Assembly: GCA_034370385.1 (NCBI GenBank) | Contig: JAXMKZ010000022.1 | Coordinates: 4,027-68,026, forward strand | Reading direction: 5' to 3' | Source of the DNA: Coriobacteriia bacterium | Lineage (GTDB): Bacteria > Actinomycetota > Coriobacteriia > Anaerosomatales > PHET01 | DNA: 64,000 nt | In this document: positions 1-64,000 of the stretch, one piece after another | Position numbering within the stretch: position 1 is the first letter of the stretch | Layout of the letters: the number at the start of each line of letters is the position of its first letter | Translations under genes and position numbers: made by a program | The notes under the pieces: model-generated | What the model was told of the DNA's origin: nothing | Databases searched by the model: none | The model's input: only the letters and a program-made list of their open reading frames with translations

Positions 1-44
1 GGGGTCGTCCGCGTCGAGGCCGTCTAGCATCTCGGTTGCAGATC

Positions 45-78
45 GAAGGCCCACGGACCGCGAGGTCCGTGGGCCTTC
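45..78 (+). terminator. Stem-loop downstream of an off-window gene
   Basis: Perfect 15-bp inverted repeat gaaggcccacggacc / ggtccgtgggccttc with 4-nt loop gcga, ~17 nt after a TAG at 25-27. There is no clear U-tract (tail gtgcgttcc). Confidence 0.45.
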
Positions 79-147
79 GTGCGTTCCAAAGGACCGTCGG
101 AACCGTACGGCGCGAGGGGGTAGCCGTTCGTCGGATGGGCGATTGAC

Positions 148-194
148 GCACAATATCTGGCGCCATACGATGACTGAGCCGCAAGATATGGTGT
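148..194 (+). promoter_or_regulatory. Candidate tandem NrdR boxes upstream of nrdJ
   Basis: Two 16-mers, gcacaatatctggcgc (148-163) and ccgcaagatatggtgt (179-194), resemble the NrdR-box palindrome acaCwAtATaTwGtgt. Their centres are 31 bp apart, as is typical for NrdR operators. They lie ~70 bp upstream of the nrdJ ATG. Each box has one strong and one weak half-site. Confidence 0.55.
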
Positions 195-265
195 TTGCGG
201 CCACCGACAAGAGGCGCAGGGGTCATCGCCTCATGAACTGGTTGCGTCGAGAGGGGATCTGAATT

Positions 266-2551
266 ATGTCCGAGCCCGTTGAGGTCACCGGGTACTCCCG
301 TGCCATTGACGAGATCTTGAGTCCGAACTCGCTCAAGGTCCTGCAGAAGCGCTACCTGAGCAAGAACGACGATGGCGAACCCCTCGAGTCGCCGAGCGAC
401 CTGTTCGCGCGTGTGGCAGAGAACATCGCATCGGCCGAACTCGTGTGGGGGGCGAGCGATGCCGAGGTGGCCGAGGTCGCGCGTGAGTTCTACGACCTCA
501 TGACCTCACTGGAGTTCCTCCCGAATTCGCCGACGCTCATGAATGCGGGCCGGGACCTTCAGCAGCTGTCCGCATGCTTCGTCTTGCCGGTGGAGGATTC
601 GATGGAGTCGATCTTCGGTGCCGTGCGCGATACGGCGCTGATTCACAAGTCCGGGGGCGGGACGGGATTCTCGTTCTCGCGCTTGAGGCCAGCGGGTGAC
701 AGCGTCAAGTCGACCCAAGGCGTTTCCAGCGGCCCCGTGTCGTTCATGCGGGTATTCAATCAGGCGACGGAGGCTGTCAAGCAGGGTGGTACCCGCCGGG
801 GCGCCAACATGGGCGTCTTGCGCATCGACCACCCCGATATCCTGAGCTTCATCAGCTGCAAGGCCGACGGTGATTTCGCCAACTTCAATATCTCGGTGGC
901 TCTGACCGAGGAGTTCATGGGGGCCGTCGAGGCGGGTGCGTCCTACAGCCTCTACAACCCGCGGTCTCGTGAAGTCGCTGGCGAGCTCAGCGCCCCTGAA
1001 GTGTGGGACCTCATCATCGAGATGGCGTGGGCGACCGGTGATCCCGGCATCATCTTCATCGATCGCATCAACCGCGACAATCCTACGCCGCTGCTTGGAG
1101 AGATCGAGTCGACCAACCCCTGTGGCGAGCAGCCCTTGCTGCCCTATGAGGCCTGCAACCTCGGCTCCGTGAACCTGGGCAAGATGATCAGGCACACGGA
1201 GAACGGGGCGGACGTGGACTGGGATCACCTAGGCGACGTCGTTCATCGCGCGGTCCGTTTCCTCGACGACGTCATCGAGGTCAACAACTACCCCTTGCCC
1301 AGGATCGACGAACTCGCGCGCGGGAATCGCAAGATCGGCCTCGGCGTCATGGGTTGGGCAGACATGCTTATCAAGCTTGGGCTTGCCTATGACAGCGAGG
1401 AGGGCGTCGCACTCGGTCAGAAGGTCATGGGATTCATCGACGCGGAGGCCACCTCCGCCTCACGCAAGCTGGCGGATCAGCGCGGGTCGTTCCCGAACTT
1501 CAAGGGTTCGATCTACGACACCCCTGAGGGTGGCCCCATGCGCAACGCGACCGTCACCACCATCGCCCCGACCGGCACGCTGTCGATCATCGCCAACTGC
1601 TCGTCGGGTGTCGAGCCGCTGTTCGCCGTTTCCTATATACGCACGGTTATGGACAACGACCGGCTGGTCGAGGTCAATCCGCTCTTCGAGGAGATCGCCG
1701 TCAAGAGAGGCTTCTACTCGCGTGAGCTCATGGGTCTGATCGCTGACCATGGGTCGGTTCATGACATGGACGAAGTGCCTGAGGATGTGCGGCGCGCGTT
1801 CGTGACCGCCCACGATATCTCTCCGGACTGGCACATTCGCATGCAGGCTGCGTTTCAGAAGCACTGCGACAATGCAGTCTCCAAGACGGTCAACTTCGGC
1901 AGCGACGCGACGCCTGATGATGTGCGGCATGTCTATGACCTCGCGCACGAACTCGGCGTGAAGGGTGTCACGATCTACCGTGACGGTTCGAAGGAAGGTC
2001 AGGTCCTCACCACGGGCAAGTCGTCCGGATCGGGGCAGGTCGGCGAGGCGGGAGCCGTCCTTCCCGGCGAGCTGGAGCCTCGTGAGCGTCCGTCCATCAC
2101 CCAAGGGCGCACTGAGAAGATCCAGACGGGTTGCGGGAACCTCTACGTGACCGTGAACTGGGACGAGTACGGCATGTGTGAGGTCTTCACTCAGATGGGC
2201 AAGTCCGGTGGGTGCGCCGCGTCCCAGTCGGAGGCCCTCTCACGCATGATCTCTGTCTCTCTACGGGCCGGCGTCGACCCCGACGCGCTTGTGAAGCACC
2301 TGAGAGGTATCCGTTGCCCGTCACCGTCATGGGCTGAAGGTGGCAAGGTGCTGTCGTGTGCCGATGCTGTCGGAATCGTGATGGAGCACGCCATCCAGTT
2401 CATGAACACCGGCCATGCGGCCACTGCTGTCTCGAAGAACACTGATGCACTTGACAACCTCGCGGGCGCTTGTCCGGAGTGCGGTGGTTCACTTGAGCAC
2501 GAGAGCGGATGCGCGGTATGCCGGAGCTGCGGCTTCAGCAAGTGCGCCTGA
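266..2551 (+). CDS. nrdJ: Class II (adenosylcobalamin-dependent) ribonucleotide reductase
   Basis: 761-aa ORF with N-terminal LSPNSLKVLQKRYL, active-site region TNPCGEQPLLPYEACNLGS and a Cys-rich C-terminal tail (CPECGGSLEHESGCAVCRSCG). These are typical of monomeric NrdJ enzymes. Confidence 0.92.
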   Translation: MSEPVEVTGYSRAIDEILSPNSLKVLQKRYLSKNDDGEPLESPSDLFARVAENIASAELVWGASDAEVAEVAREFYDLMTSLEFLPNSPTLMNAGRDLQQLSACFVLPVEDSMESIFGAVRDTALIHKSGGGTGFSFSRLRPAGDSVKSTQGVSSGPVSFMRVFNQATEAVKQGGTRRGANMGVLRIDHPDILSFISCKADGDFANFNISVALTEEFMGAVEAGASYSLYNPRSREVAGELSAPEVWDLIIEMAWATGDPGIIFIDRINRDNPTPLLGEIESTNPCGEQPLLPYEACNLGSVNLGKMIRHTENGADVDWDHLGDVVHRAVRFLDDVIEVNNYPLPRIDELARGNRKIGLGVMGWADMLIKLGLAYDSEEGVALGQKVMGFIDAEATSASRKLADQRGSFPNFKGSIYDTPEGGPMRNATVTTIAPTGTLSIIANCSSGVEPLFAVSYIRTVMDNDRLVEVNPLFEEIAVKRGFYSRELMGLIADHGSVHDMDEVPEDVRRAFVTAHDISPDWHIRMQAAFQKHCDNAVSKTVNFGSDATPDDVRHVYDLAHELGVKGVTIYRDGSKEGQVLTTGKSSGSGQVGEAGAVLPGELEPRERPSITQGRTEKIQTGCGNLYVTVNWDEYGMCEVFTQMGKSGGCAASQSEALSRMISVSLRAGVDPDALVKHLRGIRCPSPSWAEGGKVLSCADAVGIVMEHAIQFMNTGHAATAVSKNTDALDNLAGACPECGGSLEHESGCAVCRSCGFSKCA

Positions 2552-2637
2552 GCGACTGAAGGAGAATCGAGGGAAGGATCGCGGTTGGCCGATCACGGCC
2601 ACCCGAGAGTGTCCTTCGTGCGAAGGGGAGGCTAGCG

Positions 2638-3204
2638 GTGGTTCTTTCTGACCGGAGCATCAAGCTCGAGATGGCTGCGGGCAGGATTCACGTCGACCCG
2701 TGCGACCCGGACGACATCCAGCCGTCGAGCGTTGATCTGCACCTCGGACGTGATTTCCAGGTGTTCCGAAACTCACGCTACCCGTACATCGACCCCGCCA
2801 GAGAGATGCCGGGCCTGACGGAGTCGGTGACAGCGTCGCCGGAGGAGCCGTTCGTGCTGCATCCGAGCGAGTTCGCGTTGGGCACGACGCTCGAGCGCAT
2901 CGCGCTGCCCGACGACATCGTTGGGAGACTCGAGGGAAAGAGCTCGCTTGGGCGACTCGGGCTGCTCATTCACTCCACGGCCGGGTACGTGGATCCAGGC
3001 TGGGACGGGCGGCTCACGCTCGAGCTCTCGAACGTCGCCAATCTACCCATCCTGCTCGTCCCGGGGATGAAAATCGGGCAGATATCCTTCTCGAAGATGA
3101 CCACCGAGGTCGATCGCCCCTATGGTCATCCGGGATTGGGCAGCAAGTACCTTGGCCAGAGTGTCGCTACGCCGAGCAAGATGTACCTCAACAAGCGTCC
3201 CTAG
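2638..3204 (+). CDS. dcd: dCTP deaminase (dUTPase superfamily)
   Basis: 188-aa ORF with GTG start preceded by aaggggagg. Contains the motifs PSSVDLHLG and HSTAGYVDPGWDGRLTLE. It follows nrdJ in the same direction. Confidence 0.9.
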   Translation: MVLSDRSIKLEMAAGRIHVDPCDPDDIQPSSVDLHLGRDFQVFRNSRYPYIDPAREMPGLTESVTASPEEPFVLHPSEFALGTTLERIALPDDIVGRLEGKSSLGRLGLLIHSTAGYVDPGWDGRLTLELSNVANLPILLVPGMKIGQISFSKMTTEVDRPYGHPGLGSKYLGQSVATPSKMYLNKRP

Positions 3205-3251
3205 GTTCATCGCGCGCAGCCCGAGCATCAAGCGCAAGAGCGATGTGGCCC

Positions 3252-4358
3252 TCAGAGCCCTTTGGTCACGTGTGAGACCACGGGGGTGGGAACGAATCCG
3301 GCGAGATACTTACCGGTGCGCGACTCCATGAACGGGAGCCACTTGAGCTTGCGTGTGATGTTTGATGCGATCGCCGACGTGGCTTCGGCGTACGCTCCGA
3401 GCGCCCGGGCAGGGTCGTGTCGGCCGACTGCGATTCCGGCGAGACGCCCGGTATTGAGCGCGTAGGAGATGCCCTCGCCGCTGGTGGGCGACATGAACCC
3501 GCCCGCCTCGCCTGCCAGCAGCACTCGGCCGCGCCCGGGCACCACGTCCCGAGCATGGCGGACTGAGAGCGCGACCCATGCCTCGCGCTTGACCGACTCC
3601 CCGAGCGGTAGAGCTTGGCGCAGCGTCTGAAGCGCCTCTTCGTGCTTCTCGTAGGGCCTCTTGGTTTTGGGGTAGAACACCGCACCCACGATCGCGACGT
3701 CGCCCTTCGGAACGACGTACGCGTAGGCGAACGAGTCGCCGATGTGGCGCATGTAGATGCAATCGAAGTACGGTTCGATCTCGCCCTCGATGGTGCAGAA
3801 GTCTTGGAGTGTGACGTAGGTCGCGACGCTGCCGACGCCCAAGGCGCGACGCACGGTGGAACGCGGACCGTCGCAGCCGATCAGGTTCTCGCAGCTTACG
3901 GTGCGATCGACGCCGTCGCCGTCGCCATTGCCGCCGCCGGTGCGTAGCGTGGCGCGAACACCCTCGGAGTCCTCGTTGAACCCGGTGAGCTGCGAGTTGC
4001 CGATGACGGTGACGTTTCCGGGAAGCAGCCCGACCAACCAATCGTCGAACGAGCTTCGGTCGACGTTGGCGAATCGCAGTGCCGTGGGCTTGCGGATGCC
4101 ACGATCCCAGTCGTGGTAGCGGAAGTTGACCCAGTTGGGCTCAAGCGCCATCTCGGGGGGGAGTGTCCCGAACTCTGAGAGGAAGCCCTGGGTGTACTCG
4201 TTCAGCATCCCGCCACAACTCTTGTCTCGGGGCAGACGGGATGCGTCGGTCAAGAGAACGCTACCGCGCTCAGCCGCATGCAGTGCCGCCATGACACCTG
4301 CGGGGCCAGCGCCGACAACGACGGTATCAAAGCTGTTGGGAAGGTTGGTCGTATCCAT
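3252..4358 (-). CDS. FAD-dependent oxidoreductase, geranylgeranyl-reductase family
   Basis: 368 aa. N-terminal dinucleotide fold DTVVVGAGPAGVMAALHAAERG and C-terminal LLAGEAGGFMSPTSGEGISYA, typical of GGR-like flavoproteins. Confidence 0.75.
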   Translation of the reverse strand: MDTTNLPNSFDTVVVGAGPAGVMAALHAAERGSVLLTDASRLPRDKSCGGMLNEYTQGFLSEFGTLPPEMALEPNWVNFRYHDWDRGIRKPTALRFANVDRSSFDDWLVGLLPGNVTVIGNSQLTGFNEDSEGVRATLRTGGGNGDGDGVDRTVSCENLIGCDGPRSTVRRALGVGSVATYVTLQDFCTIEGEIEPYFDCIYMRHIGDSFAYAYVVPKGDVAIVGAVFYPKTKRPYEKHEEALQTLRQALPLGESVKREAWVALSVRHARDVVPGRGRVLLAGEAGGFMSPTSGEGISYALNTGRLAGIAVGRHDPARALGAYAEATSAIASNITRKLKWLPFMESRTGKYLAGFVPTPVVSHVTKGL

Positions 4359-4433
4359 GTCCCGAGCAGTCTAGCGCATGAGGTGTACAATTACCCACCA
4401 CCGACTGAGGTTTTATGGAAGGAACTACGCGAT

Positions 4434-4676
4434 ATGTCGAAGTGTTGGGAACAACGCGGGTGCGACGAGGAGATGCAGGCCGATTGTCCGCACCCCGAGC
4501 CTCTGCGCGACAGGTGCCCGAACAAGTGCGCATTCGCCGTGTGCGATCGCCCGACGTTCGAACTCACCACCGATCCCGAGCTCATCTTCAGTGTGGACAT
4601 CGATCGCGATGCGGCAATCAAGGACACCTGTCTGCACTGTCGCTTCTTCCTCACGAACGGCCCCCGGCGAGGCTAA
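4434..4676 (+). CDS. Small cysteine-rich protein (8 Cys), putative metal/Fe-S binding
   Basis: Internal ATG at 4434 preceded by ggaaggaa, 9 nt upstream. The longer track ORF (4278) would overlap the divergent oxidoreductase gene. Product MSKCWEQRGCDEEMQADCPHPEPLRDRCPNKCAFAVCDR...CLHCRFF, with GC3-rich codons. Confidence 0.55.
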   Translation: MSKCWEQRGCDEEMQADCPHPEPLRDRCPNKCAFAVCDRPTFELTTDPELIFSVDIDRDAAIKDTCLHCRFFLTNGPRRG

Positions 4677-4760
4677 GAGGGTGCGCGCCCGGCGCCAGCT
4701 AATGGGGATACTCCCCTCAAGAGACGCGACGATGGCGTCGCGATGCGAGGGAGGATGTTC

Positions 4761-4979
4761 ATGGACTACTACGATGACCAGCTCACGATCTACGGACTCG
4801 TACGCGATCTGTTCGCCGCCGCTTCGGTGACGTGCCTGCTGTGGGCCCTGCATCGAATCGGCCACGGACTCTCGGTGGCGGGACGCGTCGCGGCGTACAA
4901 GGAGCTCGCCGACGCCTACACGCCCGAGGAGCGCGAGGTACTCATTCATCGCATCAAGCGAGAGTCGATGAACTACTAG
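4761..4979 (+). CDS. Hypothetical small protein with one hydrophobic segment
   Basis: ATG at 4761 preceded by gagggagga. 72 aa (MDYYDDQLTIYGLVRDLFAAASVTCLLWAL...). Its TAG is immediately followed by the ATG of the next gene at 4980. Confidence 0.4.
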   Translation: MDYYDDQLTIYGLVRDLFAAASVTCLLWALHRIGHGLSVAGRVAAYKELADAYTPEEREVLIHRIKRESMNY

Positions 4980-5795
4980 ATGGGCGCAGGGGATGTCGCT
5001 GCCATCCTCATCGCCTACGGTCGCGAACTCGAATCCCAAGGAGCAGCTCAAGTCGGCTCAGCGTTCACGACCGACGAATCAGCGAATGCGCTGATCGAAT
5101 CCTCGCCCGACGCGTTCTTGTTGGGCGTGCTGTTCACACAGGGGATTCCGGCCGAGCGCGCATGGTCTGCTCCTGCCGAACTGCGCACACGGCTGGGCAC
5201 GCTCGACATGGGCTTCCTCGCCGAGCACCCCGCAGAGGTGCGCGCAGCCGTCCAGCGTGCGCCGATGTTGCACCGGTTCAAAGAGACGCTGCCCCGATGG
5301 ATCGTGGCCGCTGCACAGCGAGTCCAGTGCGAGTACGGTGGAGACACGACACGTATCTGGGCGCCCGGAAGCCATGTGCGCGAGGTCACGGACCGGCTGT
5401 CGTCGTTTCCCGGAATCGGTCGCAAGAAGGCAGTGATGGCCACCGAGATCCTCATGCGCCATTTCGGGGTCGACCTGGGGGGCCGCGAGCACGGACAGGT
5501 GGCTTTCGACGTGCAGGTGCGCCGCGTGTTCCTCAGGAGTGGATTGGCGCAGGAGGATTCGATCGCAGCGATTGAAGCAGCGGCGGCTCGGTGGTGTCCG
5601 GATTCGCCCGGCACCATGGATCTGCCTGCTTGGCTGATCGGACGGCAGTGGTGTCGTCCCAAGGCCCCGAAATGCGAGGAGTGTCGGCTCGGCACGGTCT
5701 GCCCTCGTCGGGTTCAACTCAACCCGACAGGGGTGGGGTCGACCTCAGCTCACTCCGCCGAGCGCAGCACCAGCCCGGAGAGCAGCTTCGGGTAG
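4980..5795 (+). CDS. HhH-GPD-type base-excision-repair-like protein with EndoIII-type [4Fe-4S] cluster loop
   Basis: 271 aa. Helix-hairpin-helix FPGIGRKKAVMATEIL, a conserved Asp context AFDVQVRRVFLRSGL, and C-terminal C-x6-C-x2-C-x5-C (CRPKAPKCEECRLGTVC). The 3' end overlaps the convergent DUF1015 gene by 46 nt. Confidence 0.7.
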   Translation: MGAGDVAAILIAYGRELESQGAAQVGSAFTTDESANALIESSPDAFLLGVLFTQGIPAERAWSAPAELRTRLGTLDMGFLAEHPAEVRAAVQRAPMLHRFKETLPRWIVAAAQRVQCEYGGDTTRIWAPGSHVREVTDRLSSFPGIGRKKAVMATEILMRHFGVDLGGREHGQVAFDVQVRRVFLRSGLAQEDSIAAIEAAAARWCPDSPGTMDLPAWLIGRQWCRPKAPKCEECRLGTVCPRRVQLNPTGVGSTSAHSAERSTSPESSFG

Positions 5796-7039
5796 AAGTA
5801 GGTGCTCTTCTGCGGCATCGTCTCGCCGGCGAGCGAAACCTCTCTGAGCTGCGACAGCTCAGTCGCCCTGAGCACGATTCCGACATCGAACCCTGAGCCG
5901 ACGGCCTTGAGCACCGCGTGGGGATCCTTGGTGAAGGCGATCCGATCGAGCGTTTCGGGTTGATCGGGGTGGATACCAAGGAGTGGCGCGAGTACGAGCT
6001 CTTGCACGACGGCCACGTCAAGCGACTTCCAGGCGGACGAACGCTCAAGCGGGATGGCCTGATCCAGGTCGACATCGGCGCGGAGTACGGCGAGCTGCAA
6101 GGGAGAATCTGTCCCGAGCGTGAACAAGAACGCAGGCCGCACAGGGCCGTTCAGCACGTCGTCCGGGTGCCCGGGGCCGATCTCGCTCACATCGAAGTGC
6201 TGCTTGAGGCCTTCGACGAAGCTCGGCGCGTCGAAATCGCCGCTCGCTTGTGCCATGCGATGGTAGGGGAGAACGGTGAGGTCGGGATCGTCCATGTTGA
6301 CGAGCGCCATCATGACGTAGTCGTACGCGGGGTCGTGCTCACTGCCACCCTGCGAGCGCTTAAGGTCTCGATAGGCGAGTGCGGTGGTGTATCGGTGATG
6401 GCCGTCTGCGATGAAGATGCTTCGGTCGGCCATGAACTCGCCGAACCACGCCGCCACGGCCGGGTCGTCGATGGCCCACAGCGTGCTCTTCACATTGTCG
6501 GCGTCGATGGAGAAGGCCACGGGATTCGTCTGTGAGATGGCGCCGAAGACGCGCTCAGTCGCCAGCTCAGGGTCTTCGAAGAGTCCGAACACCTGGCTCA
6601 GGTTGGCGCGGGTGGCGCGGGTCAGCTCGAAGCGGTCGCCGAGCGCTTTGGGAAGCGTGCGCTCGTGGGGGAGTATCACGCCTGCATCGAACGGCTCGAG
6701 CGCGACCTCGGCGATTATGGCCCGGCGGCGCACCAGCTGGCCGGCGCTGTCGAACTCCTGCTCCAGGACGTAGAGTGCCGGGTCTTTGTCAGCTGCCAGG
6801 ACTCCGCGGGCGCGCCAGGAGTCCCAGGTGGCTGCCCCGGTCACGTAGCGATTGCCTGGCACTTCGGGGTCGAGGGGGCCTTCGGGAAGTTCGAGAGCGA
6901 CGACGTTCTCGGGGTCCATTGAGAGCAGTTGTTCTCGCATAGGGGGGGAGATGACATCGTAGGGCGGGGCCGTGACGCGTGACAGATCCTGGCCGCGGTT
7001 GCTGTAGCGCCATCCGCGGAACGGTCGAACTCGTGCCAT
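5750..7039 (-). CDS. DUF1015 family protein
   Basis: 429 aa. The N-terminus MARVRPFRGWRY...VTAPPYDVISP is the hallmark start of DUF1015 proteins. Confidence 0.8.
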   Translation of the reverse strand: MARVRPFRGWRYSNRGQDLSRVTAPPYDVISPPMREQLLSMDPENVVALELPEGPLDPEVPGNRYVTGAATWDSWRARGVLAADKDPALYVLEQEFDSAGQLVRRRAIIAEVALEPFDAGVILPHERTLPKALGDRFELTRATRANLSQVFGLFEDPELATERVFGAISQTNPVAFSIDADNVKSTLWAIDDPAVAAWFGEFMADRSIFIADGHHRYTTALAYRDLKRSQGGSEHDPAYDYVMMALVNMDDPDLTVLPYHRMAQASGDFDAPSFVEGLKQHFDVSEIGPGHPDDVLNGPVRPAFLFTLGTDSPLQLAVLRADVDLDQAIPLERSSAWKSLDVAVVQELVLAPLLGIHPDQPETLDRIAFTKDPHAVLKAVGSGFDVGIVLRATELSQLREVSLAGETMPQKSTYFYPKLLSGLVLRSAE

Positions 7040-7135
7040 GCGCTGGATGCTCCTTGATCCGAAGGGGCCGGTCGCCCGGCTGGTCGTGCGCGACAGTCTA
7101 GCGCAGGGTGCAACGCGCGTGAAGCGCTTCCGTCA

Positions 7136-7471
7136 TCACATCACGCCATCGAGCAGAACGTAGCACACGATTCCGGCGAGCGTGGCACCAAGGAAGCTTC
7201 GGGTGCGACGGAACACGAACGCCGTGAGGATCGCAGCGGGAAGGCCGGCGTTCGACGCAAGGGGGATCCATTCTCCTCGGGGAGAGAGCACCTCAGTGGC
7301 GACGAGCGCGCCCATCACCGAGATCGGTACGTAGGACAGCCAGCGCAGGACCGGCGAGGGAAGCTCGAAACGGGACAGGATGGCCACAGGAAGAAAGCGT
7401 ACGAAGAAGTTGAGCGCGGCCATACCCGCGATGACCGCAAGGATGGTGGTTTGGTCTACCTCAGCGTTCAC
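7136..7471 (-). CDS. azlD: Branched-chain amino acid exporter small subunit (AzlD family)
   Basis: 111-aa hydrophobic protein overlapping the upstream AzlC-like gene by 11 nt, the typical azlCD arrangement. Confidence 0.75.
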   Translation of the reverse strand: MNAEVDQTTILAVIAGMAALNFFVRFLPVAILSRFELPSPVLRWLSYVPISVMGALVATEVLSPRGEWIPLASNAGLPAAILTAFVFRRTRSFLGATLAGIVCYVLLDGVM

Positions 7472-8213
7472 GGAACACCACCGATGCCAAGGTGGCCGCG
7501 CACATCGAGGCGATCACGACGAACCAGGCGGGGTCGAGTCCGATGCCGAGGTGCTGGGCGAAAGGCAGTACCAGGGCGATGGCGGCGGCCATCAGTCCCG
7601 CTGCGACGGCACGCGCGTCGTCCGCGAGCGCAACGAAGAGGGCGGCGAACATCGCGGGCATCGCGAACTCCACGCCCCAGCGGGTCGGGTCACCGATCCA
7701 CTCGGCTCCGACAGAGCCGAGGAGCGTTCCCAGGACCCATCCTGCCCATGCGATGAACCCGACGCCCGCCATCGATGCCGGCGTCGCGCGACCCTCTCGC
7801 AGGTCCGCGATGTTGACCGCGAAGGTCTCGTCGGTGAGCGTGAAGGCGAGCCATGCCTTCCGGCCGGAGGAGACGTCCCTCAGGTGGGGCGAGAGTGTCG
7901 TGGAGAAGAGCAGATAGCGCAGGTTCACCACGGTCGTGGCGAAGAGCGTGGTAAGAGCCGAGGATCCGCCCTTGAGAAGGGACAGGGCGATGAACTGGCC
8001 GGCACCGGCAAGCGCGGTCGCCGAGCACGCGATGGTCTCTCCGATCGAGAAGCCCAGCCTGCTCGCCAGGATGCCGAACGCGGCGCCCACCGGCACATAG
8101 CCGAGGAAGATGGGGGTTCCCAGCTTGACTCCTCGCACGAACCCGCCCTGGGCAACGGGTGTCGGTTCGGCGTGAAGGGGACACGGTTCGCGGCTGACGG
8201 GCATCTCAGACAT
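7461..8213 (-). CDS. azlC: Branched-chain amino acid exporter large subunit (AzlC family)
   Basis: 250-aa polytopic membrane protein with GTPIFLGYVPVGAAFGILA...GAGQFIALSLL, as in the AzlC family. Confidence 0.8.
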   Translation of the reverse strand: MSEMPVSREPCPLHAEPTPVAQGGFVRGVKLGTPIFLGYVPVGAAFGILASRLGFSIGETIACSATALAGAGQFIALSLLKGGSSALTTLFATTVVNLRYLLFSTTLSPHLRDVSSGRKAWLAFTLTDETFAVNIADLREGRATPASMAGVGFIAWAGWVLGTLLGSVGAEWIGDPTRWGVEFAMPAMFAALFVALADDARAVAAGLMAAAIALVLPFAQHLGIGLDPAWFVVIASMCAATLASVVFRER

Positions 8214-8340
8214 GGCGGGGATGGTAGCACGTGGCGCGGTTCTTGTTTGCGTGCGGGGCAGAGTGTGGAGTCGCGGTCGGTGCTTTATGTCGGACCCGCG
8301 CTACAATGGGTCACGCGTTGAGTCGCAGGAGGCGGTTCGC

Positions 8341-8721
8341 ATGGAGTTCTCGGTCACGTGCCCCATAGACGGAGTCGTCGAGGTGGGCCTCGAGGATATC
8401 GATACCGTGGTGCTTCGAGAGTCCGATCGGGCGGACATCACGTTCGTGTGTCCTCACTGCGGCACCCAGATCGGCATCACTGCGGTGGTCCCGGCCTTCC
8501 TGCTCGCTGCGATCGAGGCCTTGGCCGAAGAAGCCGGCGGCCTGCCCTCAGAGGCCCGCATCGTCGTGACTGCGGTCGAGGATGTCGCCAATCTCGCGCC
8601 GCGGGTCGACGACCCCAGTGCCGATGCCTACTGTGAGTACTTCCGCCGTCAGCTCGAGCACGTCGACTGCGTGGACGACGCGCTTGACGAGATCGATTCC
8701 AAGAACGCGCCCGCCGGCTGA
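8341..8721 (+). CDS. Hypothetical protein with CPxxG...CPHCG zinc-ribbon-like pair
   Basis: ATG at 8341 preceded by gcaggagg. 126 aa starting MEFSVTCPIDGVV...FVCPHCGTQIG, with an acidic C-terminal half. The longer track start (8212) lacks an RBS and abuts the azlC start. Confidence 0.5.
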   Translation: MEFSVTCPIDGVVEVGLEDIDTVVLRESDRADITFVCPHCGTQIGITAVVPAFLLAAIEALAEEAGGLPSEARIVVTAVEDVANLAPRVDDPSADAYCEYFRRQLEHVDCVDDALDEIDSKNAPAG

Positions 8722-8813
8722 GACGCGAGCCTGATGCGCCTGCGCGCGGCGCCTGCGTGGTACGATTCTGTGTGTCCTGATCGTAGGTATCGTGTGACTG
8801 AGGGGGGAATCGG

Positions 8814-9386
8814 ATGGGCGCGGGCTTGTTGGGCTCGGTGTGCTGCGGTGGCCTCGGCGTTCTTGTCGTGGCAGTGGGACTCGCGCTCGTCGCGATGTAC
8901 AACCGCTTCGTGGTCTTGCGCAATCGCGTCGACAACGCGTGGGCTCAGATCGACGTGCAGCTCAAGCGACGCTACGACCTGATTCCCAATCTCGTTGAGA
9001 CGGTCAAGGGCTACGCGGCTCACGAGAGCAAGACACTCGAGGCGGTCGTTCAGGCACGCAACATCGCCATGGGCGCCCAGAGTGTCGCCGATCATGGCCA
9101 GGCCGAGAACATGCTCACCGGCGCGCTGAAGAGCCTGTTCGCGGTCGCTGAGGCGTACCCCGACCTCAAGGCCAATCAGAGCTTCCTCGATCTTCAGGAG
9201 AAGCTCTCGGACGCCGAGAATAAGATCGCCTACGCGCGGCAGTTCTACAACGACACGGTGATGAGCTTCAACACGTCCATCCAGTCGTTCCCGGCCAACC
9301 TGCTGGCGGGGATGTTCGGGTTCGCCGCGCGCGAGTACTTCGAGGCCGAGCCGGCCGCCGACGCCGTTCCGCAGGTGAAGTTCTGA
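8814..9386 (+). CDS. LemA family membrane protein
   Basis: 190 aa. An N-terminal TM segment followed by YNRFVVLRNRVDNAWAQIDVQLKRRYDLIPNLVETVKGYAAHE, the LemA signature. Confidence 0.85.
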   Translation: MGAGLLGSVCCGGLGVLVVAVGLALVAMYNRFVVLRNRVDNAWAQIDVQLKRRYDLIPNLVETVKGYAAHESKTLEAVVQARNIAMGAQSVADHGQAENMLTGALKSLFAVAEAYPDLKANQSFLDLQEKLSDAENKIAYARQFYNDTVMSFNTSIQSFPANLLAGMFGFAAREYFEAEPAADAVPQVKF

Positions 9387-9391
9387 CGCCG

Positions 9392-10219
9392 GTGCCGTTC
9401 GCATCCATCGCGTACCCGTCTATGGACCCGGTGGCGCTTCGCCTCGGGCCGATTGCCGTGCATTGGTACGGGCTTGCCTACCTTGTGGCGTTCGTTGGCG
9501 CTGCGCTGGTCGTGCGATGGCTGGCACGCAGGTGGAGTCTGGCGCTTTCCGATGACGACCTGTTGACCGTCGTTCTTGCCTCGGTACTCGGGGTCGTCTT
9601 GGGCGGGCGAATCGGTTACGTGCTCTTCTACGGAGGGGGCTCGTTTCTTGCGAACCCACTGTCCGCCTTCACCATCTGGAACGGCGGGATGTCGTTTCAC
9701 GGCGGTTTGGCGGGCATTCTGATCGCGAGTGTCTTCGTCTCCAAGAGGCTCGGCATGCCGCTGCTCACCCTGTGGGATCTTGGGGCGGTGGGTGCGCCGA
9801 TCGGCTTCTTCCTGGGCAGGCTCGCCAACTTCGTCAACGGCGAGCTGTGGGGAAGGGTCAGCGACGTACCGTGGGCGATGGTCTTTCCCGGCGCGGGCCC
9901 GCTGCCACGCCATCCCTCGCAGCTGTATGAGGCCGTGCTCGAGGGGGCGGCGCTTCTCGTCGTCATGGTGGTCCTGGCCAGGCGCCTGCCACCACGGCCC
10001 CGCGGAGAGTTGATAGGGTGGCTTCTTGCGCTGTACGGCGCGTTCCGCATCTCGGTGGAGTTCTTCCGCGAGCCAGACATCCAGCTTGGCTTCGTCGCCG
10101 GACAGTGGTTGACCATGGGCATGGTGCTCAGTGTCCCGATGGTCGTGGCGGGCGTGGCGTTGGTCGTCTGGTCGCGCCGGCGCGGGCTGCCGCAGGAGGG
10201 CCGCCGAGCCGGGCGGTAG
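9392..10219 (+). CDS. lgt: Prolipoprotein diacylglyceryl transferase
   Basis: 275 aa, GTG start. Motifs GGMSFHGGLAGI and GRLANFVNGELWGR. Confidence 0.9.
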   Translation: MPFASIAYPSMDPVALRLGPIAVHWYGLAYLVAFVGAALVVRWLARRWSLALSDDDLLTVVLASVLGVVLGGRIGYVLFYGGGSFLANPLSAFTIWNGGMSFHGGLAGILIASVFVSKRLGMPLLTLWDLGAVGAPIGFFLGRLANFVNGELWGRVSDVPWAMVFPGAGPLPRHPSQLYEAVLEGAALLVVMVVLARRLPPRPRGELIGWLLALYGAFRISVEFFREPDIQLGFVAGQWLTMGMVLSVPMVVAGVALVVWSRRRGLPQEGRRAGR

Positions 10220-10225
10220 TCAGAG

Positions 10226-10438
10226 TCAGGACTCCGGAGCGCAGATTTCGTCGGACGGCTTCCAGCACGGAGCGTCGCGGTCCAGACAGCGGGCGCTCTC
10301 AGACGAACTCAGATGGCGCGGCGGCGTGCACTGCGCGCAGAAGAGCTGCGGCATCTTGCCCACGACGTCCTTCAAGTCCGGGTCGGCGTAGGGCGCGGGA
10401 TCCGGCATCTCGATCATGTGGAGCAGAATGCAGGGCAT
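10226..10438 (-). CDS. Small cysteine-containing hypothetical protein (6 Cys, includes CAQC)
   Basis: 70-aa ORF with a strong RBS (aaggaaggtga, 4 nt before the ATG) and consistently GC3-rich codons. No family recognised. Confidence 0.5.
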   Translation of the reverse strand: MPCILLHMIEMPDPAPYADPDLKDVVGKMPQLFCAQCTPPRHLSSSESARCLDRDAPCWKPSDEICAPES

Positions 10439-10595
10439 GCGTCACCTTCCTTGGCATTGCAGCCATCCTACGCTCGATGAAGGTGCAGCGGCAACGATGG
10501 CCCGCGTTCAGGGGCGCTCGCGTGTGACTGACGGCACACGCGCCGTCAGTCGGTGGGTGCTGGTAGACTCGGTGCCGGACCGATAGGGAGGTAGT

Positions 10596-11642
10596 GTGAG
10601 ACTCGTTCGAATACCCGCAGCATTGATGCTGCTTGCAGTGTTCATCGTCGCCGGTGCGGTCGTCGGCTGCGCCCAGCGTCCGGCGGAGGTCACCTCGGCG
10701 TGGCCGTTCGCCGACTCCGAGCGGCGGGTGGAGCGTCCCCCGGTGCCGCCACGCTGGCCGTTCACGGGGCGTGACGCGTCTGAGGCGAGGGTCGTCGCTC
10801 GTCGACCACTGTCGGTGAAGGTCGAGAACTCACCGCAGGCCCGGCCCCAGACGGGACTCGGCTCCGCCGACGTCGTCTACGAGAGCGTCACTGAGGGCGG
10901 CATCACCCGGTTCAACGCGATCTTCCACTCACGCGTGCCTCCGACGGTGGGGCCGGTGCGCAGTGCGCGCCTGTCCGACCTGTGGATCGTCCCGCAGTAC
11001 GACGCGCTGTTCTTCTTCTCGGGCGCCAGCTCGAGCGTCAACAACAAGGTCAACTCGGCTGGTCTACCAAACCTGTCGGAGGATGCCGGGGTCTCGCGTC
11101 CGTACTGGCGATCGAGCGAGCGCTCCGCGCCTCACAACCTCATGCTCGACACGAAGAAGGCGTATGCCGAGGCCAAGTCCCGGGGCATGCAGCTCACGGC
11201 GTCGCTCGATCCGCTCTCGTTCGACCGCCGCAGCATTCCGGCCACTCCCGCCATCTCGCAGATCGATATCACGTTCTCGCCCGCAAGTTCGGTCACGTGG
11301 GTCTACGAGGAAGACAGCGACGTGTACGTGAGGCGCAACAACGGTCGCGATCATAGGGACGCGGCCACCGGCAAGCAGATCCAGGCCGACAACGTCGTGG
11401 TGATGTGGGCCAAGTACCGACCCGTCAGCCGCGACGCGGCGGGCTCCACGACCTATGACATCGAGTTGGGCGGCGGCCGTGCAAGCGTGTTTCGCGACGG
11501 GACGCGGCTCGATGGCACCTGGAAGGCCGACCGCGAGGCGCCACCGAGCTTCCGTGCGAAGGATGGAACCCTGATCCGTCTTTCACGGGGCACGACCTGG
11601 TTCCAGGTGATACCGCTCGACGGCCGAATCTATATGCGCTAG
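10596..11642 (+). CDS. DUF3048 domain lipoprotein
   Basis: 348 aa. Lipobox AVVGC after a signal-like N-terminus. The core PLSVKVENSPQARPQTGLGSADVVYESVTEGGITRFNAIFHS is typical of DUF3048. Confidence 0.8.
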   Translation: MRLVRIPAALMLLAVFIVAGAVVGCAQRPAEVTSAWPFADSERRVERPPVPPRWPFTGRDASEARVVARRPLSVKVENSPQARPQTGLGSADVVYESVTEGGITRFNAIFHSRVPPTVGPVRSARLSDLWIVPQYDALFFFSGASSSVNNKVNSAGLPNLSEDAGVSRPYWRSSERSAPHNLMLDTKKAYAEAKSRGMQLTASLDPLSFDRRSIPATPAISQIDITFSPASSVTWVYEEDSDVYVRRNNGRDHRDAATGKQIQADNVVVMWAKYRPVSRDAAGSTTYDIELGGGRASVFRDGTRLDGTWKADREAPPSFRAKDGTLIRLSRGTTWFQVIPLDGRIYMR

Positions 11643-11766
11643 CAGCGAGGTTGTCCGTGCGCGGTTGTCCCGGCCTCTGGCGCGCGGGTACAATCCGTGA
11701 ATCACGAGCCCCACACACGTGCGCGACCACTACGTGGTTCGCGCTTTGAGAGGAGTCGTTCAGCCA

Positions 11767-12663
11767 GTGTCTGACGTGCAGCGCGAGACAGGGACCCTGA
11801 GGGTCAAGACCGGCCTGGCAGAGATGCTCAAGGGCGGCGTCATCATGGATGTCGTCACGCCCGAGCAGGCGAAGATCGCCGAAGACGCCGGAGCGGTCGC
11901 GGTCATGGCGCTCGAGCGCGTGCCGGCCGACATACGTGCGACGGGCGGCGTCGCCCGTATGGCCGACCCCACCATCGTCGAGGCTATCGTTGGGTCAGTG
12001 ACGATTCCTGTCATGGCGAAGTGCCGCATCGGGCACTTCGTCGAAGCGCAGGTGCTGCAGACGCTTGGGGTGGACTACCTTGACGAGTCCGAGGTCCTCA
12101 CCCCGGTCGACGATGAGCACCACATCAACAAGTGGGACTTCACGGTCCCCTTCGTGTGCGGGTGTCGCAATCTGGGAGAGGCGCTTCGGCGTATCGCCGA
12201 GGGTGCGGCGATGGTGCGCACGAAAGGCGAGCCGGGCACGGGTAACGTCGTCGAGGCCGTCCGTCACATGCGCACGGTCACCGATGAGATCGCTTGGCTG
12301 AAGGGCCTGCGCGCCGAGCAGTTGTTCGCGGCGGCCAAGGACCTTCAGGCGTCCTACGATCTTGTGAAGTGGGTGGCGGAGAACGGAAAGCTGCCCGTGG
12401 TCAACTTCTCTGCCGGCGGTATCGCCACCCCCGCCGACGCCGCGCTCATGATGCAGCTGGGGTGCGACGGCGTCTTCGTGGGCAGCGGCATCTTCAAGAG
12501 CGGCGACCCCGTGAAGCGCGCCCGGGCCATCGTCGAGGCGACTACGCACTTCGAAGACGCCGACATCATCGCTCGGGTCTCCCGTGACCTTGGGGAGGCG
12601 ATGGTCGGGATCAACATCTCCGACATCCCCGAGCCGGAGCGCATGCAGGAGCGGGGCTGGTAG
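11767..12663 (+). CDS. pdxS: Pyridoxal 5'-phosphate synthase lyase subunit
   Basis: [36 protein letters not shown] and the rest of the sequence are unmistakably PdxS. The GTG at 11767 is preferred (gagaggag 13 nt upstream); the track ATG at 11719 is an alternative. A TTGTCC-17-TACAAT promoter-like pair lies ~90 nt upstream. Confidence 0.9.
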
Positions 12664-13239
12664 GTGAAGATTGGCGTTCTCGCACTGCAGGGGGCGTTCC
12701 GCGAGCATGTGTACTCGCTGGAGGCGCTCGACGTCGGGGTGGTGGCGGTACGGCTGCCGGAGCAGCTCGAAGAGCTGTCCGGTCTCGTGATTCCAGGCGG
12801 GGAGTCCACCGCCATTGCCAAGCTCATGGAGACATACGGCTTCTACGAGCCGATCGTCAGGCGCTATGGCGAGGGGATGGCGGTTTGGGGCACGTGTGCC
12901 GGCGCGATCCTCGTCGCTCGACGCGTTGCCGAAGGTGTCCCGGGTCAGCGCTCACTCGAGCTCATGGATATCGAAGTCAGGCGGAATGCGTTCGGTCGGC
13001 AAGTCGACTCCTTTGAGGTCGACCTGTCCTTCGCGGACTTCGACCATCCCTACCGGGGCGTATTCATACGAGCACCGTGGATCGAGGGCGAAGGGGAAGG
13101 GGTCGAGATTCTGGCTCGACACGACGGGCACACGGTCGCCGCGCGCGAGGGTCGGCTGCTTGCAACCGCGTTCCACCCGGAGCTCACCGGTGACCCGCGC
13201 ATCCACCGGTTCTTCGTAGATGAGGTCGTGGGCGTCTAG
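12664..13239 (+). CDS. pdxT: Pyridoxal 5'-phosphate synthase glutaminase subunit
   Basis: 191 aa. The GTG start abuts the pdxS stop. Contains KIGVLALQGAFREH, the catalytic Cys context GTCAGAIL, and FHPELT. Confidence 0.9.
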   Translation: MKIGVLALQGAFREHVYSLEALDVGVVAVRLPEQLEELSGLVIPGGESTAIAKLMETYGFYEPIVRRYGEGMAVWGTCAGAILVARRVAEGVPGQRSLELMDIEVRRNAFGRQVDSFEVDLSFADFDHPYRGVFIRAPWIEGEGEGVEILARHDGHTVAAREGRLLATAFHPELTGDPRIHRFFVDEVVGV

Positions 13240-13278
13240 GCGCTCGGATCACCAGGTCAAGGGAGCAAGGAGCACCAC

Positions 13279-14034
13279 GTGTCTGGACACTCGAAGTGGG
13301 CGACCACCAAGCATCGCAAGGCGGCGCAGGACAAGAAGCGCTCCGCGCTGTTCTCCAAACTCAGCCGCATCATCACGGTGGCCGCCAAGAGCGGCGGCGA
13401 CCCGAACCCTGAGAACAACGCCACTCTGGCCACGGCCATCGCAAAGGCCAAGTCCTACTCGCTCCCCAAAGACAAGATCCAAGCCGCTATCGACAAGGGC
13501 TTCGGCGCGGGTGCCGATGCCGCGCAGTTCGAAGAGGTCGTCTACGAGGGCTATGGGGCGGCGGGCGTCGCCATCTACATCGAGGCGCTGACCGACAATC
13601 GTAACCGCACCGCGGCCGATGTCAGATCCGCATTCACACGTGCGGGGGGCAACCTTGGGGCGACGGGCTCGGTCGCGTTCCAGTTCGAACGCATAGGCCA
13701 GGTGACGCTCGATCGTGCCCCTGGCTTCGATGAAGATGAGATGCTGATGATGGTCGCCGATGCCGGCGGCGAGGATTTCGAAGCGGGCGAAGAGGAGATA
13801 CTGGTCTTCGCGGCGCCGGCAGATGTGGCGGCGGTGAGCAGCGCGCTCGAGGCCGCAGGGGCACCGGTGCGTGGCGCCGAGCTCGTGATGGAGCCTATCA
13901 ATCCCACGGTCGTGTCGGTCGAAGACGCCAAGAAGGTCATCCGCCTCGTCGACAAACTCGAGGAGAGCGACGACATCCAGAACGTCTACCACTCCATGGA
14001 GCTGACCGACGAGATCGCCGCTGCGCTGGAGTAG
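13279..14034 (+). CDS. YebC/PmpR family DNA-binding transcriptional regulator
   Basis: 251 aa. The N-terminus MSGHSKWATTKHRKAAQDKKR is the YebC family hallmark. RBS aaggag. Confidence 0.9.
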   Translation: MSGHSKWATTKHRKAAQDKKRSALFSKLSRIITVAAKSGGDPNPENNATLATAIAKAKSYSLPKDKIQAAIDKGFGAGADAAQFEEVVYEGYGAAGVAIYIEALTDNRNRTAADVRSAFTRAGGNLGATGSVAFQFERIGQVTLDRAPGFDEDEMLMMVADAGGEDFEAGEEEILVFAAPADVAAVSSALEAAGAPVRGAELVMEPINPTVVSVEDAKKVIRLVDKLEESDDIQNVYHSMELTDEIAAALE

Positions 14035-14090
14035 CCGATTCGACCAGGCGCCGGCCACCCTCCGGTCGCCCGTTGGGCGACGTGTCGCCC

Positions 14091-15424
14091 CGTTGCCTCA
14101 CGTAAGAATGTCGTCGAACGTCACCTTCGTTGACTCATCATAGATGTCGTCGAAATCGGGTGCCTGCACCTCCCTTCTCCTGATCGATTCCTTGAGTGAG
14201 ACGAGCTCATAGAGACGACGCTGCCGTTCGGTTATCCGGCGCTTGAGCGCCGTCGGGTTCAGGGTTGAGTATTCCCGTGTGAGGCGGCGCTTGGCGGCTT
14301 GGCTGACGTGGTCGGATGCGAGCACGCGGGCGTACGGCGTCATCGGCGTGTCATAGCGTTTGATGACCCGCGCCCCTTCGCGGGTCTTGGAGAGCAGCTT
14401 GGCGCTCGGCATGTAGAAGTTGGTGTGCTTGCGCAGTGCCGCATAGAGCTCGTTTAGGACGGCGAGCTCCTCGGGTGTGTCGAATCGTGCGTAGCCGACG
14501 TTGCGGCGCACCACCGACCAGTTCTTCTGCTCGACGTAGCAGCCGTCGTTCTTGCGGTAGGCGCGGGAGCGGGTGAAGGTGATCCGCTTGCTCTCGCAGT
14601 AGCGCTTGAGTTCGTGGTTGATGAACTCACTGCCGTTGTCGCTGTCGATCCCAAGCAATGGGAAGGGCAGAGCCGCCCGGATCTCCTTGATCGCGGCGAA
14701 GACATGCACCTGCGCCTTGTTCCTGACCGCCCTCGTCTCGGTCCAGCCCGTGGCCACATCGGTGACGTCGAGGGTCTGGCAGTAGTCGCCGCGGAGCGCT
14801 CCGCCCTCGTGCCCCACCAGGTCGATCTCCACGAACCCAGGGACCGCGTCGTCCCACTCGGAGAACGTCTTGATCGGGATCTGGTTCTTGAGCAGCGTCC
14901 CGGGCTTGGTCCCCGGCCGGCCCGAGAGGGACAGGCGCGCACGGTCCGGCGCGAGCAGCCGGTCGATCGTGGATGCCGAGATCGAGCGCAGCCTGGCCCG
15001 CACCTCGCTCGAGATGCTCAACTCGCCGCAGCGCTCCATCACCTCCACCATCTCGGGCAGGGCCGCGTGCAGCCGCTTGCCGCATATCCCGTCAAGCGTC
15101 GCCCAGATCCTGCGCAAGGCGAACAGCACGTCGGCGTCATAGACCCGCGGGCGAGTCCGCCTCCTCTTCGGCGGCTTGCGTGGCGGCGGACCCGCACGAA
15201 GCAACCTCGCAGCATGGTCACGGTTGTAGCCTGTGATCGAACACAGCGTATCCAGGATCTCGCCCCGTCGCCTCTTGGCAGCTCGTCGGTACTCCTCGGC
15301 AAGCTTGCGTGTGACCGCGTGCTTCTCAGCCATCGTCAAAGGCACCTTTGTCGCGCCTCCTCGTCGTCGAATGACCCGACGAGACCGACGCTACGCTTCG
15401 ACGACATTCTTATGTGAGGCAACG
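14091..15424 (-). mobile_element. Intact insertion sequence (1334 bp) with 28-bp terminal inverted repeats and a single DDE (rve-type) transposase
   Basis: Left end cgttgcctcacgtaagaatgtcgtcgaa (14091-14118) versus the reverse complement of the right end (15397-24), cgttgcctcacataagaatgtcgtcgaa: 27/28 identical. The transposase stop codon lies inside the left repeat. No flanking target-site duplication is visible. IS family not resolved. Confidence 0.8.
14098..15345 (-). CDS. DDE transposase/integrase (N-terminal HTH plus rve-like catalytic core)
   Basis: 415 aa. Catalytic-core-like segments VEIDLVGHEGG, LGIDSDNGSEFIN and YRKNDGCYVEQKNWSVVR (D, D, E candidates). Basic N-terminal region consistent with DNA binding. 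Confidence 0.85.
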   Translation of the reverse strand: MPLTMAEKHAVTRKLAEEYRRAAKRRRGEILDTLCSITGYNRDHAARLLRAGPPPRKPPKRRRTRPRVYDADVLFALRRIWATLDGICGKRLHAALPEMVEVMERCGELSISSEVRARLRSISASTIDRLLAPDRARLSLSGRPGTKPGTLLKNQIPIKTFSEWDDAVPGFVEIDLVGHEGGALRGDYCQTLDVTDVATGWTETRAVRNKAQVHVFAAIKEIRAALPFPLLGIDSDNGSEFINHELKRYCESKRITFTRSRAYRKNDGCYVEQKNWSVVRRNVGYARFDTPEELAVLNELYAALRKHTNFYMPSAKLLSKTREGARVIKRYDTPMTPYARVLASDHVSQAAKRRLTREYSTLNPTALKRRITERQRRLYELVSLKESIRRREVQAPDFDDIYDESTKVTFDDILT

Positions 15425-15431
15425 AATCAAT

Positions 15432-15457
15432 TTGGACGACATTTTAGGTGAGGCAAC
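15432..15457 (+). repeat. Degenerate second copy of the IS right-end repeat
   Basis: ttggacgacattttaggtgaggcaac, 8 nt beyond the IS end, matches the terminal repeat ttcgacgacattcttatgtgaggcaac apart from a few mismatches and one indel. Confidence 0.55.
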
Positions 15458-15557
15458 TCGCACGGTTGTTCTCGGGCAGCACGCCGTGGTACTATTCGCC
15501 GCGCTTTGTGCTGATACGTCGTCCGTCTCCGGGCGGCTCGAACGCGAGGAGTACGTG

Positions 15558-15746
15558 ATGTCAAAGATATGTGCCGTGTGCGGCAAGAGCCCTGCGGCTG
15601 GCCGCAACGTGAGCCACTCCCACAGGGTCACGAACCGTATGTTCAGGCCAAACATCCAGAAGGTCACCGCCGTCATCAAGGGACACGTGCATCGCGTCAA
15701 CGTGTGCGCCAAGTGCATGAAGGCGGGCAAGGTCACGCGCGCGTAG
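15558..15746 (+). CDS. rpmB: 50S ribosomal protein L28
   Basis: Internal ATG at 15558 preceded by gaggag. 62 aa: MSKICAVCGKSPAAGRNVSHSHRVTNRMFRPNIQKV... The longer track ORF starts inside the IS end and is rejected. Confidence 0.9.
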   Translation: MSKICAVCGKSPAAGRNVSHSHRVTNRMFRPNIQKVTAVIKGHVHRVNVCAKCMKAGKVTRA

Positions 15747-15755
15747 TCTGTGCGC

Positions 15756-16448
15756 TCAGGATGTACTCCGACAGCCGTCCCCATCGGGGCGGCTGTCTTG
15801 GTTGGTGGGCACTTCAGCCAGGACCAGCGCCATCCCTGAGTGGACCGTGACTGCGGATTCGGGACCGCACGAGACGTTGGACACCCCCAAGTCCGAGAGC
15901 GATTCGACAGATCGGTCCTCGAGGGTCCACTTCATCCCGACCACACTGATGCGCGTGCCGGAGACCAGGGCCAAGACCGACACCGTCGTATCTCGAGCGA
16001 AACCGCCGACATGGCCGCGGTGCGCAGGATCCACGATCCAACCGGTCATCTCCTTGTAGATGATGGCCGGCCGCAGATCCGAGTAGCGCGCAAGCGTTCC
16101 GATGGCTGCGAGTGAGTGGTCCTGTCGCTCCCCCCACACGCCGACGACCGTGACCTCGCCAAGCTTCTCACCCCTGCACCATTCGAGCGCAAGCTCCAGG
16201 TCCGTGTGGGACTTGTCTCTCGGGTGAACCCGAAGACTGACGCCCTCATGCCTGAGGCGCTCAAGGTCCTCTTCTGACAGTGAGTCGAAGTCCCCGATGA
16301 CCACAGCGGGGGTGACACCCGCACGCATGAGCGCCGCCGCTCCCCCGTCCACACCCACAACCAGGTCGTGCAGGCGCGCCTGTCGAGCGAGGGCGTTGCC
16401 GGATACGGTGTCTCCGGCGGCGACTATCAGCGCGCACGTTCCGGTCAT
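15756..16448 (-). CDS. thiN: Thiamine pyrophosphokinase
   Basis: 230 aa with the VVIGDFDSL motif and overall TPK layout. Overlaps the upstream thiT by 4 nt. Confidence 0.8.
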   Translation of the reverse strand: MTGTCALIVAAGDTVSGNALARQARLHDLVVGVDGGAAALMRAGVTPAVVIGDFDSLSEEDLERLRHEGVSLRVHPRDKSHTDLELALEWCRGEKLGEVTVVGVWGERQDHSLAAIGTLARYSDLRPAIIYKEMTGWIVDPAHRGHVGGFARDTTVSVLALVSGTRISVVGMKWTLEDRSVESLSDLGVSNVSCGPESAVTVHSGMALVLAEVPTNQDSRPDGDGCRSTS

Positions 16449-17017
16449 GGCGCAGCCAGGCCAGGCACGGGGACCGCACGCTCAAGGGCCGGCACCACGA
16501 TGGCGGCCACGATGCCACATGCGACGATAGAGGGCACGAGGTAGCTGGCGTTGTAGGCGAGCGAGTAGAGCCACACCGGCTGTCCCTCAGGCGCGTTGGC
16601 ACCGAAGAACACGATCCCGGAAGCGAACGATGCGGCGAATCGTCCCGCTCCGCCCAGCAGGGCGCCTGCAAACGCCATCGCGGCGATCCGAGCGGGCGAT
16701 GTCGCTCGGACCCACCGAGGGGACGCAAGGGCCGCGAGTCCACAGGCTGCGAAAGCGACCGGGTAGTCCAGGAGAACCTGAATGGGGTGCACGAAGTAAG
16801 GCTCTAGGAAGTAGTCGACCACACCGAAGGCCGCGCCGGCGACGACGCCGACGGTCAGACCGCGACGCAGGCCGATGACGAAGATAGGCAGCATCGCAAG
16901 AGACACACTGCCTCCGGCGAAGTTCCACGGCAAGGTGATCTTGAACGTGCTGAGCACGGCGGCGAGCGCCACGGAAAGGCCGATCTCCACAACAACGCGG
17001 GTGCGATCGTGCTGCAT
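16445..17017 (-). CDS. thiT: ECF-type thiamine transporter S component (ThiT-like)
   Basis: Start at the ATG at 17017 (MQHDRTRVVVEIGLSVALAAVL...), giving a 190-aa polytopic membrane protein. It sits directly downstream of a TPP riboswitch and upstream of TPK. The longer track start would run through the riboswitch. Confidence 0.78.
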   Translation of the reverse strand: MQHDRTRVVVEIGLSVALAAVLSTFKITLPWNFAGGSVSLAMLPIFVIGLRRGLTVGVVAGAAFGVVDYFLEPYFVHPIQVLLDYPVAFAACGLAALASPRWVRATSPARIAAMAFAGALLGGAGRFAASFASGIVFFGANAPEGQPVWLYSLAYNASYLVPSIVACGIVAAIVVPALERAVPVPGLAAP

Positions 17018-17084
17018 TCCACTACCCCTCTCACAGGTTCGGGAGAGATCCGAATCGACGCCATGAGCCGCGCAGCAGCACGGG

Positions 17085-17179
17085 CCGTGGTGCGAGCCCC
17101 GCATTACCGGGACCGTCATCGCTCGGTCGCGGCCGGTGAAGGCCGCCTCTCAGCCGCTGATGCGCAGCTCCCGACACGG
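17085..17179 (-). promoter_or_regulatory. TPP (THI-box) riboswitch
   Basis: Minus-strand RNA reads ccgtgtcGGGAGCtgcgcatcagcggCTGAGAggcggccttcaccggccgcgACCgagcgaTGAcggtCCCGGTAATGCGGGgctcgcaccacgg. It has the CUGAGA, ACC...UGA and CCxG-GUAAUG-CxGG elements of the THI element. A downstream hairpin ctctc...gagag can occlude the SD gagagggg. Confidence 0.85.
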
Positions 17180-17231
17180 ATGTAAACGCATTCATCGTCG
17201 CACACTCGAAGGGTGTGCGACAACGTAGGAA

Positions 17232-18239
17232 CTACTCCATGGAACGCAGATACGGGTAGGGATTCACCGGTGAGCCGCCCCCAGGATGGATCTGCAGGTG
17301 AAGATGCGGGGCCGACGCCGCCGCGTTTCCTGAGTATCCCACCGTGCCGATCACCTGCCCGGCCCTGACGCGTCCCGAAGTGACAACATAGCTGTTGAGG
17401 TGCGCGTAGTAGAACGACCATCCGTTGTCGCCGGACAGCCATATCGTCCGACCGCCCAGCCCGTTCGATTTCGTGCGCACAGTACCGCTCGTGATCGCCA
17501 CCAGCGGGGTGCCCGTGGGCGCCATGATATCCGTACCTTTGTGACGTCTCCTGCCGCCACCGCGAGACGCGCCCCACGTGTCGGAGTAGTAGTACGAACC
17601 CACCACGGGAAAGACCATCCCGTTAGGCCCGGCCACGGCAGCGACCCCGGAAGGCACTCTGCCCCCGGAGCGAACCGCGTTGAGGCGCGCCTTCACGGCC
17701 TTGAACTCGGATTCAGTGGAACGTAGTCGCTTCTGAAGCGCATCACGACGCGACCGAAGCGCTCGCACGTCTTGCGACTGCTTCGTGCGCTGGGCGGCGA
17801 GCTTCTTGCGCGCGGCGGTCAGCTGGCGCGTGCGGGTCTTGACCTCACCGACCACTTCCGCGTCACTCGTGCCGATACGGTTGAGGTGCTCGAAACGGGT
17901 GACGAACTGCTCGAAGTCAGCCGCGCCCACAAGGAAGTCGAGCAGATCGAGGTCGTCTCGCCGGTAGATGGAGCGAGCACGTCGGTTGAGCTGGGCTTTT
18001 GCGGCCTTGAGTTTCTTGCGAGCCGAAACAAGCTGCTTGCTGGTCTTGGTAAGCCGTGATTCCGTCTCGTCGAGTTCCCAGTACGCGTCATCGAACGCGG
18101 CACCGGCGCGCGAGCTCTCGCGCTTCAACTCCTCTAGCCTGGCCTTGAGTTGTGCTTCGGTCTCCGCGTACGCGGGAGCAGAGAGCACAGTAGCGCTCAT
18201 CACGACTAGCAGGGCTATGGCCATGGCTCTGCGGATCAC
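17232..18239 (-). CDS. Secreted M23 family metallopeptidase with N-terminal coiled coil (EnvC-like architecture, catalytic motifs intact)
   Basis: 335 aa. Signal peptide ending APAYA, ~200 aa of heptad-rich sequence, then HKGTDIMAPTGTP (HxxxD) and APHLHLQIH (HxH). Confidence 0.85.
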   Translation of the reverse strand: MIRRAMAIALLVVMSATVLSAPAYAETEAQLKARLEELKRESSRAGAAFDDAYWELDETESRLTKTSKQLVSARKKLKAAKAQLNRRARSIYRRDDLDLLDFLVGAADFEQFVTRFEHLNRIGTSDAEVVGEVKTRTRQLTAARKKLAAQRTKQSQDVRALRSRRDALQKRLRSTESEFKAVKARLNAVRSGGRVPSGVAAVAGPNGMVFPVVGSYYYSDTWGASRGGGRRRHKGTDIMAPTGTPLVAITSGTVRTKSNGLGGRTIWLSGDNGWSFYYAHLNSYVVTSGRVRAGQVIGTVGYSGNAAASAPHLHLQIHPGGGSPVNPYPYLRSME

Positions 18240-19432
18240 GGCGACTCCGGTGAACCGAGAGTCTGGCCGATGGCTTGGTAGATGCTCCGGGCCACCGCGT
18301 CAGCCCAGCGTGGATCGAGAAAGCTTGTCGTATCCGCTCGGTCTGAGTTGGATCCAAGCGTAACTCGGACCCAGACCCGTTCAGAGGCGCCGAACACGCC
18401 ATCCGATGCCTGGCTTTCCTGACGAGGTGCAGAGCCGGAGGCTGCCAGCGCGCTGGAGATCGCAGAAGCCAGAACAGCAGCTGACGTGGGCTGCGAGGCG
18501 GTCAACGAGGTGGCAGCCGAGACGACCATTCCCGGCGTGCCCTCCGGGCGGACGGACAGACCGACTCCGGCGGTGTATGCCAGGGCTCGGGCACGAGAAG
18601 CGCGATCGATCTCGATTGTGGACGTGTCCGCCCCGGTTCTGAGCATGGTCACCGTGGCGCCTGAGGCCTCCAAGAGTGACCTGAGCCGACGGGCGACCTC
18701 AAGGGCCGGGTCGTTGCCGGCTCCCGCCACAGGAGGCGCCGGGTCGATCACAAGCGCAACACCATCGAGACGATACGGCCGCAAGCTGCCTGTGGCTTCA
18801 CGAGACGAGGCCACTTGAAGCCGCACACGATCACCGGTGCGCACGGTAGCCCCTGCCGCGGGAGTCGATCCCAAGACCGTGTCACTCGCCGTGTCTGACA
18901 GCACGAACTCGACTTCGATGAAGAGTCCCATGTCCTCAAGCGTCCCCGTGGCCAGGGCAAGACCCTCCCCGACAACATCGGGCATAAGAAACTCCTCAGT
19001 GCCGCCGGACACGACGACCTCTACCGGGTCTCCGGGTCGCAGCTGCTGCCCCGGGGCAGGGCTCTGCTCGAGAACCTCGTTGGCGGGGGCGTCGCTGAAG
19101 CGCCGCTCAGCTACGACGAGGATCAGGCCCTCTCGGGTCAGCGTGGTGCCGGCTTCGGCCTCCGAGAGCCCGATGACGTTAGGGACGGCGACAGCTGACT
19201 GTGCGAACGACCAGAATGCCACGCCGGCAGCAAAGACGAGCACCGCCACGACGATAGCGCTGACCGCCCACACCGAAGGCGCCACAAGGGGCGAGCGCGC
19301 CCGACGTTCCCGGTCAAGTGCGGGTACGTAGGAGTTCTCGCCAGCAAGCGGCGCCGTGGGAATCGCAGCGTCAGCGAGCTCGTCGAGCCAATCGCTTGTC
19401 TGTTCTTTGGGGTGTTCGATGTCCTCACTCAT
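18236..19432 (-). CDS. Membrane-anchored protein with two PASTA domains and a C-terminal degenerate Amidase_3-like domain
   Basis: 398 aa. One TM segment (VWAVSAIVVAVLVFAAGVAFW) and two PASTA-like units (VPNVIGLSEAEAGTTL...VVVSGG; MPDVVGEGLALATGTL...LQVAS). The C-terminal ~190 aa align by eye to the LytC/AmiC-type amidase fold, but with VIDPAPPVAG in place of VIDPGHGG. Overlaps the M23 gene by 4 nt. Confidence 0.7.
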   Translation of the reverse strand: MSEDIEHPKEQTSDWLDELADAAIPTAPLAGENSYVPALDRERRARSPLVAPSVWAVSAIVVAVLVFAAGVAFWSFAQSAVAVPNVIGLSEAEAGTTLTREGLILVVAERRFSDAPANEVLEQSPAPGQQLRPGDPVEVVVSGGTEEFLMPDVVGEGLALATGTLEDMGLFIEVEFVLSDTASDTVLGSTPAAGATVRTGDRVRLQVASSREATGSLRPYRLDGVALVIDPAPPVAGAGNDPALEVARRLRSLLEASGATVTMLRTGADTSTIEIDRASRARALAYTAGVGLSVRPEGTPGMVVSAATSLTASQPTSAAVLASAISSALAASGSAPRQESQASDGVFGASERVWVRVTLGSNSDRADTTSFLDPRWADAVARSIYQAIGQTLGSPESP

Positions 19433-19573
19433 ACGCAGTCAAGTATACAGTCGACGTGTGATGAAGGTATGAACTCGTGCAGATTGGCCGTCGTCGCTTG
19501 AGAGCAGTGCCGTCGGGCAGGTATGCTGCACCCCCGTTTTCGAACTGCACGCTTCACGAGGAGGGTCACCCGG

Positions 19574-19834
19574 ATGCCTTCGTACGACTTCCGCTGCACC
19601 GCATGTGAGCTGGTGTTCGAGGTCACTCGGCCCATGACATCAAGCAAGCCCGAGCGTTGCCCTGTGTGTGACGCGACTACCAAGAGGGTCTTCACGCCCG
19701 TTGGCGTGGCTTTCAAGGGAAGTGGGTTCCACAACACAGACTACCGTCCTAAGCCGAGCGAGCAGGCCGACACGGCGTGCCCTGCCAAATCAGACTCGAA
19801 GCCGGGCTGTACTGGGTGCCCTGCAGCTGAGTAA
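19574..19834 (+). CDS. FmdB family zinc-ribbon protein
   Basis: ATG at 19574 preceded by gaggag. MPSYDFRCTACELVFEV...CPVCDATTKRVF is the CxxC-x(n)-CxxC FmdB signature. 86 aa. Confidence 0.8.
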   Translation: MPSYDFRCTACELVFEVTRPMTSSKPERCPVCDATTKRVFTPVGVAFKGSGFHNTDYRPKPSEQADTACPAKSDSKPGCTGCPAAE

Positions 19835-19880
19835 TTCGCGACGACTGCGAGGACACCTCCGCAGCGATGGTTGCAACGCA

Positions 19881-19906
19881 GAAGGCCCCGCATCGACGGG
19901 GCCTTC
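19881..19906. terminator. Hairpin between convergent genes (fmdB-like / glpX)
   Basis: gaaggccccg-catcga-cggggccttc (10-bp stem) followed by ttgt on the plus strand. Confidence 0.55.
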
Positions 19907-19956
19907 TTGTGCGCGCATGCAGGCGGGGCAGGACGCGCGGAATGTGCGGTGCGAGG

Positions 19957-20922
19957 CTAATCCATGCGAACCCAGAAGCGTTCGTCCCCGGTGCGGATGA
20001 CGGTCTCGATGAAGCGGACGGTGCCCGTCTTGTTGTCCATCGCAATCGAGTGAGTGCGCGCCCCTTGACCGAAGTAGCGAACACCGCGGAGCAGCTCACC
20101 GTCGGTGACACCTGTCGCGATGAAGGCCGCCTCATCGGTATTCACGAGGCAGTCCATGTCGAGTACTCCATCGATGTTGCAGGTTCCCATGTCCACGGCG
20201 CGCGCCTTCTCTTCGGGGCTGCGCCAAGCGAACCGTCCCATGAAGCATCCCCCGATGCATTTCATGGCCGCGCAGGCGAGGACTCCCTCCGGTGCCGCGC
20301 CGATTCCCAGATACAGGTGGATGCCCGTCCCTTCGATTGCCGTGGCCACGGCTCCGAACACGTCTCCGTCTGAGATGAGCCGGATTCGTGCCCCAGCCTG
20401 CCTGATCTCTGCGATGAGATCGACATGGCGATCACGATCGAGCACGCACACCACGATGTCCTCGACGTCGCGGTCCATGGCTTTCGCAACCGCTCGGATA
20501 TTCTCGGTGGGTGTAGCGTCGATATGTACGACGTGAGCGGCCGTGGGACCTACAGCGATCTTGTTCATGTAGGTATCGGGAGCGTGAAGAAGGGTGCCCT
20601 TGGGCCCGAAGGCGAGCACGGTGAGGGAGTTCGACTGACCGTACGCGGTGAGGTTCGTGCCCTCGAGGGGGTCAACCGCGATGTCGATCTCCTCGCCACC
20701 TCGCCCCACTTCTTCGCCAATGAAGAGCATGGGGGCCTCATCGCGCTCCCCCTCCCCGATGACGATGCGGCCGGAGATGTCGACGCCATTGAAGGCGGTC
20801 CTCATCGCCTCCACGGCCGCATTGTCCGCTGCGTGCTTGTCCCCCTTGCCCATCCACCGTCCTGCCGCAAGCGCGGCAGCTTCGGTGACCTCGAGCATTT
20901 CGACGATGCGGGTTGTACGCAA
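19957..20922 (-). CDS. glpX: Class II fructose-1,6-bisphosphatase
   Basis: VTEAAALAAGRWMGKGDKHAADNAAVEAMR...VIGEGERDEAPMLFIGEEVG is GlpX. The TTG at 20922 is preferred (gggagg 8 nt upstream); the track ATG at 20961 abuts the rsmB stop and is an alternative. Confidence 0.88.
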   Translation of the reverse strand: MRTTRIVEMLEVTEAAALAAGRWMGKGDKHAADNAAVEAMRTAFNGVDISGRIVIGEGERDEAPMLFIGEEVGRGGEEIDIAVDPLEGTNLTAYGQSNSLTVLAFGPKGTLLHAPDTYMNKIAVGPTAAHVVHIDATPTENIRAVAKAMDRDVEDIVVCVLDRDRHVDLIAEIRQAGARIRLISDGDVFGAVATAIEGTGIHLYLGIGAAPEGVLACAAMKCIGGCFMGRFAWRSPEEKARAVDMGTCNIDGVLDMDCLVNTDEAAFIATGVTDGELLRGVRYFGQGARTHSIAMDNKTGTVRFIETVIRTGDERFWVRMD

Positions 20923-20961
20923 GCTGTCAGCCTCCCTCTCGTGCGTGAACCAACAAGCCAT

Positions 20962-22338
20962 CTAGCTCAGACGAACCAGTCGTGCGACGAAATGGCCGTC
21001 TGGCCCCCCTGGTTCCGGAAGAGACTGGAACCAGCCCTCGGCGGAGAGGAAGTGATTCCATTCCGCCGGTATTTCACTCTCACCGAGTTGGTCGAGGCGA
21101 AAGCCGGACCCCTCATTAGATGCCAAGAACGCGCCGATGACCTGTTCGTTCTCACGTCGGACGACGGTGCATGTCGAGTACACCACGAAACCGCCGGGCT
21201 TCACAAGGCTCGCTGCCGTGCGAAGCAGTTTGGCGTCGAGGGCGGCGAGCGCTTCAATCTCCTCAGGCCGCGCCCTCCACCTGCGGTCTGGGTGGCGTCG
21301 CATGGTGCCCAGTCCCGAGCAGGGGGCGTCCACGAGCACCGCGTCAGCGGACTCGGGTGCGATGCCGACGGTGGACGGGTCACTGGCGTCGCCGAGGAGC
21401 GCGACGATGCCCTGTGCGCCCACCTGACTCACCGAGTCTTGCAGTGCGTTCAGCTTGAACTCGTGGTTGTCGAGCGCGGTGATGCCGGCCTCGTGACCGG
21501 CTCGGTGCGCCCGAGCTGCGATGAGAAGGCTCTTGCCCCCTCGTCCCGCGCCGATATCGATGACGCTGCACCCGGGGGACAGCGGGACGACCGTTCCCGC
21601 GACCTGGGCCCCGCCGTCCATCGCTATAGCCCGTCCCGCGGACAGCACCGACGACGAAAGCGCCGAGGCGGCGACGTCACAGCGAATGCACCCTTGAGGA
21701 CCGACAGCATGGGGGCCGCAATCGGCCCGATCGAGTTCGGCCATCACTTCGTCGAACTCCGATCGAAACGGCATGTGAGCCAAGAAGAGGGGCGCCGGCT
21801 CGTTGTTGGCCGCCATCACTCCAGCGGCCGCGTCACGCCCCAGCTCATCGGAGAGCATCTGAGCCATCCACTCGGGATGACCATGCAGGCGCGCGAGAAC
21901 AGCCAGATCGGTGTCCGGATCTCCCCAGGGAAACGCGTCCGCTCGTTCGGTCAGACGCCTCAGAACCGCATTCGCGAGAGAGCCGGCCCGGGGTGAGACG
22001 GCTTTGACCAGTTCAACACCCTCGTTGACCGCAGCACGAGCGGGCGTACGCATGAACAGGATCTCGTAGGCGCTGAGCGCCAGACAGTCACTGACAACCG
22101 ATTCGAGACGTACGTCCGCAGCAAGGTGGTCGGCCACGGCGGCGTCCACGGTCCCTCGGCACGAGATCGTCCCGTAGGCCAACCGGGTGATGAACGCGCG
22201 GCTCGTCCTGCTCACCTCTTTGCGCGCCAACAAGGCGTCCAGTGTTTCATGAGCATAGGCAGAGCGTTCGCGAACACGAGACACTACCTGCCTGGCCAAG
22301 AGCCGTTCTTCGGATGCACTCATGACAGATCCTTCCAT
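20962..22338 (-). CDS. rsmB: 16S rRNA (cytosine-C5)-methyltransferase RsmB/Sun
   Basis: 458 aa. A NusB-like N-terminal half, the SAM site VIDIGAGRGGKS, and catalytic DAPCSGLGT and YSTCT motifs. The fmt-rsmB order is conserved. Confidence 0.88.
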   Translation of the reverse strand: MEGSVMSASEERLLARQVVSRVRERSAYAHETLDALLARKEVSRTSRAFITRLAYGTISCRGTVDAAVADHLAADVRLESVVSDCLALSAYEILFMRTPARAAVNEGVELVKAVSPRAGSLANAVLRRLTERADAFPWGDPDTDLAVLARLHGHPEWMAQMLSDELGRDAAAGVMAANNEPAPLFLAHMPFRSEFDEVMAELDRADCGPHAVGPQGCIRCDVAASALSSSVLSAGRAIAMDGGAQVAGTVVPLSPGCSVIDIGAGRGGKSLLIAARAHRAGHEAGITALDNHEFKLNALQDSVSQVGAQGIVALLGDASDPSTVGIAPESADAVLVDAPCSGLGTMRRHPDRRWRARPEEIEALAALDAKLLRTAASLVKPGGFVVYSTCTVVRRENEQVIGAFLASNEGSGFRLDQLGESEIPAEWNHFLSAEGWFQSLPEPGGPDGHFVARLVRLS

Positions 22339-23246
22339 GTTGCATCGACGTCAAGGTTCAATCCACGCGCGAACGCCCCACCGGGCATCTCGTGACGCCC
22401 GTCAGGTTTGACGATCACGGCCTCTACTCCCCCATCGCTGGCACCGAGCACGAGGAAATCCCCACGGCACTCGACCATTCCTGGTTCGGCCATGAAGGAC
22501 GATGCTCGGGCGCTCACTACGGTGAGCTGCCGACCCGCCGCTACCAGTCGAGTCGGGGCTGCGGGACCCGATGCCCGGACGCGCTTGACGATCTCCTCCA
22601 CGGTCATCGTCGGTGAGACGGCGACATCGGCCTTGCCGATCTTGGGAGCGTAGGTCGCTTTCGAGTCATCTTGTTCCACCCACTCGACGGTGCCCTTCTG
22701 CAGAGCCTCGACGACTTCAAGCAGCGCAGCAGCGCCCCTCAGAGCGAGCTGGTCGGTGAGCTCTGCTGCCGACATCTCGGCGACAGGCACCTCGACGCTT
22801 CGTGCGTACGGCCCAGTGTCCAGGCCCTCTTCCATGCGCATGATCGAGACTCCGGTGACAGCATCCCCCGCAAGGATCGCAGCCTGAACAGGCGCTGCCC
22901 CGCGCCACCGCGGAAGGAGGGACGCATGTACGTTGACGCACCCGAAGGGTGGCACCTCGAGAATCTCGGGCGGCAGAATCAGACCATAGGCGGCGACAAC
23001 GATGATGTCCGGAGCAAGGTCGGACAGCGCCGCCGTCTGGGATGCGTCCCTGAGCGTAGCAGGCTGGCTCACGGGGATGCCCAGTTCGAGCGCGCGCACT
23101 TTGACCGGTGTCGGCACGGTGGCGGAACCACGCCTCGACACGGCATCGGGCCGGGAGTAAGCGCAAACGACGTCGTGGCGTGCGGCCAACGCTTCAAGAG
23201 AGGGCACAGCAAACTCAGGCGTGCCCATGAACACGACGCGGATCAA
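22320..23246 (-). CDS. fmt: Methionyl-tRNA formyltransferase
   Basis: 308 aa with RVVFMGTPEFAVPSLEAL and NVHASLLPRWRGAAP. Confidence 0.92.
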   Translation of the reverse strand: MIRVVFMGTPEFAVPSLEALAARHDVVCAYSRPDAVSRRGSATVPTPVKVRALELGIPVSQPATLRDASQTAALSDLAPDIIVVAAYGLILPPEILEVPPFGCVNVHASLLPRWRGAAPVQAAILAGDAVTGVSIMRMEEGLDTGPYARSVEVPVAEMSAAELTDQLALRGAAALLEVVEALQKGTVEWVEQDDSKATYAPKIGKADVAVSPTMTVEEIVKRVRASGPAAPTRLVAAGRQLTVVSARASSFMAEPGMVECRGDFLVLGASDGGVEAVIVKPDGRHEMPGGAFARGLNLDVDATWKDLS

Positions 23247-23271
23247 GAATCCCCCACTCGGTTAGCGATCA

Positions 23272-23823
23272 CTATCCGGCGACCGGGCGGTCTCCGGAAG
23301 ACTCGATGTCTGTCTGCCCCGGCGTGGCTCCCGCCTCAAGCGCTTCACGAAAGCGCCGGAGGGCGGCCTTGCGTTCTTCAGGCGCCGCCCGGTCGATGAT
23401 GACGACTCCGTCAAGATGGTCGATCTCGTGCTGCAGCAGTCGGGCGTGCAGCCCCTCGGCCTGAATCGTGACAGGCTCTCCGGCGAGCGACACCGCCTCA
23501 CAGGTCACCGACAGGTACCTCTCTACGGGAACCGAGATCCCCGGGAACGAAAGGCACCCCTCGTCATCGACTTCGGTCTGGTCTCCAGTCGAGGTGATCA
23601 CCGGGTTGCACAGGGCGACCGGACGAGGACTTTCGTCCCCGAGGTCGTACACAACCACGCGCTTGATGACCCCGATCTGGGTCGCAGCCAGACCGATTCC
23701 AGGAGCGTCATACATGACCCGCGCCATCTGAGCCGCAAGTTCAGGCAGCGAGGGGTCGGTGCTGGGGTCGACCTCGGCGGCACGCTGCTTGAGCGCCGGA
23801 CCGGGGTAGATGATCACATTCAT
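23272..23823 (-). CDS. def: Peptide deformylase
   Basis: 183 aa carrying all three Def motifs: GIGLAATQIG, EGCLSFPG and HEIDHLDG. Confidence 0.92.
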   Translation of the reverse strand: MNVIIYPGPALKQRAAEVDPSTDPSLPELAAQMARVMYDAPGIGLAATQIGVIKRVVVYDLGDESPRPVALCNPVITSTGDQTEVDDEGCLSFPGISVPVERYLSVTCEAVSLAGEPVTIQAEGLHARLLQHEIDHLDGVVIIDRAAPEERKAALRRFREALEAGATPGQTDIESSGDRPVAG

Positions 23824-23902
23824 CGATGGTTCCGTTCGGTTGTTGCGTGTTCACGCGTGCGTACGAGCAGGAGTCAAGCACACATTGTACCAGCGTGAGG
23901 GG

Positions 23903-26236
23903 TCACATCAGGCTCAAGGGATCAACGTCCAGCACCGTCACGACGTCTTTCGTCTGGCGAACAGGCTTGAGGGCTGACGACACAATCTCTCCCACGGCGG
24001 CGTCTCGGGGACCCTTGACCAAGACGTGCCATCGCCACACCCCCTTGACCCGAGACAGTGGCGCGGGACTTGGCCCAAGGACAGTCCATCCGGCGGGTAG
24101 CGCCCGCAGAAGGGCGTCTGCGGATTCGCCCGCGTGTCGGCTCACCGAGGATGAATCGCGACCCCGCACGAGCACATTGACGAGCCGCCCGTAAGGCGGG
24201 TACCCGAGCGCCAACCTGGTCCGTGACTCAGCTTCGTAGAATAGGCGGGGGTCGTGGGCCGCAGCCGCCCTGACCGCTGGATGCTCGGGCCAGTAGGTTT
24301 GCACGATGACCCGTCCTTGGACATCTCCACGACCAGCGCGTCCGGCAACCTGTTCGAGCAGTTGATACGCGCGCTCGCCTGCACGAAAGTCGGGAAGATT
24401 CAGGGTCACGTCGGCAGAGATCACCCCGACGAGGGTCACCGCAGGGTAATCGAGGCCCTTGGCGATCATCTGTGTTCCCAGCAGGACGGCGGACCGCTCT
24501 GACTCAAACGCTGCCAGCAGACGCTCGTGAGCGCCGCGTCCCGTGGTCGTATCCGCGTCCATGCGCACGACAGGCCACCCCGGGAAGGCTGATTCCAGTT
24601 CGGCCTCGACCCTTTGGGTCCCCGCGCCGAACTGCCTGAGGTAGGGACTGCCGCACTCAGGACAAACGGGTGGTACCGCCCTGACGGCCGCGCAGTGATG
24701 GCACGAAAGGCGTGACCCCACCTCGTGGTAGGTCATCGACGTCGAGCAAGAATCGCAGGAGGGAACGTGTCCACATTCACGGCACAGCAGAAACGAGGCG
24801 AAGCCGCGTCGATTGAGAAACAGGACGGCCTTCTCGGCAGATTCGCGTACCGCGCCAAGGGCACTGCAAAGCTCACCCGATAGCATCGACCGATTGCCCG
24901 AAGCGAACACCGCTGCGAGGTCGACGACCGTGACAGGCGGCAGTGCGCGCCCACTGACGCGAGCTGGCAGCTCCACCTTTCGCCATGCCCCCTCTTCGCC
25001 TCGCAATCTGGTCTCCATACTCAGACTCGCGCTGCCCAGTACGAGGGTGGCGCCTTTCTCCTCGCACAGCCGAACGGCGACGTCACGGGCATGGTAGCGG
25101 GGAGCGGACTCTTGCTTGTAGGAGGACTCATGCTCCTCATCGATCACGACGATTCCGAGATTCCCCAGCGGTGCGAACAGCGCGGATCGGGCGCCGACGA
25201 CAACATGGGCCAACCCATCTGCGACGCGGTCCCACTGGTCGAGTCTCTCGCCGGGCGTCAGCCGGGAATGGAGAACGGCAACGTCCTCGCCGAAGCGCGA
25301 GCGGAACCGCCCGACGGTTTGTGGCGTGAGGGATATCTCAGGAACCAGCACGCACGCGGTGCGCCCAAGCGAGATGACATGCTCGATTGCGCGCAGGTAG
25401 ACCTCGGTCTTTCCGGAGCCCGTGACACCATCAAGCGCAATCACCCCGGGTCTCCCGTCGAGGCTGCCCATGATGGCATCGAGCGCGGCTTGCTGCCCGT
25501 CGGTGAGGTTCGCGTGCCGGGGTGCTGACTTGAGAGCCATAGCGTGACCGCGGGTGCGCCTGAGAGACGTGATCTCAATCGCCTCAGCCTTGGCAAGTGC
25601 CACCAGCGCGGAGCCGACGCTGCCGAGGTCCGCGGTCAACTCCGCGACGCGAACGGGTCCGGCCACCAGCGCATCGAGGATCGCTCTTTGGGTCGTGGCT
25701 CTTCGGGACGGCTCATAGAGACTGCCTTCGATCAGACTCACCCATCGATCATCCACGGGGCCCACGCCCGGGCGTTTCAGGTTCCAGGTCACAGAACCAT
25801 CGTCAGCCAAGCTGCGCACGGCCTTCGGGGTTGCGCCCGGAGGCGTGAAGAGCCTGACCGCCTCAGACAATGGGCACACGTACTCTTGGGAGATCCACTC
25901 CGCCACGCGACTGGCTTCTGCGTCGAAGAAGGGCCCACCGAGCACCGCGGACAGGGGCTTGAGCCGCTCAAAGGGAGAGGTCTGGCTGAGCCCGACCACA
26001 TAGCCAACAGCGGGACGGTTGCCGAAATCCACGGCTACACAGTGCCCGACTGCGACATCCATACCTACCGGCACCGCGTAGTCGAAGGCGCGATCGAGCT
26101 CGCGGGCGGCAACGTCCACAATCACCTGAGCCACTTGTGCGATCCTGAACACCCCCTCGACAATCGGTGATTCGCCCAGCATAGCCGAGGCCGCCGACAT
26201 CAAGCGTGCGACGTCAGCGGCCTCGGTTGAGAACAC
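23903..26236 (-). CDS. priA: Primosomal protein N' (replication restart helicase)
   Basis: 777 aa. Walker A GVTGSGKTEVY, DEEHESSYKQ, and the Cys-rich zinc insertion CRECGHVPSCDSCSTSMTYH...CHHCAAVRAVPPVCPECGS. Confidence 0.9.
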   Translation of the reverse strand: MFSTEAADVARLMSAASAMLGESPIVEGVFRIAQVAQVIVDVAARELDRAFDYAVPVGMDVAVGHCVAVDFGNRPAVGYVVGLSQTSPFERLKPLSAVLGGPFFDAEASRVAEWISQEYVCPLSEAVRLFTPPGATPKAVRSLADDGSVTWNLKRPGVGPVDDRWVSLIEGSLYEPSRRATTQRAILDALVAGPVRVAELTADLGSVGSALVALAKAEAIEITSLRRTRGHAMALKSAPRHANLTDGQQAALDAIMGSLDGRPGVIALDGVTGSGKTEVYLRAIEHVISLGRTACVLVPEISLTPQTVGRFRSRFGEDVAVLHSRLTPGERLDQWDRVADGLAHVVVGARSALFAPLGNLGIVVIDEEHESSYKQESAPRYHARDVAVRLCEEKGATLVLGSASLSMETRLRGEEGAWRKVELPARVSGRALPPVTVVDLAAVFASGNRSMLSGELCSALGAVRESAEKAVLFLNRRGFASFLLCRECGHVPSCDSCSTSMTYHEVGSRLSCHHCAAVRAVPPVCPECGSPYLRQFGAGTQRVEAELESAFPGWPVVRMDADTTTGRGAHERLLAAFESERSAVLLGTQMIAKGLDYPAVTLVGVISADVTLNLPDFRAGERAYQLLEQVAGRAGRGDVQGRVIVQTYWPEHPAVRAAAAHDPRLFYEAESRTRLALGYPPYGRLVNVLVRGRDSSSVSRHAGESADALLRALPAGWTVLGPSPAPLSRVKGVWRWHVLVKGPRDAAVGEIVSSALKPVRQTKDVVTVLDVDPLSLM

Positions 26237-26248
26237 TCAGTGGTCAGA

Positions 26249-27487
26249 CTAGTCGTTGAGTCCTGCTGCCGCAGCCAAGGCATCAACGCGGTCGGTGCGC
26301 TCCCACGTGAAGTCCTTGTCGTCGCGCCCGAAGTGCCCGTACGCGGCGGTCTTGCGATAGATCGGGCGACGCAACTCCAGGTCGCGAATGATCGCTCCGG
26401 GGCGAAGATCGAACGTGGACAAGACGGCCTCTTCGATACGGCCCACGGGCACCCGCTCGGTCCCGAATGTCTCAACAAGGATGGACAGCGGGTGGGCGAC
26501 GCCGATAGCGTAGGCAAGCTCGATCTCGCAGCGATCAGCGAGGCCTGCGGCAACGACGTTCTTGGCGACCCAGCGCGCCGCGTAGGCGGCCGAACGGTCC
26601 ACCTTGGTGCAGTCCTTGCCGGAGAAAGCCCCTCCCCCGTGACGGCCCATACCGCCATACGTATCGACGATGATCTTGCGGCCCGTGAGGCCGGTGTCGC
26701 CCATGGGGCCACCGATGACGAACCGACCGGTGGGGTTCACGAAGATCTCGGCGTTCGCGTAGGGAATGCCTTCGAGGTCCAGTACGGGCTTTATGACGTG
26801 CTCGATGAGATCGGGGCGAAGCAGCTCTTGGATGTCGACGCCGTCGGCGTGCTGGGTGGAGATGAGGATCTTCTCGACCGACACGGGCTTGCCGTCGACG
26901 TACTTGACCGTGACCTGGGACTTGCCATCGGGCCGTAGGTAGTCCAGAACCCCCGCCTTGCGAACCGCAGTGAGGCGCTCGGCGAGTCGATGCGCAAGGT
27001 AGATCGGCATGGGCATCAGGTGGGGAGTCTCGTTGCACGCGTAGCCGAACATCATGCCCTGGTCGCCTGCGCCCACGAGGTCGATCGGGTCGCACCCTTT
27101 GCCGTGCTGGACTTCGAAACTCTCATCGACGCCCATCGCGATATCCGCGCTCTGCTCGTGAATGGTGGTGATCACGCCGCAGGTCTCGTAGTCGAAGCCG
27201 AACTTGGCTCGGGTGTACCCGATGTCCTTGATGACGTCACGCACGACAGCGGGGACGTCGATGTAGGCCTTGGTGCGAATCTCGCCGCTGACTACCACAA
27301 GACCCGTGGTGATGAGGGTCTCGCAGGCAACGCGCGCGTTCTCAAGATCGCCGCGACCCTCAGCCTCAAGCTCGATCTCACGAGCGTAGATGGCATCGAG
27401 AATGGCGTCGGATATCTGGTCGCACATCTTGTCGGGGTGACCCTCGGTCACCGACTCTGACGTGAACAGGTACTCTCGCTCTGACAT
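26249..27487 (-). CDS. metK: S-adenosylmethionine synthetase
   Basis: 412 aa with [30 protein letters not shown] and GGGAFSGKD. Confidence 0.95.
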
Positions 27488-27623
27488 GCATCCTCCTTCG
27501 TCGGCCCCGCACCGGGGCTACTCTCGAAGCGAGGGCATGAAAATGCCCCCGCCGTGGACAGACAGGGGCTTCGCCACACGCGGTGCTCACGACAATGACG
27601 GCGCGAACGAGCGCGGCTCTTCC

Positions 27624-27763
27624 CTCATCTTCCAGGCACCGAAACATCTGCCTGCCGAGACGTGGCACCGTTCGCGACCTTCCACGTCGGTTGCCGGGGT
27701 GTCATAGGGCTCGGTCCCTCGACCCGCTGCAGCAGCGCCTGCGCGCGGCTGCCTCTCGATGAG
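27624..27763 (-). promoter_or_regulatory. SAM-I (S-box) riboswitch in the metK leader
   Basis: Minus-strand RNA: CTCATCGAGAGgcagccgcgcgcaggcgctgctgcagcgggtcGAGGGAccgaGCCCtatGAcaCCCcGGCAACCgacgtggaaggtcgcgaacGGTGCCAcgtc...ggaAGATGAG. This matches the S-box core (P1 cuCAUC/GAUGAG, GAGGGA, GCCC-GA-CCC-GGCAACC, GGUGCCA). The P2 region looks expanded. Confidence 0.8.
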
Positions 27764-27831
27764 CGCGGCTACTGTATCATCTCGACTGCGACAAGTGAAG
27801 TCGCCGGAACCCCCGAACGAGAGGGAAAGTC

Positions 27832-28269
27832 GTGCCCAGTTCACAGGCGAATGCCATTCAGAGGTACCTCAATAAGATCGTCTTCGGAATCGAGGTCGTC
27901 GTCTCTGCGGCGCTGGTTGTTCTGAGCGTGCTGGCGCTTGTGACCCTGAGCATGCAGATTCTTGAAGTCTCGCTTGACGGACTTTCGCTGAACGCCGGCG
28001 AGTTCACCTTGGTCATCTCCACGGTGCTTGAGGTGTTCATCTTGATCGAGCTATTCAGGATCGCGATCGCCTACATGCTGCATCGCAACGTGATTCCTAC
28101 CGTCATGGAGGCCGCCCTCGTGGCCGTGGCGCGGAAGTTCGTCATCTTCGGTCCGAAAGAGGACTTTCTGAATGTCGCCTTGGGGCTGTCGGCACTCCTG
28201 CTGGCACTCGCCGCCTCTTGGTGGCTGTTGAAACAATCCGATGCCTGTGCGTTGGACGACCACGCCTGA
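27832..28269 (+). CDS. PsiE-like (phosphate-starvation-inducible E family) membrane protein
   Basis: 145 aa, GTG start after gagagggaaag. Four hydrophobic helices with LEVFILIELFRIAIAYM, reminiscent of PsiE. Confidence 0.6.
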   Translation: MPSSQANAIQRYLNKIVFGIEVVVSAALVVLSVLALVTLSMQILEVSLDGLSLNAGEFTLVISTVLEVFILIELFRIAIAYMLHRNVIPTVMEAALVAVARKFVIFGPKEDFLNVALGLSALLLALAASWWLLKQSDACALDDHA

Positions 28270-28302
28270 CCCCGTCGCTCACTTGAGATTAGGGAGCCCT
28301 TC

Positions 28303-29763
28303 TTGTCCGTTCGAGTCCGTTTCGCGCCCTCGCCCACAGGCACCCTCCACCTTGGAGGCGCACGAACCGCCATCTACAACTGGGCGTTTGCGCGCAGGAA
28401 CGCCGGCGTGCTCGTGCTGCGCATCGACGACACCGACCCCGAGCGCTCGACGGCCGAGAACACCGAGCAGATCCTTCGGTCGCTCAGGTGGCTTGGCGTT
28501 GACTGGGACGAGGGTCCTGAGGTCGGTGGCGACCACGGCCCGTACTTCCAGACGCAGCGTGGCCCCGCTTACGCGGACGCACTGGAGCGCATGAAGTCCA
28601 CCGGTAACGCCTACCCCTGTTTCTGCTCCCCCGACGAGCTCGCCGCCAAACGGGACCTCGCGAGGAGCGCCGGGGGATTCTCAGGCTACGATCGGACGTG
28701 CCGCGACGCCGCGGGCGCTCACGAACGAGTCGCCGCTGGCGAACCGCACGTGTGGCGCCTTGCGGTGCCGCTTGGCCGGGGTCCGGTCATTGTCGACGAT
28801 GCGGTACGTGGTGCCACCGAGTTCCCGATCGAAGCGATGGACGACTTCGTCCTTGCGCGAAGCGACGGATCTCCCACCTACAACTTCGCCACCGTTGTTG
28901 ACGATGCCACTATGGAGATCACGCACATCATCCGCGGCGACGATCACCTGGCCAACACCCCACGTCAGATCCTTGTGTTCGAGGCGCTGGGCCACGCGGT
29001 TCCGGCGTTTGCCCACCTGTCGATGATCTGGGGGGCGGACGGCAAGAAACTCTCCAAGCGTCACGGGGCCACCTCCGTCGAGGCGTACGAGGAGATGGGT
29101 TTCCTGCCCCAGGCGATGCTCAACTACCTTGCGCTGCTGGGCTGGTCTCTCGACGGCGAGACGACCATCGTTCCGCCCGAGGTTCTCAAGGCCACCTTCT
29201 CCCTGGATCGAATCTCCAAGAACCCGGCCATCTTCGATCCTGACAAGCTCGAGTGGATGAACGGTGCCTACCTTCGGGAGATGGGCGACGGTGAGTTCGT
29301 GGATGCGATCGCGCCCTGGCTGATCCGCGCAGGCCTGACTACCGCTCAGGACGTATCCGGGCGGCGCGACTGGTACCGCGCTCTGGCCCCGCTGATAGCC
29401 GAGCGTGTGAAGCGACTGGATGAAGTGGCCGAGAAGGTCAGGTTCTTCTTCGAGGAGCCCGTCATCGACGAAGACACCCGCGACAAGGTCCTCGCCAAGG
29501 AGGGCGCTCCCGAGGCACTTCAGGCGGCCGCAGATGCGCTCGAAGCATGCGACTTCACGGCATCGTCCATCGAAGAGGCGCTTCGTCTGGTCCCTGAGGC
29601 GGTGGGCGTGAAGCCCAAGGTGGCCTTCCAGGCTGTCCGCGTGGCAGTGACCGGTAGTACCGTGTCGCCTCCCCTTTTCGAGACGCTTGAGCTGCTGGGG
29701 AAGCAGACGTCGCTTGCCCGCATCGAAGCTGCCCGTGTACTGCTCAGTCAGCCTCGCATCTGA
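28303..29763 (+). CDS. gltX: Glutamate--tRNA ligase
   Basis: 486 aa, TTG start. Contains RFAPSPTGTLHLGGARTA (HIGH region) and KLSKRHG (KMSKS). Confidence 0.92.
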   Translation: MSVRVRFAPSPTGTLHLGGARTAIYNWAFARRNAGVLVLRIDDTDPERSTAENTEQILRSLRWLGVDWDEGPEVGGDHGPYFQTQRGPAYADALERMKSTGNAYPCFCSPDELAAKRDLARSAGGFSGYDRTCRDAAGAHERVAAGEPHVWRLAVPLGRGPVIVDDAVRGATEFPIEAMDDFVLARSDGSPTYNFATVVDDATMEITHIIRGDDHLANTPRQILVFEALGHAVPAFAHLSMIWGADGKKLSKRHGATSVEAYEEMGFLPQAMLNYLALLGWSLDGETTIVPPEVLKATFSLDRISKNPAIFDPDKLEWMNGAYLREMGDGEFVDAIAPWLIRAGLTTAQDVSGRRDWYRALAPLIAERVKRLDEVAEKVRFFFEEPVIDEDTRDKVLAKEGAPEALQAAADALEACDFTASSIEEALRLVPEAVGVKPKVAFQAVRVAVTGSTVSPPLFETLELLGKQTSLARIEAARVLLSQPRI

Positions 29764-29829
29764 GTTGACAGTGGCTCAGGGCGTCGGTAGGATACCTTCT
29801 CGCGCCGCGGCTCGGCGCAGGCAAGGTAC

Positions 29830-29905
29830 AGGGGTATGGTGTAACTGGCAACACGCCGGATTCTGGTTCCGGAGAGTCTAGGTTCGAGCCCTAGTACCCC
29901 TGCCA
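29830..29905 (+). tRNA. tRNA-Gln (anticodon CTG), CCA encoded
   Basis: Manually folded cloverleaf. Acceptor aggggta/tacccct, D arm gtgt/acac, anticodon arm ccgga-ttCTGgt-tccgg, T arm ctagg-ttcgagc-cctag, discriminator G, then CCA. Confidence 0.88.
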
Positions 29906-29910
29906 TGTAT

Positions 29911-29987
29911 GGCCCGTTCGTCTAGCGGTTTAGGACACCGCCCTCTCAAGGCGGAGATCACGGGTTCGAATCCCGTACGGGCTACCA
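29911..29987 (+). tRNA. tRNA-Glu (anticodon CTC), CCA encoded
   Basis: Manually folded cloverleaf. Acceptor ggcccgt/acgggct (G1-U72), anticodon arm ccgcc-ctCTCaa-ggcgg, T arm acggg-ttcgaat-cccgt, discriminator A, then CCA. Confidence 0.88.
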
Positions 29988-29994
29988 CGAATTC

Positions 29995-30027
29995 AGAAAC
30001 CCCCTTCTGACACAGAGGGGGGTTTCT
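29995..30027 (+). terminator. Strong hairpin after the tRNA pair (terminator or attenuator)
   Basis: agaaaccccc(ttct)-gacac-(agag)gggggtttct forms a ~14-bp stem. The 3' arm and tail are U-rich (gggggguuucuugcuau). The hairpin overlaps a possible TTG start (30027) and its GAGGGGGG RBS for glnS. Confidence 0.5.
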
Positions 30028-30044
30028 TGCTATCCTCACTCCCC

Positions 30045-31745
30045 ATGAACAGTGAAACGAGTCCCTCCCCCGAGCGTACCGACTTCATCCGCGAGATTGT
30101 GGCAGCTGACCTGCTCGAAGGACGCTGCGAGTCCGTTGTCACGAGGTTCCCGCCGGAGCCCAACGGGCATCTCCACATCGGCCACGCGAAATCCATCTGC
30201 CTGAACTTCGGCATCGCCAACGAGTTCGGTGGCCGATGCCACCTGCGCATGGACGACACCAACCCCGTCAAGGAAGAGCAGGAGTACGTCGACGCGATTC
30301 AGACCGACGTGCGCTGGCTGGGCTTTGACTGGGGCGAGCATCTGTACTTCGCCTCGGACTACTTCGAGCAGCTCTACGATTGGGCATGCCATCTGGTGAG
30401 TACCGGAAACGCGTACGTCGACGACCTCACCGCCGAGGAGATTCGCGAGCATCGCGGCACGCTCAAGGACCCGGGCAAGCCCAGCCCGTGGCGCGATCGT
30501 TCGCCTGAGGAGAACCTCGAGTTGTTCGCCCGAATGCGTGCCGGAGAGTTCGCAACCGGCGAGAAGGTCCTTAGGGCGCGCATCGATATGGCTTCCGGCA
30601 ACATCAACCTGCGCGATCCGATCATCTATCGCATCATGCACGCGGAGCATCCTCGCACGGGTGACACGTGGTGCATCTATCCCACGTATGATTTCGCACA
30701 TGGTCAGTCCGATGCGATCGAACACATTACTCATTCGGTATGCACGCTGGAGTTCCAGGACCACCGACCACTGTACGACTGGTTCATCGAGCATCTTCCG
30801 GTGCCTTCGACGCCTCACCAGTACGAGTTCGCACGTCTCAATCTGACGCACACGGTGCTTTCCAAGCGCGTGTTGCTCCGGCTTGTGAACGATGAGCACG
30901 TGCGCGGCTGGGATGACCCCCGCATGCCGACTCTGTCGGGGCTGCGGCGACGCGGCTTTCCCGCCCAGGGACTTCGCGACTTCGCCGCGATGATCGGCGT
31001 GGCCAAGTCTGACGGGGTCGTCGAGATCGAGATGCTGGAACACTGCGTTCGCAGCGTGCTGAATCGCACCGCTCAGCGTCGTTTCGCAGTCCTTGACCCG
31101 CTGAAGGTCGTGATCGAGAACTTCCCCGAGGGACTCGTCGAGATGATGGATGCACCCAACAACCCGGAGGATCCGGACGCCGGAACCCGTGAAGTGCCGT
31201 TCACGCGCGAGCTGTGGATCGAGCGCGAGGACTTCATGGAGGACCCCCCCAAGAAGTTCTTTCGTCTGGCTCCGGGACGCGAGGTTCGGCTGCGGTCCGC
31301 GTACTTCATCACCTGCAACGAGGTCATCAAGGATCCGATGGGCAAGGTGATCGAGCTGAGGTGTAGCTACGATGAGTCGACACGCGGGGGCTCAGCTCCC
31401 GACGGGCGGCGACCCAAGGCAACGCTTCACTGGGTTTCGGCGGCACATGCGATCGAGGCCGAAGTCAGGCTGTACGACCACCTGTTCGCCGTTGCCTACC
31501 CTGGCTCCGAAGGTCGTGACCTCTTCGACGATCTCAATCCGGCATCAGAAACGATTGAGCGCGGTTGCTTCGTCGAGGCATCGTTGCTCCAGGTTCCCGT
31601 GGGCCAGACCGTCCAGTTCGAGCGGGTAGGATACTTCTGCCCTGATCCGGACTCCGGGAGCGGTGCCCTCGTCTTCAACCGCACGCTGTCACTTAAGGAC
31701 TCCTGGGCCAAGCTGCAGTCCCAGGGCCGTCACGACGCGCCGTAG
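30045..31745 (+). CDS. glnS: Glutamine--tRNA ligase
   Basis: TDFIREIV...[25 protein letters not shown] (HIGH) and LTHTVLSKR (KMSKS variant), collinear with E. coli GlnRS as recalled. An ATG at 30045 (no SD) or a TTG at 30027 (SD inside the hairpin) are alternative starts. Confidence 0.9.
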
Positions 31746-31789
31746 CGCTCACTGGGGCGGCCACGGGGTATCGGGCTGCTAGAATGGGC

Positions 31790-32142
31790 GACGGAGTGGG
31801 CCAGACGGCCGCGCGATCCCGTTTCGGGTTCGTGAGGAAAGTCGGGGCTCCACAGGGCAGGGTGCCTGCTAACGGCAGGGCGCGGCGACGCGACGGAAAG
31901 TGCCACAGAAAAGAAGACTCCCCCGCCGCAAGGCGGGAGAAAAGCTGAAACGGTGCGGTAAGAGCGCACCAGCGTCACGGCAACGTGGCGGCTTGGCAAA
32001 CCCCACCCGGAGCAAGGGCAAATAGGAGCGGCCAAGGTCGGCCCGACCGACGCTCGGGTTAGCCCGCGTGAGGCGTACGGCGACGTGCGTCCCAGATAGA
32101 TGGTCGTCCACGACAGAACCCCGCTTACCGGCCCACTCCAAG
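31790..32142 (+). ncRNA. rnpB: RNase P RNA, bacterial type A
   Basis: Contains GAGGAAAGTCGGGGCTCCACAGGGCAGGGTGCC, GAAAGTGCCACAGAAAAGA, GGTAAGAGCGCACCAG and ACAGAACCCCGCTTACCGGCC. The P1 pairing is ggagtgggcc / ggcccactcc. An extended -10 promoter (tgcTAGAAT, 31777-31785) lies ~7 nt upstream of the 5' end. Ends are approximate to +/-10 nt. Confidence 0.92.
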
Positions 32143-32153
32143 CGGGTGAGACA

Positions 32154-32188
32154 CGAAGGCCGGCCCCGAATCCTCGGGCCGGCCTTCG
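32154..32188. terminator. Hairpin between rnpB and the convergent giant gene
   Basis: cgaaggccggccc-(9 nt)-gggccggccttcg forms a 13-bp GC-rich stem. U-tracts are weak on both strands. Confidence 0.5.
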
Positions 32189-32209
32189 TTGCACATTCTG
32201 GAGTTCGTA

Positions 32210-35200
32210 TCAGTAGTAGACGATCTGAACGGTGTCGGGCCCGAGCTTGATCATGTCGAAGAACTTGACTCTGGCTGAGCCCGAGTACGTCCTCACGTTA
32301 TTGACGGGGTCAGTGAGCCTGACGCTCCACTTGACGCTTCGGAACTGAGATCCTGACGTGCGCGCGGGAACGGTGTATTTCACCGTGTAGCTACTGCCTG
32401 CTTTGACGATGGTGTTCCTGACCCGCTTGCCGTCGATCGTCACGACCATCCTGCCGTACTGAGAGATCTTGCCGATCCTGACCGAGACGGTTCGCTTTGA
32501 GGCAGAGGAGCTGACCCGTGCTGAGGGCGCGGTCTTGTCGAGTATCACGGTTCGGTTCACCGTCGTGGTGTGGCCCATCCTGCTGTAGGCCGTGAGCGAC
32601 AGTGTGTGCCGGCCGCTAGAGAACTTCGTGAGGCTCGGCGTCAGCGTAGTAGAGATCGAGGTCCCTGCGGTGGACTTTGTCACCACGGTCTTGCCGTCGA
32701 GCTTCAAGACGAGCTTGGTCACGCCCGCACCGTCACTTGCCTTGACCGGGATCGAGGGCTTGGCACCGATAGCAGACGAGACGCTGCCGAAAGCAGCAGT
32801 GGGTGGAGCAGCGTCGACGTACGCGTAGTGCGTGCCGATGGGACCGTAGTTGCCCGCCCAGTCCTGCGCGCGGACCCGGAACGTGTGAACGCCATCAGTC
32901 AGTCCGTCTGCGGTGAACTTGGTGACATTCTGGCTGGTCTCCACCGCGGCAAGATCAGTGGCGGATGTGGACTTGGCGTTGACCGAAACCCAATACCGTG
33001 CAACACCGGAAAGTGAGTCCGCCGCCGGATTCCACTTGAACACACGCCGTGGGCTGGTGCTCCAGCTGGCGACGCCATCGTCGGGGGTTACGCCGGTTGG
33101 CGCGATGGTATCGACCAGAATCTGGCGACGGGCAACCGCCGAACCGATGGACCCGTTCTTCTCGCGACCGACTGCATGCAGGGTCCACGTGCCCTCGACG
33201 CTCGACATGCCCATTTCGTCGGCCACGCCACCAAGGTTGATGTTGAGGGAACCAGTCGCTGTGTAGTCGCTGCCAGCCGTTGGTACCGTGTTGGAAGACC
33301 GATCCATCACGTAGTAGTAGCCGTCACCGGACACGACATCAGGGGCCGCCAGAATCTGGCCTAGGAAGACGTATGTGTTCGCAAAAGACGTTTCACTCGG
33401 GTGTGACGTAGATGTGATGATCGGCCGCAGTCCGGACTTATCCAGGCTGATCGTACGGGTGAACACGCCTCGGTGGCCCAACAGGTCGTACGCCTCGATG
33501 GTCAAGGTATGCGGTCCCTGAGCGTACGAGGACAGGTTCGGAGTCATCGTGGTGGTCACCGAAGTTCCGGACACGTTCTGGCTCAGAAGGACCGTTCCAT
33601 CGATACTCAAGGTGATTCGGGTGACCTCAGCGCCGTCGGTGGCGCGGATAGTGAACGTCGGGGTGACACCGACCGGATCCGGAGGCTCGTTGACGAACAG
33701 CTCCGGTGGAGCGGCGTCGACGTAGGCCTTGTGTAGCCCGATGGCGCTGTAGTTGCCCGCCTTGTCACGAGCGCGCACGCGGAAGGTGTGGACGCCATCC
33801 GACAGGCCATCAACGGTGAACTGCGTGGTAGTGAGCGTGGTCTCAACCGCCGCCAGATCCGCCGGCGCCTCGGAGCTGGCGTTGATCGAAACCATGTAGT
33901 GCGAGAGCCCTGACAGCGCATCGACCGAGGGGGCCCAGGTGAAGGTTCTGCGGGGACTGGCCGTGTAGGTTGCGACACCGTCGTCCGGGACGGGCGTGGT
34001 CGGCGGCTCCATGTCTGCGAGGAACGGGTAGTCGACAGCGACGCTGACGTCGCCCAGTACATCCTTGGTTACGGCGTGGAGGTACCACTGCCCCCACGGC
34101 TCAGTACCAAGCTCCGTCGCGGCAGCCATGAGATCGACGGCAAGCGAGGTCCCGGTTGTGAACCCCCAGGTGGTCGGAGTGAAGGCCGCGGTGGGCGACT
34201 TATCCAGGCGATAGTAGAAGCCCTCAACCCCGTCGAAATCCGCAGGAGGTTCAAGCTGTGCGTAGAAGTAGCGCGACGAACTGAACGTGCTCGTGGTCGG
34301 GTGTGAGACGCTCGTCACCTTCGGCGGATTGGGTGGCCCGTACTTCAGAATCTGGACCGTGTTGTCCCGCGCGTTGGCGACGACCACTTCAAGCGGCGCG
34401 TCCGCATCAAGCTGCGCGATGGCAACGGCGCTCGGCTGACGACCGACGTCGATGTCACCCAGGAAGCGCATAACCCCGTTATCCTGCTGCTTGTAGATTC
34501 CCACTGAACCCGTAGAACGCAAGAAGGCCGCGTCTCCCAGGTTGTAGCTGTTGGCAACGATGAGGTCGTTCCTCGAATCCTGGTTCAGGTCCCCGATGGC
34601 CACCGCAACGGGCGCCGGCGAAATGTCGTTGCCCGTGCGGAATGTGGTAGAGGGGGTGACGGGCGCGAGTTGACCGATCGAGTTCTGGTACGAGATTCCC
34701 ACCTGACCGGTCCTGTAAGAAGCTCCGACGACATCGTTGAGACCGTCACTATTGAGGTCACCGATCTTCACGTCGCGAATCTCGCCAAGTAGGTCGGGCT
34801 GTGAGAGTCCCACCGATAGGTTCGATTGCCCTCCGCGACCAAGGTAGAAAGGCAGGAAGCCACCGGACTGGAATCCGGCGATTCCGAAGTCAGGCCAGTT
34901 GTCACCGTTGACGTCTCCGATAGCCGCTGAGAACGGGTTGCCCAATCCGTCGACGATCGTTCGATGCGTGTTCCAATGGTCGCTGGAAACAGTCCGTGTC
35001 GTCCATGAGGCACCAGAGTCCGTTGTGACCAGAATGCGCCCACCGGCTGCAGAGATGGCACCGCGGCCACCCGTGTGGAAGCTGATTCCGCGAAGGTCGA
35101 CTGTGGCTCCAAACGGCGAAACTAGGGAGCTCCACGTCACACCGGCGTCAGTGGACCGATAGATGAGGCCGTCGTTTCCGACGGCCATCACGATAGAGTT

Positions 35201-36589
35201 GTCCGCCCAAGCGACGGCGCGCAGTTCATCGGTGATGCTGGCAGAGATCGCTGTGGCTGCTCCCGACCAAGACGCGCCCGAGTCCAGCAGCATACCAACC
35301 GAACCGCCCGGAAGACTGCTGTCACCAACAGCTACCGCGCGGTCACCCGCCGGACGGACGGCGATGGCATGAAGGTCTCCGGTGAGAGCGGTGACGGATA
35401 TCTCGGTTGAGCCCTGGAAGGCCTTGTTGGTCTGGAAGACAAAACCGCCAGCGCCGCAGGTCAGCAGCTCGCCCGGCGATGGAGAGGCCGCGCCCAGAAG
35501 ATTCACTAATGGCAATCTGTTCTCTTCTGACGGAACCTCCACTGCCGGATCCGGAAGCCTCGACACGTGTGCGACCTTGCCGCCCGGGCCAACGACAAAC
35601 GCACTGGACTCGGTGTCCCATACGATCGAGGTGGCGTAGGGTTGCTCAGCCGTCAGCTGAATGACCGGCCGCCACGTGGCGCCGTCGTTTCCGCTGTAGG
35701 CGATGAAGTTGTTTCGCATAGCCGCAAAGACGATGCGGCTGAACCGATTACCCGAGATCGTGCGAATGCCCGTGGTATCGAACACCTCGTCGGAGTTGTG
35801 CGAGCTGTCAGAGCGCGGGCTCCACAGGTATCGGGGGGGAATGGCGGCAGGGGACCCGTCATCCCCGACATCGGCCGCAATCGTGCTGAGCGGGAGGCCG
35901 TCGCCGTCAGTTCGTGCGGCAAGAAAGCCCTTGCGGGTCACGGTCATGCCATTGGTGACGGGCTCTCCGCCGCCGTCGACTGTCCGCCGATACACGATCG
36001 TGCCGCCCTCGTCGCCGTTGGCGAGCGAGTGGAAGACGGGGACGGCGATGCCGAGATTGCCCGGTGCGTCGACGGTGCCTACGTCGAACCCGAAGCCTGG
36101 CGCAGCAGGTCCGCTACTTACGAGCCAGTACGCGTCGTAATACGCGGGAAGCGACAACAGATAGTCGAAGCCGCCGGACGGGTTGCGCCGAAACACGTAC
36201 AGCTCCTGGCTCATGGAATCGCCGACGATCACTTCGGACAGATTGTCCCCGGTGATGACGTCAGCGATGAAGACCGATGCAGGCGCGCTGAAGACGTTCG
36301 TGCCAGGGGCGCCCGTGAGGGGAACCCGCACGCCAGGGCTGAATGCACCTCCTCCGCTCTGCAGAAGTACCGTGAAGGATCGATCGGCGTAGTTGGCCGT
36401 CACGATGTCCTTGAGGCCATCGCCGTTCACATCCCCGATAGCCAGACCCTTCGGGGAGGTCCCGACCGGCAAGGGGGGGCCAGGCCTCAGGGTCTTGGCG
36501 GGCGCGATCCCGACGGGGACCAAGACTACCACCAGAAGCGCGGACAACAACGCGCGCGCAACTGCGGACCATCCAGCACGGATGACCAT
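32210..36589 (-). CDS. Giant secreted protein (1459 aa): FG-GAP/VCBS-like repeats, BNR (Asp-box) repeats and tandem Ig/FN3-like modules
   Basis: Signal peptide (LLVVVLVPVGIAPA|K). FG-GAP-like IGDVNGDGLKDIV, IGDVNGDNWPDFGI, IGDLNSDGLNDVV and IGDLNQDSRNDLIV. Asp-boxes SGNDGATW, STDAGVTW and TTDSGASW. The C-terminal half consists of duplicated ~300-aa modules. RBS aacaggag. No LPXTG or lipobox seen. Confidence 0.85.
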   Translation of the reverse strand: MVIRAGWSAVARALLSALLVVVLVPVGIAPAKTLRPGPPLPVGTSPKGLAIGDVNGDGLKDIVTANYADRSFTVLLQSGGGAFSPGVRVPLTGAPGTNVFSAPASVFIADVITGDNLSEVIVGDSMSQELYVFRRNPSGGFDYLLSLPAYYDAYWLVSSGPAAPGFGFDVGTVDAPGNLGIAVPVFHSLANGDEGGTIVYRRTVDGGGEPVTNGMTVTRKGFLAARTDGDGLPLSTIAADVGDDGSPAAIPPRYLWSPRSDSSHNSDEVFDTTGIRTISGNRFSRIVFAAMRNNFIAYSGNDGATWRPVIQLTAEQPYATSIVWDTESSAFVVGPGGKVAHVSRLPDPAVEVPSEENRLPLVNLLGAASPSPGELLTCGAGGFVFQTNKAFQGSTEISVTALTGDLHAIAVRPAGDRAVAVGDSSLPGGSVGMLLDSGASWSGAATAISASITDELRAVAWADNSIVMAVGNDGLIYRSTDAGVTWSSLVSPFGATVDLRGISFHTGGRGAISAAGGRILVTTDSGASWTTRTVSSDHWNTHRTIVDGLGNPFSAAIGDVNGDNWPDFGIAGFQSGGFLPFYLGRGGQSNLSVGLSQPDLLGEIRDVKIGDLNSDGLNDVVGASYRTGQVGISYQNSIGQLAPVTPSTTFRTGNDISPAPVAVAIGDLNQDSRNDLIVANSYNLGDAAFLRSTGSVGIYKQQDNGVMRFLGDIDVGRQPSAVAIAQLDADAPLEVVVANARDNTVQILKYGPPNPPKVTSVSHPTTSTFSSSRYFYAQLEPPADFDGVEGFYYRLDKSPTAAFTPTTWGFTTGTSLAVDLMAAATELGTEPWGQWYLHAVTKDVLGDVSVAVDYPFLADMEPPTTPVPDDGVATYTASPRRTFTWAPSVDALSGLSHYMVSINASSEAPADLAAVETTLTTTQFTVDGLSDGVHTFRVRARDKAGNYSAIGLHKAYVDAAPPELFVNEPPDPVGVTPTFTIRATDGAEVTRITLSIDGTVLLSQNVSGTSVTTTMTPNLSSYAQGPHTLTIEAYDLLGHRGVFTRTISLDKSGLRPIITSTSHPSETSFANTYVFLGQILAAPDVVSGDGYYYVMDRSSNTVPTAGSDYTATGSLNINLGGVADEMGMSSVEGTWTLHAVGREKNGSIGSAVARRQILVDTIAPTGVTPDDGVASWSTSPRRVFKWNPAADSLSGVARYWVSVNAKSTSATDLAAVETSQNVTKFTADGLTDGVHTFRVRAQDWAGNYGPIGTHYAYVDAAPPTAAFGSVSSAIGAKPSIPVKASDGAGVTKLVLKLDGKTVVTKSTAGTSISTTLTPSLTKFSSGRHTLSLTAYSRMGHTTTVNRTVILDKTAPSARVSSSASKRTVSVRIGKISQYGRMVVTIDGKRVRNTIVKAGSSYTVKYTVPARTSGSQFRSVKWSVRLTDPVNNVRTYSGSARVKFFDMIKLGPDTVQIVYY
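32525..34321 (-). repeat. Intragenic tandem duplication (2 x ~900 bp / ~300 aa) within the giant gene
   Basis: aa ~757-1055 and ~1056-1355 are collinear. Examples: DDGVATYTASPRRTFTWAPSVDALSGLSHYMVSINA...DGVHTFRVRARDKAGNYSAIGLHKAYVDAAPP versus DDGVASWSTSPRRVFKWNPAADSLSGVARYWVSVNA...DGVHTFRVRAQDWAGNYGPIGTHYAYVDAAPP. The DNA copies are diverged but alignable by eye. Confidence 0.75.
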
Positions 36590-36687
36590 GACGACTCCTG
36601 TTCTACGACGACGAATGCTTCAACTACTGCGACGTGGTCAAGACGTATGCCTCACACTATACTCCACTCCCGCGTGCGCAAGCCACC

Positions 36688-38652
36688 TCACACACGCTCG
36701 CGTATCGTGCGCGCGAGGTCGCCACCTCCAAGCGACGCCAATCTCACATACTCCGCCCCCGACATGCGCGCTATCTCGCGAGCCGATCCGCCGCCAGCAG
36801 CTGATGCCGACGTGTCAATGAGCAGGGCGTTCACGCCGGCGGCGCGCAGCTTGACCGCGGCCGACTTCGCGTCATCGCTGCCGACGCCGCCATCCACGCC
36901 CACGTTCCCGCGGCCGTCGGTCACCAGCACGAGCCAGGGCACGGTATCAGGCTGCCTCCGGATCTCGGTTTCGAGTAGGAGTAGGGACTTCAAAATGCCG
37001 GCCGCGAGTGGAGTGGCACCACCGGTAGGAAGCCCCTGCAGTTTCAGGTTCGCCAGTTCGACGCTGCCAGTGGGCGCCAGGACGACGTCTGCGCCATTGC
37101 CCCTGAACGAGACAAGCGCAACCCTGTCACGACGCTGGTATGCGTCGACCAGCAACTCAAGCACAGCGGCCTTGGCAACCTCGATGCGCTTCGATGCCCC
37201 CATCGAACCGCTTGCATCCACACAGAACACGATTGAAGCCCCCACCTTGCGGGTGCGGACCTTCGTACGAATGTCGTCTGAGCCGACGGACACCGCGAGC
37301 CCGGAGTCAGCCGTGTCGTTGGGAGTCGCCGCTGCGGCCCGGATGGTGGCATCAAGGGCGACGTCGCCCATCCGCACGGCTCCCTTGGCCATCTCGGAGC
37401 GTGCGTACCGGCCCCGCCCGTCGTCAACGACGCTCTCCTGCCTCCGGCCGGCGATCGAGCGTCTCGTTCGGTCCATCGCCGACTCGAATGCCACGTCAGG
37501 CATAGCGGGTTCACTGGAAGCCGAATCGATCGAGCCCACCGACTCAAAGATGCTTGCCTGTCCCTGTCCCGGACCCGTCGGACTCGATGCGCTCGGCTCA
37601 CCCACGGGGCTGTCGCCCGATAGGGCTCGGACGAGCGAATCGCGCAGTGAGTCAGTGTCGGCGCGTACGTCATCGAACGGCATGCGCCGAAGCCGGTGCG
37701 CCAGAACCAAGGCCGCCACACTCTCAACGTCGGCAAGAGAGACCTCGCCGCGACCGTCAAGGGCCGCATGGGCCGCCGCGGCGCGTGCCATCACGCTGTC
37801 GGCACGGTGTCCGTCCACTTTCGCGCGTATCGCAAGGTCTGCGATCGCGTAGAGGATCTCCTCGGGTGTCTTGACGGTGCCTGCGCGCAGTTGGGAATGC
37901 TTGATCCGAGTCCGCAGCTCTCCCTCAGCGTCCTCCCAAGAACGCGCGAAGCCCGTCGGGTCCTCTTCGAAGTCGTGACGGCGACGCATGATCTCGACGC
38001 GCGCCTCCGGCTCCCTCATCGCTTCCACCTCGACACACAGCCCGAACCGATCGAGCAGCTGCGGACGAATGTCGCCTTCCTCGGGATTCATCGTCCCAAC
38101 CAGAATGAAGCGCGCAGGATGCTGCAGGGAAACGCCCTCACGCTCCACGGTGTTCACGCCCATGGCAGCGGCGTCGAGCAGGGTGTCGACGAGGTGATCG
38201 TCAAGGAGGTTGACCTCGTCGACGTAGAGGATGCCGCGGTTCGCCGCTGCAAGAAGACCGGGATGGAACTCACGCTCTCCCCTCTTGAGCGCCGCCTCGA
38301 AGTCGAGCGTCCCCACCAGACGGTCTTCCGTGGCAGACACGGGCAACTCGACGATGTGTGGAAGGCGCGACTCCTTGGGCAACGTGCCCTCTTCACGCCT
38401 CTCGCGGCATTCCGTGCACCATGACGAGGGCTCTGCAGGGTCGCAGCCGAAGCGACACCCGCTTACGACAACGATCGCGGGCAGCACGCTGGCGAGCGCG
38501 CGAACTGCGGTCGACTTGGCCGTGCCCTTCTCGCCGCGAATCAGGACGCCGCCGACGCGGGGGTCGACCGCGTTGAGGATGAGTGCCGCCTTCAGTGCCT
38601 CCTGGCCGACGATGGCCGAGAACGGGAACGTCTGTACCGGCCTTGGGGTCAC
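36688..38652 (-). CDS. ChlI/ChlD-type chelatase-like fusion: N-terminal AAA+ ATPase plus C-terminal vWA (MIDAS) domain
   Basis: [16 protein letters not shown], Walker [10 protein letters not shown], the Cys-rich ChlI insertion GCRFGCDP...CTECR, Walker [23 protein letters not shown], and v[14 protein letters not shown]. The GTG at 38652 is preferred (TGA-cGGGAGccca-GTG junction with the upstream gene); the track ATG at 38745 would overlap that gene by 83 nt. Confidence 0.85.
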
Positions 38653-38662
38653 TGGGCTCCCG

Positions 38663-39823
38663 TCACATCCACTGGAACGACCCGCAGCTGGCAGGGTCAC
38701 GCTGGCCCTTGTTGGGACACGTGTCGTGGTAGACGCAGTCATCACAGGTCATCGTGTCGAGCGGATCTGTGGCCACAACGGGCGGAAGGTCGACGAAATC
38801 CGAGTCACCCGCCACCGTCGAACTGACGTCGAGGTCATCGGAAACCTGGGCGGACTCGCCTGCGGTCGGATCCGCGGCAGCTGAGTCGCCCGTGTTGTCG
38901 GCCGCCGGCAGGCTCGCGGGCGACGAAGGCGGAATCACCGGCGGGACAGGAATCTCGGGCTTGTGCGGCTCGCTGACAGGTGACGATTCGGCACCATCCG
39001 GCCCCGGTGCAGACTGATCATCAGCCGCGGGAGGCAGCAATACGTCGACCTCAGACACGGTAGCGACCTCGTCGTACGCGCCGAGAATGACCGGGCGGGA
39101 CGACGCCATCGTCGCATCATCCCCAGGTGCTCTCACGAGCGAACCCTCGTCGTCTCCCGGCTCGTCCAGAGCATCGAGATCAAGCGGCGAGACATCCGGC
39201 TTAACGGCCCAAGGCCAAGAGCCTTCGTCGGCACCCTCGATCTGGGCCTCAACCACCATGGCGTCTGACGGAGGCTCCGCGAGCGGGTCGGCGCCCTCAT
39301 CGACCGGCTCCTCCTCGGCGGGCAGATCGGGTTCGTCGGGCTCAACCGGCCCGACGGACTCGGGAGCCACGATGCCCTCGGCCTCCAGACTGACCGCGGA
39401 CCGGCGGAGCGCCTCCTTGAGGTCGGGGGCAGCGTCGCTCTCATCGTCCAGCCCCTCGATCACCGCGGCGAGCGACTCGTCCGCCTCATCGACGGTGGGT
39501 GTGGCCTGCGTATCGGCTGCGACAGCACCGTCATCCTCGGCCGGTTCACCCTCGGACGGCCCAACCTCGTCGGTCGGCCCAACCTCGTCGGCCGGCTCAA
39601 CCTCCTCGGGCTCAACAACCTGCGATGCCGCCGGCCTGACAAGAAGCACGGGGGTGGCAGCGTCCAGGTCCGCGACCAGTACCTCGCAATCCCACGCATC
39701 GAACCCGGGATCTGCCGTGACGCGCGATAGCTCGCTCATGGCACTGGCGCGGGTCTCGAAGACACCCTCAGCAAGGAGCCGGAGCGAATCGTCGGGTCCC
39801 TTTCCGATCAGGAAGAACGGCAT
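38663..39823 (-). CDS. Hyper-acidic, Pro/Ala/Val-rich (likely disordered) protein with a short folded-looking N-terminus and a C-terminal C-x2-C-x5-CP-x9-C motif
   Basis: 386 aa. The N-terminal ~70 aa [35 protein letters not shown]... are followed by a long D/E/P-rich region and the end ...[32 protein letters not shown]3-rich codons throughout. A promoter-like element lies upstream. Confidence 0.65.
39557..39610 (-). repeat. 18-bp tandem repeat x3 inside the acidic-protein gene
   Basis: cggcccaacctcgtcggt / cggcccaacctcgtcggc / cggctcaacctcctcggg, encoding ...[17 protein letters not shown]... Confidence 0.7.
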
Positions 39824-39885
39824 GGCCTACCCCTCGTCGAGTGTGTGCGAACGCGCGAACCACCTGCGCGTGACGACGCGCTCCT

Positions 39886-39914
39886 ATCGTAGAGCCGCAG
39901 ACCGAAGGCGGCAA
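39886..39914 (-). promoter_or_regulatory. Candidate sigma70-type promoter of the acidic-protein / ChlID operon
   Basis: Minus-strand TTGCCG-17 nt-TACGAT, ~60 nt upstream of the ATG at 39823. Confidence 0.4.
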
Positions 39915-39948
39915 CCGTGACCCGAGCACAAAGGCATGTCCTCTGTGA

Positions 39949-40809
39949 TCACGAGCACGCTACACGAAGCGCCTTGAGGCGAGCGATGTTGGTCGCATCC
40001 TTCTCGGGCACCTCGCCCGGCATCTCGGTGACCACGGGAACCTGCGCAAGATCGGGCTCGCAGATCATGGCACGGAAGCCCTCGGTTCCGATGGAGCCAT
40101 CGCCTATCCACGCATGTCGGTCACGGTGGCTACCCCGGTCGAACATGCAGTCGTTGGCGTGAATGAGTCCGACCCGGTCCAGCCCAAGGACCTCTCTCAT
40201 CTCTGACACCAGCTCGACCCAGCCCACCGAAGTGGACAGGTCGTCCCCGAATGCGAAACCGTGGCATGTGTCGAAGCAGATGCCAATCACCTCAGGCGGC
40301 AACTCCGTGGCTGCGATCACTGAGGCCAGCTCCCTCACCGAGCCGCCGAACGTGCTCCCGGCTCCCGCGGTGTTCTCGAGGAGCAGCCGCGCACGGTCAG
40401 GACTGACTGCCGCGAGTTCATACGCCTCGGTGATCGCTTTCCCGCAGCGGACGGCCGCGACCACGGGATCGGCCTTCGGGTCGGTCCCGAGGTGGGTCAC
40501 AACCCCATCGACCCCAAGTGCTGCACCTCGACGCAGTTCGTCAGCCAATGCGACCACGGATTTCTCGCGCATGATCGGATCGTCCGTGGTCAGGTTGATG
40601 AGGTAGGCGGTGTGAGTGAACACGGGACCGAATCCTCGTGCCGCTCTATCGGCCACGAACGCTTGGGCCGCGTCCGAATCCAGCGCCGCGCCCTTCCACT
40701 GCCGAGGGCTCTTCGCGAAGAGCTGGATGCACTCGCATCCCACGTCTTGGGCATAGTCGAGTGCGGCACCATAGCCCTTCGAGACCGACACGTGCGCTCC
40801 TATGAGCAT
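39949..40809 (-). CDS. nfo: Endonuclease IV (AP endonuclease family 2)
   Basis: MLIGAHVSVSKGYGAALDYAQDVGCECIQLFAKSPRQW is collinear with the start of E. coli Nfo as recalled, and metal-ligand His/Asp/Glu positions are present. The ATG at 40809 is preferred over the track start at 40848. Confidence 0.88.
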   Translation of the reverse strand: MLIGAHVSVSKGYGAALDYAQDVGCECIQLFAKSPRQWKGAALDSDAAQAFVADRAARGFGPVFTHTAYLINLTTDDPIMREKSVVALADELRRGAALGVDGVVTHLGTDPKADPVVAAVRCGKAITEAYELAAVSPDRARLLLENTAGAGSTFGGSVRELASVIAATELPPEVIGICFDTCHGFAFGDDLSTSVGWVELVSEMREVLGLDRVGLIHANDCMFDRGSHRDRHAWIGDGSIGTEGFRAMICEPDLAQVPVVTEMPGEVPEKDATNIARLKALRVACS

Positions 40810-40873
40810 GCGACTCCCGTCACGAGGGGCAGTTAGGACCTGGTCCATTCTACCCGTACAGCGGATACACTCG

Positions 40874-42130
40874 ATGGTGTCAGTGCAACCGCAAGAGGTG
40901 ACAGTTTCAGTGATCGACGTCGATGCGACGATTCTTCCTCCGTGGAGCGCCCGCGCGCTTCTGCACGTGGATTTGGACGCCTTCTTCGCCGCCGTCGAGC
41001 AGCTGGATCACGCCGAGTGGCGCGGCCGACCGGTCATCGTGGGGGGTCACAGCTCTCGACGAGGGGTGGTATCGACCGCAAGTTACGAGGCACGCGCTTT
41101 CGGCGTGCATTCGGGCATGCCCTCGGTCAGGGCCGCCTCGCTGTGTCCCGATGCGGTGTGGGCGCCACCCCGGTTCTCGCGGTACAAGGAGCTTTCCGAT
41201 GCGGTGTTTCGCATCTTCGAGCACCACGCGGCCCTCGTGCAGCCTGTGTCTGTGGACGAGGCATTCCTTGACGTCACCTCCGGGCGCTACGCAGGCGAGC
41301 ATCCCGTAGAGATCGCCCGCCGGATCAGGGCCGATGTCGCGCTTCTTGGGCTTACCGCCTCGGTGGGAGTTGCGACATCCAAGACGGTGGCCAAGATCGC
41401 ATCAGACCACGACAAACCCGATGGTCTCACCGTGGTGTGGCCCGGTGAGGAGGCGCAGTTCCTGGCGCCCCTGCCGGTTCGCGCCATGGGCGGCATCGGA
41501 CCCCGAACCACGGATCGGCTTCAGGCCCTGGGAATCCACACCCTGGGGAGCCTGGCTGCGCTCGACGAGATGACGGCCCGTTCGGTGCTTGGCGTGGATG
41601 GCCTCGGTTACGTGCTCCGCGCCCAAGGGGTAGATCCGAGTCCCGTTCGAGACAACGAGGCCGTGAAGTCGGTCTCGAAGGAGAGAACCTTCGCTACGGA
41701 CAAGCGCACCGTGGCAGAGGTTGAGCATGAACTCCAAGACCTTGTCTCGCGAGTATGCTCGCGCCTGCGGTCCAAGGGAGTCGCCGGACGAACCGTGACG
41801 GTGAAGCTTCGTTTCGGCGACTTCACCACGCGCACAGCCCGCAAGACGCTTGCCGACTCAACGAACGATGAGACTATCGTGGGCGAGGTCGCCCTCGACC
41901 TCTTGCGGGATACGTGGTCGGCCGGGGTGGGGCTGCGTTTACTTGGCGTCGGCGTCTCGGGGCTTTCCACACCCGCCACGCAGTTGGACCTGTTCGGGGC
42001 GGACCCGGCCGTAACAAAGGTAGGGCGAACCGGACTGGTGGAGAACATCGATGCGATTCGGAAGAGGTTTGGGCATGATGCGGTACGATTCGGCACCGAG
42101 CTAACCGATCGCAAGGGTCCCGAGAGATGA
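40874..42130 (+). CDS. dinB: DNA polymerase IV (Y-family), catalytic residues present
   Basis: LHVDLDAFFAAVEQ, SVDEAFLDVT and the little-finger region. ATG at 40874 (MVSVQPQ...); the track start at 40802 overlaps the divergent nfo. Confidence 0.88.
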   Translation: MVSVQPQEVTVSVIDVDATILPPWSARALLHVDLDAFFAAVEQLDHAEWRGRPVIVGGHSSRRGVVSTASYEARAFGVHSGMPSVRAASLCPDAVWAPPRFSRYKELSDAVFRIFEHHAALVQPVSVDEAFLDVTSGRYAGEHPVEIARRIRADVALLGLTASVGVATSKTVAKIASDHDKPDGLTVVWPGEEAQFLAPLPVRAMGGIGPRTTDRLQALGIHTLGSLAALDEMTARSVLGVDGLGYVLRAQGVDPSPVRDNEAVKSVSKERTFATDKRTVAEVEHELQDLVSRVCSRLRSKGVAGRTVTVKLRFGDFTTRTARKTLADSTNDETIVGEVALDLLRDTWSAGVGLRLLGVGVSGLSTPATQLDLFGADPAVTKVGRTGLVENIDAIRKRFGHDAVRFGTELTDRKGPER

Positions 42131-42564
42131 ATCCTCACCGCGTCATCATGGCTGCAGCGGTCGCTTGTGTCCTCATGGCACCAGGCTGTGCTCCTCCACC
42201 TGAGGACCCTGTGACGACCGGGGTTCCGGCTGGCCGGCAAGCCGAGTCGGTGTCGCGCCCCGGACTCACGCGAACCGGAGACCAGAACGAAGCCACTGCC
42301 GTCGGCACGCTGGTATTCCGTCGCGACCAGGGCGGTTTCTTCGGCTTGGCGGACATGACTCCCTCTCAAGAACCGTCCACCGATGCGCGCATTCTTGTCG
42401 TTCTCGTTCAAGAGGACGGCAATCGAAGCGCTCCGGACCTTGCCCCTCTGGTGGGCGCCTACTGTGCGTTTTCCGGCACCCTTCGCACCGAGACGACGCT
42501 CACGCCCATCCCCGAGCTGGTCTTTGACTCATACCGGGTCCTCGTCCCTGTGCCTGGGCCCTAG
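42127..42564 (+). CDS. Hypothetical lipoprotein (paralog A)
   Basis: 145 aa. Lipobox LMAPGC. The ATG overlaps the dinB TGA (ATGA at 42127-42130). Confidence 0.6.
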   Translation: MNPHRVIMAAAVACVLMAPGCAPPPEDPVTTGVPAGRQAESVSRPGLTRTGDQNEATAVGTLVFRRDQGGFFGLADMTPSQEPSTDARILVVLVQEDGNRSAPDLAPLVGAYCAFSGTLRTETTLTPIPELVFDSYRVLVPVPGP

Positions 42565-42637
42565 CTCGGTGAACCGCCGGCTGGTTTCAGTCGTCCAAGT
42601 GGGTGCGAACACTGCAACTTCGATCCGAGGAGGCCGA

Positions 42638-43090
42638 ATGCTTCTCAAGGCGTTGGTAGCGGCAGCACTGGTCGGGACCCTGTCCGTAGCTGTCGGATGC
42701 TCTGGGCCACAGTCCGGTCTCGAACCTGAGCCGGCTCCGATTGTCGAATCTCCTCCGGCGGAGTCCCCCGCGGCGGGTTCGCGGCTGGCTTTGGGACTGT
42801 ATGAGTTGGAGGATGGAACGGCTCAGGCGCTCGGAACCCTCGAGTGGGTCGATCTTGAGGGTGGGTTTTGGGCGATCAAGGGTGGAACCGAGGCGGAGGG
42901 TAACGTCGGCGCAACCGTCGCGGTACTTGCCAACGGTCCCGCTTTCGAACAGGAACTCAAGCCGCTGGAGGGCAAGACGGTCATGATCGTAGGTACCCTC
43001 CTGGATGGAGCATCCATCCGCATGGCAGGTCCCGAGATCGAGATGACCGAAGTCACTGAGGTCTCCGACACTATCGATCCGGCCCAGTAG
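42638..43090 (+). CDS. Hypothetical lipoprotein (paralog B)
   Basis: ATG at 42638 preceded by gaggagg. 150 aa. Lipobox SVAVGC. Shares GTL..(7-8 aa)..GGF(F/W) and ...GTL... blocks with paralog A. Confidence 0.6.
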   Translation: MLLKALVAAALVGTLSVAVGCSGPQSGLEPEPAPIVESPPAESPAAGSRLALGLYELEDGTAQALGTLEWVDLEGGFWAIKGGTEAEGNVGATVAVLANGPAFEQELKPLEGKTVMIVGTLLDGASIRMAGPEIEMTEVTEVSDTIDPAQ

Positions 43091-43133
43091 AGCTCTCCGG
43101 GTCTTCGCTGCATGAAACGAGGCGGCTGGGGCG

Positions 43134-46100
43134 TCACGCTCCGGCCGTTTCGGATTCAGCTGCGGCCCACGACTCCTCTTCGGGCGCTCCGGCACCACCA
43201 AGGGACGGACCCATCGGTCCGCTCGGCACGCCCCGGCGCAGCCGTACCGGAGAGCCGCCCGGTGATCTTACGACGTAGGGCCGCACGTCTTCGGCCACAA
43301 TCGCGAGACCTCGTTCGTGATTGTTCTGCAAGGTCCCATCCACGAGGTAGGCGCGATGCTTCACTATGGCGTCGCCGGCGCGCTGAAGCGCATCCTCAAA
43401 CACCACTACGTCGAGCAAACCGGTGGCGTCCTCCAGCGTGAGAAAGCACGTTCGCTTCCCCGAGCGCGTCCGTGGGGTCTGGGCCCGCTCTCGGACTCCG
43501 GCCACGCGCACCCTCGTGCGGTCAGGTAGGCCGCGCAGGTCGCGTGCGAAGGTGACCCCACGTGCGATGAGGTCGGCCTCTGCCAAATCCAACGGGTGGC
43601 TCGTGAGAGAGAGTCCCGTGAGCTCAAGTTCGGCTGAAAGCCTGCGCGCCACGCCCCAACCGCTCACGTGGTCCGGATCCTCAGGCGGCCGGATTCGCGC
43701 CGGCGCGAGGCACAAGGTGTCGTCACCGGCGACCCCCTCGCGCGCGATAACCGCCTTGAGTTCAGGTAGGAGCGCAAGCATTTCATCGCGCGTCGGCGGC
43801 CTGCCCGCCCCGGTGGTCCCGAGCCCGTCGAGTGCCCCGATGCGGATGAGCGACTCCGCCGCCGGCAGCTCGGCACGTGTACGGCGCACAAAGTCAGCGA
43901 GGTCCCGAAAGGGCCGCACCGCGCGTTCCACCGGAACCGTTGCAAGAAGGCGAGCCGTCATCGCATGGACATCCTTCAGGCCGATACGGATGGCCGCCCC
44001 ATCCGAGGCGACCGTATGGTCGACGGCGCTGTCGTTGACGTGGGGAGCCAGAATCTCGATGCCATGGCGTCGTGCGTCGTTGACCACAAGCCGAGGCGTG
44101 TAGAAGCCCATAGGTTCGTGGTTCAGAATCGCGCAGCTGAACTCGGCCGGGTAGTACGTTTTCAGCCATGCGCTGGCGTAGGAGACCACCGCGAAGCACG
44201 CGGCATGCGCCTTGTTGAAGCCGTACGCCGCGAAACCCTCAAGCTGCCGAAAGACCTCAGCAGCCACCTCAGCATCTACCCCGCGCGCCATCGCCTTCTC
44301 CAAGAAGTGAGCGCGGATCGCCTCCATCTGTTCGCGGCTCCGTCCCTTGGTCATGGCACGACGCAACGAATCCGCCTCGGCCAGCGTGAAGCCCGCGACT
44401 TCGCGTGCAACGAGCAAGACCTGCTCCTGGTAGACGATGACGCCATACGAGTCGGCAAGTACCTCTCGCATGTTTTCATGCGGAACCGTCACCGGCTCGA
44501 TTCCATGCCGACGGCGGATGAACGGGGTGATCATCTCGGCTTCGAGTGGTCCGGGCCGAAACAGCGAGATCTGAGCGATGATGTCTTCGAAGCGGTTCGA
44601 CTTCAGCCGTGTCGACAGATTGCGTTGGCCACTGCTCTCAAGCTGGAACATCCCGACTGAGTCCGCCGCAGCGATCATCTCGTAGACACGCGGATCGTCC
44701 TTAGGCAGTTCGAACGGCTCAGGGACCGCAGCGACTCCCACACGCTCGCGTGCCATCTCGACCGCTGACGAGATGGCCGAATGCATCCGTAGACCGAGAA
44801 TGTCCATCTTCACGAGTCCGAGCGCCTCGATATCGTCTTTGTCGTACTGCGAGACGACCACCCCCTTGGCCGCCCACTGAAGCGGCATCCAGCTCGCCAC
44901 CGGGTCTCGGGTGATGATGAAGCCGCCCAGATGGGTGCCGAGGTGAGTCGGCGTGCGGTCGAGCTGTTCGGCGATCTCGAGAATGGGCGCGTAGCGCGCC
45001 TCATGCAGCGGGTGATCGCGGCACTCGGGATAGGTTTCAAGCACCTCCCTGATCTTGCGCGCGCTCACCCATGGCAGATAGCGGGAAAGCGAGTTGACCT
45101 CTGCGATTGGCAGTCCGAACGCTCGAGCCGCAATACGCACAGCGCTTCTGGCCGTGGTGGTCTGCACGGTGGCTACCATAGCGACGTGCTCGGAGCCGAA
45201 CCGCCGATAGATGAACTCGATGACCTCGTCGCGTCGCGCGGAGTCGAAGTCGACGTCGATGTCGGGCATCTGCCGGCGCTCGGGATTCAAGAAGCGCTCG
45301 AAGAGCAGGTCATGGGCGATGGGGTCCGCGTCGGTGATACCCAGAGCGAACGCGACGATGCTATCGCCTGCGCTCCCCCGTCCGCTGCAGCGGATCCTCT
45401 TCGCCTTCGCGAAGTCCACGATCTCCTTCACCACGAGGAAATACTCCGCAAACCCCATCTGGTCTATAAGCGTCAGCTCGTGCTGCAGCCTGCGAATCGC
45501 CTCCGGGATCATCGGCGAATAGCGCCGCTCCAGCCCACGCCACGACTCCTTGGCGAGCACCGAATACGCCGTCTCGCCCCTTGGCAAATCGGCTCCCGGG
45601 AAGTGGAACTGCCCGAGCGGCAGCTCGAAATCGGCACACATCGAAGCGATTTCGAGAGTCGCGTCACAGGCACGTTCGCACCCGGCGAACAGGCGGCGCA
45701 TCTCTGTGGGGGATTTGAGCCACAGTTCGGCGTTGGGCCGGTCGTAGGGTCCTGGCAGCGCCATGCGCGCACCGACGCTTGCGAGCACATCGTGGATGCG
45801 GTGGCCCTCAGGGCGCAGATAGTGGACGTCGTTCGTAGCCACCACGGGAAAGCTGAGGTCATCGGCCGCCTCGACAAGACCGCCGATGATACGGGGGCTC
45901 TCCGCGGTGAGCGGATGCACCAGCTCGACGAAGAACGCGCCGGGCTCGAAACAGTTCGCCAGGCGCATGAGTGCCGATCGAGCCCGCCCGGGGCGTGCGT
46001 GTGCCACCGAAAGCGCTGCCTCGCCGTTCCCGCAACCCGACAGGGCGATGAGCCCTTCGCCGAAGTGTTCCAGATCGCGAAGGGAGACGACGCTTGGTAC

Positions 46101-46514
46101 CTCGGGCCCACGCAGATGAGTACGGGAGAGCAACCGACACAAGTTGCGATAGCCGGCGAAATCGCGCGCGAGCACCGTCAGATGAAAACCGAACGCCGAC
46201 GCGCGACCGAATCCCACCCGTGCCGGAAGAACGAGACGCGACTCGGGCGGCAGATCGGCCTCCTCGCCAAGCACGCCGGCGGCTTCAACGACGATCTCGC
46301 AACCGATGATCGGAGCGATGCCGGCATCCCTACAGGCGCGATAGAAGCGGATGGCACCCGAAAGACCCTGATGGTCCGTGAGCGCCAGAGCGGGCATCTC
46401 GAGCTCCGCCGCACGCTCCACGAGCGCGGGTAACGGACAGGCGCCGTCGTGGAAGCTGAAGTTGGAGTGTGTATGCAGGTGCACAAAGGCCGTCGACACG
46501 GGAACCCGTCCCAC
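43134..46514 (-). CDS. dnaE2: Error-prone DNA polymerase III alpha-like subunit (DnaE2/ImuC-type)
   Basis: 1126 aa, GTG start. The N-terminal PHP domain starts FVHLHTHSNFSFHDGA, and the alpha-subunit palm/fingers are present. The length and the LexA-box-controlled operon context fit DnaE2 rather than replicative DnaE1. Confidence 0.8.
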   Translation of the reverse strand: MGRVPVSTAFVHLHTHSNFSFHDGACPLPALVERAAELEMPALALTDHQGLSGAIRFYRACRDAGIAPIIGCEIVVEAAGVLGEEADLPPESRLVLPARVGFGRASAFGFHLTVLARDFAGYRNLCRLLSRTHLRGPEVPSVVSLRDLEHFGEGLIALSGCGNGEAALSVAHARPGRARSALMRLANCFEPGAFFVELVHPLTAESPRIIGGLVEAADDLSFPVVATNDVHYLRPEGHRIHDVLASVGARMALPGPYDRPNAELWLKSPTEMRRLFAGCERACDATLEIASMCADFELPLGQFHFPGADLPRGETAYSVLAKESWRGLERRYSPMIPEAIRRLQHELTLIDQMGFAEYFLVVKEIVDFAKAKRIRCSGRGSAGDSIVAFALGITDADPIAHDLLFERFLNPERRQMPDIDVDFDSARRDEVIEFIYRRFGSEHVAMVATVQTTTARSAVRIAARAFGLPIAEVNSLSRYLPWVSARKIREVLETYPECRDHPLHEARYAPILEIAEQLDRTPTHLGTHLGGFIITRDPVASWMPLQWAAKGVVVSQYDKDDIEALGLVKMDILGLRMHSAISSAVEMARERVGVAAVPEPFELPKDDPRVYEMIAAADSVGMFQLESSGQRNLSTRLKSNRFEDIIAQISLFRPGPLEAEMITPFIRRRHGIEPVTVPHENMREVLADSYGVIVYQEQVLLVAREVAGFTLAEADSLRRAMTKGRSREQMEAIRAHFLEKAMARGVDAEVAAEVFRQLEGFAAYGFNKAHAACFAVVSYASAWLKTYYPAEFSCAILNHEPMGFYTPRLVVNDARRHGIEILAPHVNDSAVDHTVASDGAAIRIGLKDVHAMTARLLATVPVERAVRPFRDLADFVRRTRAELPAAESLIRIGALDGLGTTGAGRPPTRDEMLALLPELKAVIAREGVAGDDTLCLAPARIRPPEDPDHVSGWGVARRLSAELELTGLSLTSHPLDLAEADLIARGVTFARDLRGLPDRTRVRVAGVRERAQTPRTRSGKRTCFLTLEDATGLLDVVVFEDALQRAGDAIVKHRAYLVDGTLQNNHERGLAIVAEDVRPYVVRSPGGSPVRLRRGVPSGPMGPSLGGAGAPEEESWAAAESETAGA

Positions 46515-46958
46515 CTAGTCCTGGATGCCGATGAGCTGCCAGGTGTTCTCTGATCGGTCGAAGACCAGATCGTAGACACCGCCACGCGCGAGCACACGCC
46601 AGTAACGGCGTGAGACGTGTCGTCGCGGATCCCACCAAGCGCGCTCTGACGACCAGACCTGCAGCACGGCGTCTACGCCGAACCTCCTGGTCCCACGTAT
46701 GAATGCGAGCGGGCATCCACGCCCGGTATCCCACTCCACGACGATGTCCTCGGCCACACGTTTCGGAGCGACCGAGCCATCGCGGCGCACGAGATCGGAG
46801 GCACTGAGTATCCAGGGGCTGGCGAGCAACTCGACGATGATCGGTAGCTTCGATATTCGACCACCATCGAACAGTTCGAGTGGCTGACCTGAACGAGCAC
46901 CGTTGAAACGCTTGATTTCGGCGTTGCGACCCATTCCCACCATTCCTTGCGCAGTCAT
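46515..46958 (-). CDS. Small ImuB-C-terminal-like protein (DUF6504-like)
   Basis: 147 aa from the ATG at 46958; alternative starts at 46943 or 46934. The C-terminus PLAFIRGTRRFGVDAVLQVWSSERAWWDPRRHVSRRYWRVLARGGVYDLVFDRSENTWQLIGIQD resembles, as recalled, the ...PERI..WWD...RDYF...G..WLF.D.....W.L.G tail of ImuB proteins. Its stop TAG abuts the dnaE2 GTG. Confidence 0.6.
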   Translation of the reverse strand: MTAQGMVGMGRNAEIKRFNGARSGQPLELFDGGRISKLPIIVELLASPWILSASDLVRRDGSVAPKRVAEDIVVEWDTGRGCPLAFIRGTRRFGVDAVLQVWSSERAWWDPRRHVSRRYWRVLARGGVYDLVFDRSENTWQLIGIQD

Positions 46959-46995
46959 CGACCCCGGTTGATCGCGCGTGACGCGCCACGGTTCG

Positions 46996-47024
46996 ACTAT
47001 ACCGAACATATGTTCGGTCTACAA
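46996..47024 (-). promoter_or_regulatory. SOS promoter with embedded LexA (Cheo-type) box
   Basis: Minus strand: TTGTAG-accGAACATATGTTCgg-TATAGT, i.e. -35 and -10 hexamers separated by 17 nt. The spacer contains the perfect palindrome CGAACATATGTTCG (47003-47016). Confidence 0.8.
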
Positions 47025-47061
47025 GGTATACCAGGAGTCTGACAACGGAGTAGCGGCTTGA

Positions 47062-48399
47062 TCAGTTGAGTCCGGATGGGCCTCGGCGACGCTTGGAGCG
47101 TGGGTCCTCGGCGTGCACGAACACCTTCACGCTTCCCGCGTCGAGCGCACCCAGAAGCCCTTGGACCACGCTGGCGTCGAACTGGGCGCCCGCACACCGA
47201 ACAAGTTCGGCCCGCGCCACCTCAGCCGATATTGGCGTTCGATACGGCCTCTCTGACGTCATCGCATCAAAGGCATCGGCCACCGACAGAATGCGAGCAG
47301 CCAGCGGAATCCGCTCCCCCGCCAACCCATCAGGGTACCCCCTGCCGTCCCATCGTTCGTGGTGACCCCTGACGATCGGCATGAGGCCTGCGAGGAACGG
47401 CACCGACTCGAGAATGTGCCCACCCATCTCCGAGTGCTCACTCATGACACGAAACTCATCGTCGGTCAGCTTCGCTGGCTTGAGGAGAATAGTCTCCGGG
47501 GTGCCGATCTTGCCCACATCGTGCAGAAGCGCTGCGCGCTCGACGTCAGCGACCTCTTCGTCAGAGAAGCCCATCTGGCGAGCGATCGCCACAGCGTAGT
47601 CCGTGACCGCGATCGAATGGCGCGCCGTGTAGCTGTCCTTGGCGTCAACGGCGGCCACCAGCGCCTGGAGCGTGCCCACGGAGTGAAGCTCCATGTCCTC
47701 GAGGGAATGCCGCAGTCTCCGGTTGACCTCAGAGAGGTCCCCCTGGATCGATGTCAACTCATCGGCAGTGCGCTTCACCAGGGTGAGCTGAAGGAAATAG
47801 GCCGGTACCGAACCGGCGATGATGATTCCCCAGATAAGCAGCAGGAACTGATTGATCGACTGCTCCACCGGCCGGTAGTCCTGATAGATCTCGAAGACGC
47901 CCACCGTCTCGCTGTCGACGCGCAGCGGCGCATAGACCTCGAGCACGCTACCCGCCTCTTCGAGTTGAGCTCGGTTCTCCTCGCGTTCAGCGGGTTCAAC
48001 CTCCACCACGGTCTCGCCGGCGAGTGCCTTGCGTAGCGACGGATGATCCGCAAACGATCTCCCCTCGTCCACGTTGTCCGAAGAGAAGAGGAGAACGCCG
48101 TCACGGTTCCACAGCTTGACCGCGGTCACATTCGAATCAACCAGATCCCTCGTCGTGAGGGAATCAAGTTCCGCCTGAATGCTCTCGGGCAGCGGTACGA
48201 CTGACAGATCTTGGTCTGCCACGACATGCGTGACCATGGCCCCCGCAGTCACTTGGGCGGTACGAGCAGCCGTGGTGACGAACAGCTGCTGCACCGCGTA
48301 GGTGATGGCGACTCCCAGCACCAGAGCCATCGCGACGACGAACACGAGACTGCGCAAGGCGAACTGCTGGATGAGGGTCATCTTCCTCATGGCGCACAT
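47062..48399 (-). CDS. Membrane-bound HD-GYP domain protein (putative c-di-GMP phosphodiesterase) with periplasmic sensor and HAMP-like linker
   Basis: 445 aa. Two TM segments flank a ~150-aa extracytoplasmic region. C-terminal HSIAVTDYAV...LLHDVGKIG...GHHERWDGRGYPDG. Confidence 0.85.
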   Translation of the reverse strand: MCAMRKMTLIQQFALRSLVFVVAMALVLGVAITYAVQQLFVTTAARTAQVTAGAMVTHVVADQDLSVVPLPESIQAELDSLTTRDLVDSNVTAVKLWNRDGVLLFSSDNVDEGRSFADHPSLRKALAGETVVEVEPAEREENRAQLEEAGSVLEVYAPLRVDSETVGVFEIYQDYRPVEQSINQFLLLIWGIIIAGSVPAYFLQLTLVKRTADELTSIQGDLSEVNRRLRHSLEDMELHSVGTLQALVAAVDAKDSYTARHSIAVTDYAVAIARQMGFSDEEVADVERAALLHDVGKIGTPETILLKPAKLTDDEFRVMSEHSEMGGHILESVPFLAGLMPIVRGHHERWDGRGYPDGLAGERIPLAARILSVADAFDAMTSERPYRTPISAEVARAELVRCAGAQFDASVVQGLLGALDAGSVKVFVHAEDPRSKRRRGPSGLN

Positions 48400-49034
48400 T
48401 CAACCGTGACAAGCCGCGCGACATCCGCCGAAACCGGGCGGACCTCGCCGTCGATCTCGATCGATAGGGGCCCACCGAGCGGCTCGCGCGCGATCAAGCT
48501 GACCTTGGCTCCCGGCTTGAGCCCGATCTGCCCGAGGTAGCCGAGGGTCGTCTCCTCTTCGGATACTCTCAGCACAACGGCACGATCGCCCACGGACAGA
48601 GCGTCAAGCGGCTGACCCGGCGAGTGCGAGACGCTGCCGTCCGCGGCCGGAATCGGATGTCCGTGCGGGCAGACCGACGGATCGCCAAGAAACCGCTCAA
48701 GGGCGGCCAGCACCCGGGGGGACAGTGCGTGTTCGAGCAGACAGGCTTCCTCGTGAGCGGCGTCCCAGTCCAATCCGAGCACATCGACAAGGAACCTCTC
48801 GGCCAGGCGGTGGCGGCGCACGATGTCGAGAGACTCTGCGACACCCTCCGGAGTCAACAACACCTCAGTGCCCCTGCGAAACACCAACCCGCGCGATTCG
48901 AGCCGTTTGAGCGTGGCCGTGACCGTAGGGCCCGAGACCCCGATCGCTTCAGCGATCCGACTGGGTCTGACCACGCCATCCTGAGACTGCTTGTAGATGG
49001 TCTCGAGGTACTCCTCGAGCGTGGAAGTGGGCAA
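48387..49034 (-). CDS. DtxR/IdeR/MntR family metal-dependent repressor with C-terminal FeoA/SH3-like domain
   Basis: 215 aa, TTG start after aaagga. Contains LEEYLETIYK, VSGPTVTATLKRLESRGLV, RRHRLAERFL and HALSP...CPHGHPIP. Overlaps the HD-GYP gene by 13 nt. Confidence 0.88.
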   Translation of the reverse strand: MPTSTLEEYLETIYKQSQDGVVRPSRIAEAIGVSGPTVTATLKRLESRGLVFRRGTEVLLTPEGVAESLDIVRRHRLAERFLVDVLGLDWDAAHEEACLLEHALSPRVLAALERFLGDPSVCPHGHPIPAADGSVSHSPGQPLDALSVGDRAVVLRVSEEETTLGYLGQIGLKPGAKVSLIAREPLGGPLSIEIDGEVRPVSADVARLVTVECAP

Positions 49035-49261
49035 GCGGACCGTCCTTTGGACAGGGGGGACTCAGGTACGACATCCATAATAGAGCCTTTCCCACGGCAA
49101 GTTCCATTCCTCCAACGCCCCCCTTATCGCGCGATCTCCCGCAATGCCGTTGGTACCCACATGCGTTCCGTTCGTCGCTCATTGCGAACCTTTTGTCAGC
49201 AACTGAAGAAATTCTGCGAATTACCGTTGACAGCCTGAGGCGGCGGGAATACATTACTCGT

Positions 49262-49520
49262 GTCCCGAGAAGTCGGACGCAGCAAGACTCCGGAAGATGG
49301 TGTACCAGTAGCCGCCGGAGAGGGATCTGAGGAAGGTCGGCAAGCCGCGAGGTGGCCGTTCCGGAGACAGGGCCTCGAAGGAGGGAAACCCGCAAGGGCG
49401 ATTCGCAAGAGTCGTGGGAAGCCGGTTCGAGTAGGAGACTTGTGGGCGAGGTTTCTCGGGACAACTATATTCTCAGGCTGGACCAACGAAACGGCCCCTC
49501 ATCGAGGGGCCGTTTCGTGT
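49262..49520 (+). ncRNA. Candidate structured non-coding RNA of unknown class (~260 nt)
   Basis: Near-consensus promoter TTGACA-17-TACATT (49227-49255). A closing helix gtcccgagaa (49263-72) / ttctcgggac (49453-62) and a second helix caagactcc (49283-91) / ggagacttg (49434-42). Internal tetraloop hairpins ccc-gcaa-ggg (49389-98) and cgg-caag-ccg (49338-47). A 13-bp terminator hairpin lies at 49488-49516. There is no plausible ORF and no downstream plus-strand gene. Confidence 0.45.
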
Positions 49521-49550
49521 TGCGGCGCCCGCTGATCTTCGCTGCGTGCC

Positions 49551-49922
49551 TTACGGACGGTAGACCAACTTGGCAACCGGCGACTCCCACACCGCGACCT
49601 CAGTGACGCGGACACGTGGGTCGACCATGCCCGACAGCCGCTGCCAGATCACGCGAGCAAGGTTCTCTGCGGTCGGTGATTCGGTGTCGAACGGCCCAAC
49701 CTCGTTGATCAGCACATGATCGTAGTCTGCAAGCACCGCCGCCAGATCGGCTTTGAGTCTCTTGAAGTCGTAGACGATACCGATGTCATCCAACGCTTCC
49801 CCTGAGACCGTCGCTTCGACCTCCCACGTGTGTCCGTGCAGGTTCCGGCACTCGCCCGGGTAGTCGTAGAGATGATGAGCCGCGTCGAAGTGGTCCTTCA
49901 CGGTGAGTTCGTAGGTGCCCAC
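49551..49922 (-). CDS. queD: 6-carboxy-5,6,7,8-tetrahydropterin synthase
   Basis: 123 aa with FDAAHHL and ECRNLHGHTWEVE (Cys-x3-His-x-His zinc/catalytic motif). Confidence 0.9.
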   Translation of the reverse strand: MGTYELTVKDHFDAAHHLYDYPGECRNLHGHTWEVEATVSGEALDDIGIVYDFKRLKADLAAVLADYDHVLINEVGPFDTESPTAENLARVIWQRLSGMVDPRVRVTEVAVWESPVAKLVYRP

Positions 49923-49939
49923 AGTGCTCTCCTTCTGAC

Positions 49940-50398
49940 TTAGAACAGACTGCCTCGCTCGCTTGGCTCGGCGGGCATGAACGACGGGTTTCCAACCGTG
50001 GCCTGCTCGTCCATGGCAGCGTTGGCCATAGCATCGGCATCGGCGTTGTTCTCGCGTCGCACGTGGGTGACGGTGTATTCGTCGAATCCTCTCAGCAGCG
50101 CCATCGCGCTCAGAAACAGCGGCTTGAGGCCTGCGTTCTTGACCCGGTACGCCCCCTGAAGCTGCTTGACCACCAGCTCTGAATCCGCGTTGACCGCGAC
50201 AGCAGTGAAGCCGAGCTCACGAACGTTCTCCAGGCCCCAGATGAGCGCCTCATACTCGGCCACATTGTTCGTCGTCGACCCGAGGTACCGACCGCCGCGA
50301 CACACGATCTCGCCGTCGGCCTCGATGACGAATCCGGCCCCGGCCGGCCCCGGATTCCCTCGTGCGCCACCGTCGGTGTGCAGGACCGCTCGACTCAC
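49940..50398 (-). CDS. RNase H (type 1) family protein
   Basis: LHTDGGARGNPGPAG, NNVAEYEALIWGL and ADSELVVKQL. The GTG at 50398 forms a GTGA overlap with the upstream stop; the track ATG at 50443 is an alternative. Confidence 0.8.
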   Translation of the reverse strand: MSRAVLHTDGGARGNPGPAGAGFVIEADGEIVCRGGRYLGSTTNNVAEYEALIWGLENVRELGFTAVAVNADSELVVKQLQGAYRVKNAGLKPLFLSAMALLRGFDEYTVTHVRRENNADADAMANAAMDEQATVGNPSFMPAEPSERGSLF

Positions 50399-51117
50399 GC
50401 TGACTCCGATCGGACCACGATCAATCGCCGACACTGGGGACACACACCCACTTGCGGACCTTCAAGCAGGTCACGGACTCGTTCGGCGGGAAGGCTCATA
50501 TGGCAGGCGGTGCACGACGCGCCATCCAGTCGTCCGGCACCTATGCCACCATGCACATCCCGGGCCTTCTCGTAGCGAGCGAGCAGGTCCGCCCCCACCA
50601 CAGCCTCCAGCCGGACCCGTTGGGACTTGAACTGGGCGATCTCGTCTTGCAGGGCACCGCCGACCTGCTTATAGCGCGTAACCAGACCGGACTCCGACTG
50701 GGTGAGCTTCTCGAGGTGAGCATCCACCGTGGCGATCTGCGACGCCGCCTTATCGATGCGCTCCATGTACTGGATGGATTCCATCTCGAGCTTGTCCACG
50801 CGCCGCCTCAACCCGTCCATCTCGCGTGTCAGCGCCTGGATCTGACGGTGGTCGGTGGTGACCATGATCTTGTTCTGCTCAGTGTCCATCTTCGCGGTGA
50901 TTGATGCGATCTCGTCCTGACGGCTCTTGAGTTCGGACTGGAGTTTGCGATCAAGAAGCGCCGCCTTCTCGCGCAAGGCCACCATCTCCTTGAGCCGCGC
51001 TCGAGCCTCAAGAATGGCCCTCTTCTCGGGCAACTCCTCCAAACGCTTCTCGGCGCGGAGGATCTCCACGTCGACCGACTGGAGTGCGAGCAATGACTCG
51101 GCGGGGCCAGACGACAT
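50395..51117 (-). CDS. Coiled-coil plus C4 zinc-ribbon protein (COG1579 / DUF164 type)
   Basis: About 200 aa of coiled coil, then CTACHMSLP...CPQCRRLI. The position between Nif3 and RNase H matches the conserved actinobacterial Rv2230c-Rv2229c-Rv2228c-like cluster, as recalled. Confidence 0.8.
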   Translation of the reverse strand: MSSGPAESLLALQSVDVEILRAEKRLEELPEKRAILEARARLKEMVALREKAALLDRKLQSELKSRQDEIASITAKMDTEQNKIMVTTDHRQIQALTREMDGLRRRVDKLEMESIQYMERIDKAASQIATVDAHLEKLTQSESGLVTRYKQVGGALQDEIAQFKSQRVRLEAVVGADLLARYEKARDVHGGIGAGRLDGASCTACHMSLPAERVRDLLEGPQVGVCPQCRRLIVVRSESA

Positions 51118-51128
51118 GCGGTCTCCTT

Positions 51129-52244
51129 CTACGGGGTCCACCAAGCGGTTGAAGCATTCATTTCGTAGATGCGGTCAGGCTCGATGCCCGCAACCCCGCG
51201 TACCACCTGGGCGAGCAGACCGACAAGCGGCCACTCCGAAACGTCGTGACCGATCTCGACCACTGCGAGCCCTCGCTCAAGCGCCTCGGTCGCGTCATGA
51301 TAGCGCACCTCCCCCGCCACAAGGGCTGTTGCTCCGGCCGCGATCGCGTCGTGGATGAGGGACCCCGCCGAACCGGTGGCGCAGGCCACACGGCCAATCG
51401 GCGAAGACGCCTCGCCCCAGACCCGCGGCTTCACGCAAAACGCAGCCGCGGCACGCCCCACGAGGTCGGCCAGAGTGAAGCCCTCGCTCGCTTCACACAG
51501 CATGCCGAGGGCCGAAGCGTTGCGTGATCGAAGCACTTCCGTGACGGTGATGAGCGGCTCCTCGTACGGGTGCGAGGCTCGAGCGGCTGCTACCACCCGA
51601 ACCGAAAGCGGCCGAGACGTGATCATCTCGAGCCGAACCTCTTCGACGTTCGTCGGCTGACCCGCCACGCCGACAGCGGGATCTGCGCCGTCGTCGGCGG
51701 TGAAGCGACCGATACCCGTACAACTGAACGAGCACGCTTGGTACCTGCCAACAGCGCCACCGCCGGCTCCGCTCATCGCATCAGCCACCTCATCGGCCGA
51801 CTTCAGCGGGACATACACGGTCACAACCGCACAGGGTTGAGCCGAGCGTTCGATAGGGGCGACGGGAGTGAGTCCGAGAAGTGAAGGTATCAGCCTCTGC
51901 GCCCCTGGATCGCGGTCCAGGTTCGTGTGGGCGTTGATGAGGCTCACCCCCTTCGACAGGGCTCGAAACACCGTCCCCCCGCCGCCTGGTGCACCGCGCA
52001 CCGGTGCGACAGGATCGAGAAATGCCGGATGGTGCGTCACCAACACGTTTGCTCCCCGCCGGTGCGCTTCATCGATCGCCTCCGGTGACGGGTCAAGGGC
52101 AAGCACCACCCCCGTGACCTCGGCGAGCGGGTCGCCGGCAAGAAGGCCGATGCGATCCCATCCCTCGGCACGGTCAGCGGGAAAGGCGCGCACGACCGCA
52201 CGCTCGACATCGCCCACGGTCACGCGCGTCATAGGTGAACCCAT
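51129..52244 (-). CDS. Nif3-like dinuclear metal centre protein
   Basis: 371 aa. Contains VLVTHHPAF and INAHTNLD, with a PII-like insertion in the middle as in long Nif3 homologs. Confidence 0.85.
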   Translation of the reverse strand: MGSPMTRVTVGDVERAVVRAFPADRAEGWDRIGLLAGDPLAEVTGVVLALDPSPEAIDEAHRRGANVLVTHHPAFLDPVAPVRGAPGGGGTVFRALSKGVSLINAHTNLDRDPGAQRLIPSLLGLTPVAPIERSAQPCAVVTVYVPLKSADEVADAMSGAGGGAVGRYQACSFSCTGIGRFTADDGADPAVGVAGQPTNVEEVRLEMITSRPLSVRVVAAARASHPYEEPLITVTEVLRSRNASALGMLCEASEGFTLADLVGRAAAAFCVKPRVWGEASSPIGRVACATGSAGSLIHDAIAAGATALVAGEVRYHDATEALERGLAVVEIGHDVSEWPLVGLLAQVVRGVAGIEPDRIYEMNASTAWWTP

Positions 52245-53044
52245 CTGACTTCGCCCCCTCCCATCGGTAGCCCCACGCGATCGAACCCCGCCACAACCAG
52301 CGCTTCGTAGGCGGCATCGATACGGAATCCCACCTCCGCGGGGCTGTGCGCATCCGAGCCTGCCGTCGCTGCGACGCCTTGATCGGCGAAGTGGGCCAGC
52401 AGCGCAGGACCGGGATAGATCTCACCCACCGGCTTGCGCAGACCGCCTGTGGACACCTCGACCATGACACAACCCTCTCGGGCGGCCACCGCAGCCTCAC
52501 GATACAGGTCGGACGGATCGTAGCTCGTCTTATGCCCGAACTTCTTGGGCAGGTCCGGGTGCGCCATGACGCCAAAGCGCCCACTGCGTGCGGCAACACA
52601 CCACGTGGCGAAGTAGCTCTCCCAGACGGCATCCGCTCCCTGACGTTCCCACTCGTCGAGATGATCGGGGCTGTCGAAGGGCCACTCCCCGAGGAAATGC
52701 ACGCTACCAAGGAGCACTTCGACTCCGGCCGCGGAGGCGGTATCGAGCTGGTGCTGCATGGCCTCGGGGTGCCCCGGAAGCCAGTCGGCCTCTGCGCCCA
52801 GGACGATTTGAAGACCCCGGGACGAATCGGCCTGCTCGCGAACCACGCGTGCGTACTCGAGGAACGCGGCGGCTGACGGGGCGAAGAGGCCGCCGGTGTT
52901 CAGCGCATCGGGCAAAGGGAGGTGCTCGGTCATCACGATGCCAATCAACCCGGCGCTCAGGGCCGCATCCACGGCCTGCGACACCGATCCGGTCGCGTGC
53001 CCGCAGCACTGGGTGTGGATGTGACAGTCGATCAGCTCGCGCAC
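52229..53044 (-). CDS. PHP-family phosphatase (HisJ/histidinol-phosphatase type)
   Basis: 271 aa starting MRELIDCHIHTQCCGHA. Further His/Asp metal ligands are spaced as in PHP histidinol phosphatases. Confidence 0.72.
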   Translation of the reverse strand: MRELIDCHIHTQCCGHATGSVSQAVDAALSAGLIGIVMTEHLPLPDALNTGGLFAPSAAAFLEYARVVREQADSSRGLQIVLGAEADWLPGHPEAMQHQLDTASAAGVEVLLGSVHFLGEWPFDSPDHLDEWERQGADAVWESYFATWCVAARSGRFGVMAHPDLPKKFGHKTSYDPSDLYREAAVAAREGCVMVEVSTGGLRKPVGEIYPGPALLAHFADQGVAATAGSDAHSPAEVGFRIDAAYEALVVAGFDRVGLPMGGGEVRWVHL

Positions 53045-54090
53045 TCGATCACTCCCCCGCCTAGGACACGGTCTCCACGGTAGCAGACAACGCTTTGGCC
53101 GGGCGCTGCAGCTCCCACGTCATCGCCGAAGTTCACGGTGAGTGAATCCCCGGCATAGCGAGCGGTGGCCGCCGCGGGCGTCATCCGATAGCGGACCTGT
53201 GCCGTGCACACTTCGCTTGCTGCACCGGACCACACGGGCTGGGCGGCGATGATGGTTCTGGCGGAAACGGAATCACGGTGACCGACCACGATGCGGTTCG
53301 AAGCGGGGTCCATGGACACGACGAACCACGGGCCGTCGGGACCCCCGATGTCAAGCCCCCTGCGCTGACCGATCGTGTAGTGGGCCAGTCCCCGATGGCT
53401 TCCGATGACGTCGCCTGTCTGCGTGACGAACTCCCCGGGGACCAAAGCGCGGGGTCGCCGTGCAGCGACGATGGGTGCGTACCCACCGGAGGATGCAAAG
53501 CAGGTGTCCTGGCTCTCTGAGCGCTCGGCCGTCCGCAGGCCGAAGCGCGCGGCACGTGCACGAACCTCCTGCTTGCCGAGGCCCCCGACAGGAAACAGGA
53601 TGCGATCCATCTGTATCCGGGTGAGGCGATAGAGGAAGTAGCTCTGATCCTTATCCGGGTCGGTCCCACGTGCGAGCCATGTGGAGCCCGTTGCATCGCG
53701 TACGATCCTGGCGTAGTGCCCGGTGGCAAGGAACTCCGCGCCCTGCGCGATGACTCCTGCCATCAGATCGGAGAACTTCAGCTGATCGTTGCATGCGATA
53801 CACGGATTGGGAGTGCGTCCCTGCGCATAGGCGTCGGCGAACGGGCCGATCACGTGCCGCTCGAAACTGTCCCGGAAGTCCAGGGTGTGGTGCGCGATGC
53901 CGAGGTCGTCACAGACTTGCCGCGCATCCCTCGTCGCAGACCCGAAGCAGCACTCTCCCTCTTCGTCGCCGGACGGCAGCAGTTGCATGGTCACGCCGGT
54001 GACCTCGTGGCCCGATTCGACGAGAAGCGCAGCCGCTACCGAGGAATCCACGCCACCGCTCATGGCAACCCACACCCGCGCCACCGTCAC
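53032..54090 (-). CDS. mnmA: tRNA 2-thiouridine(34) synthase
   Basis: 352 aa. PP-loop VAMSGGVDSSVAA and catalytic Cys contexts NPCIACN and DTCF. Confidence 0.9.
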   Translation of the reverse strand: MTVARVWVAMSGGVDSSVAAALLVESGHEVTGVTMQLLPSGDEEGECCFGSATRDARQVCDDLGIAHHTLDFRDSFERHVIGPFADAYAQGRTPNPCIACNDQLKFSDLMAGVIAQGAEFLATGHYARIVRDATGSTWLARGTDPDKDQSYFLYRLTRIQMDRILFPVGGLGKQEVRARAARFGLRTAERSESQDTCFASSGGYAPIVAARRPRALVPGEFVTQTGDVIGSHRGLAHYTIGQRRGLDIGGPDGPWFVVSMDPASNRIVVGHRDSVSARTIIAAQPVWSGAASEVCTAQVRYRMTPAAATARYAGDSLTVNFGDDVGAAAPGQSVVCYRGDRVLGGGVIECAS

Positions 54091-54118
54091 CGCACTCCTC
54101 GCCGCACGCTAGTGGGGC

Positions 54119-54589
54119 CTAGACCTCGCAGTCTGAGTCGTGCTCGTGATCGTCCTCGTCGGCATGGGGGTCGAAGTTCGGATCTGCGCTCTTGATCTCG
54201 CCTGAGATCGGCTCGCGATGGTGCTTGGTGAGGTAGTCGTCCACCGCCACCTTCAGACCGTCAGTGGCAAGCACCGAACAGTGCATCTTCGCAGGAGGCA
54301 GACCTCCGAGCTCGTCAGCCACCTGCTGCTTGGAGATTGCCGCCGCCTCTTCGAGGCTCATGCCCTTCGCCATCTCCGTGACGATGGATGATGTGGCGAT
54401 AGCTGCGCCACAGCCCAGGGTCTGGAACTTCACGTCGGTGATGTGATCGTCGGGATCCACAGCGATCGTGATCTTCATCATGTCGCCGCACACCGGATTG
54501 CCGACCTCACCCACCCCATCGGCTTGCTCGATGACGCCCACGTTGCGGGGGTTGTTGAAATGATCCATGACCTTATCGGAGTAGAGCAC
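54119..54589 (-). CDS. nifU: Fe-S cluster assembly scaffold IscU/NifU-like, with acidic/His-rich C-terminal tail
   Basis: A GTG at 54589 (aaagga upstream) gives (M)LYSDKVMDHFNNPRNVG. The three scaffold Cys sit in NPVCGDMM, LGCGAAIA and MHCSVLA. The long track ORF (to 54856) overlaps nifS and is rejected. Confidence 0.88.
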   Translation of the reverse strand: MLYSDKVMDHFNNPRNVGVIEQADGVGEVGNPVCGDMMKITIAVDPDDHITDVKFQTLGCGAAIATSSIVTEMAKGMSLEEAAAISKQQVADELGGLPPAKMHCSVLATDGLKVAVDDYLTKHHREPISGEIKSADPNFDPHADEDDHEHDSDCEV

Positions 54590-54617
54590 GGCGCTTCGTT
54601 CCTTTCGGGTGATTCGG

Positions 54618-55799
54618 CTACTTCGAGCCGAACATGCGGGTATACACGGGCGACATCGAACGAAGGCGTTCGACGATGGGTGGGAACACCTCAAGGAAGA
54701 ACTCGACATCCTCATCGGTGGTGAAGCGTCCAAGCGATAGCCGAAGGCTGCCGTGGGCGACTTCCTGCGGAACCCCGCATGCCAGAAGCACGTGACTCGG
54801 CTCGAGGGAGCCGGACGAACACGCAGAGCCCGTGGAAACGGCGATTCCCTGAGCATCGAGCTGGAGGAGCATGGCTTCGCCCTCTACGCCCTTGATCAGC
54901 AGCGGAGCGATGTTGGCAAGCCGCTCTCCACCGGGAGCGGTCTGCTCGGTGTTCTCAAGGCGGGAGGTGATGCCGGTGATCAACCGGTCGCGCAGTGAAG
55001 CCAAGCGGACCGACTCTTCGGGCATCTCGTCGATCATGAACTCAAGCGCTGCGGCAAACCCGGCCGCACCTGCGACGTTCTGCGTTCCGGAGCGCTTCTT
55101 GAACTCCTGACCGCCGCCTTTGAGCTGAGGCTCGAACTTGGTTCCTCGGCGCAGATACAGCGCGCCGACACCCTTGGGGCCGTAGATCTTGTGGGCCGAG
55201 AACGTGGCCGAGTCCACGCCCAAGACGTTCACATCGAACGGCGTCTTGCCGAGCGTCTGCGCGGCGTCTGTGTGCATGAGTGCGCCGTGCGCATGGGCGA
55301 CTGCTGACAGAGCCGCGATGTCGTTGAGCGCACCGATCTCGTTGTTGCCGTGCATGATGGACACGAGCTTGGTGTCGGGACGCATGACGGACTGAAGGTC
55401 CTCCGGGTGAATGTGCCCATCTGCGCGCGGGGCCACGTAGCTGACCGAGTGACCCTGCTTCTCCAGCCAGTGGGCAGGCTCGAGAATCGCGTGATGCTCG
55501 TACGACGAGACGACGAGGTGTGCCGGCCCGTCGGAGGCCACCCGCGCCATGATGCCGATCAGGGCGGCGTTGTCGCCTTCGGTACCGCACCCGGTGAACA
55601 GGACTTCGTTGGGACTTTGCGCACCGATAGAGGCTGCGAATCGCTCGCGGGCATCCTCAAGCCCGCGGTACGCATCGCGACCCAGAGCGTACAGGGAGTT
55701 CGCGTTACCGTAGCGCTCTGTCATGAACGGCACCATGACCTCGAGGACACGCGGGTCAAGGGGTGTGGTTGCGGCATAGTCGAAGTACCGGGTACTCAT
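54618..55799 (-). CDS. nifS: Cysteine desulfurase (class V aminotransferase, NifS/IscS type)
   Basis: MSTRYFDYAATTPLDPRV, PLP-lysine context SAHKIYGPKG, and the active-site loop STGSACSSGS. The ATG at 55799 lies 4 nt after the Rrf2 stop. Confidence 0.9.
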   Translation of the reverse strand: MSTRYFDYAATTPLDPRVLEVMVPFMTERYGNANSLYALGRDAYRGLEDARERFAASIGAQSPNEVLFTGCGTEGDNAALIGIMARVASDGPAHLVVSSYEHHAILEPAHWLEKQGHSVSYVAPRADGHIHPEDLQSVMRPDTKLVSIMHGNNEIGALNDIAALSAVAHAHGALMHTDAAQTLGKTPFDVNVLGVDSATFSAHKIYGPKGVGALYLRRGTKFEPQLKGGGQEFKKRSGTQNVAGAAGFAAALEFMIDEMPEESVRLASLRDRLITGITSRLENTEQTAPGGERLANIAPLLIKGVEGEAMLLQLDAQGIAVSTGSACSSGSLEPSHVLLACGVPQEVAHGSLRLSLGRFTTDEDVEFFLEVFPPIVERLRSMSPVYTRMFGSK

Positions 55800-55803
55800 G
55801 GCT

Positions 55804-56250
55804 TCAGGTCTCCATTCCCACGCGCTCACGATCATCCATCCGACTCTGTACTCCGGCTAGTTCCCCGATAGAGGTAGACGCGAACACGCCGCGTAGCGCT
55901 TCCGTTGCGCGTGCCCACACCGGAGCCGCAGCGCACGCGCCGACCTGGCCGCAGGTCTCACCGCGCTCCGAATCGCACACGCTTGCGTTCAGGGGGCCCT
56001 CGAGTGCCTCGACAACGTCGAGAACCGTGATCTCGGACGGATCGCGGCTGAGCACGAATCCGCCTTTGGCCCCACGGACCGCGCTCACCACACCGGCGCG
56101 TCTGAGTGAGACGAACAGCTGCTCCAGGAAGCGCGGAGGAATATGACGACGCTCAGCGAGCTCGCGGGCACTGATCGGCCCACTCCCGTAGGCACAGGCC
56201 AGATCGATGGCCGCGAGCACGCCGTACTCGCTCTTCGCCGTTAGCCGCAC
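55804..56250 (-). CDS. Rrf2 family transcriptional regulator (IscR/CymR-like, three clustered Cys)
   Basis: 148 aa, GTG start after gggagg. Contains MRLTAKSEYGVLAAIDLA, a wHTH ISARELAERRHIPPRFLEQLFVSLRRAG, and Cys cluster C-x7-C-x5-C. A candidate TTGACA-16-TACCAT promoter lies at 56299-56326. Confidence 0.85.
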   Translation of the reverse strand: MRLTAKSEYGVLAAIDLACAYGSGPISARELAERRHIPPRFLEQLFVSLRRAGVVSAVRGAKGGFVLSRDPSEITVLDVVEALEGPLNASVCDSERGETCGQVGACAAAPVWARATEALRGVFASTSIGELAGVQSRMDDRERVGMET

Positions 56251-56635
56251 CGAACCTCCCGAAGGACATCGAATCCCTACCGAAAAGGTAGTGATTGCAT
56301 GGTACCCCGTCTGGCCACGCTGTCAACATGCGAAGTCCGCTGCACAGGACCGAAGTGTCCGTCCCCGAAATCAGGCCGTTTATCGGTCCTTCCGCACCTT
56401 CCAGCGCTCCCCAGTGGTACTACGTCAAATCGAACAAACGTCCTGTTGTATACACGCCGTTCCACGGCTACGATAAGCACCCGCTTCTGCCTAGCGCGGA
56501 AGCGCTGACTGGGGGAGCCGGATTCATGGTTGATAGCCACCAGGGTGGCGAGGACCCACTGAATCTGACCCAGCCATACACGAGGCCCCGACCGCCGTCA
56601 TGGCGCTTCGGGGCCTCGGTTCGTTGGTGTGAGTG

Positions 56636-57100
56636 CTAGCTCAGGGATTTCACCAGTGTCGCCATCTCGATGGCAGACATGGCAGCCTCCCAGCCCTTGT
56701 TCCCCGCCTTGGTGCCCGAGCGCTCGACAGCCTGCTCGATGGTATCGGCGGTGATAACCCCGAAGAGCACCGGCACACCTGAATCGAGCGAGGCCTTTGC
56801 CACGCCCTTGCTGACTTCGGATGCGATGTAGTCGAAGTGTGGCGTGCCGCCCCGAATGACGACACCGAGCGCCACAACGGCGTCGTAGCGGCCGGAGTCA
56901 GCCATGCGTTTGGCAACGAGCGGAATCTCGAATGCGCCGGGAACGAAGGCGACGTCGATGTCCTCTTCGGAGAGTCCGTGGCGCACGAAGGCGTCCTGCG
57001 CCCCCGAAAGAAGCCGTGAGCCGAGCAGTTCGTTGAAGCGGCTGATCACGATGCCGACCTTGAGGCCGGTTCCAACCAGATGTCCCTCGTACTTGACCAT
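56636..57100 (-). CDS. ribH: 6,7-dimethyl-8-ribityllumazine synthase
   Basis: 154 aa with [16 protein letters not shown] and GTKAGNKG. Confidence 0.92.
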
Positions 57101-57127
57101 TAGTGCCGTCCTTTCGCCTGCGCTCCT

Positions 57128-58363
57128 CTAGTCCCCGGCCATTTCCAGGGTGTGCGAGAGCTTCTCCTTCTTGGCCCTGAGATACCGGTAGTTGGCAGGA
57201 CACGACTCGATCTCGAGTGGCACCTGCTCGGTAACGCGAAGCCCGTAGCCCTCAAGGCCTACGATCTTGCGGGGATTGTTCGTCATGAGCCGTATCGAGT
57301 GCAGCCCCAGATCGACCAGTATCTGGGCCCCGATACCGTAGTCGCGCAGGTCGGCGGGGAACCCAAGGGCCTCATTGGCCTCCACGGTGTCCGCACCGGC
57401 CTCCTGCAGCTCGTAGGCGCGCAACTTGTTTGCCAGACCGATGCCGCGGCCCTCATGCCCGACGATGTAGAGCACGACGCCTTCCCCTTGTAGTTCGACG
57501 CGGCGCATCGCCTCTTCGAGCTGGGCTCCACAGTCGCACCGCAGCGAATGGAACACGTCTCCGGTCAGGCACTCCGAGTGGACGCGAACCAGCACGTCTT
57601 CGCGACCGGCCACCTCCCCCTTGACGAGCGCCATGTGCGTCCGCTGGTCGGTCGTCGACGAGTACCCGACGCCACGGAACTCACCGAAACGCGTGGGGAG
57701 GGTGACATCGGCCACGCGTTCCACCAGACGTTCGTTGCGCCGGCGGTAGCGGATCAAGTCGGCCACGGTGATCATCTTCAAGCCGTGCGTCGCCGCAAAC
57801 TCCTCAAGCTCCGGGCGCCGCGCCATGCTCCCGTCGGCGTTGATGATCTCGCAGATGACTCCCGCGGGAACCAGTCCCGCAAGACGCGCCAGATCGACGG
57901 CGGCCTCGGTGTGCCCCGCCCTCTCAAGAACGCCGCCCGGGCGTGCGCTCAGGGGAAAGACGTGTCCCGGCATCGACAGGTCCTCGGGCGTGGTGGCGGA
58001 ATCGATGGCGACGAGCACCGTCTCGCAACGGTCTGCGGGCGAGATGCCCGTGGTGATCTTGCCTTTGGCACCGATGGAGACGTGGAACGCGGTGCCCTGC
58101 TCGGAGGTGTTGGTATCGGTCATGGGCGGGACCTTCAGGTCCTCAAGCCGATCGGATGTCAGCGGCAGGCAGACCAGCCCGCGCCCGTGGGTGATCATGA
58201 AGTTGATGGCCTCGGGCGTGGCGCGCTCGGCGGCCATGACCAGGTCACCCTCGTTCTCGCGGTCCTCATCGTCGACAACGACCAGCAGCCGCCCGGCCGC
58301 GATCTCGGCGATCGCCTCTTCAATCGAGGCAAAGGGGGATTTCGAACCCGTCACCATCGTCAC
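57128..58363 (-). CDS. ribBA: Bifunctional 3,4-dihydroxy-2-butanone-4-phosphate synthase / GTP cyclohydrolase II
   Basis: 411 aa. DDEDRENEGDL (RibB) and HSECLTGDVFHSLRCDCG (RibA zinc site). Confidence 0.92.
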   Translation of the reverse strand: MTMVTGSKSPFASIEEAIAEIAAGRLLVVVDDEDRENEGDLVMAAERATPEAINFMITHGRGLVCLPLTSDRLEDLKVPPMTDTNTSEQGTAFHVSIGAKGKITTGISPADRCETVLVAIDSATTPEDLSMPGHVFPLSARPGGVLERAGHTEAAVDLARLAGLVPAGVICEIINADGSMARRPELEEFAATHGLKMITVADLIRYRRRNERLVERVADVTLPTRFGEFRGVGYSSTTDQRTHMALVKGEVAGREDVLVRVHSECLTGDVFHSLRCDCGAQLEEAMRRVELQGEGVVLYIVGHEGRGIGLANKLRAYELQEAGADTVEANEALGFPADLRDYGIGAQILVDLGLHSIRLMTNNPRKIVGLEGYGLRVTEQVPLEIESCPANYRYLRAKKEKLSHTLEMAGD

Positions 58364-59028
58364 TTTCCGTCCGCGAAATCACGCAGCAGATCGCCCAGAC
58401 CACGCTTTGATGCGCCCTCCGCCCCTCCGCCCTCGTGCGCATACACATCAACGAAGCGCTTGACGTACTTGGCGAGCATGTCGACCTCGACGTTGACCGG
58501 TGCTCCGATGGGCTTCTCCTTGAGGGTCGTGACCTCCTCGGTATGGGGCACGACTGCAGCAGCGATGGACTCTCCCCTGATCTGAGCGACCGTGAGAGAG
58601 ATCCCGTCGACCGCGATAGAACCCTTGGTGACCACATACTCGAGTAGCGTGGTCGGCACTTGGAACTGGTAAACGGTGGAGTTGCCTGACGGGTGGCGCA
58701 GCAGCAGTCGGCCCACACCGTCCACGTGGCCCGTGACAAGATGTCCCCCGAGCCTGTCGGAGAGCCGAAGCGCACGCTCCAGATTGACCTTACCCCCCTG
58801 CCTGAGTCCTCCCAGGGTGGTCTTGGACAACGTCTCGTCACTGACATCGGCCACGAATGCACCGCGGATGAACTTGGCGACGGTCAAACAGGCCCCGTCG
58901 ATGGCGATAGAGTCACCGATGGCCATGTCGCGCCCGAACTCAGGCGCGTACACCTCGAGTTGGGCGCCACCGGCGACCCGGTCCGCCCGGGTGATGATGC
59001 CTTGCGTCTCAACCAATCCCGTGAACAT
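58360..59028 (-). CDS. ribE: Riboflavin synthase (alpha chain)
   Basis: The ATG at 59028 gives MFTGLVETQG. Internal duplication with GDSIAIDGACLTV / GSIAVDGISLTV. Confidence 0.9.
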   Translation of the reverse strand: MFTGLVETQGIITRADRVAGGAQLEVYAPEFGRDMAIGDSIAIDGACLTVAKFIRGAFVADVSDETLSKTTLGGLRQGGKVNLERALRLSDRLGGHLVTGHVDGVGRLLLRHPSGNSTVYQFQVPTTLLEYVVTKGSIAVDGISLTVAQIRGESIAAAVVPHTEEVTTLKEKPIGAPVNVEVDMLAKYVKRFVDVYAHEGGGAEGASKRGLGDLLRDFADGK

Positions 59029-59044
59029 CGAATTCCCTTCTCGG

Positions 59045-60175
59045 CTACGCACTTCCACACTCAGGCGAGCACCGTATCCACTTCGTCACCGCGATGTCAC
59101 CGACTACGGCTGACTCGCATGCAGCGAACGGACGGGACAGCTCAGTCTGTCCTGCACACGCGTCGCCTACGAGCATCGCCGGCGCACTGTCCCCCGCGAA
59201 TCCCCCGCCGGTCACGACGACGATCTCGTCGGCCACATCGGCTGACACGATGGCGTCCAGCAGACGTGGCCCCGCCTCTACCAGCACATCGTTGACGCCG
59301 TGAGAGCCCAGTGCTCGAAGAGCACCGGCTACTCCTTCATCCTCATCGTACGCCATCGTCGTGACTCCGCGGGGCAGATGCCCGCCAACCCCGTCGAGCA
59401 GCCTCTGAGGAGCCAGCAGCATGGTGGGAGCATGGGCGTCGACGAAGACGCGCGCATCAAGGGGCGGGGCCACGCTTCTGGCCAGCACCACCCGCAAAGG
59501 ATTGTGCTCTGCGCGCCGGCCTGATTCGTCGCGCACGGTAAGCTCAGGGTCGTCCGCGACGACGGTGGACGCTCCCACGACGACCGCGTCGCACCTCGAT
59601 CGCATGAGTCGCGTGACCTGCGCTCCAGACGGGCCGGTCATCGAGGCTCTTTCGCCGTACGTGATAGCCGGGCGTCCGTCTATCGACGCGCCCACCTTGA
59701 CCGTGACCCAGGGCAGTCCGACCGCGATGCGCTTGAGCCAACCAGTGTTGGCTCGCATGAACGGTTCGGGTGCTTCGCTCACGTGGACCGCGATTCCGGC
59801 GGACGCGAGCGCTTCGACACCACCGCGCGCCTCAGCGCTGGGATCGCGCATGCCGATAGTGACCGAGGCCACGCCGGAGCTGATGAGGGCGTCGGTGCAC
59901 GGCGGGGTGCGTCCGTGATGAGCACAGGGTTCGAGCGTGACGTAGACGTCTGCGCCGCGCGCCAAAACACCCGCATCGGCCAGCGCGAACACCTCAGCAT
60001 GTGCCTGACCGGCGCGCGGATGGTAACCCTCGCCAACGATCCGGCCCCCCGCGACAACGACGCAGCCGACGCAGGGATTGGGTGCGGTTGCCCCGCGACC
60101 ACGCTCGGCGAGCCGCAAGGCCCGGGCCAGGTAGGGGTCATCGACACCCGTGGTCACATCAGTGAATAGCAGCAT
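59045..60175 (-). CDS. ribD: Bifunctional riboflavin biosynthesis deaminase/reductase
   Basis: NPCVGCVVV, HAEVFAL and LEPCAHHGRTPPC (deaminase zinc site) plus a C-terminal reductase domain. The ATG at 60175 is preferred because the track start at 60214 lies inside the FMN riboswitch. Confidence 0.9.
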   Translation of the reverse strand: MLLFTDVTTGVDDPYLARALRLAERGRGATAPNPCVGCVVVAGGRIVGEGYHPRAGQAHAEVFALADAGVLARGADVYVTLEPCAHHGRTPPCTDALISSGVASVTIGMRDPSAEARGGVEALASAGIAVHVSEAPEPFMRANTGWLKRIAVGLPWVTVKVGASIDGRPAITYGERASMTGPSGAQVTRLMRSRCDAVVVGASTVVADDPELTVRDESGRRAEHNPLRVVLARSVAPPLDARVFVDAHAPTMLLAPQRLLDGVGGHLPRGVTTMAYDEDEGVAGALRALGSHGVNDVLVEAGPRLLDAIVSADVADEIVVVTGGGFAGDSAPAMLVGDACAGQTELSRPFAACESAVVGDIAVTKWIRCSPECGSA

Positions 60176-60190
60176 CGCTGCGATGAACCT

Positions 60191-60304
60191 TCCTTCTCCC
60201 ATCCGGACTATCACCGTCGGCTCCGGAATCTCACCGGATCGGCCCCTCTCGGGGTTCGCGGGCTGTCACCGCCGGTGGGGAATCGCACCCCGCCCTGAAG
60301 AAAG
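60191..60304 (-). promoter_or_regulatory. FMN riboswitch (RFN element) of the rib operon
   Basis: Minus-strand RNA: cttcagGGCGGGGTGCGATTCCCCACCGGCGGTGACAGCCCGCGAAccccgagaggggccGATCCGGTGAGATTCCGGAGCCGACGGTGATAGTCCGGATGGGAGAAGGA. This is a near-textbook RFN core. Confidence 0.88.
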
Positions 60305-60345
60305 CACACCGAAGTCTAGCAGGTCAGCGACGGCAACCGCCAGCG

Positions 60346-60774
60346 CTACTCCCACCAATGAGGCTGCTCATCGCCCAACCGGATGCCCGCAGCGGCCAGA
60401 GCGGAGCCGTGTTCGTCTTGAACCACCACGACTCGTTCTTGGGGGAAAAAGGCTCCGAAGAACTCATAGGTTCGTGGGGGATAGAGCGCGAATGCGGCCG
60501 CCATATCCTCGAGCCCGTCATCATGAAGCTCCAGCCACTCGAGCAGGTCCTCATCGACACTAAGTCGCCTACTGGTGGTTCCGTGGGCATCCTCACAACA
60601 GCGCGGCGGACGCACGAAGAACTCCGGGACAAGCAGCGGCCCGAACGGTGAGACAAGGACCTCCGGACCGTCTCCCTGATGCAGGATGGCAACCATGTCG
60701 AGGGGCTCGATGGCCGCGAGGACCCTCACGATGTATGCCCAGTCGTGCCCGTGCACATCCTCGATGTAGAGCAC
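60346..60774 (-). CDS. Hypothetical protein
   Basis: 142-aa ORF with GC3-rich codons, lying 6 nt downstream of rpe. No family recognised. Confidence 0.5.
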   Translation of the reverse strand: MLYIEDVHGHDWAYIVRVLAAIEPLDMVAILHQGDGPEVLVSPFGPLLVPEFFVRPPRCCEDAHGTTSRRLSVDEDLLEWLELHDDGLEDMAAAFALYPPRTYEFFGAFFPQERVVVVQDEHGSALAAAGIRLGDEQPHWWE

Positions 60775-60780
60775 CGCGTC

Positions 60781-61437
60781 CTACCCGAGAGCTTTCTCGC
60801 CGGCGGATCTGATGGCGTTCAAGGCGGCACCGGGGTCGGGTGTCGCAAAGACCGCGTTGCCGGCGACGAAGCACCGGGCCCCGGCATCAACGCACGGACC
60901 GATGGTGTCTGCGGTGATGCCTCCATCTACCTGAATCAGGGGGGACACACCCTCTGCGTCACAGAACTCGGCGAGCTCAGCGATCTTGCGCACACTGTTC
61001 AGGATGAACGACTGGCCGCCGAATCCGGGGTTGACGCTCATGACGAGCACCATGTCGAGTTCCCCGAGAACGTCGCCGATCAGGCCGATCGGCGTGCCCG
61101 GGTTGAGAGAGACCCCCGGAGACGCCCCGGCCTCACGGATGCTACGAAGCACACGGTGCAGGTGCGTACACGCCTCGGCGTGAACGGTGATGACGTCGGC
61201 GCCTGCCTCCAGGTACCAGTCGATGGTGGTATCGACGTTGTCGATCATGAGGTGCACATCCAGCGGCACGGAGGTCACCTGCTTGAGCGCCTTGATCACC
61301 GGAGGACCGATCGTGAGGTTGGGGACGAAGTGCCCGTCCATCACGTCGACATGGATGTAGTCGGCGCCGGCGGCTTCAACCGCGCCTACAGCATCACCGA
61401 GACGGCTGAAATCCGCCGACAGGATGGAAGGTGCCAT
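60781..61437 (-). CDS. rpe: Ribulose-phosphate 3-epimerase
   Basis: The ATG at 61437 gives MAPSILSADFSRLG. Also HVDVMDGHFVPN and VMSVNPGFGGQ. The track start (61521) overlaps gpsA. Confidence 0.9.
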   Translation of the reverse strand: MAPSILSADFSRLGDAVGAVEAAGADYIHVDVMDGHFVPNLTIGPPVIKALKQVTSVPLDVHLMIDNVDTTIDWYLEAGADVITVHAEACTHLHRVLRSIREAGASPGVSLNPGTPIGLIGDVLGELDMVLVMSVNPGFGGQSFILNSVRKIAELAEFCDAEGVSPLIQVDGGITADTIGPCVDAGARCFVAGNAVFATPDPGAALNAIRSAGEKALG

Positions 61438-61486
61438 GAGTATCCGGCTCGACACGATGGTGCTCCCCTCTTCGCGGTCTGAAGAA

Positions 61487-62503
61487 CTAGTCGGCTGCAA
61501 GGCCCATCCCGTGCAGCTCATCGCGAGCTTCGCGCCCCATCAGCAGCACGCCCGCCTCGCGCGGATCGAGCGCTTCGTACAGCACGCGGCGCACCATATC
61601 GGTGATGGGAAGGTCGACTCCCTCGCGGGCTCCGAGTTCAGCGACCGACAAACAAGCGACCGCCCCCTCGGCTACCATCTTCGTCTTCTCGATGTACTCG
61701 TCCACCGTACCGCCCTGGGCGACGAACTCGCCGATGCCGCGGTTGCGCGAGTGACGGCTGGTGCACGTGACCACGAGGTCGCCCATGCCCGCCAGCCCCA
61801 TGTACGTAAGCGGGTTAGCGCCCAGCGCAGCACCCAGGCGACTCATCTCAGCAAGACCGCGCGTCATGAGGGTGGCCTTGGTGTTGTCGCCGTAGCCGAG
61901 CCCATCGCACATACCCGCTGCTATCGCGACGATGTTCTTGGATGCGCCACACAGTTCGACCCCGACGACGTCAGGATTGGTGTACACACGGAAGAAGGGG
62001 GTCATGAAGATGTCTTGGAACAGGTTGCCGACCGAGGGGTCATAGCTGGCAACGACCGTAGCGGAGGGAATGCCCCGGCTGACCTCTTCGGCGTGGTTAG
62101 GCCCCGACAGGCCGGCGACCCGATGCTTGCCGCCCAGCACGTCCACGAGCACCTCGGTCATGAGCATGAGCGTGCCCTGCTCAACGCCCTTCGAGAGGAT
62201 GACGACCGGGGTGTCGGGGTCAAGGTAGGGAACCATGGATTCTGCTGTCGCGCGAACGCCAACGCTCGGAGTGACCATCACGACCGCCTGCACACCCTCA
62301 AGCGCCTCACCGATGATCGAACTCGCACGCACGGTGACCGGAAGCGCGATGTCGGGAAGGTAGAGGGGGTTATGGTGCGCAGAGTTCACGCCCTCGGCGA
62401 TTTCGGGCTCGCGAGCCCACAGCGATACCGTATGGCCGCGCTCGGACAGCAACCAGGACACGGCGGTGCCCCACGAGCCTGCACCGATGACTGCGATGTG
62501 CAC
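61487..62503 (-). CDS. gpsA: NAD(P)H-dependent glycerol-3-phosphate dehydrogenase
   Basis: 338 aa with IAVIGAGSWGTA and GASKNIVAIAAG. Confidence 0.92.
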   Translation of the reverse strand: MHIAVIGAGSWGTAVSWLLSERGHTVSLWAREPEIAEGVNSAHHNPLYLPDIALPVTVRASSIIGEALEGVQAVVMVTPSVGVRATAESMVPYLDPDTPVVILSKGVEQGTLMLMTEVLVDVLGGKHRVAGLSGPNHAEEVSRGIPSATVVASYDPSVGNLFQDIFMTPFFRVYTNPDVVGVELCGASKNIVAIAAGMCDGLGYGDNTKATLMTRGLAEMSRLGAALGANPLTYMGLAGMGDLVVTCTSRHSRNRGIGEFVAQGGTVDEYIEKTKMVAEGAVACLSVAELGAREGVDLPITDMVRRVLYEALDPREAGVLLMGREARDELHGMGLAAD

Positions 62504-62505
62504 GT

Positions 62506-63165
62506 CTACTCCTCCGTATCGCTGTGAGATCGTCCCCGGCCGCGCACCGATATCTTACGCTCCTCGCCGCGTGCGATGCGCACGATGTTGGCTCGATGCC
62601 GCCACAAGACCAGAGCAGCCAGAGCCGTCACGGTGATCTGAGTGGGCCTGTTGTCGGGATACAGCCTCAAGGTGAGCAGAGGGTACGTCAACGCCACGGC
62701 GATGGAGCCGAGCGAGACGATGCGAGACGTACTCACCACCAGTGCGAACACAAGGAGTTCGATGAAAGCGGCGGCCGGAGTGAGCACGAAGAGCGCTCCG
62801 GCAGATGTCGCCACCCCCTTGCCGCCGGACAGCCGGATGTAGGGAGAGTACGAATGCCCCACGACGGCCGCGGCCATGGCACCCACGGCAACCCATTCCG
62901 AGGTGGTCGGAGTCCAGACCGACGATGGCACGATGAATCCGGCTACCAGAACAGCCACGACGCCCTTGAAGGCGTCAAGGAACAGGGTGAAGAGCGCAGC
63001 ACGCGCACCGAGCTCACGAAAGACGTTCGTCGCCCCGAGGTTGCCCGACCCGCACGTCCGCAAGTCGATGTGGTAGACGCTCTTGCCGATGATGAGCGCC
63101 CAGGGGATTCCGCCGATGAGATACGAGGCGACAAGCACGGCCACGATGCGAATCGCGAGCTCCAC
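62506..63165 (-). CDS. plsY: Glycerol-3-phosphate acyltransferase (acyl-phosphate dependent)
   Basis: 219 aa, GTG start. Contains GSGNLGATNV and GGKGVATSAG. Confidence 0.9.
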   Translation of the reverse strand: MELAIRIVAVLVASYLIGGIPWALIIGKSVYHIDLRTCGSGNLGATNVFRELGARAALFTLFLDAFKGVVAVLVAGFIVPSSVWTPTTSEWVAVGAMAAAVVGHSYSPYIRLSGGKGVATSAGALFVLTPAAAFIELLVFALVVSTSRIVSLGSIAVALTYPLLTLRLYPDNRPTQITVTALAALVLWRHRANIVRIARGEERKISVRGRGRSHSDTEE

Positions 63166-63171
63166 GTCGAA

Positions 63172-64000
63172 CTAGTCCTTAGACCTGAAACGGAGCAGGA
63201 CGGGCGTTCCGGTGAGATCAAACCGCTCACGCAGTCGATTCTCCACGTAGCGGCGGTAGTTGTCGTCGACCATCCCGGGGTGGTTGGCGAAGAAGGTGAA
63301 GCCGGGAGGCGAGGTCCGCGTCTGAGTGACGTACTGGAGGCGCAGCGACTTGCCGCCTTCGTTCTTGGTGTGCCCGAACTCGCGCATCTCGGAGAGCAGC
63401 TTGTTGAGCTGGCTCGTGGATATCTGCTGGACGTAGTTCTCGTATACGGCCGAGATCGCGCCCCATATCTTGTCTACGCTGCGACCTGTCAGCGCGCTGA
63501 TGCGCAAGACCGGCGCAAAACCGACGAATCCGAGGCGATCGGTGACACGGGTGACCAAGTCATCCTTCTCCTCGATCGATTCGAGCACATCCCACTTATT
63601 GAGCAGGATGATCATCGCGCACCCACGCTCTTCAGCGAACCGGGCGATTCTTTGATCCTGGTCCGTCAGGCCGATAGTCGAGTCGATGACGAGCAGTGCG
63701 ACGTGCGCCTGATCGATGGCTCGCATAGCTCTGACGAAACCGTAGTACTCGACGTCCTCATCGATGACGGACTTGCGCCTGATACCGGCGGTATCGATCA
63801 GGCGGAACCGCACACCGTCGCGCTCGATGAGCATGTCGATGGCGTCACGGGTGGTCCCCGGAACATCCGACACGATGGCGCGCTCAACGCCGGTCATGCG
63901 GTTGAGCAACGATGACTTGCCGGCGTTCGGCCGACCGATGATGGCCACGTCGATGGCGTCGCTGGGCCCTTCTTGCTCGCTTGACGGCAGTACCTCCACG
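63172..64000 (-). CDS. der: GTPase Der/EngA, C-terminal part (gene continues beyond the window edge)
   Basis: Second GTPase domain (GRPNAGKSSLLN, DTAGIRRK, NKWD) and a C-terminal KH-like domain. The reading frame is open to position 64000. The der-plsY-gpsA order is widely conserved. Confidence 0.88.
   Translation of the reverse strand, partial: VEVLPSSEQEGPSDAIDVAIIGRPNAGKSSLLNRMTGVERAIVSDVPGTTRDAIDMLIERDGVRFRLIDTAGIRRKSVIDEDVEYYGFVRAMRAIDQAHVALLVIDSTIGLTDQDQRIARFAEERGCAMIILLNKWDVLESIEEKDDLVTRVTDRLGFVGFAPVLRISALTGRSVDKIWGAISAVYENYVQQISTSQLNKLLSEMREFGHTKNEGGKSLRLQYVTQTRTSPPGFTFFANHPGMVDDNYRRYVENRLRERFDLTGTPVLLRFRSKD

Follow-up and report, generated by a model that had tools for sequence, protein, structure and literature searches.

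A conserved, independently transcribed structured RNA of Coriobacteriia-like Actinomycetota that matches no Rfam family

What occupies the gap between a gene for a DtxR-family regulator and queD in an uncultivated Coriobacteriia bacterium, and does it act for itself or for its neighbours? In the 64,000-nucleotide stretch of DNA analysed here (the window), the DtxR-family open reading frame (48387-49034, minus strand; domains Fe_dep_repress, Fe_dep_repr_C and FeoA) and the PTPS/QueD open reading frame (a 6-pyruvoyl-tetrahydropterin synthase; 49551-49922, minus strand) leave 516 bp between positions 49034 and 49551, the distance given in an earlier note made from the letters alone. According to that note, the gap holds a candidate structured RNA that stands alone, between a promoter and a terminator of its own. 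We find that the gap contains a genuine gene, transcribed independently, whose product is a structured non-coding RNA of ~215 nt. The complete gene is 49227-49518 on the plus strand, with its own transcription, and the core of the RNA is ~213 nt in the window genome. On the plus strand, 49200-49500 is purine-rich (GC skew ~+0.2, AT skew +0.2 to +0.3) and its flanks differ from it.

A search of species-representative genomes with the DtxR-family protein gave 80 loci, mostly from metagenome-assembled genomes (MAGs) labelled Coriobacteriia, Anaerosomatales or Actinomycetota. When the window element was used as an nhmmer query, a homologue was found in ~70 of these 80 loci (E down to 1e-51), just upstream of the DtxR orthologue and divergent from its gene, and in several genome loci the DtxR gene is flanked by a further copy on its opposite side. 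A covariance model (R1; 184 positions, 41 pairs), whose alignment replaced a MAFFT-only covariation scan that was noisy in the variable arm, gave scores of 128-177 bits to the 73 copies that it identified in the genome loci. A degenerate DNA pattern drawn from the 5' part of the RNA retrieved at least 120 metagenome stretches. About 40% of the metagenome pattern matches listed were chance matches in genes and were set aside, and the covariance model confirmed at least ~75 further full copies in metagenome contigs. All copies of the family score on the sense strand (125-179 bits, with antisense scores of 20 bits or less); the window copy scores 142 bits (E 3e-35), on the plus strand only, and the model detects no second copy in the rest of the 64 kb.

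The relatives that the earlier note had called for were thus found in ~140 contigs by nhmmer and the covariance model. Drawn from contigs of MAGs and metagenomes, the family numbers at least 143 distinct sequences and is conserved among uncultivated Coriobacteriia/Anaerosomatales-like Actinomycetota. The RNA is 174-190 nt long in 132 of the 143 sequences and 212-219 nt in the other 11, which include the window. The covariance model found no copy in loci from Eremiobacterota and Gaiellales, and none in one Coriobacteriia locus with enough flank (L024). Among viral contigs, the same DNA pattern gave three matches, all of them chance hits in coding DNA and none a family member, and blastn against plasmids and phages returned nothing. 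Among the chance matches in metagenomes, a stretch that recurs in peat contigs (L084, L145, L168, L172 and L175) proved to be coding sequence that terminates at a stop codon and was discarded. Members of the family are plentiful in metagenomes from sediment, groundwater and wetland.

The covariance model describes the RNA as an unbranched rod, consisting of a closing helix, helices P2-P4 with small purine-rich internal loops between them, a central region, a distal arm and a GNRA-capped tip. The parts are as follows in the window, all on the plus strand.

49261-49473 (model match reported as 49260-49473), plus strand: conserved RNA body, comprising the rod (49261-49463) and the tail (49464-49473)
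49261-49274 paired with 49450-49463, plus strand: P1, a 14-bp closing helix of nearly invariant sequence (3' strand, GGUUUCUCGGGACA)
Between P1 and P2/P3, plus strand: a 3 x 3 loop
49278-49290 paired with 49435-49446, plus strand: P2/P3, covarying helices
49292-49296 (GGAAG) opposite 49429-49433 (GAGUA), plus strand: internal loop of AGUA/GAA type
49297-49301 paired with 49421-49427, plus strand: P4, a covarying helix
49302-49312, plus strand: 5' strand of the central interior region, GUACCAGUAGC, near-invariant and flanked by covarying P4 and P6
49313-49316 paired with 49380-49383, plus strand: P6, covarying
49320-49323 paired with 49373-49376, plus strand: P7, covarying
49313 to 49383, plus strand: distal arm, with P6, P7, a variable middle and the apical hairpin
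49344-49353, plus strand: apical tip hairpin with the GNRA loop GCGA at 49347-49350; the tip pairs covary
49385-49388 (GAAA) and 49415-49420 (UGGGAA), within 49384 to 49420, plus strand: 3' strand of the central region (GAAA-YGGGAA in the family)
49389-49398 and 49399-49414, plus strand: a 26-nt insertion of two GCAA-capped hairpins that interrupts the central 3' strand

This fold is held in the family well beyond chance. In the covariance-model alignment, which is itself fitted to the model, standard pairs make up 92.2% of 2990 cells, against 30-50% in a control with the 3' partners shifted 1-3 columns. Both sides have changed in 25 of the 41 pairs; 345 cells carry such double-sided changes, against 111 +/- 14 in shuffles, and none of 500 shuffles attained any of the observed pairing measures. 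A plain MAFFT alignment gives the same picture for the same helices (77.9% paired versus 32-46%, with double changes in 37 of 54 pairs). Mutual information over 106 sequences places all of the highest-scoring pairs within the model and reveals no pseudoknot or long-range covariation beyond the rod. A pseudoknot between the 3' tail and the internal loops was considered and rejected, since neither the tail nor the loops covary with any other column. Single-sequence folding agrees: the minimum free-energy structures of 16 diverse members are mostly single rods of essentially one common shape, and the 271 nt downstream of the window promoter fold at -117.3 kcal/mol (z = -2.9 versus shuffles). The compensatory changes that the earlier note had asked for in relatives are therefore present.

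The two helices drawn in that note fare differently. Its outer helix (49263-72/49453-62) exists, although its register is one base off, as the true pairing is the 14 bp of P1. The inner one (49283-91/49434-42) pairs at eight of nine positions and corresponds to P2/P3 of the family. Both tetraloop hairpins that it listed can be seen: CCC-GCAA-GGG is at 49389-49398, and CGG-CAAG-CCG is present at 49338-49347 but is better drawn in the family model as GCC-GCGA-GGU at 49344-49353. The element CCGGAGA(G/C) does occur twice, at 49315 and 49361, and we regard the duplication as incidental because the second copy falls in a variable region.

Conservation is uneven along the rod. In P1, 98.6% of cells are paired, seven of the 14 pairs are invariant and four have compensatory changes; at the pair 49267/49457, for example, G-C is exchanged for A-U or C-G. 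P4 varies more freely (pair 49299/49423 is GC in 56 sequences, AU in 44 and CG in 4). The central region begins ~43 nt from the 5' end and measures ~11 x 10 nt; the columns A45, C46, C47, G49, G52 and C53 of its 5' strand are invariant (alignment A2), as are GAAA and GGGAA opposite. Two possible C-G pairs inside it never vary, so covariation is silent on both. For P1 and the centre, the conservation of sequence exceeds what pairing needs. Three internal loops have AGUA/GAA or GUA/GAA signatures (GAAAG/GAGUA, GUA/GAA and AGUAGC/GAAAY), and the U of the central AGUA is replaced by C in ~30% of members, with no compensating change. The distal arm varies in sequence and is constant in length, and at its tip the closing C-G pair and the G and A that bound the loop are invariant. 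The 26-nt insertion is confined to the window and its close relatives, in which the central region is otherwise retained. The 3' tail is conserved and single-stranded. As a separate observation, the 3' half of the RNA is purine-rich.

The signals for synthesis of the RNA flank the rod on both sides.

49147 (CCGTT), 49168 (CCGTT) and 49189 (CCTTT), spanning 49147 to 49193, plus strand: three phased boxes, 21-bp spacing
49210-49222, plus strand: palindrome with the arms AATTC and GAATT around TGC (AATTCTGCGAATT), just 5' of the -35 hexamer, read from the sequence
49227-49255, plus strand: promoter found by promoter scan, with -35 TTGACA (49227-49232), a 17-nt spacer and -10 TACATT (49250-49255)
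49486-49518, either strand: terminal hairpin, 15 bp, G+C-rich, dG -29.7 kcal/mol, with T tails that are poor on both strands

The promoter TTGACA-17-TACATT, already listed in the earlier note, is the sole sigma-70-like site in 48900-49700, where 0.1 are expected in shuffled sequence. Its counterpart is found throughout the family: all 137 distinct upstream regions match TTGNNN-N16-19-TANNNT, 122 of them read TTGAC in the -35 hexamer and 127 have a 17-nt spacer. The -10 hexamer of the family ends 4-5 nt upstream of position 1 of the covariance model; therefore transcription should begin at the first pairs of P1, which would put the start at ~49261-49263 in the window.

Upstream of the promoter, CCGTT-like boxes in the same 137 regions peak at -80, -59 and -38 from the -35 hexamer, exactly 21 bp apart. 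Within the window, the triple-box pattern has one other match besides the site at the RNA gene, with 0.22 expected. The boxes are also kept in copies of the RNA without an adjacent DtxR gene, and are probably transcription-factor sites of the RNA gene. The palindrome is a possible operator. About half of the members have a TTC-N-GAA-type palindrome beside the -35 hexamer (a clear example is CATTTC-TCG-GAAATG), and 64 of 137 have a TTY-N2-7-RAA element in the 32 nt that precede this hexamer.

At the other end, the 13-bp hairpin reported at 49488-49516 is present but extends further than described, to 15 bp at 49486-49518. It is probably a bidirectional terminator that serves both the RNA on the plus strand and the convergent queD on the minus strand. 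Among 147 copies, strict hairpin-plus-T sites occur within 90 nt past the RNA in 31, compared with 3.4 +/- 1.9 in shuffles (~9-fold), and these terminators start 1-9 nt beyond the conserved tail. The free energy of downstream hairpins is the same as in shuffles, a plain energy test being uninformative in such G+C-rich DNA.

Is the RNA a diverged member of a class already described? We searched Rfam 15 with gathering scores on the window and 27 homologous loci, and at E<=10 on the window region, locus L018 and 12 short member contigs. Neither setting returned a relevant family for the RNA, including 6S, Ms1, raiA and SRP, although elsewhere in the window Rfam recognizes an RNase P RNA, an FMN riboswitch and two tRNAs. 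The earlier failure to place the RNA in a known class is thereby upheld. We found no description of this RNA in the literature on Coriobacteriia or OPB41 with 6S or RNA motifs. An SRP-like reading of ACCAG...GGAAGC in our RNA was considered and rejected: there is no Rfam match, and in SRP RNA the most conserved loops adjoin the GNRA tip (helix 8), whereas here variation is greatest beside the tip and the conserved parts lie at the base and in the centre. Of the identities suggested in the earlier note, a raiA-motif-like RNA is supported neither by Rfam nor by the unbranched rod, which is not a multi-stem fold with two pseudoknots (PMC10861870); membership in 6S or Ms1 is likewise not borne out, but an analogy of function with them stays live; and a new class is consistent with every test run. 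We are nearly certain that this is a conserved, stand-alone structured non-coding RNA of a family that is absent from Rfam.

The surroundings of the gene indicate that it stands on its own. In 92 of 148 copies the arrangement is that of the window: the DtxR gene lies upstream and is transcribed away from the RNA, queD lies downstream and points towards it, and RNase H-like, zinc-ribbon and NIF3 genes come after queD. Another ~18 copies have neither DtxR nor queD nearby and form a sequence subgroup with a TTGCNN -35 hexamer. According to Pfam on the long flanking open reading frames, these odd contexts lie after gatB (L135, L185, L176 and L097) or a 5'-nucleotidase gene (L186, L170 and L082), or before an MFS or DUF2779 gene, and every such copy retains the RNA, the promoter and the three boxes. 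Because they do, we consider the association with DtxR and queD to be a lineage-specific synteny; no neighbouring protein gene is conserved outside one lineage. In the main context no same-strand gene follows the RNA, and elsewhere the RNA is placed after gatB or the 5'-nucleotidase gene; therefore it is a stand-alone gene and not a leader. Together with the conservation of the family, its covariation and its strand-specific scores, this variety of contexts bears out the proposal of a stand-alone RNA with its own promoter and terminator, and the claim that it is not a 5' leader is sustained as well, by the convergent queD that comes next in those 92 copies, by the changing contexts and by the terminators directly 3' of many copies.

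A cis-acting role, as a riboswitch or leader, as a divergent-promoter device for DtxR or as an antisense regulator of queD, would account for the 116 of 148 copies that lie within ~300 bp of a DtxR-family gene, for the 92 that converge with queD and for the loci in which the queD stop codon is only 10-40 nt past the RNA tail. The context survey already largely refutes it, with the missing same-strand gene, the copies that keep RNA, promoter and boxes far from either neighbour, the terminators that directly follow many copies, and the extra copies found on both sides of the DtxR gene and in both orientations; we consider such a role very improbable. The idea that this is no RNA gene at all, and instead encodes a short protein or is repeated DNA or what is left of a mobile element, could appeal to the open reading frame 49260-49535 that spans the region and to the two copies that flank one gene in some loci, and is the least credible of all the readings considered. 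That frame was called nonsense-like in the earlier note, and Pfam at E<=0.1 indeed recognizes neither it nor any of three further open reading frames across the region. Family lengths, spread across all three classes modulo 3 (143 sequences), show that the region does not code for protein; indels occur in every phase, the length of the insertion is not divisible by three, and the compensatory changes and G-U pairs are strand-specific. A mobile or viral origin was rejected, with no blastn match in plasmids or phages, no family member among the viral-contig hits and a single copy in the 64-kb window. Taken together, explanations by cis action or artefact are only marginally credible.

For what the RNA does, we rather favour, from the modelled structure, a trans-acting binder of protein, because two invariant patches on a covarying scaffold resemble recognition surfaces. 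The near-invariant patches are P1 with its adjoining loop and the central region, whereas the other helices covary freely, and the GNRA tip forms a third fixed point held at a constant distance; this pattern suggests a macromolecular partner rather than base pairing with mRNA. That the partner is RNA polymerase in particular, by analogy with 6S, Ms1 and CoRP, is a doubtful though specific proposal, in which the RNA may be the missing 6S/Ms1-type RNA of Coriobacteriia-like Actinomycetota. The central region would then present RNA polymerase with a bubble like that of an open promoter, and the helices on either side of it would mimic the upstream and downstream duplex. The proposal is encouraged by a 6S-like geometry (~180 nt, paired ends and an interior region ~43 nt from the 5' end), by a central 3' strand that accepts hairpin insertions without loss of the remainder, by the strong sigma-A promoter and by the paralogue pairs of several genomes. 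It is opposed by the silence of the Rfam 6S and Ms1 models even at E<=10 in the window, L018 and the 12 members, and by the centre itself, which is small and, with its two invariant C-G pairs and AGUA/GAA signatures, could be a closed loop-E-like element. P1 is nearly invariant, whereas the closing stems of 6S are far less conserved in sequence; inspection reveals no evident alternative helix that synthesis of a product RNA would induce; and the phased boxes suggest control by a signal, not housekeeping expression. The literature speaks for the proposal: no 6S RNA has been identified in Actinobacteria, Ms1 and CoRP each bind RNA polymerase in a lineage of their own, and every species is proposed to have one such abundant RNA, which may be unlike the known types (PMC11077062, PMC9130861).

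The same features can be read as those of an orphan, tertiary-structured class in the manner of raiA or OLE, acting as the core of a ribonucleoprotein (RNP), as a ligand sensor or as a catalyst and not through RNA polymerase, a possible reading against which we lean. Such an RNA would be a rod stiffened and bent by loop-E or bulged-G-type modules, its GNRA tip docking in a helical receptor of the same molecule, of a second copy or of a partner RNA. The three internal loops with their shared signatures fit this description, as do the invariant tip on a variable arm of constant length, the narrow range of 174-190 nt in most sequences, the conservation of P1 and the centre beyond the needs of pairing, and the lack of a match to any known family; the U-to-C change in the central AGUA fits a strict bulged-G motif poorly, nothing covaries beyond the rod, no protein-coding neighbour is constant across lineages, and a motif assigned from sequence is a resemblance only. 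An improbable third reading makes the RNA a signal-controlled base-pairing small RNA, whose gene is activated by a factor at the three boxes and whose single-stranded parts pair with mRNAs. The parallel would be with RNAIII and VR-RNA, which are driven by response regulators, presumably of LytTR type, that bind direct repeats. The phased CCGTT boxes and the palindrome next to the -35 hexamer are kept in all contexts, and the conserved, single-stranded 3' tail offers a candidate seed that is pyrimidine-rich and partly anti-Shine-Dalgarno-like (ACACCUCUAU). However, the core of the tail varies (CCUC, CCUG or CUUC; the window has AACUAUAU), and most of the invariant nucleotides lie inside helices and structured loops rather than in accessible seeds. 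Mimicry of the anti-Shine-Dalgarno sequence by the tail (ACACCUCUAUUCU) was rejected for the same variation: the CCUC core is not conserved, the tail of the window reads AACUAUAUUCU, and the family does not conserve the likeness of its tail to the 16S rRNA 3' end.

As a whole, the best-supported account is that of a non-coding RNA gene of a new family, whose product binds protein in trans and for which RNA polymerase is the leading guess, and we would judge its chances to be about even. We think it fairly probable that the RNA of the window founds a new class of structured RNAs in bacteria, be it the long-sought RNA-polymerase binder of the anaerobic Coriobacteriia/Anaerosomatales branch of Actinomycetota or an RNP core whose synthesis is switched by a factor. 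If it binds RNA polymerase, it would stand beside 6S, Ms1 and CoRP as a third or fourth solution reached independently; if it is the core of an RNP, its synthesis would be switched by a dedicated transcription factor at the three phased boxes. Large, invariant and covarying RNAs with their own promoters have nearly always proved to serve a fundamental purpose, and RNase P, SRP, tmRNA, 6S and the aptamers of riboswitches are examples. With this family, the few bacterial RNAs that still lack an explanation are joined by a well-defined orphan, and the question of what fills the 6S/Ms1 niche in Actinomycetota that have neither becomes testable. A model, an alignment, a promoter and predicted ends are now defined for probes, pull-downs and in vitro assays, and the conserved three-box region could lead to the regulator and, through it, to the signal that the cell responds to.

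Compared with known systems, the control region is most like those of RNAIII (AgrA) and VR-RNA (VirR), in which short direct repeats phased by ~21 bp precede the -35 hexamer. The RNAs of those systems, 390-510 nt long, have several hairpins and regulate by base pairing, whereas the gene described here has three boxes, consensus -35 and -10 hexamers and a rod-shaped product. The shape of the product instead recalls 6S (RF00013), a stand-alone RNA of ~180 nt with a strong sigma-70/sigma-A-type promoter. In both, the two ends of the molecule pair to close a rod, and a conserved interior region sits ~40-45 nt from the 5' end, with a helical arm on each side; both also have paralogues in some genomes and a gene context that differs among lineages. 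6S RNAs, at ~160-200 nt and largely double-stranded, have a large single-stranded central bubble, bind the sigma-A/sigma-70 holoenzyme and template product RNAs; the central region of our RNA is smaller and may be closed by non-canonical pairs, no refolding helix induced by product RNA is evident in it on inspection, its closing stem is almost invariant, phased boxes lie upstream of it and the covariance models do not match.

The raiA motif RNA (RF03072), which occurs in Coriobacteriia, often has an E-loop and folds into six to eight stems with two pseudoknots (PMC10861870). It shares with our RNA the status of a highly conserved, independently transcribed, structured orphan of ~200 nt in Coriobacteriia, and differs from it in its fold, since the rod has neither branch points nor a detected pseudoknot, and in its covariance model, which gives no match. 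Ms1 and CoRP are abundant, stand-alone structured RNAs of Actinomycetia; Ms1 is ~300 nt long and syntenic with a HAD-hydrolase (HAD-IB) gene, and CoRP is 516 nt long and cleaved (PMC9130861, PMC11077062). Our RNA, at 174-219 nt, has no sequence or covariance-model similarity to either, and unlike Ms1 it is found beside DtxR/queD, gatB, 5'-nucleotidase, MFS and DUF2779 genes. It resembles them in being a stand-alone structured RNA of the same phylum that is restricted to one lineage and is missed by general homology models, as those two were until a dedicated search turned them up.

Two elements lie upstream of the promoter of the RNA, the structured non-coding RNA encoded between the DtxR-family gene and queD:

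Window 49147-49193, upstream of the RNA promoter: three CCGTT-like boxes, phased at exactly 21 bp
Window 49210-49222, adjoining the -35 hexamer: palindrome AATTC-TGC-GAATT

The triple of CCGTT-like boxes recurs at equivalent positions in about 137 related loci, where it is kept despite differing neighbour genes, and it is probably a binding array for a transcription factor. Comparable palindromes of the form TTC-N-GAA, such as CATTTC-TCG-GAAATG, are found in approximately half of the promoters of the RNA family. On the 3' side of the RNA, a hairpin at 49486-49518 is located 32 nt past the stop codon of queD, which is encoded on the opposite strand. This hairpin, flanked by a good T tract on neither strand side, probably serves as the terminator of both convergent transcripts, the RNA and queD.

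In several of the homologous loci, the RNA gene is present twice within 1-3 kb (L022, L036, L039, L058, L063, L085, L136, L142, L155, L158 and L162), usually on both sides of the DtxR-family gene, in inverted or tandem orientation, and each copy has its own promoter. One type of paralogue has AGCUGC in its central region in place of AGUAGC. A sequence subgroup of the RNA, with the -35 hexamer TTGCNN and the start GAGAGGUCGAACCGGGCGAACCGCGAAAGG, is not near DtxR or queD and instead lies 3' of gatB or a 5'-nucleotidase gene, or ahead of an MFS or DUF2779 gene (L082, L094, L097, L106, L107, L118, L133, L135, L139, L141, L149, L157, L170, L176, L183, L185 and L186). L024, a locus from a Coriobacteriia metagenome-assembled genome, lacks the RNA, although it encodes a DtxR orthologue of 61% identity with a 692-nt upstream flank; it may represent a lineage in which the RNA gene was lost or moved.

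The degenerate pattern used to search metagenomes also fits a stretch of about 170 nt that recurs in the peat-bog contigs L084 (about 10250-10420), L145, L168, L172 and L175. This stretch has no match in Rfam. Because its conservation ends at a TAG codon, it is the 3'-terminal part of a protein-coding gene and is unrelated to the RNA.

Elsewhere in the window, the DtxR-family gene shares its end with the HD-GYP gene at 47062-48399 in a short overlap, and the two may therefore form one operon. Other features are as follows:

29830-29984, plus strand: two tRNA genes, ordinary
31793-32143, plus strand: bacterial class A RNase P RNA, ordinary (283 bits)
60187-60306, minus strand: FMN riboswitch, ordinary (114 bits)
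43134-47009, minus strand: gene for a DnaE-type polymerase III alpha subunit (1126 amino acids), followed directly by a DUF6504 gene

The last pair looks like a damage-inducible mutagenesis cassette of the imuA'/imuB/dnaE2 type.
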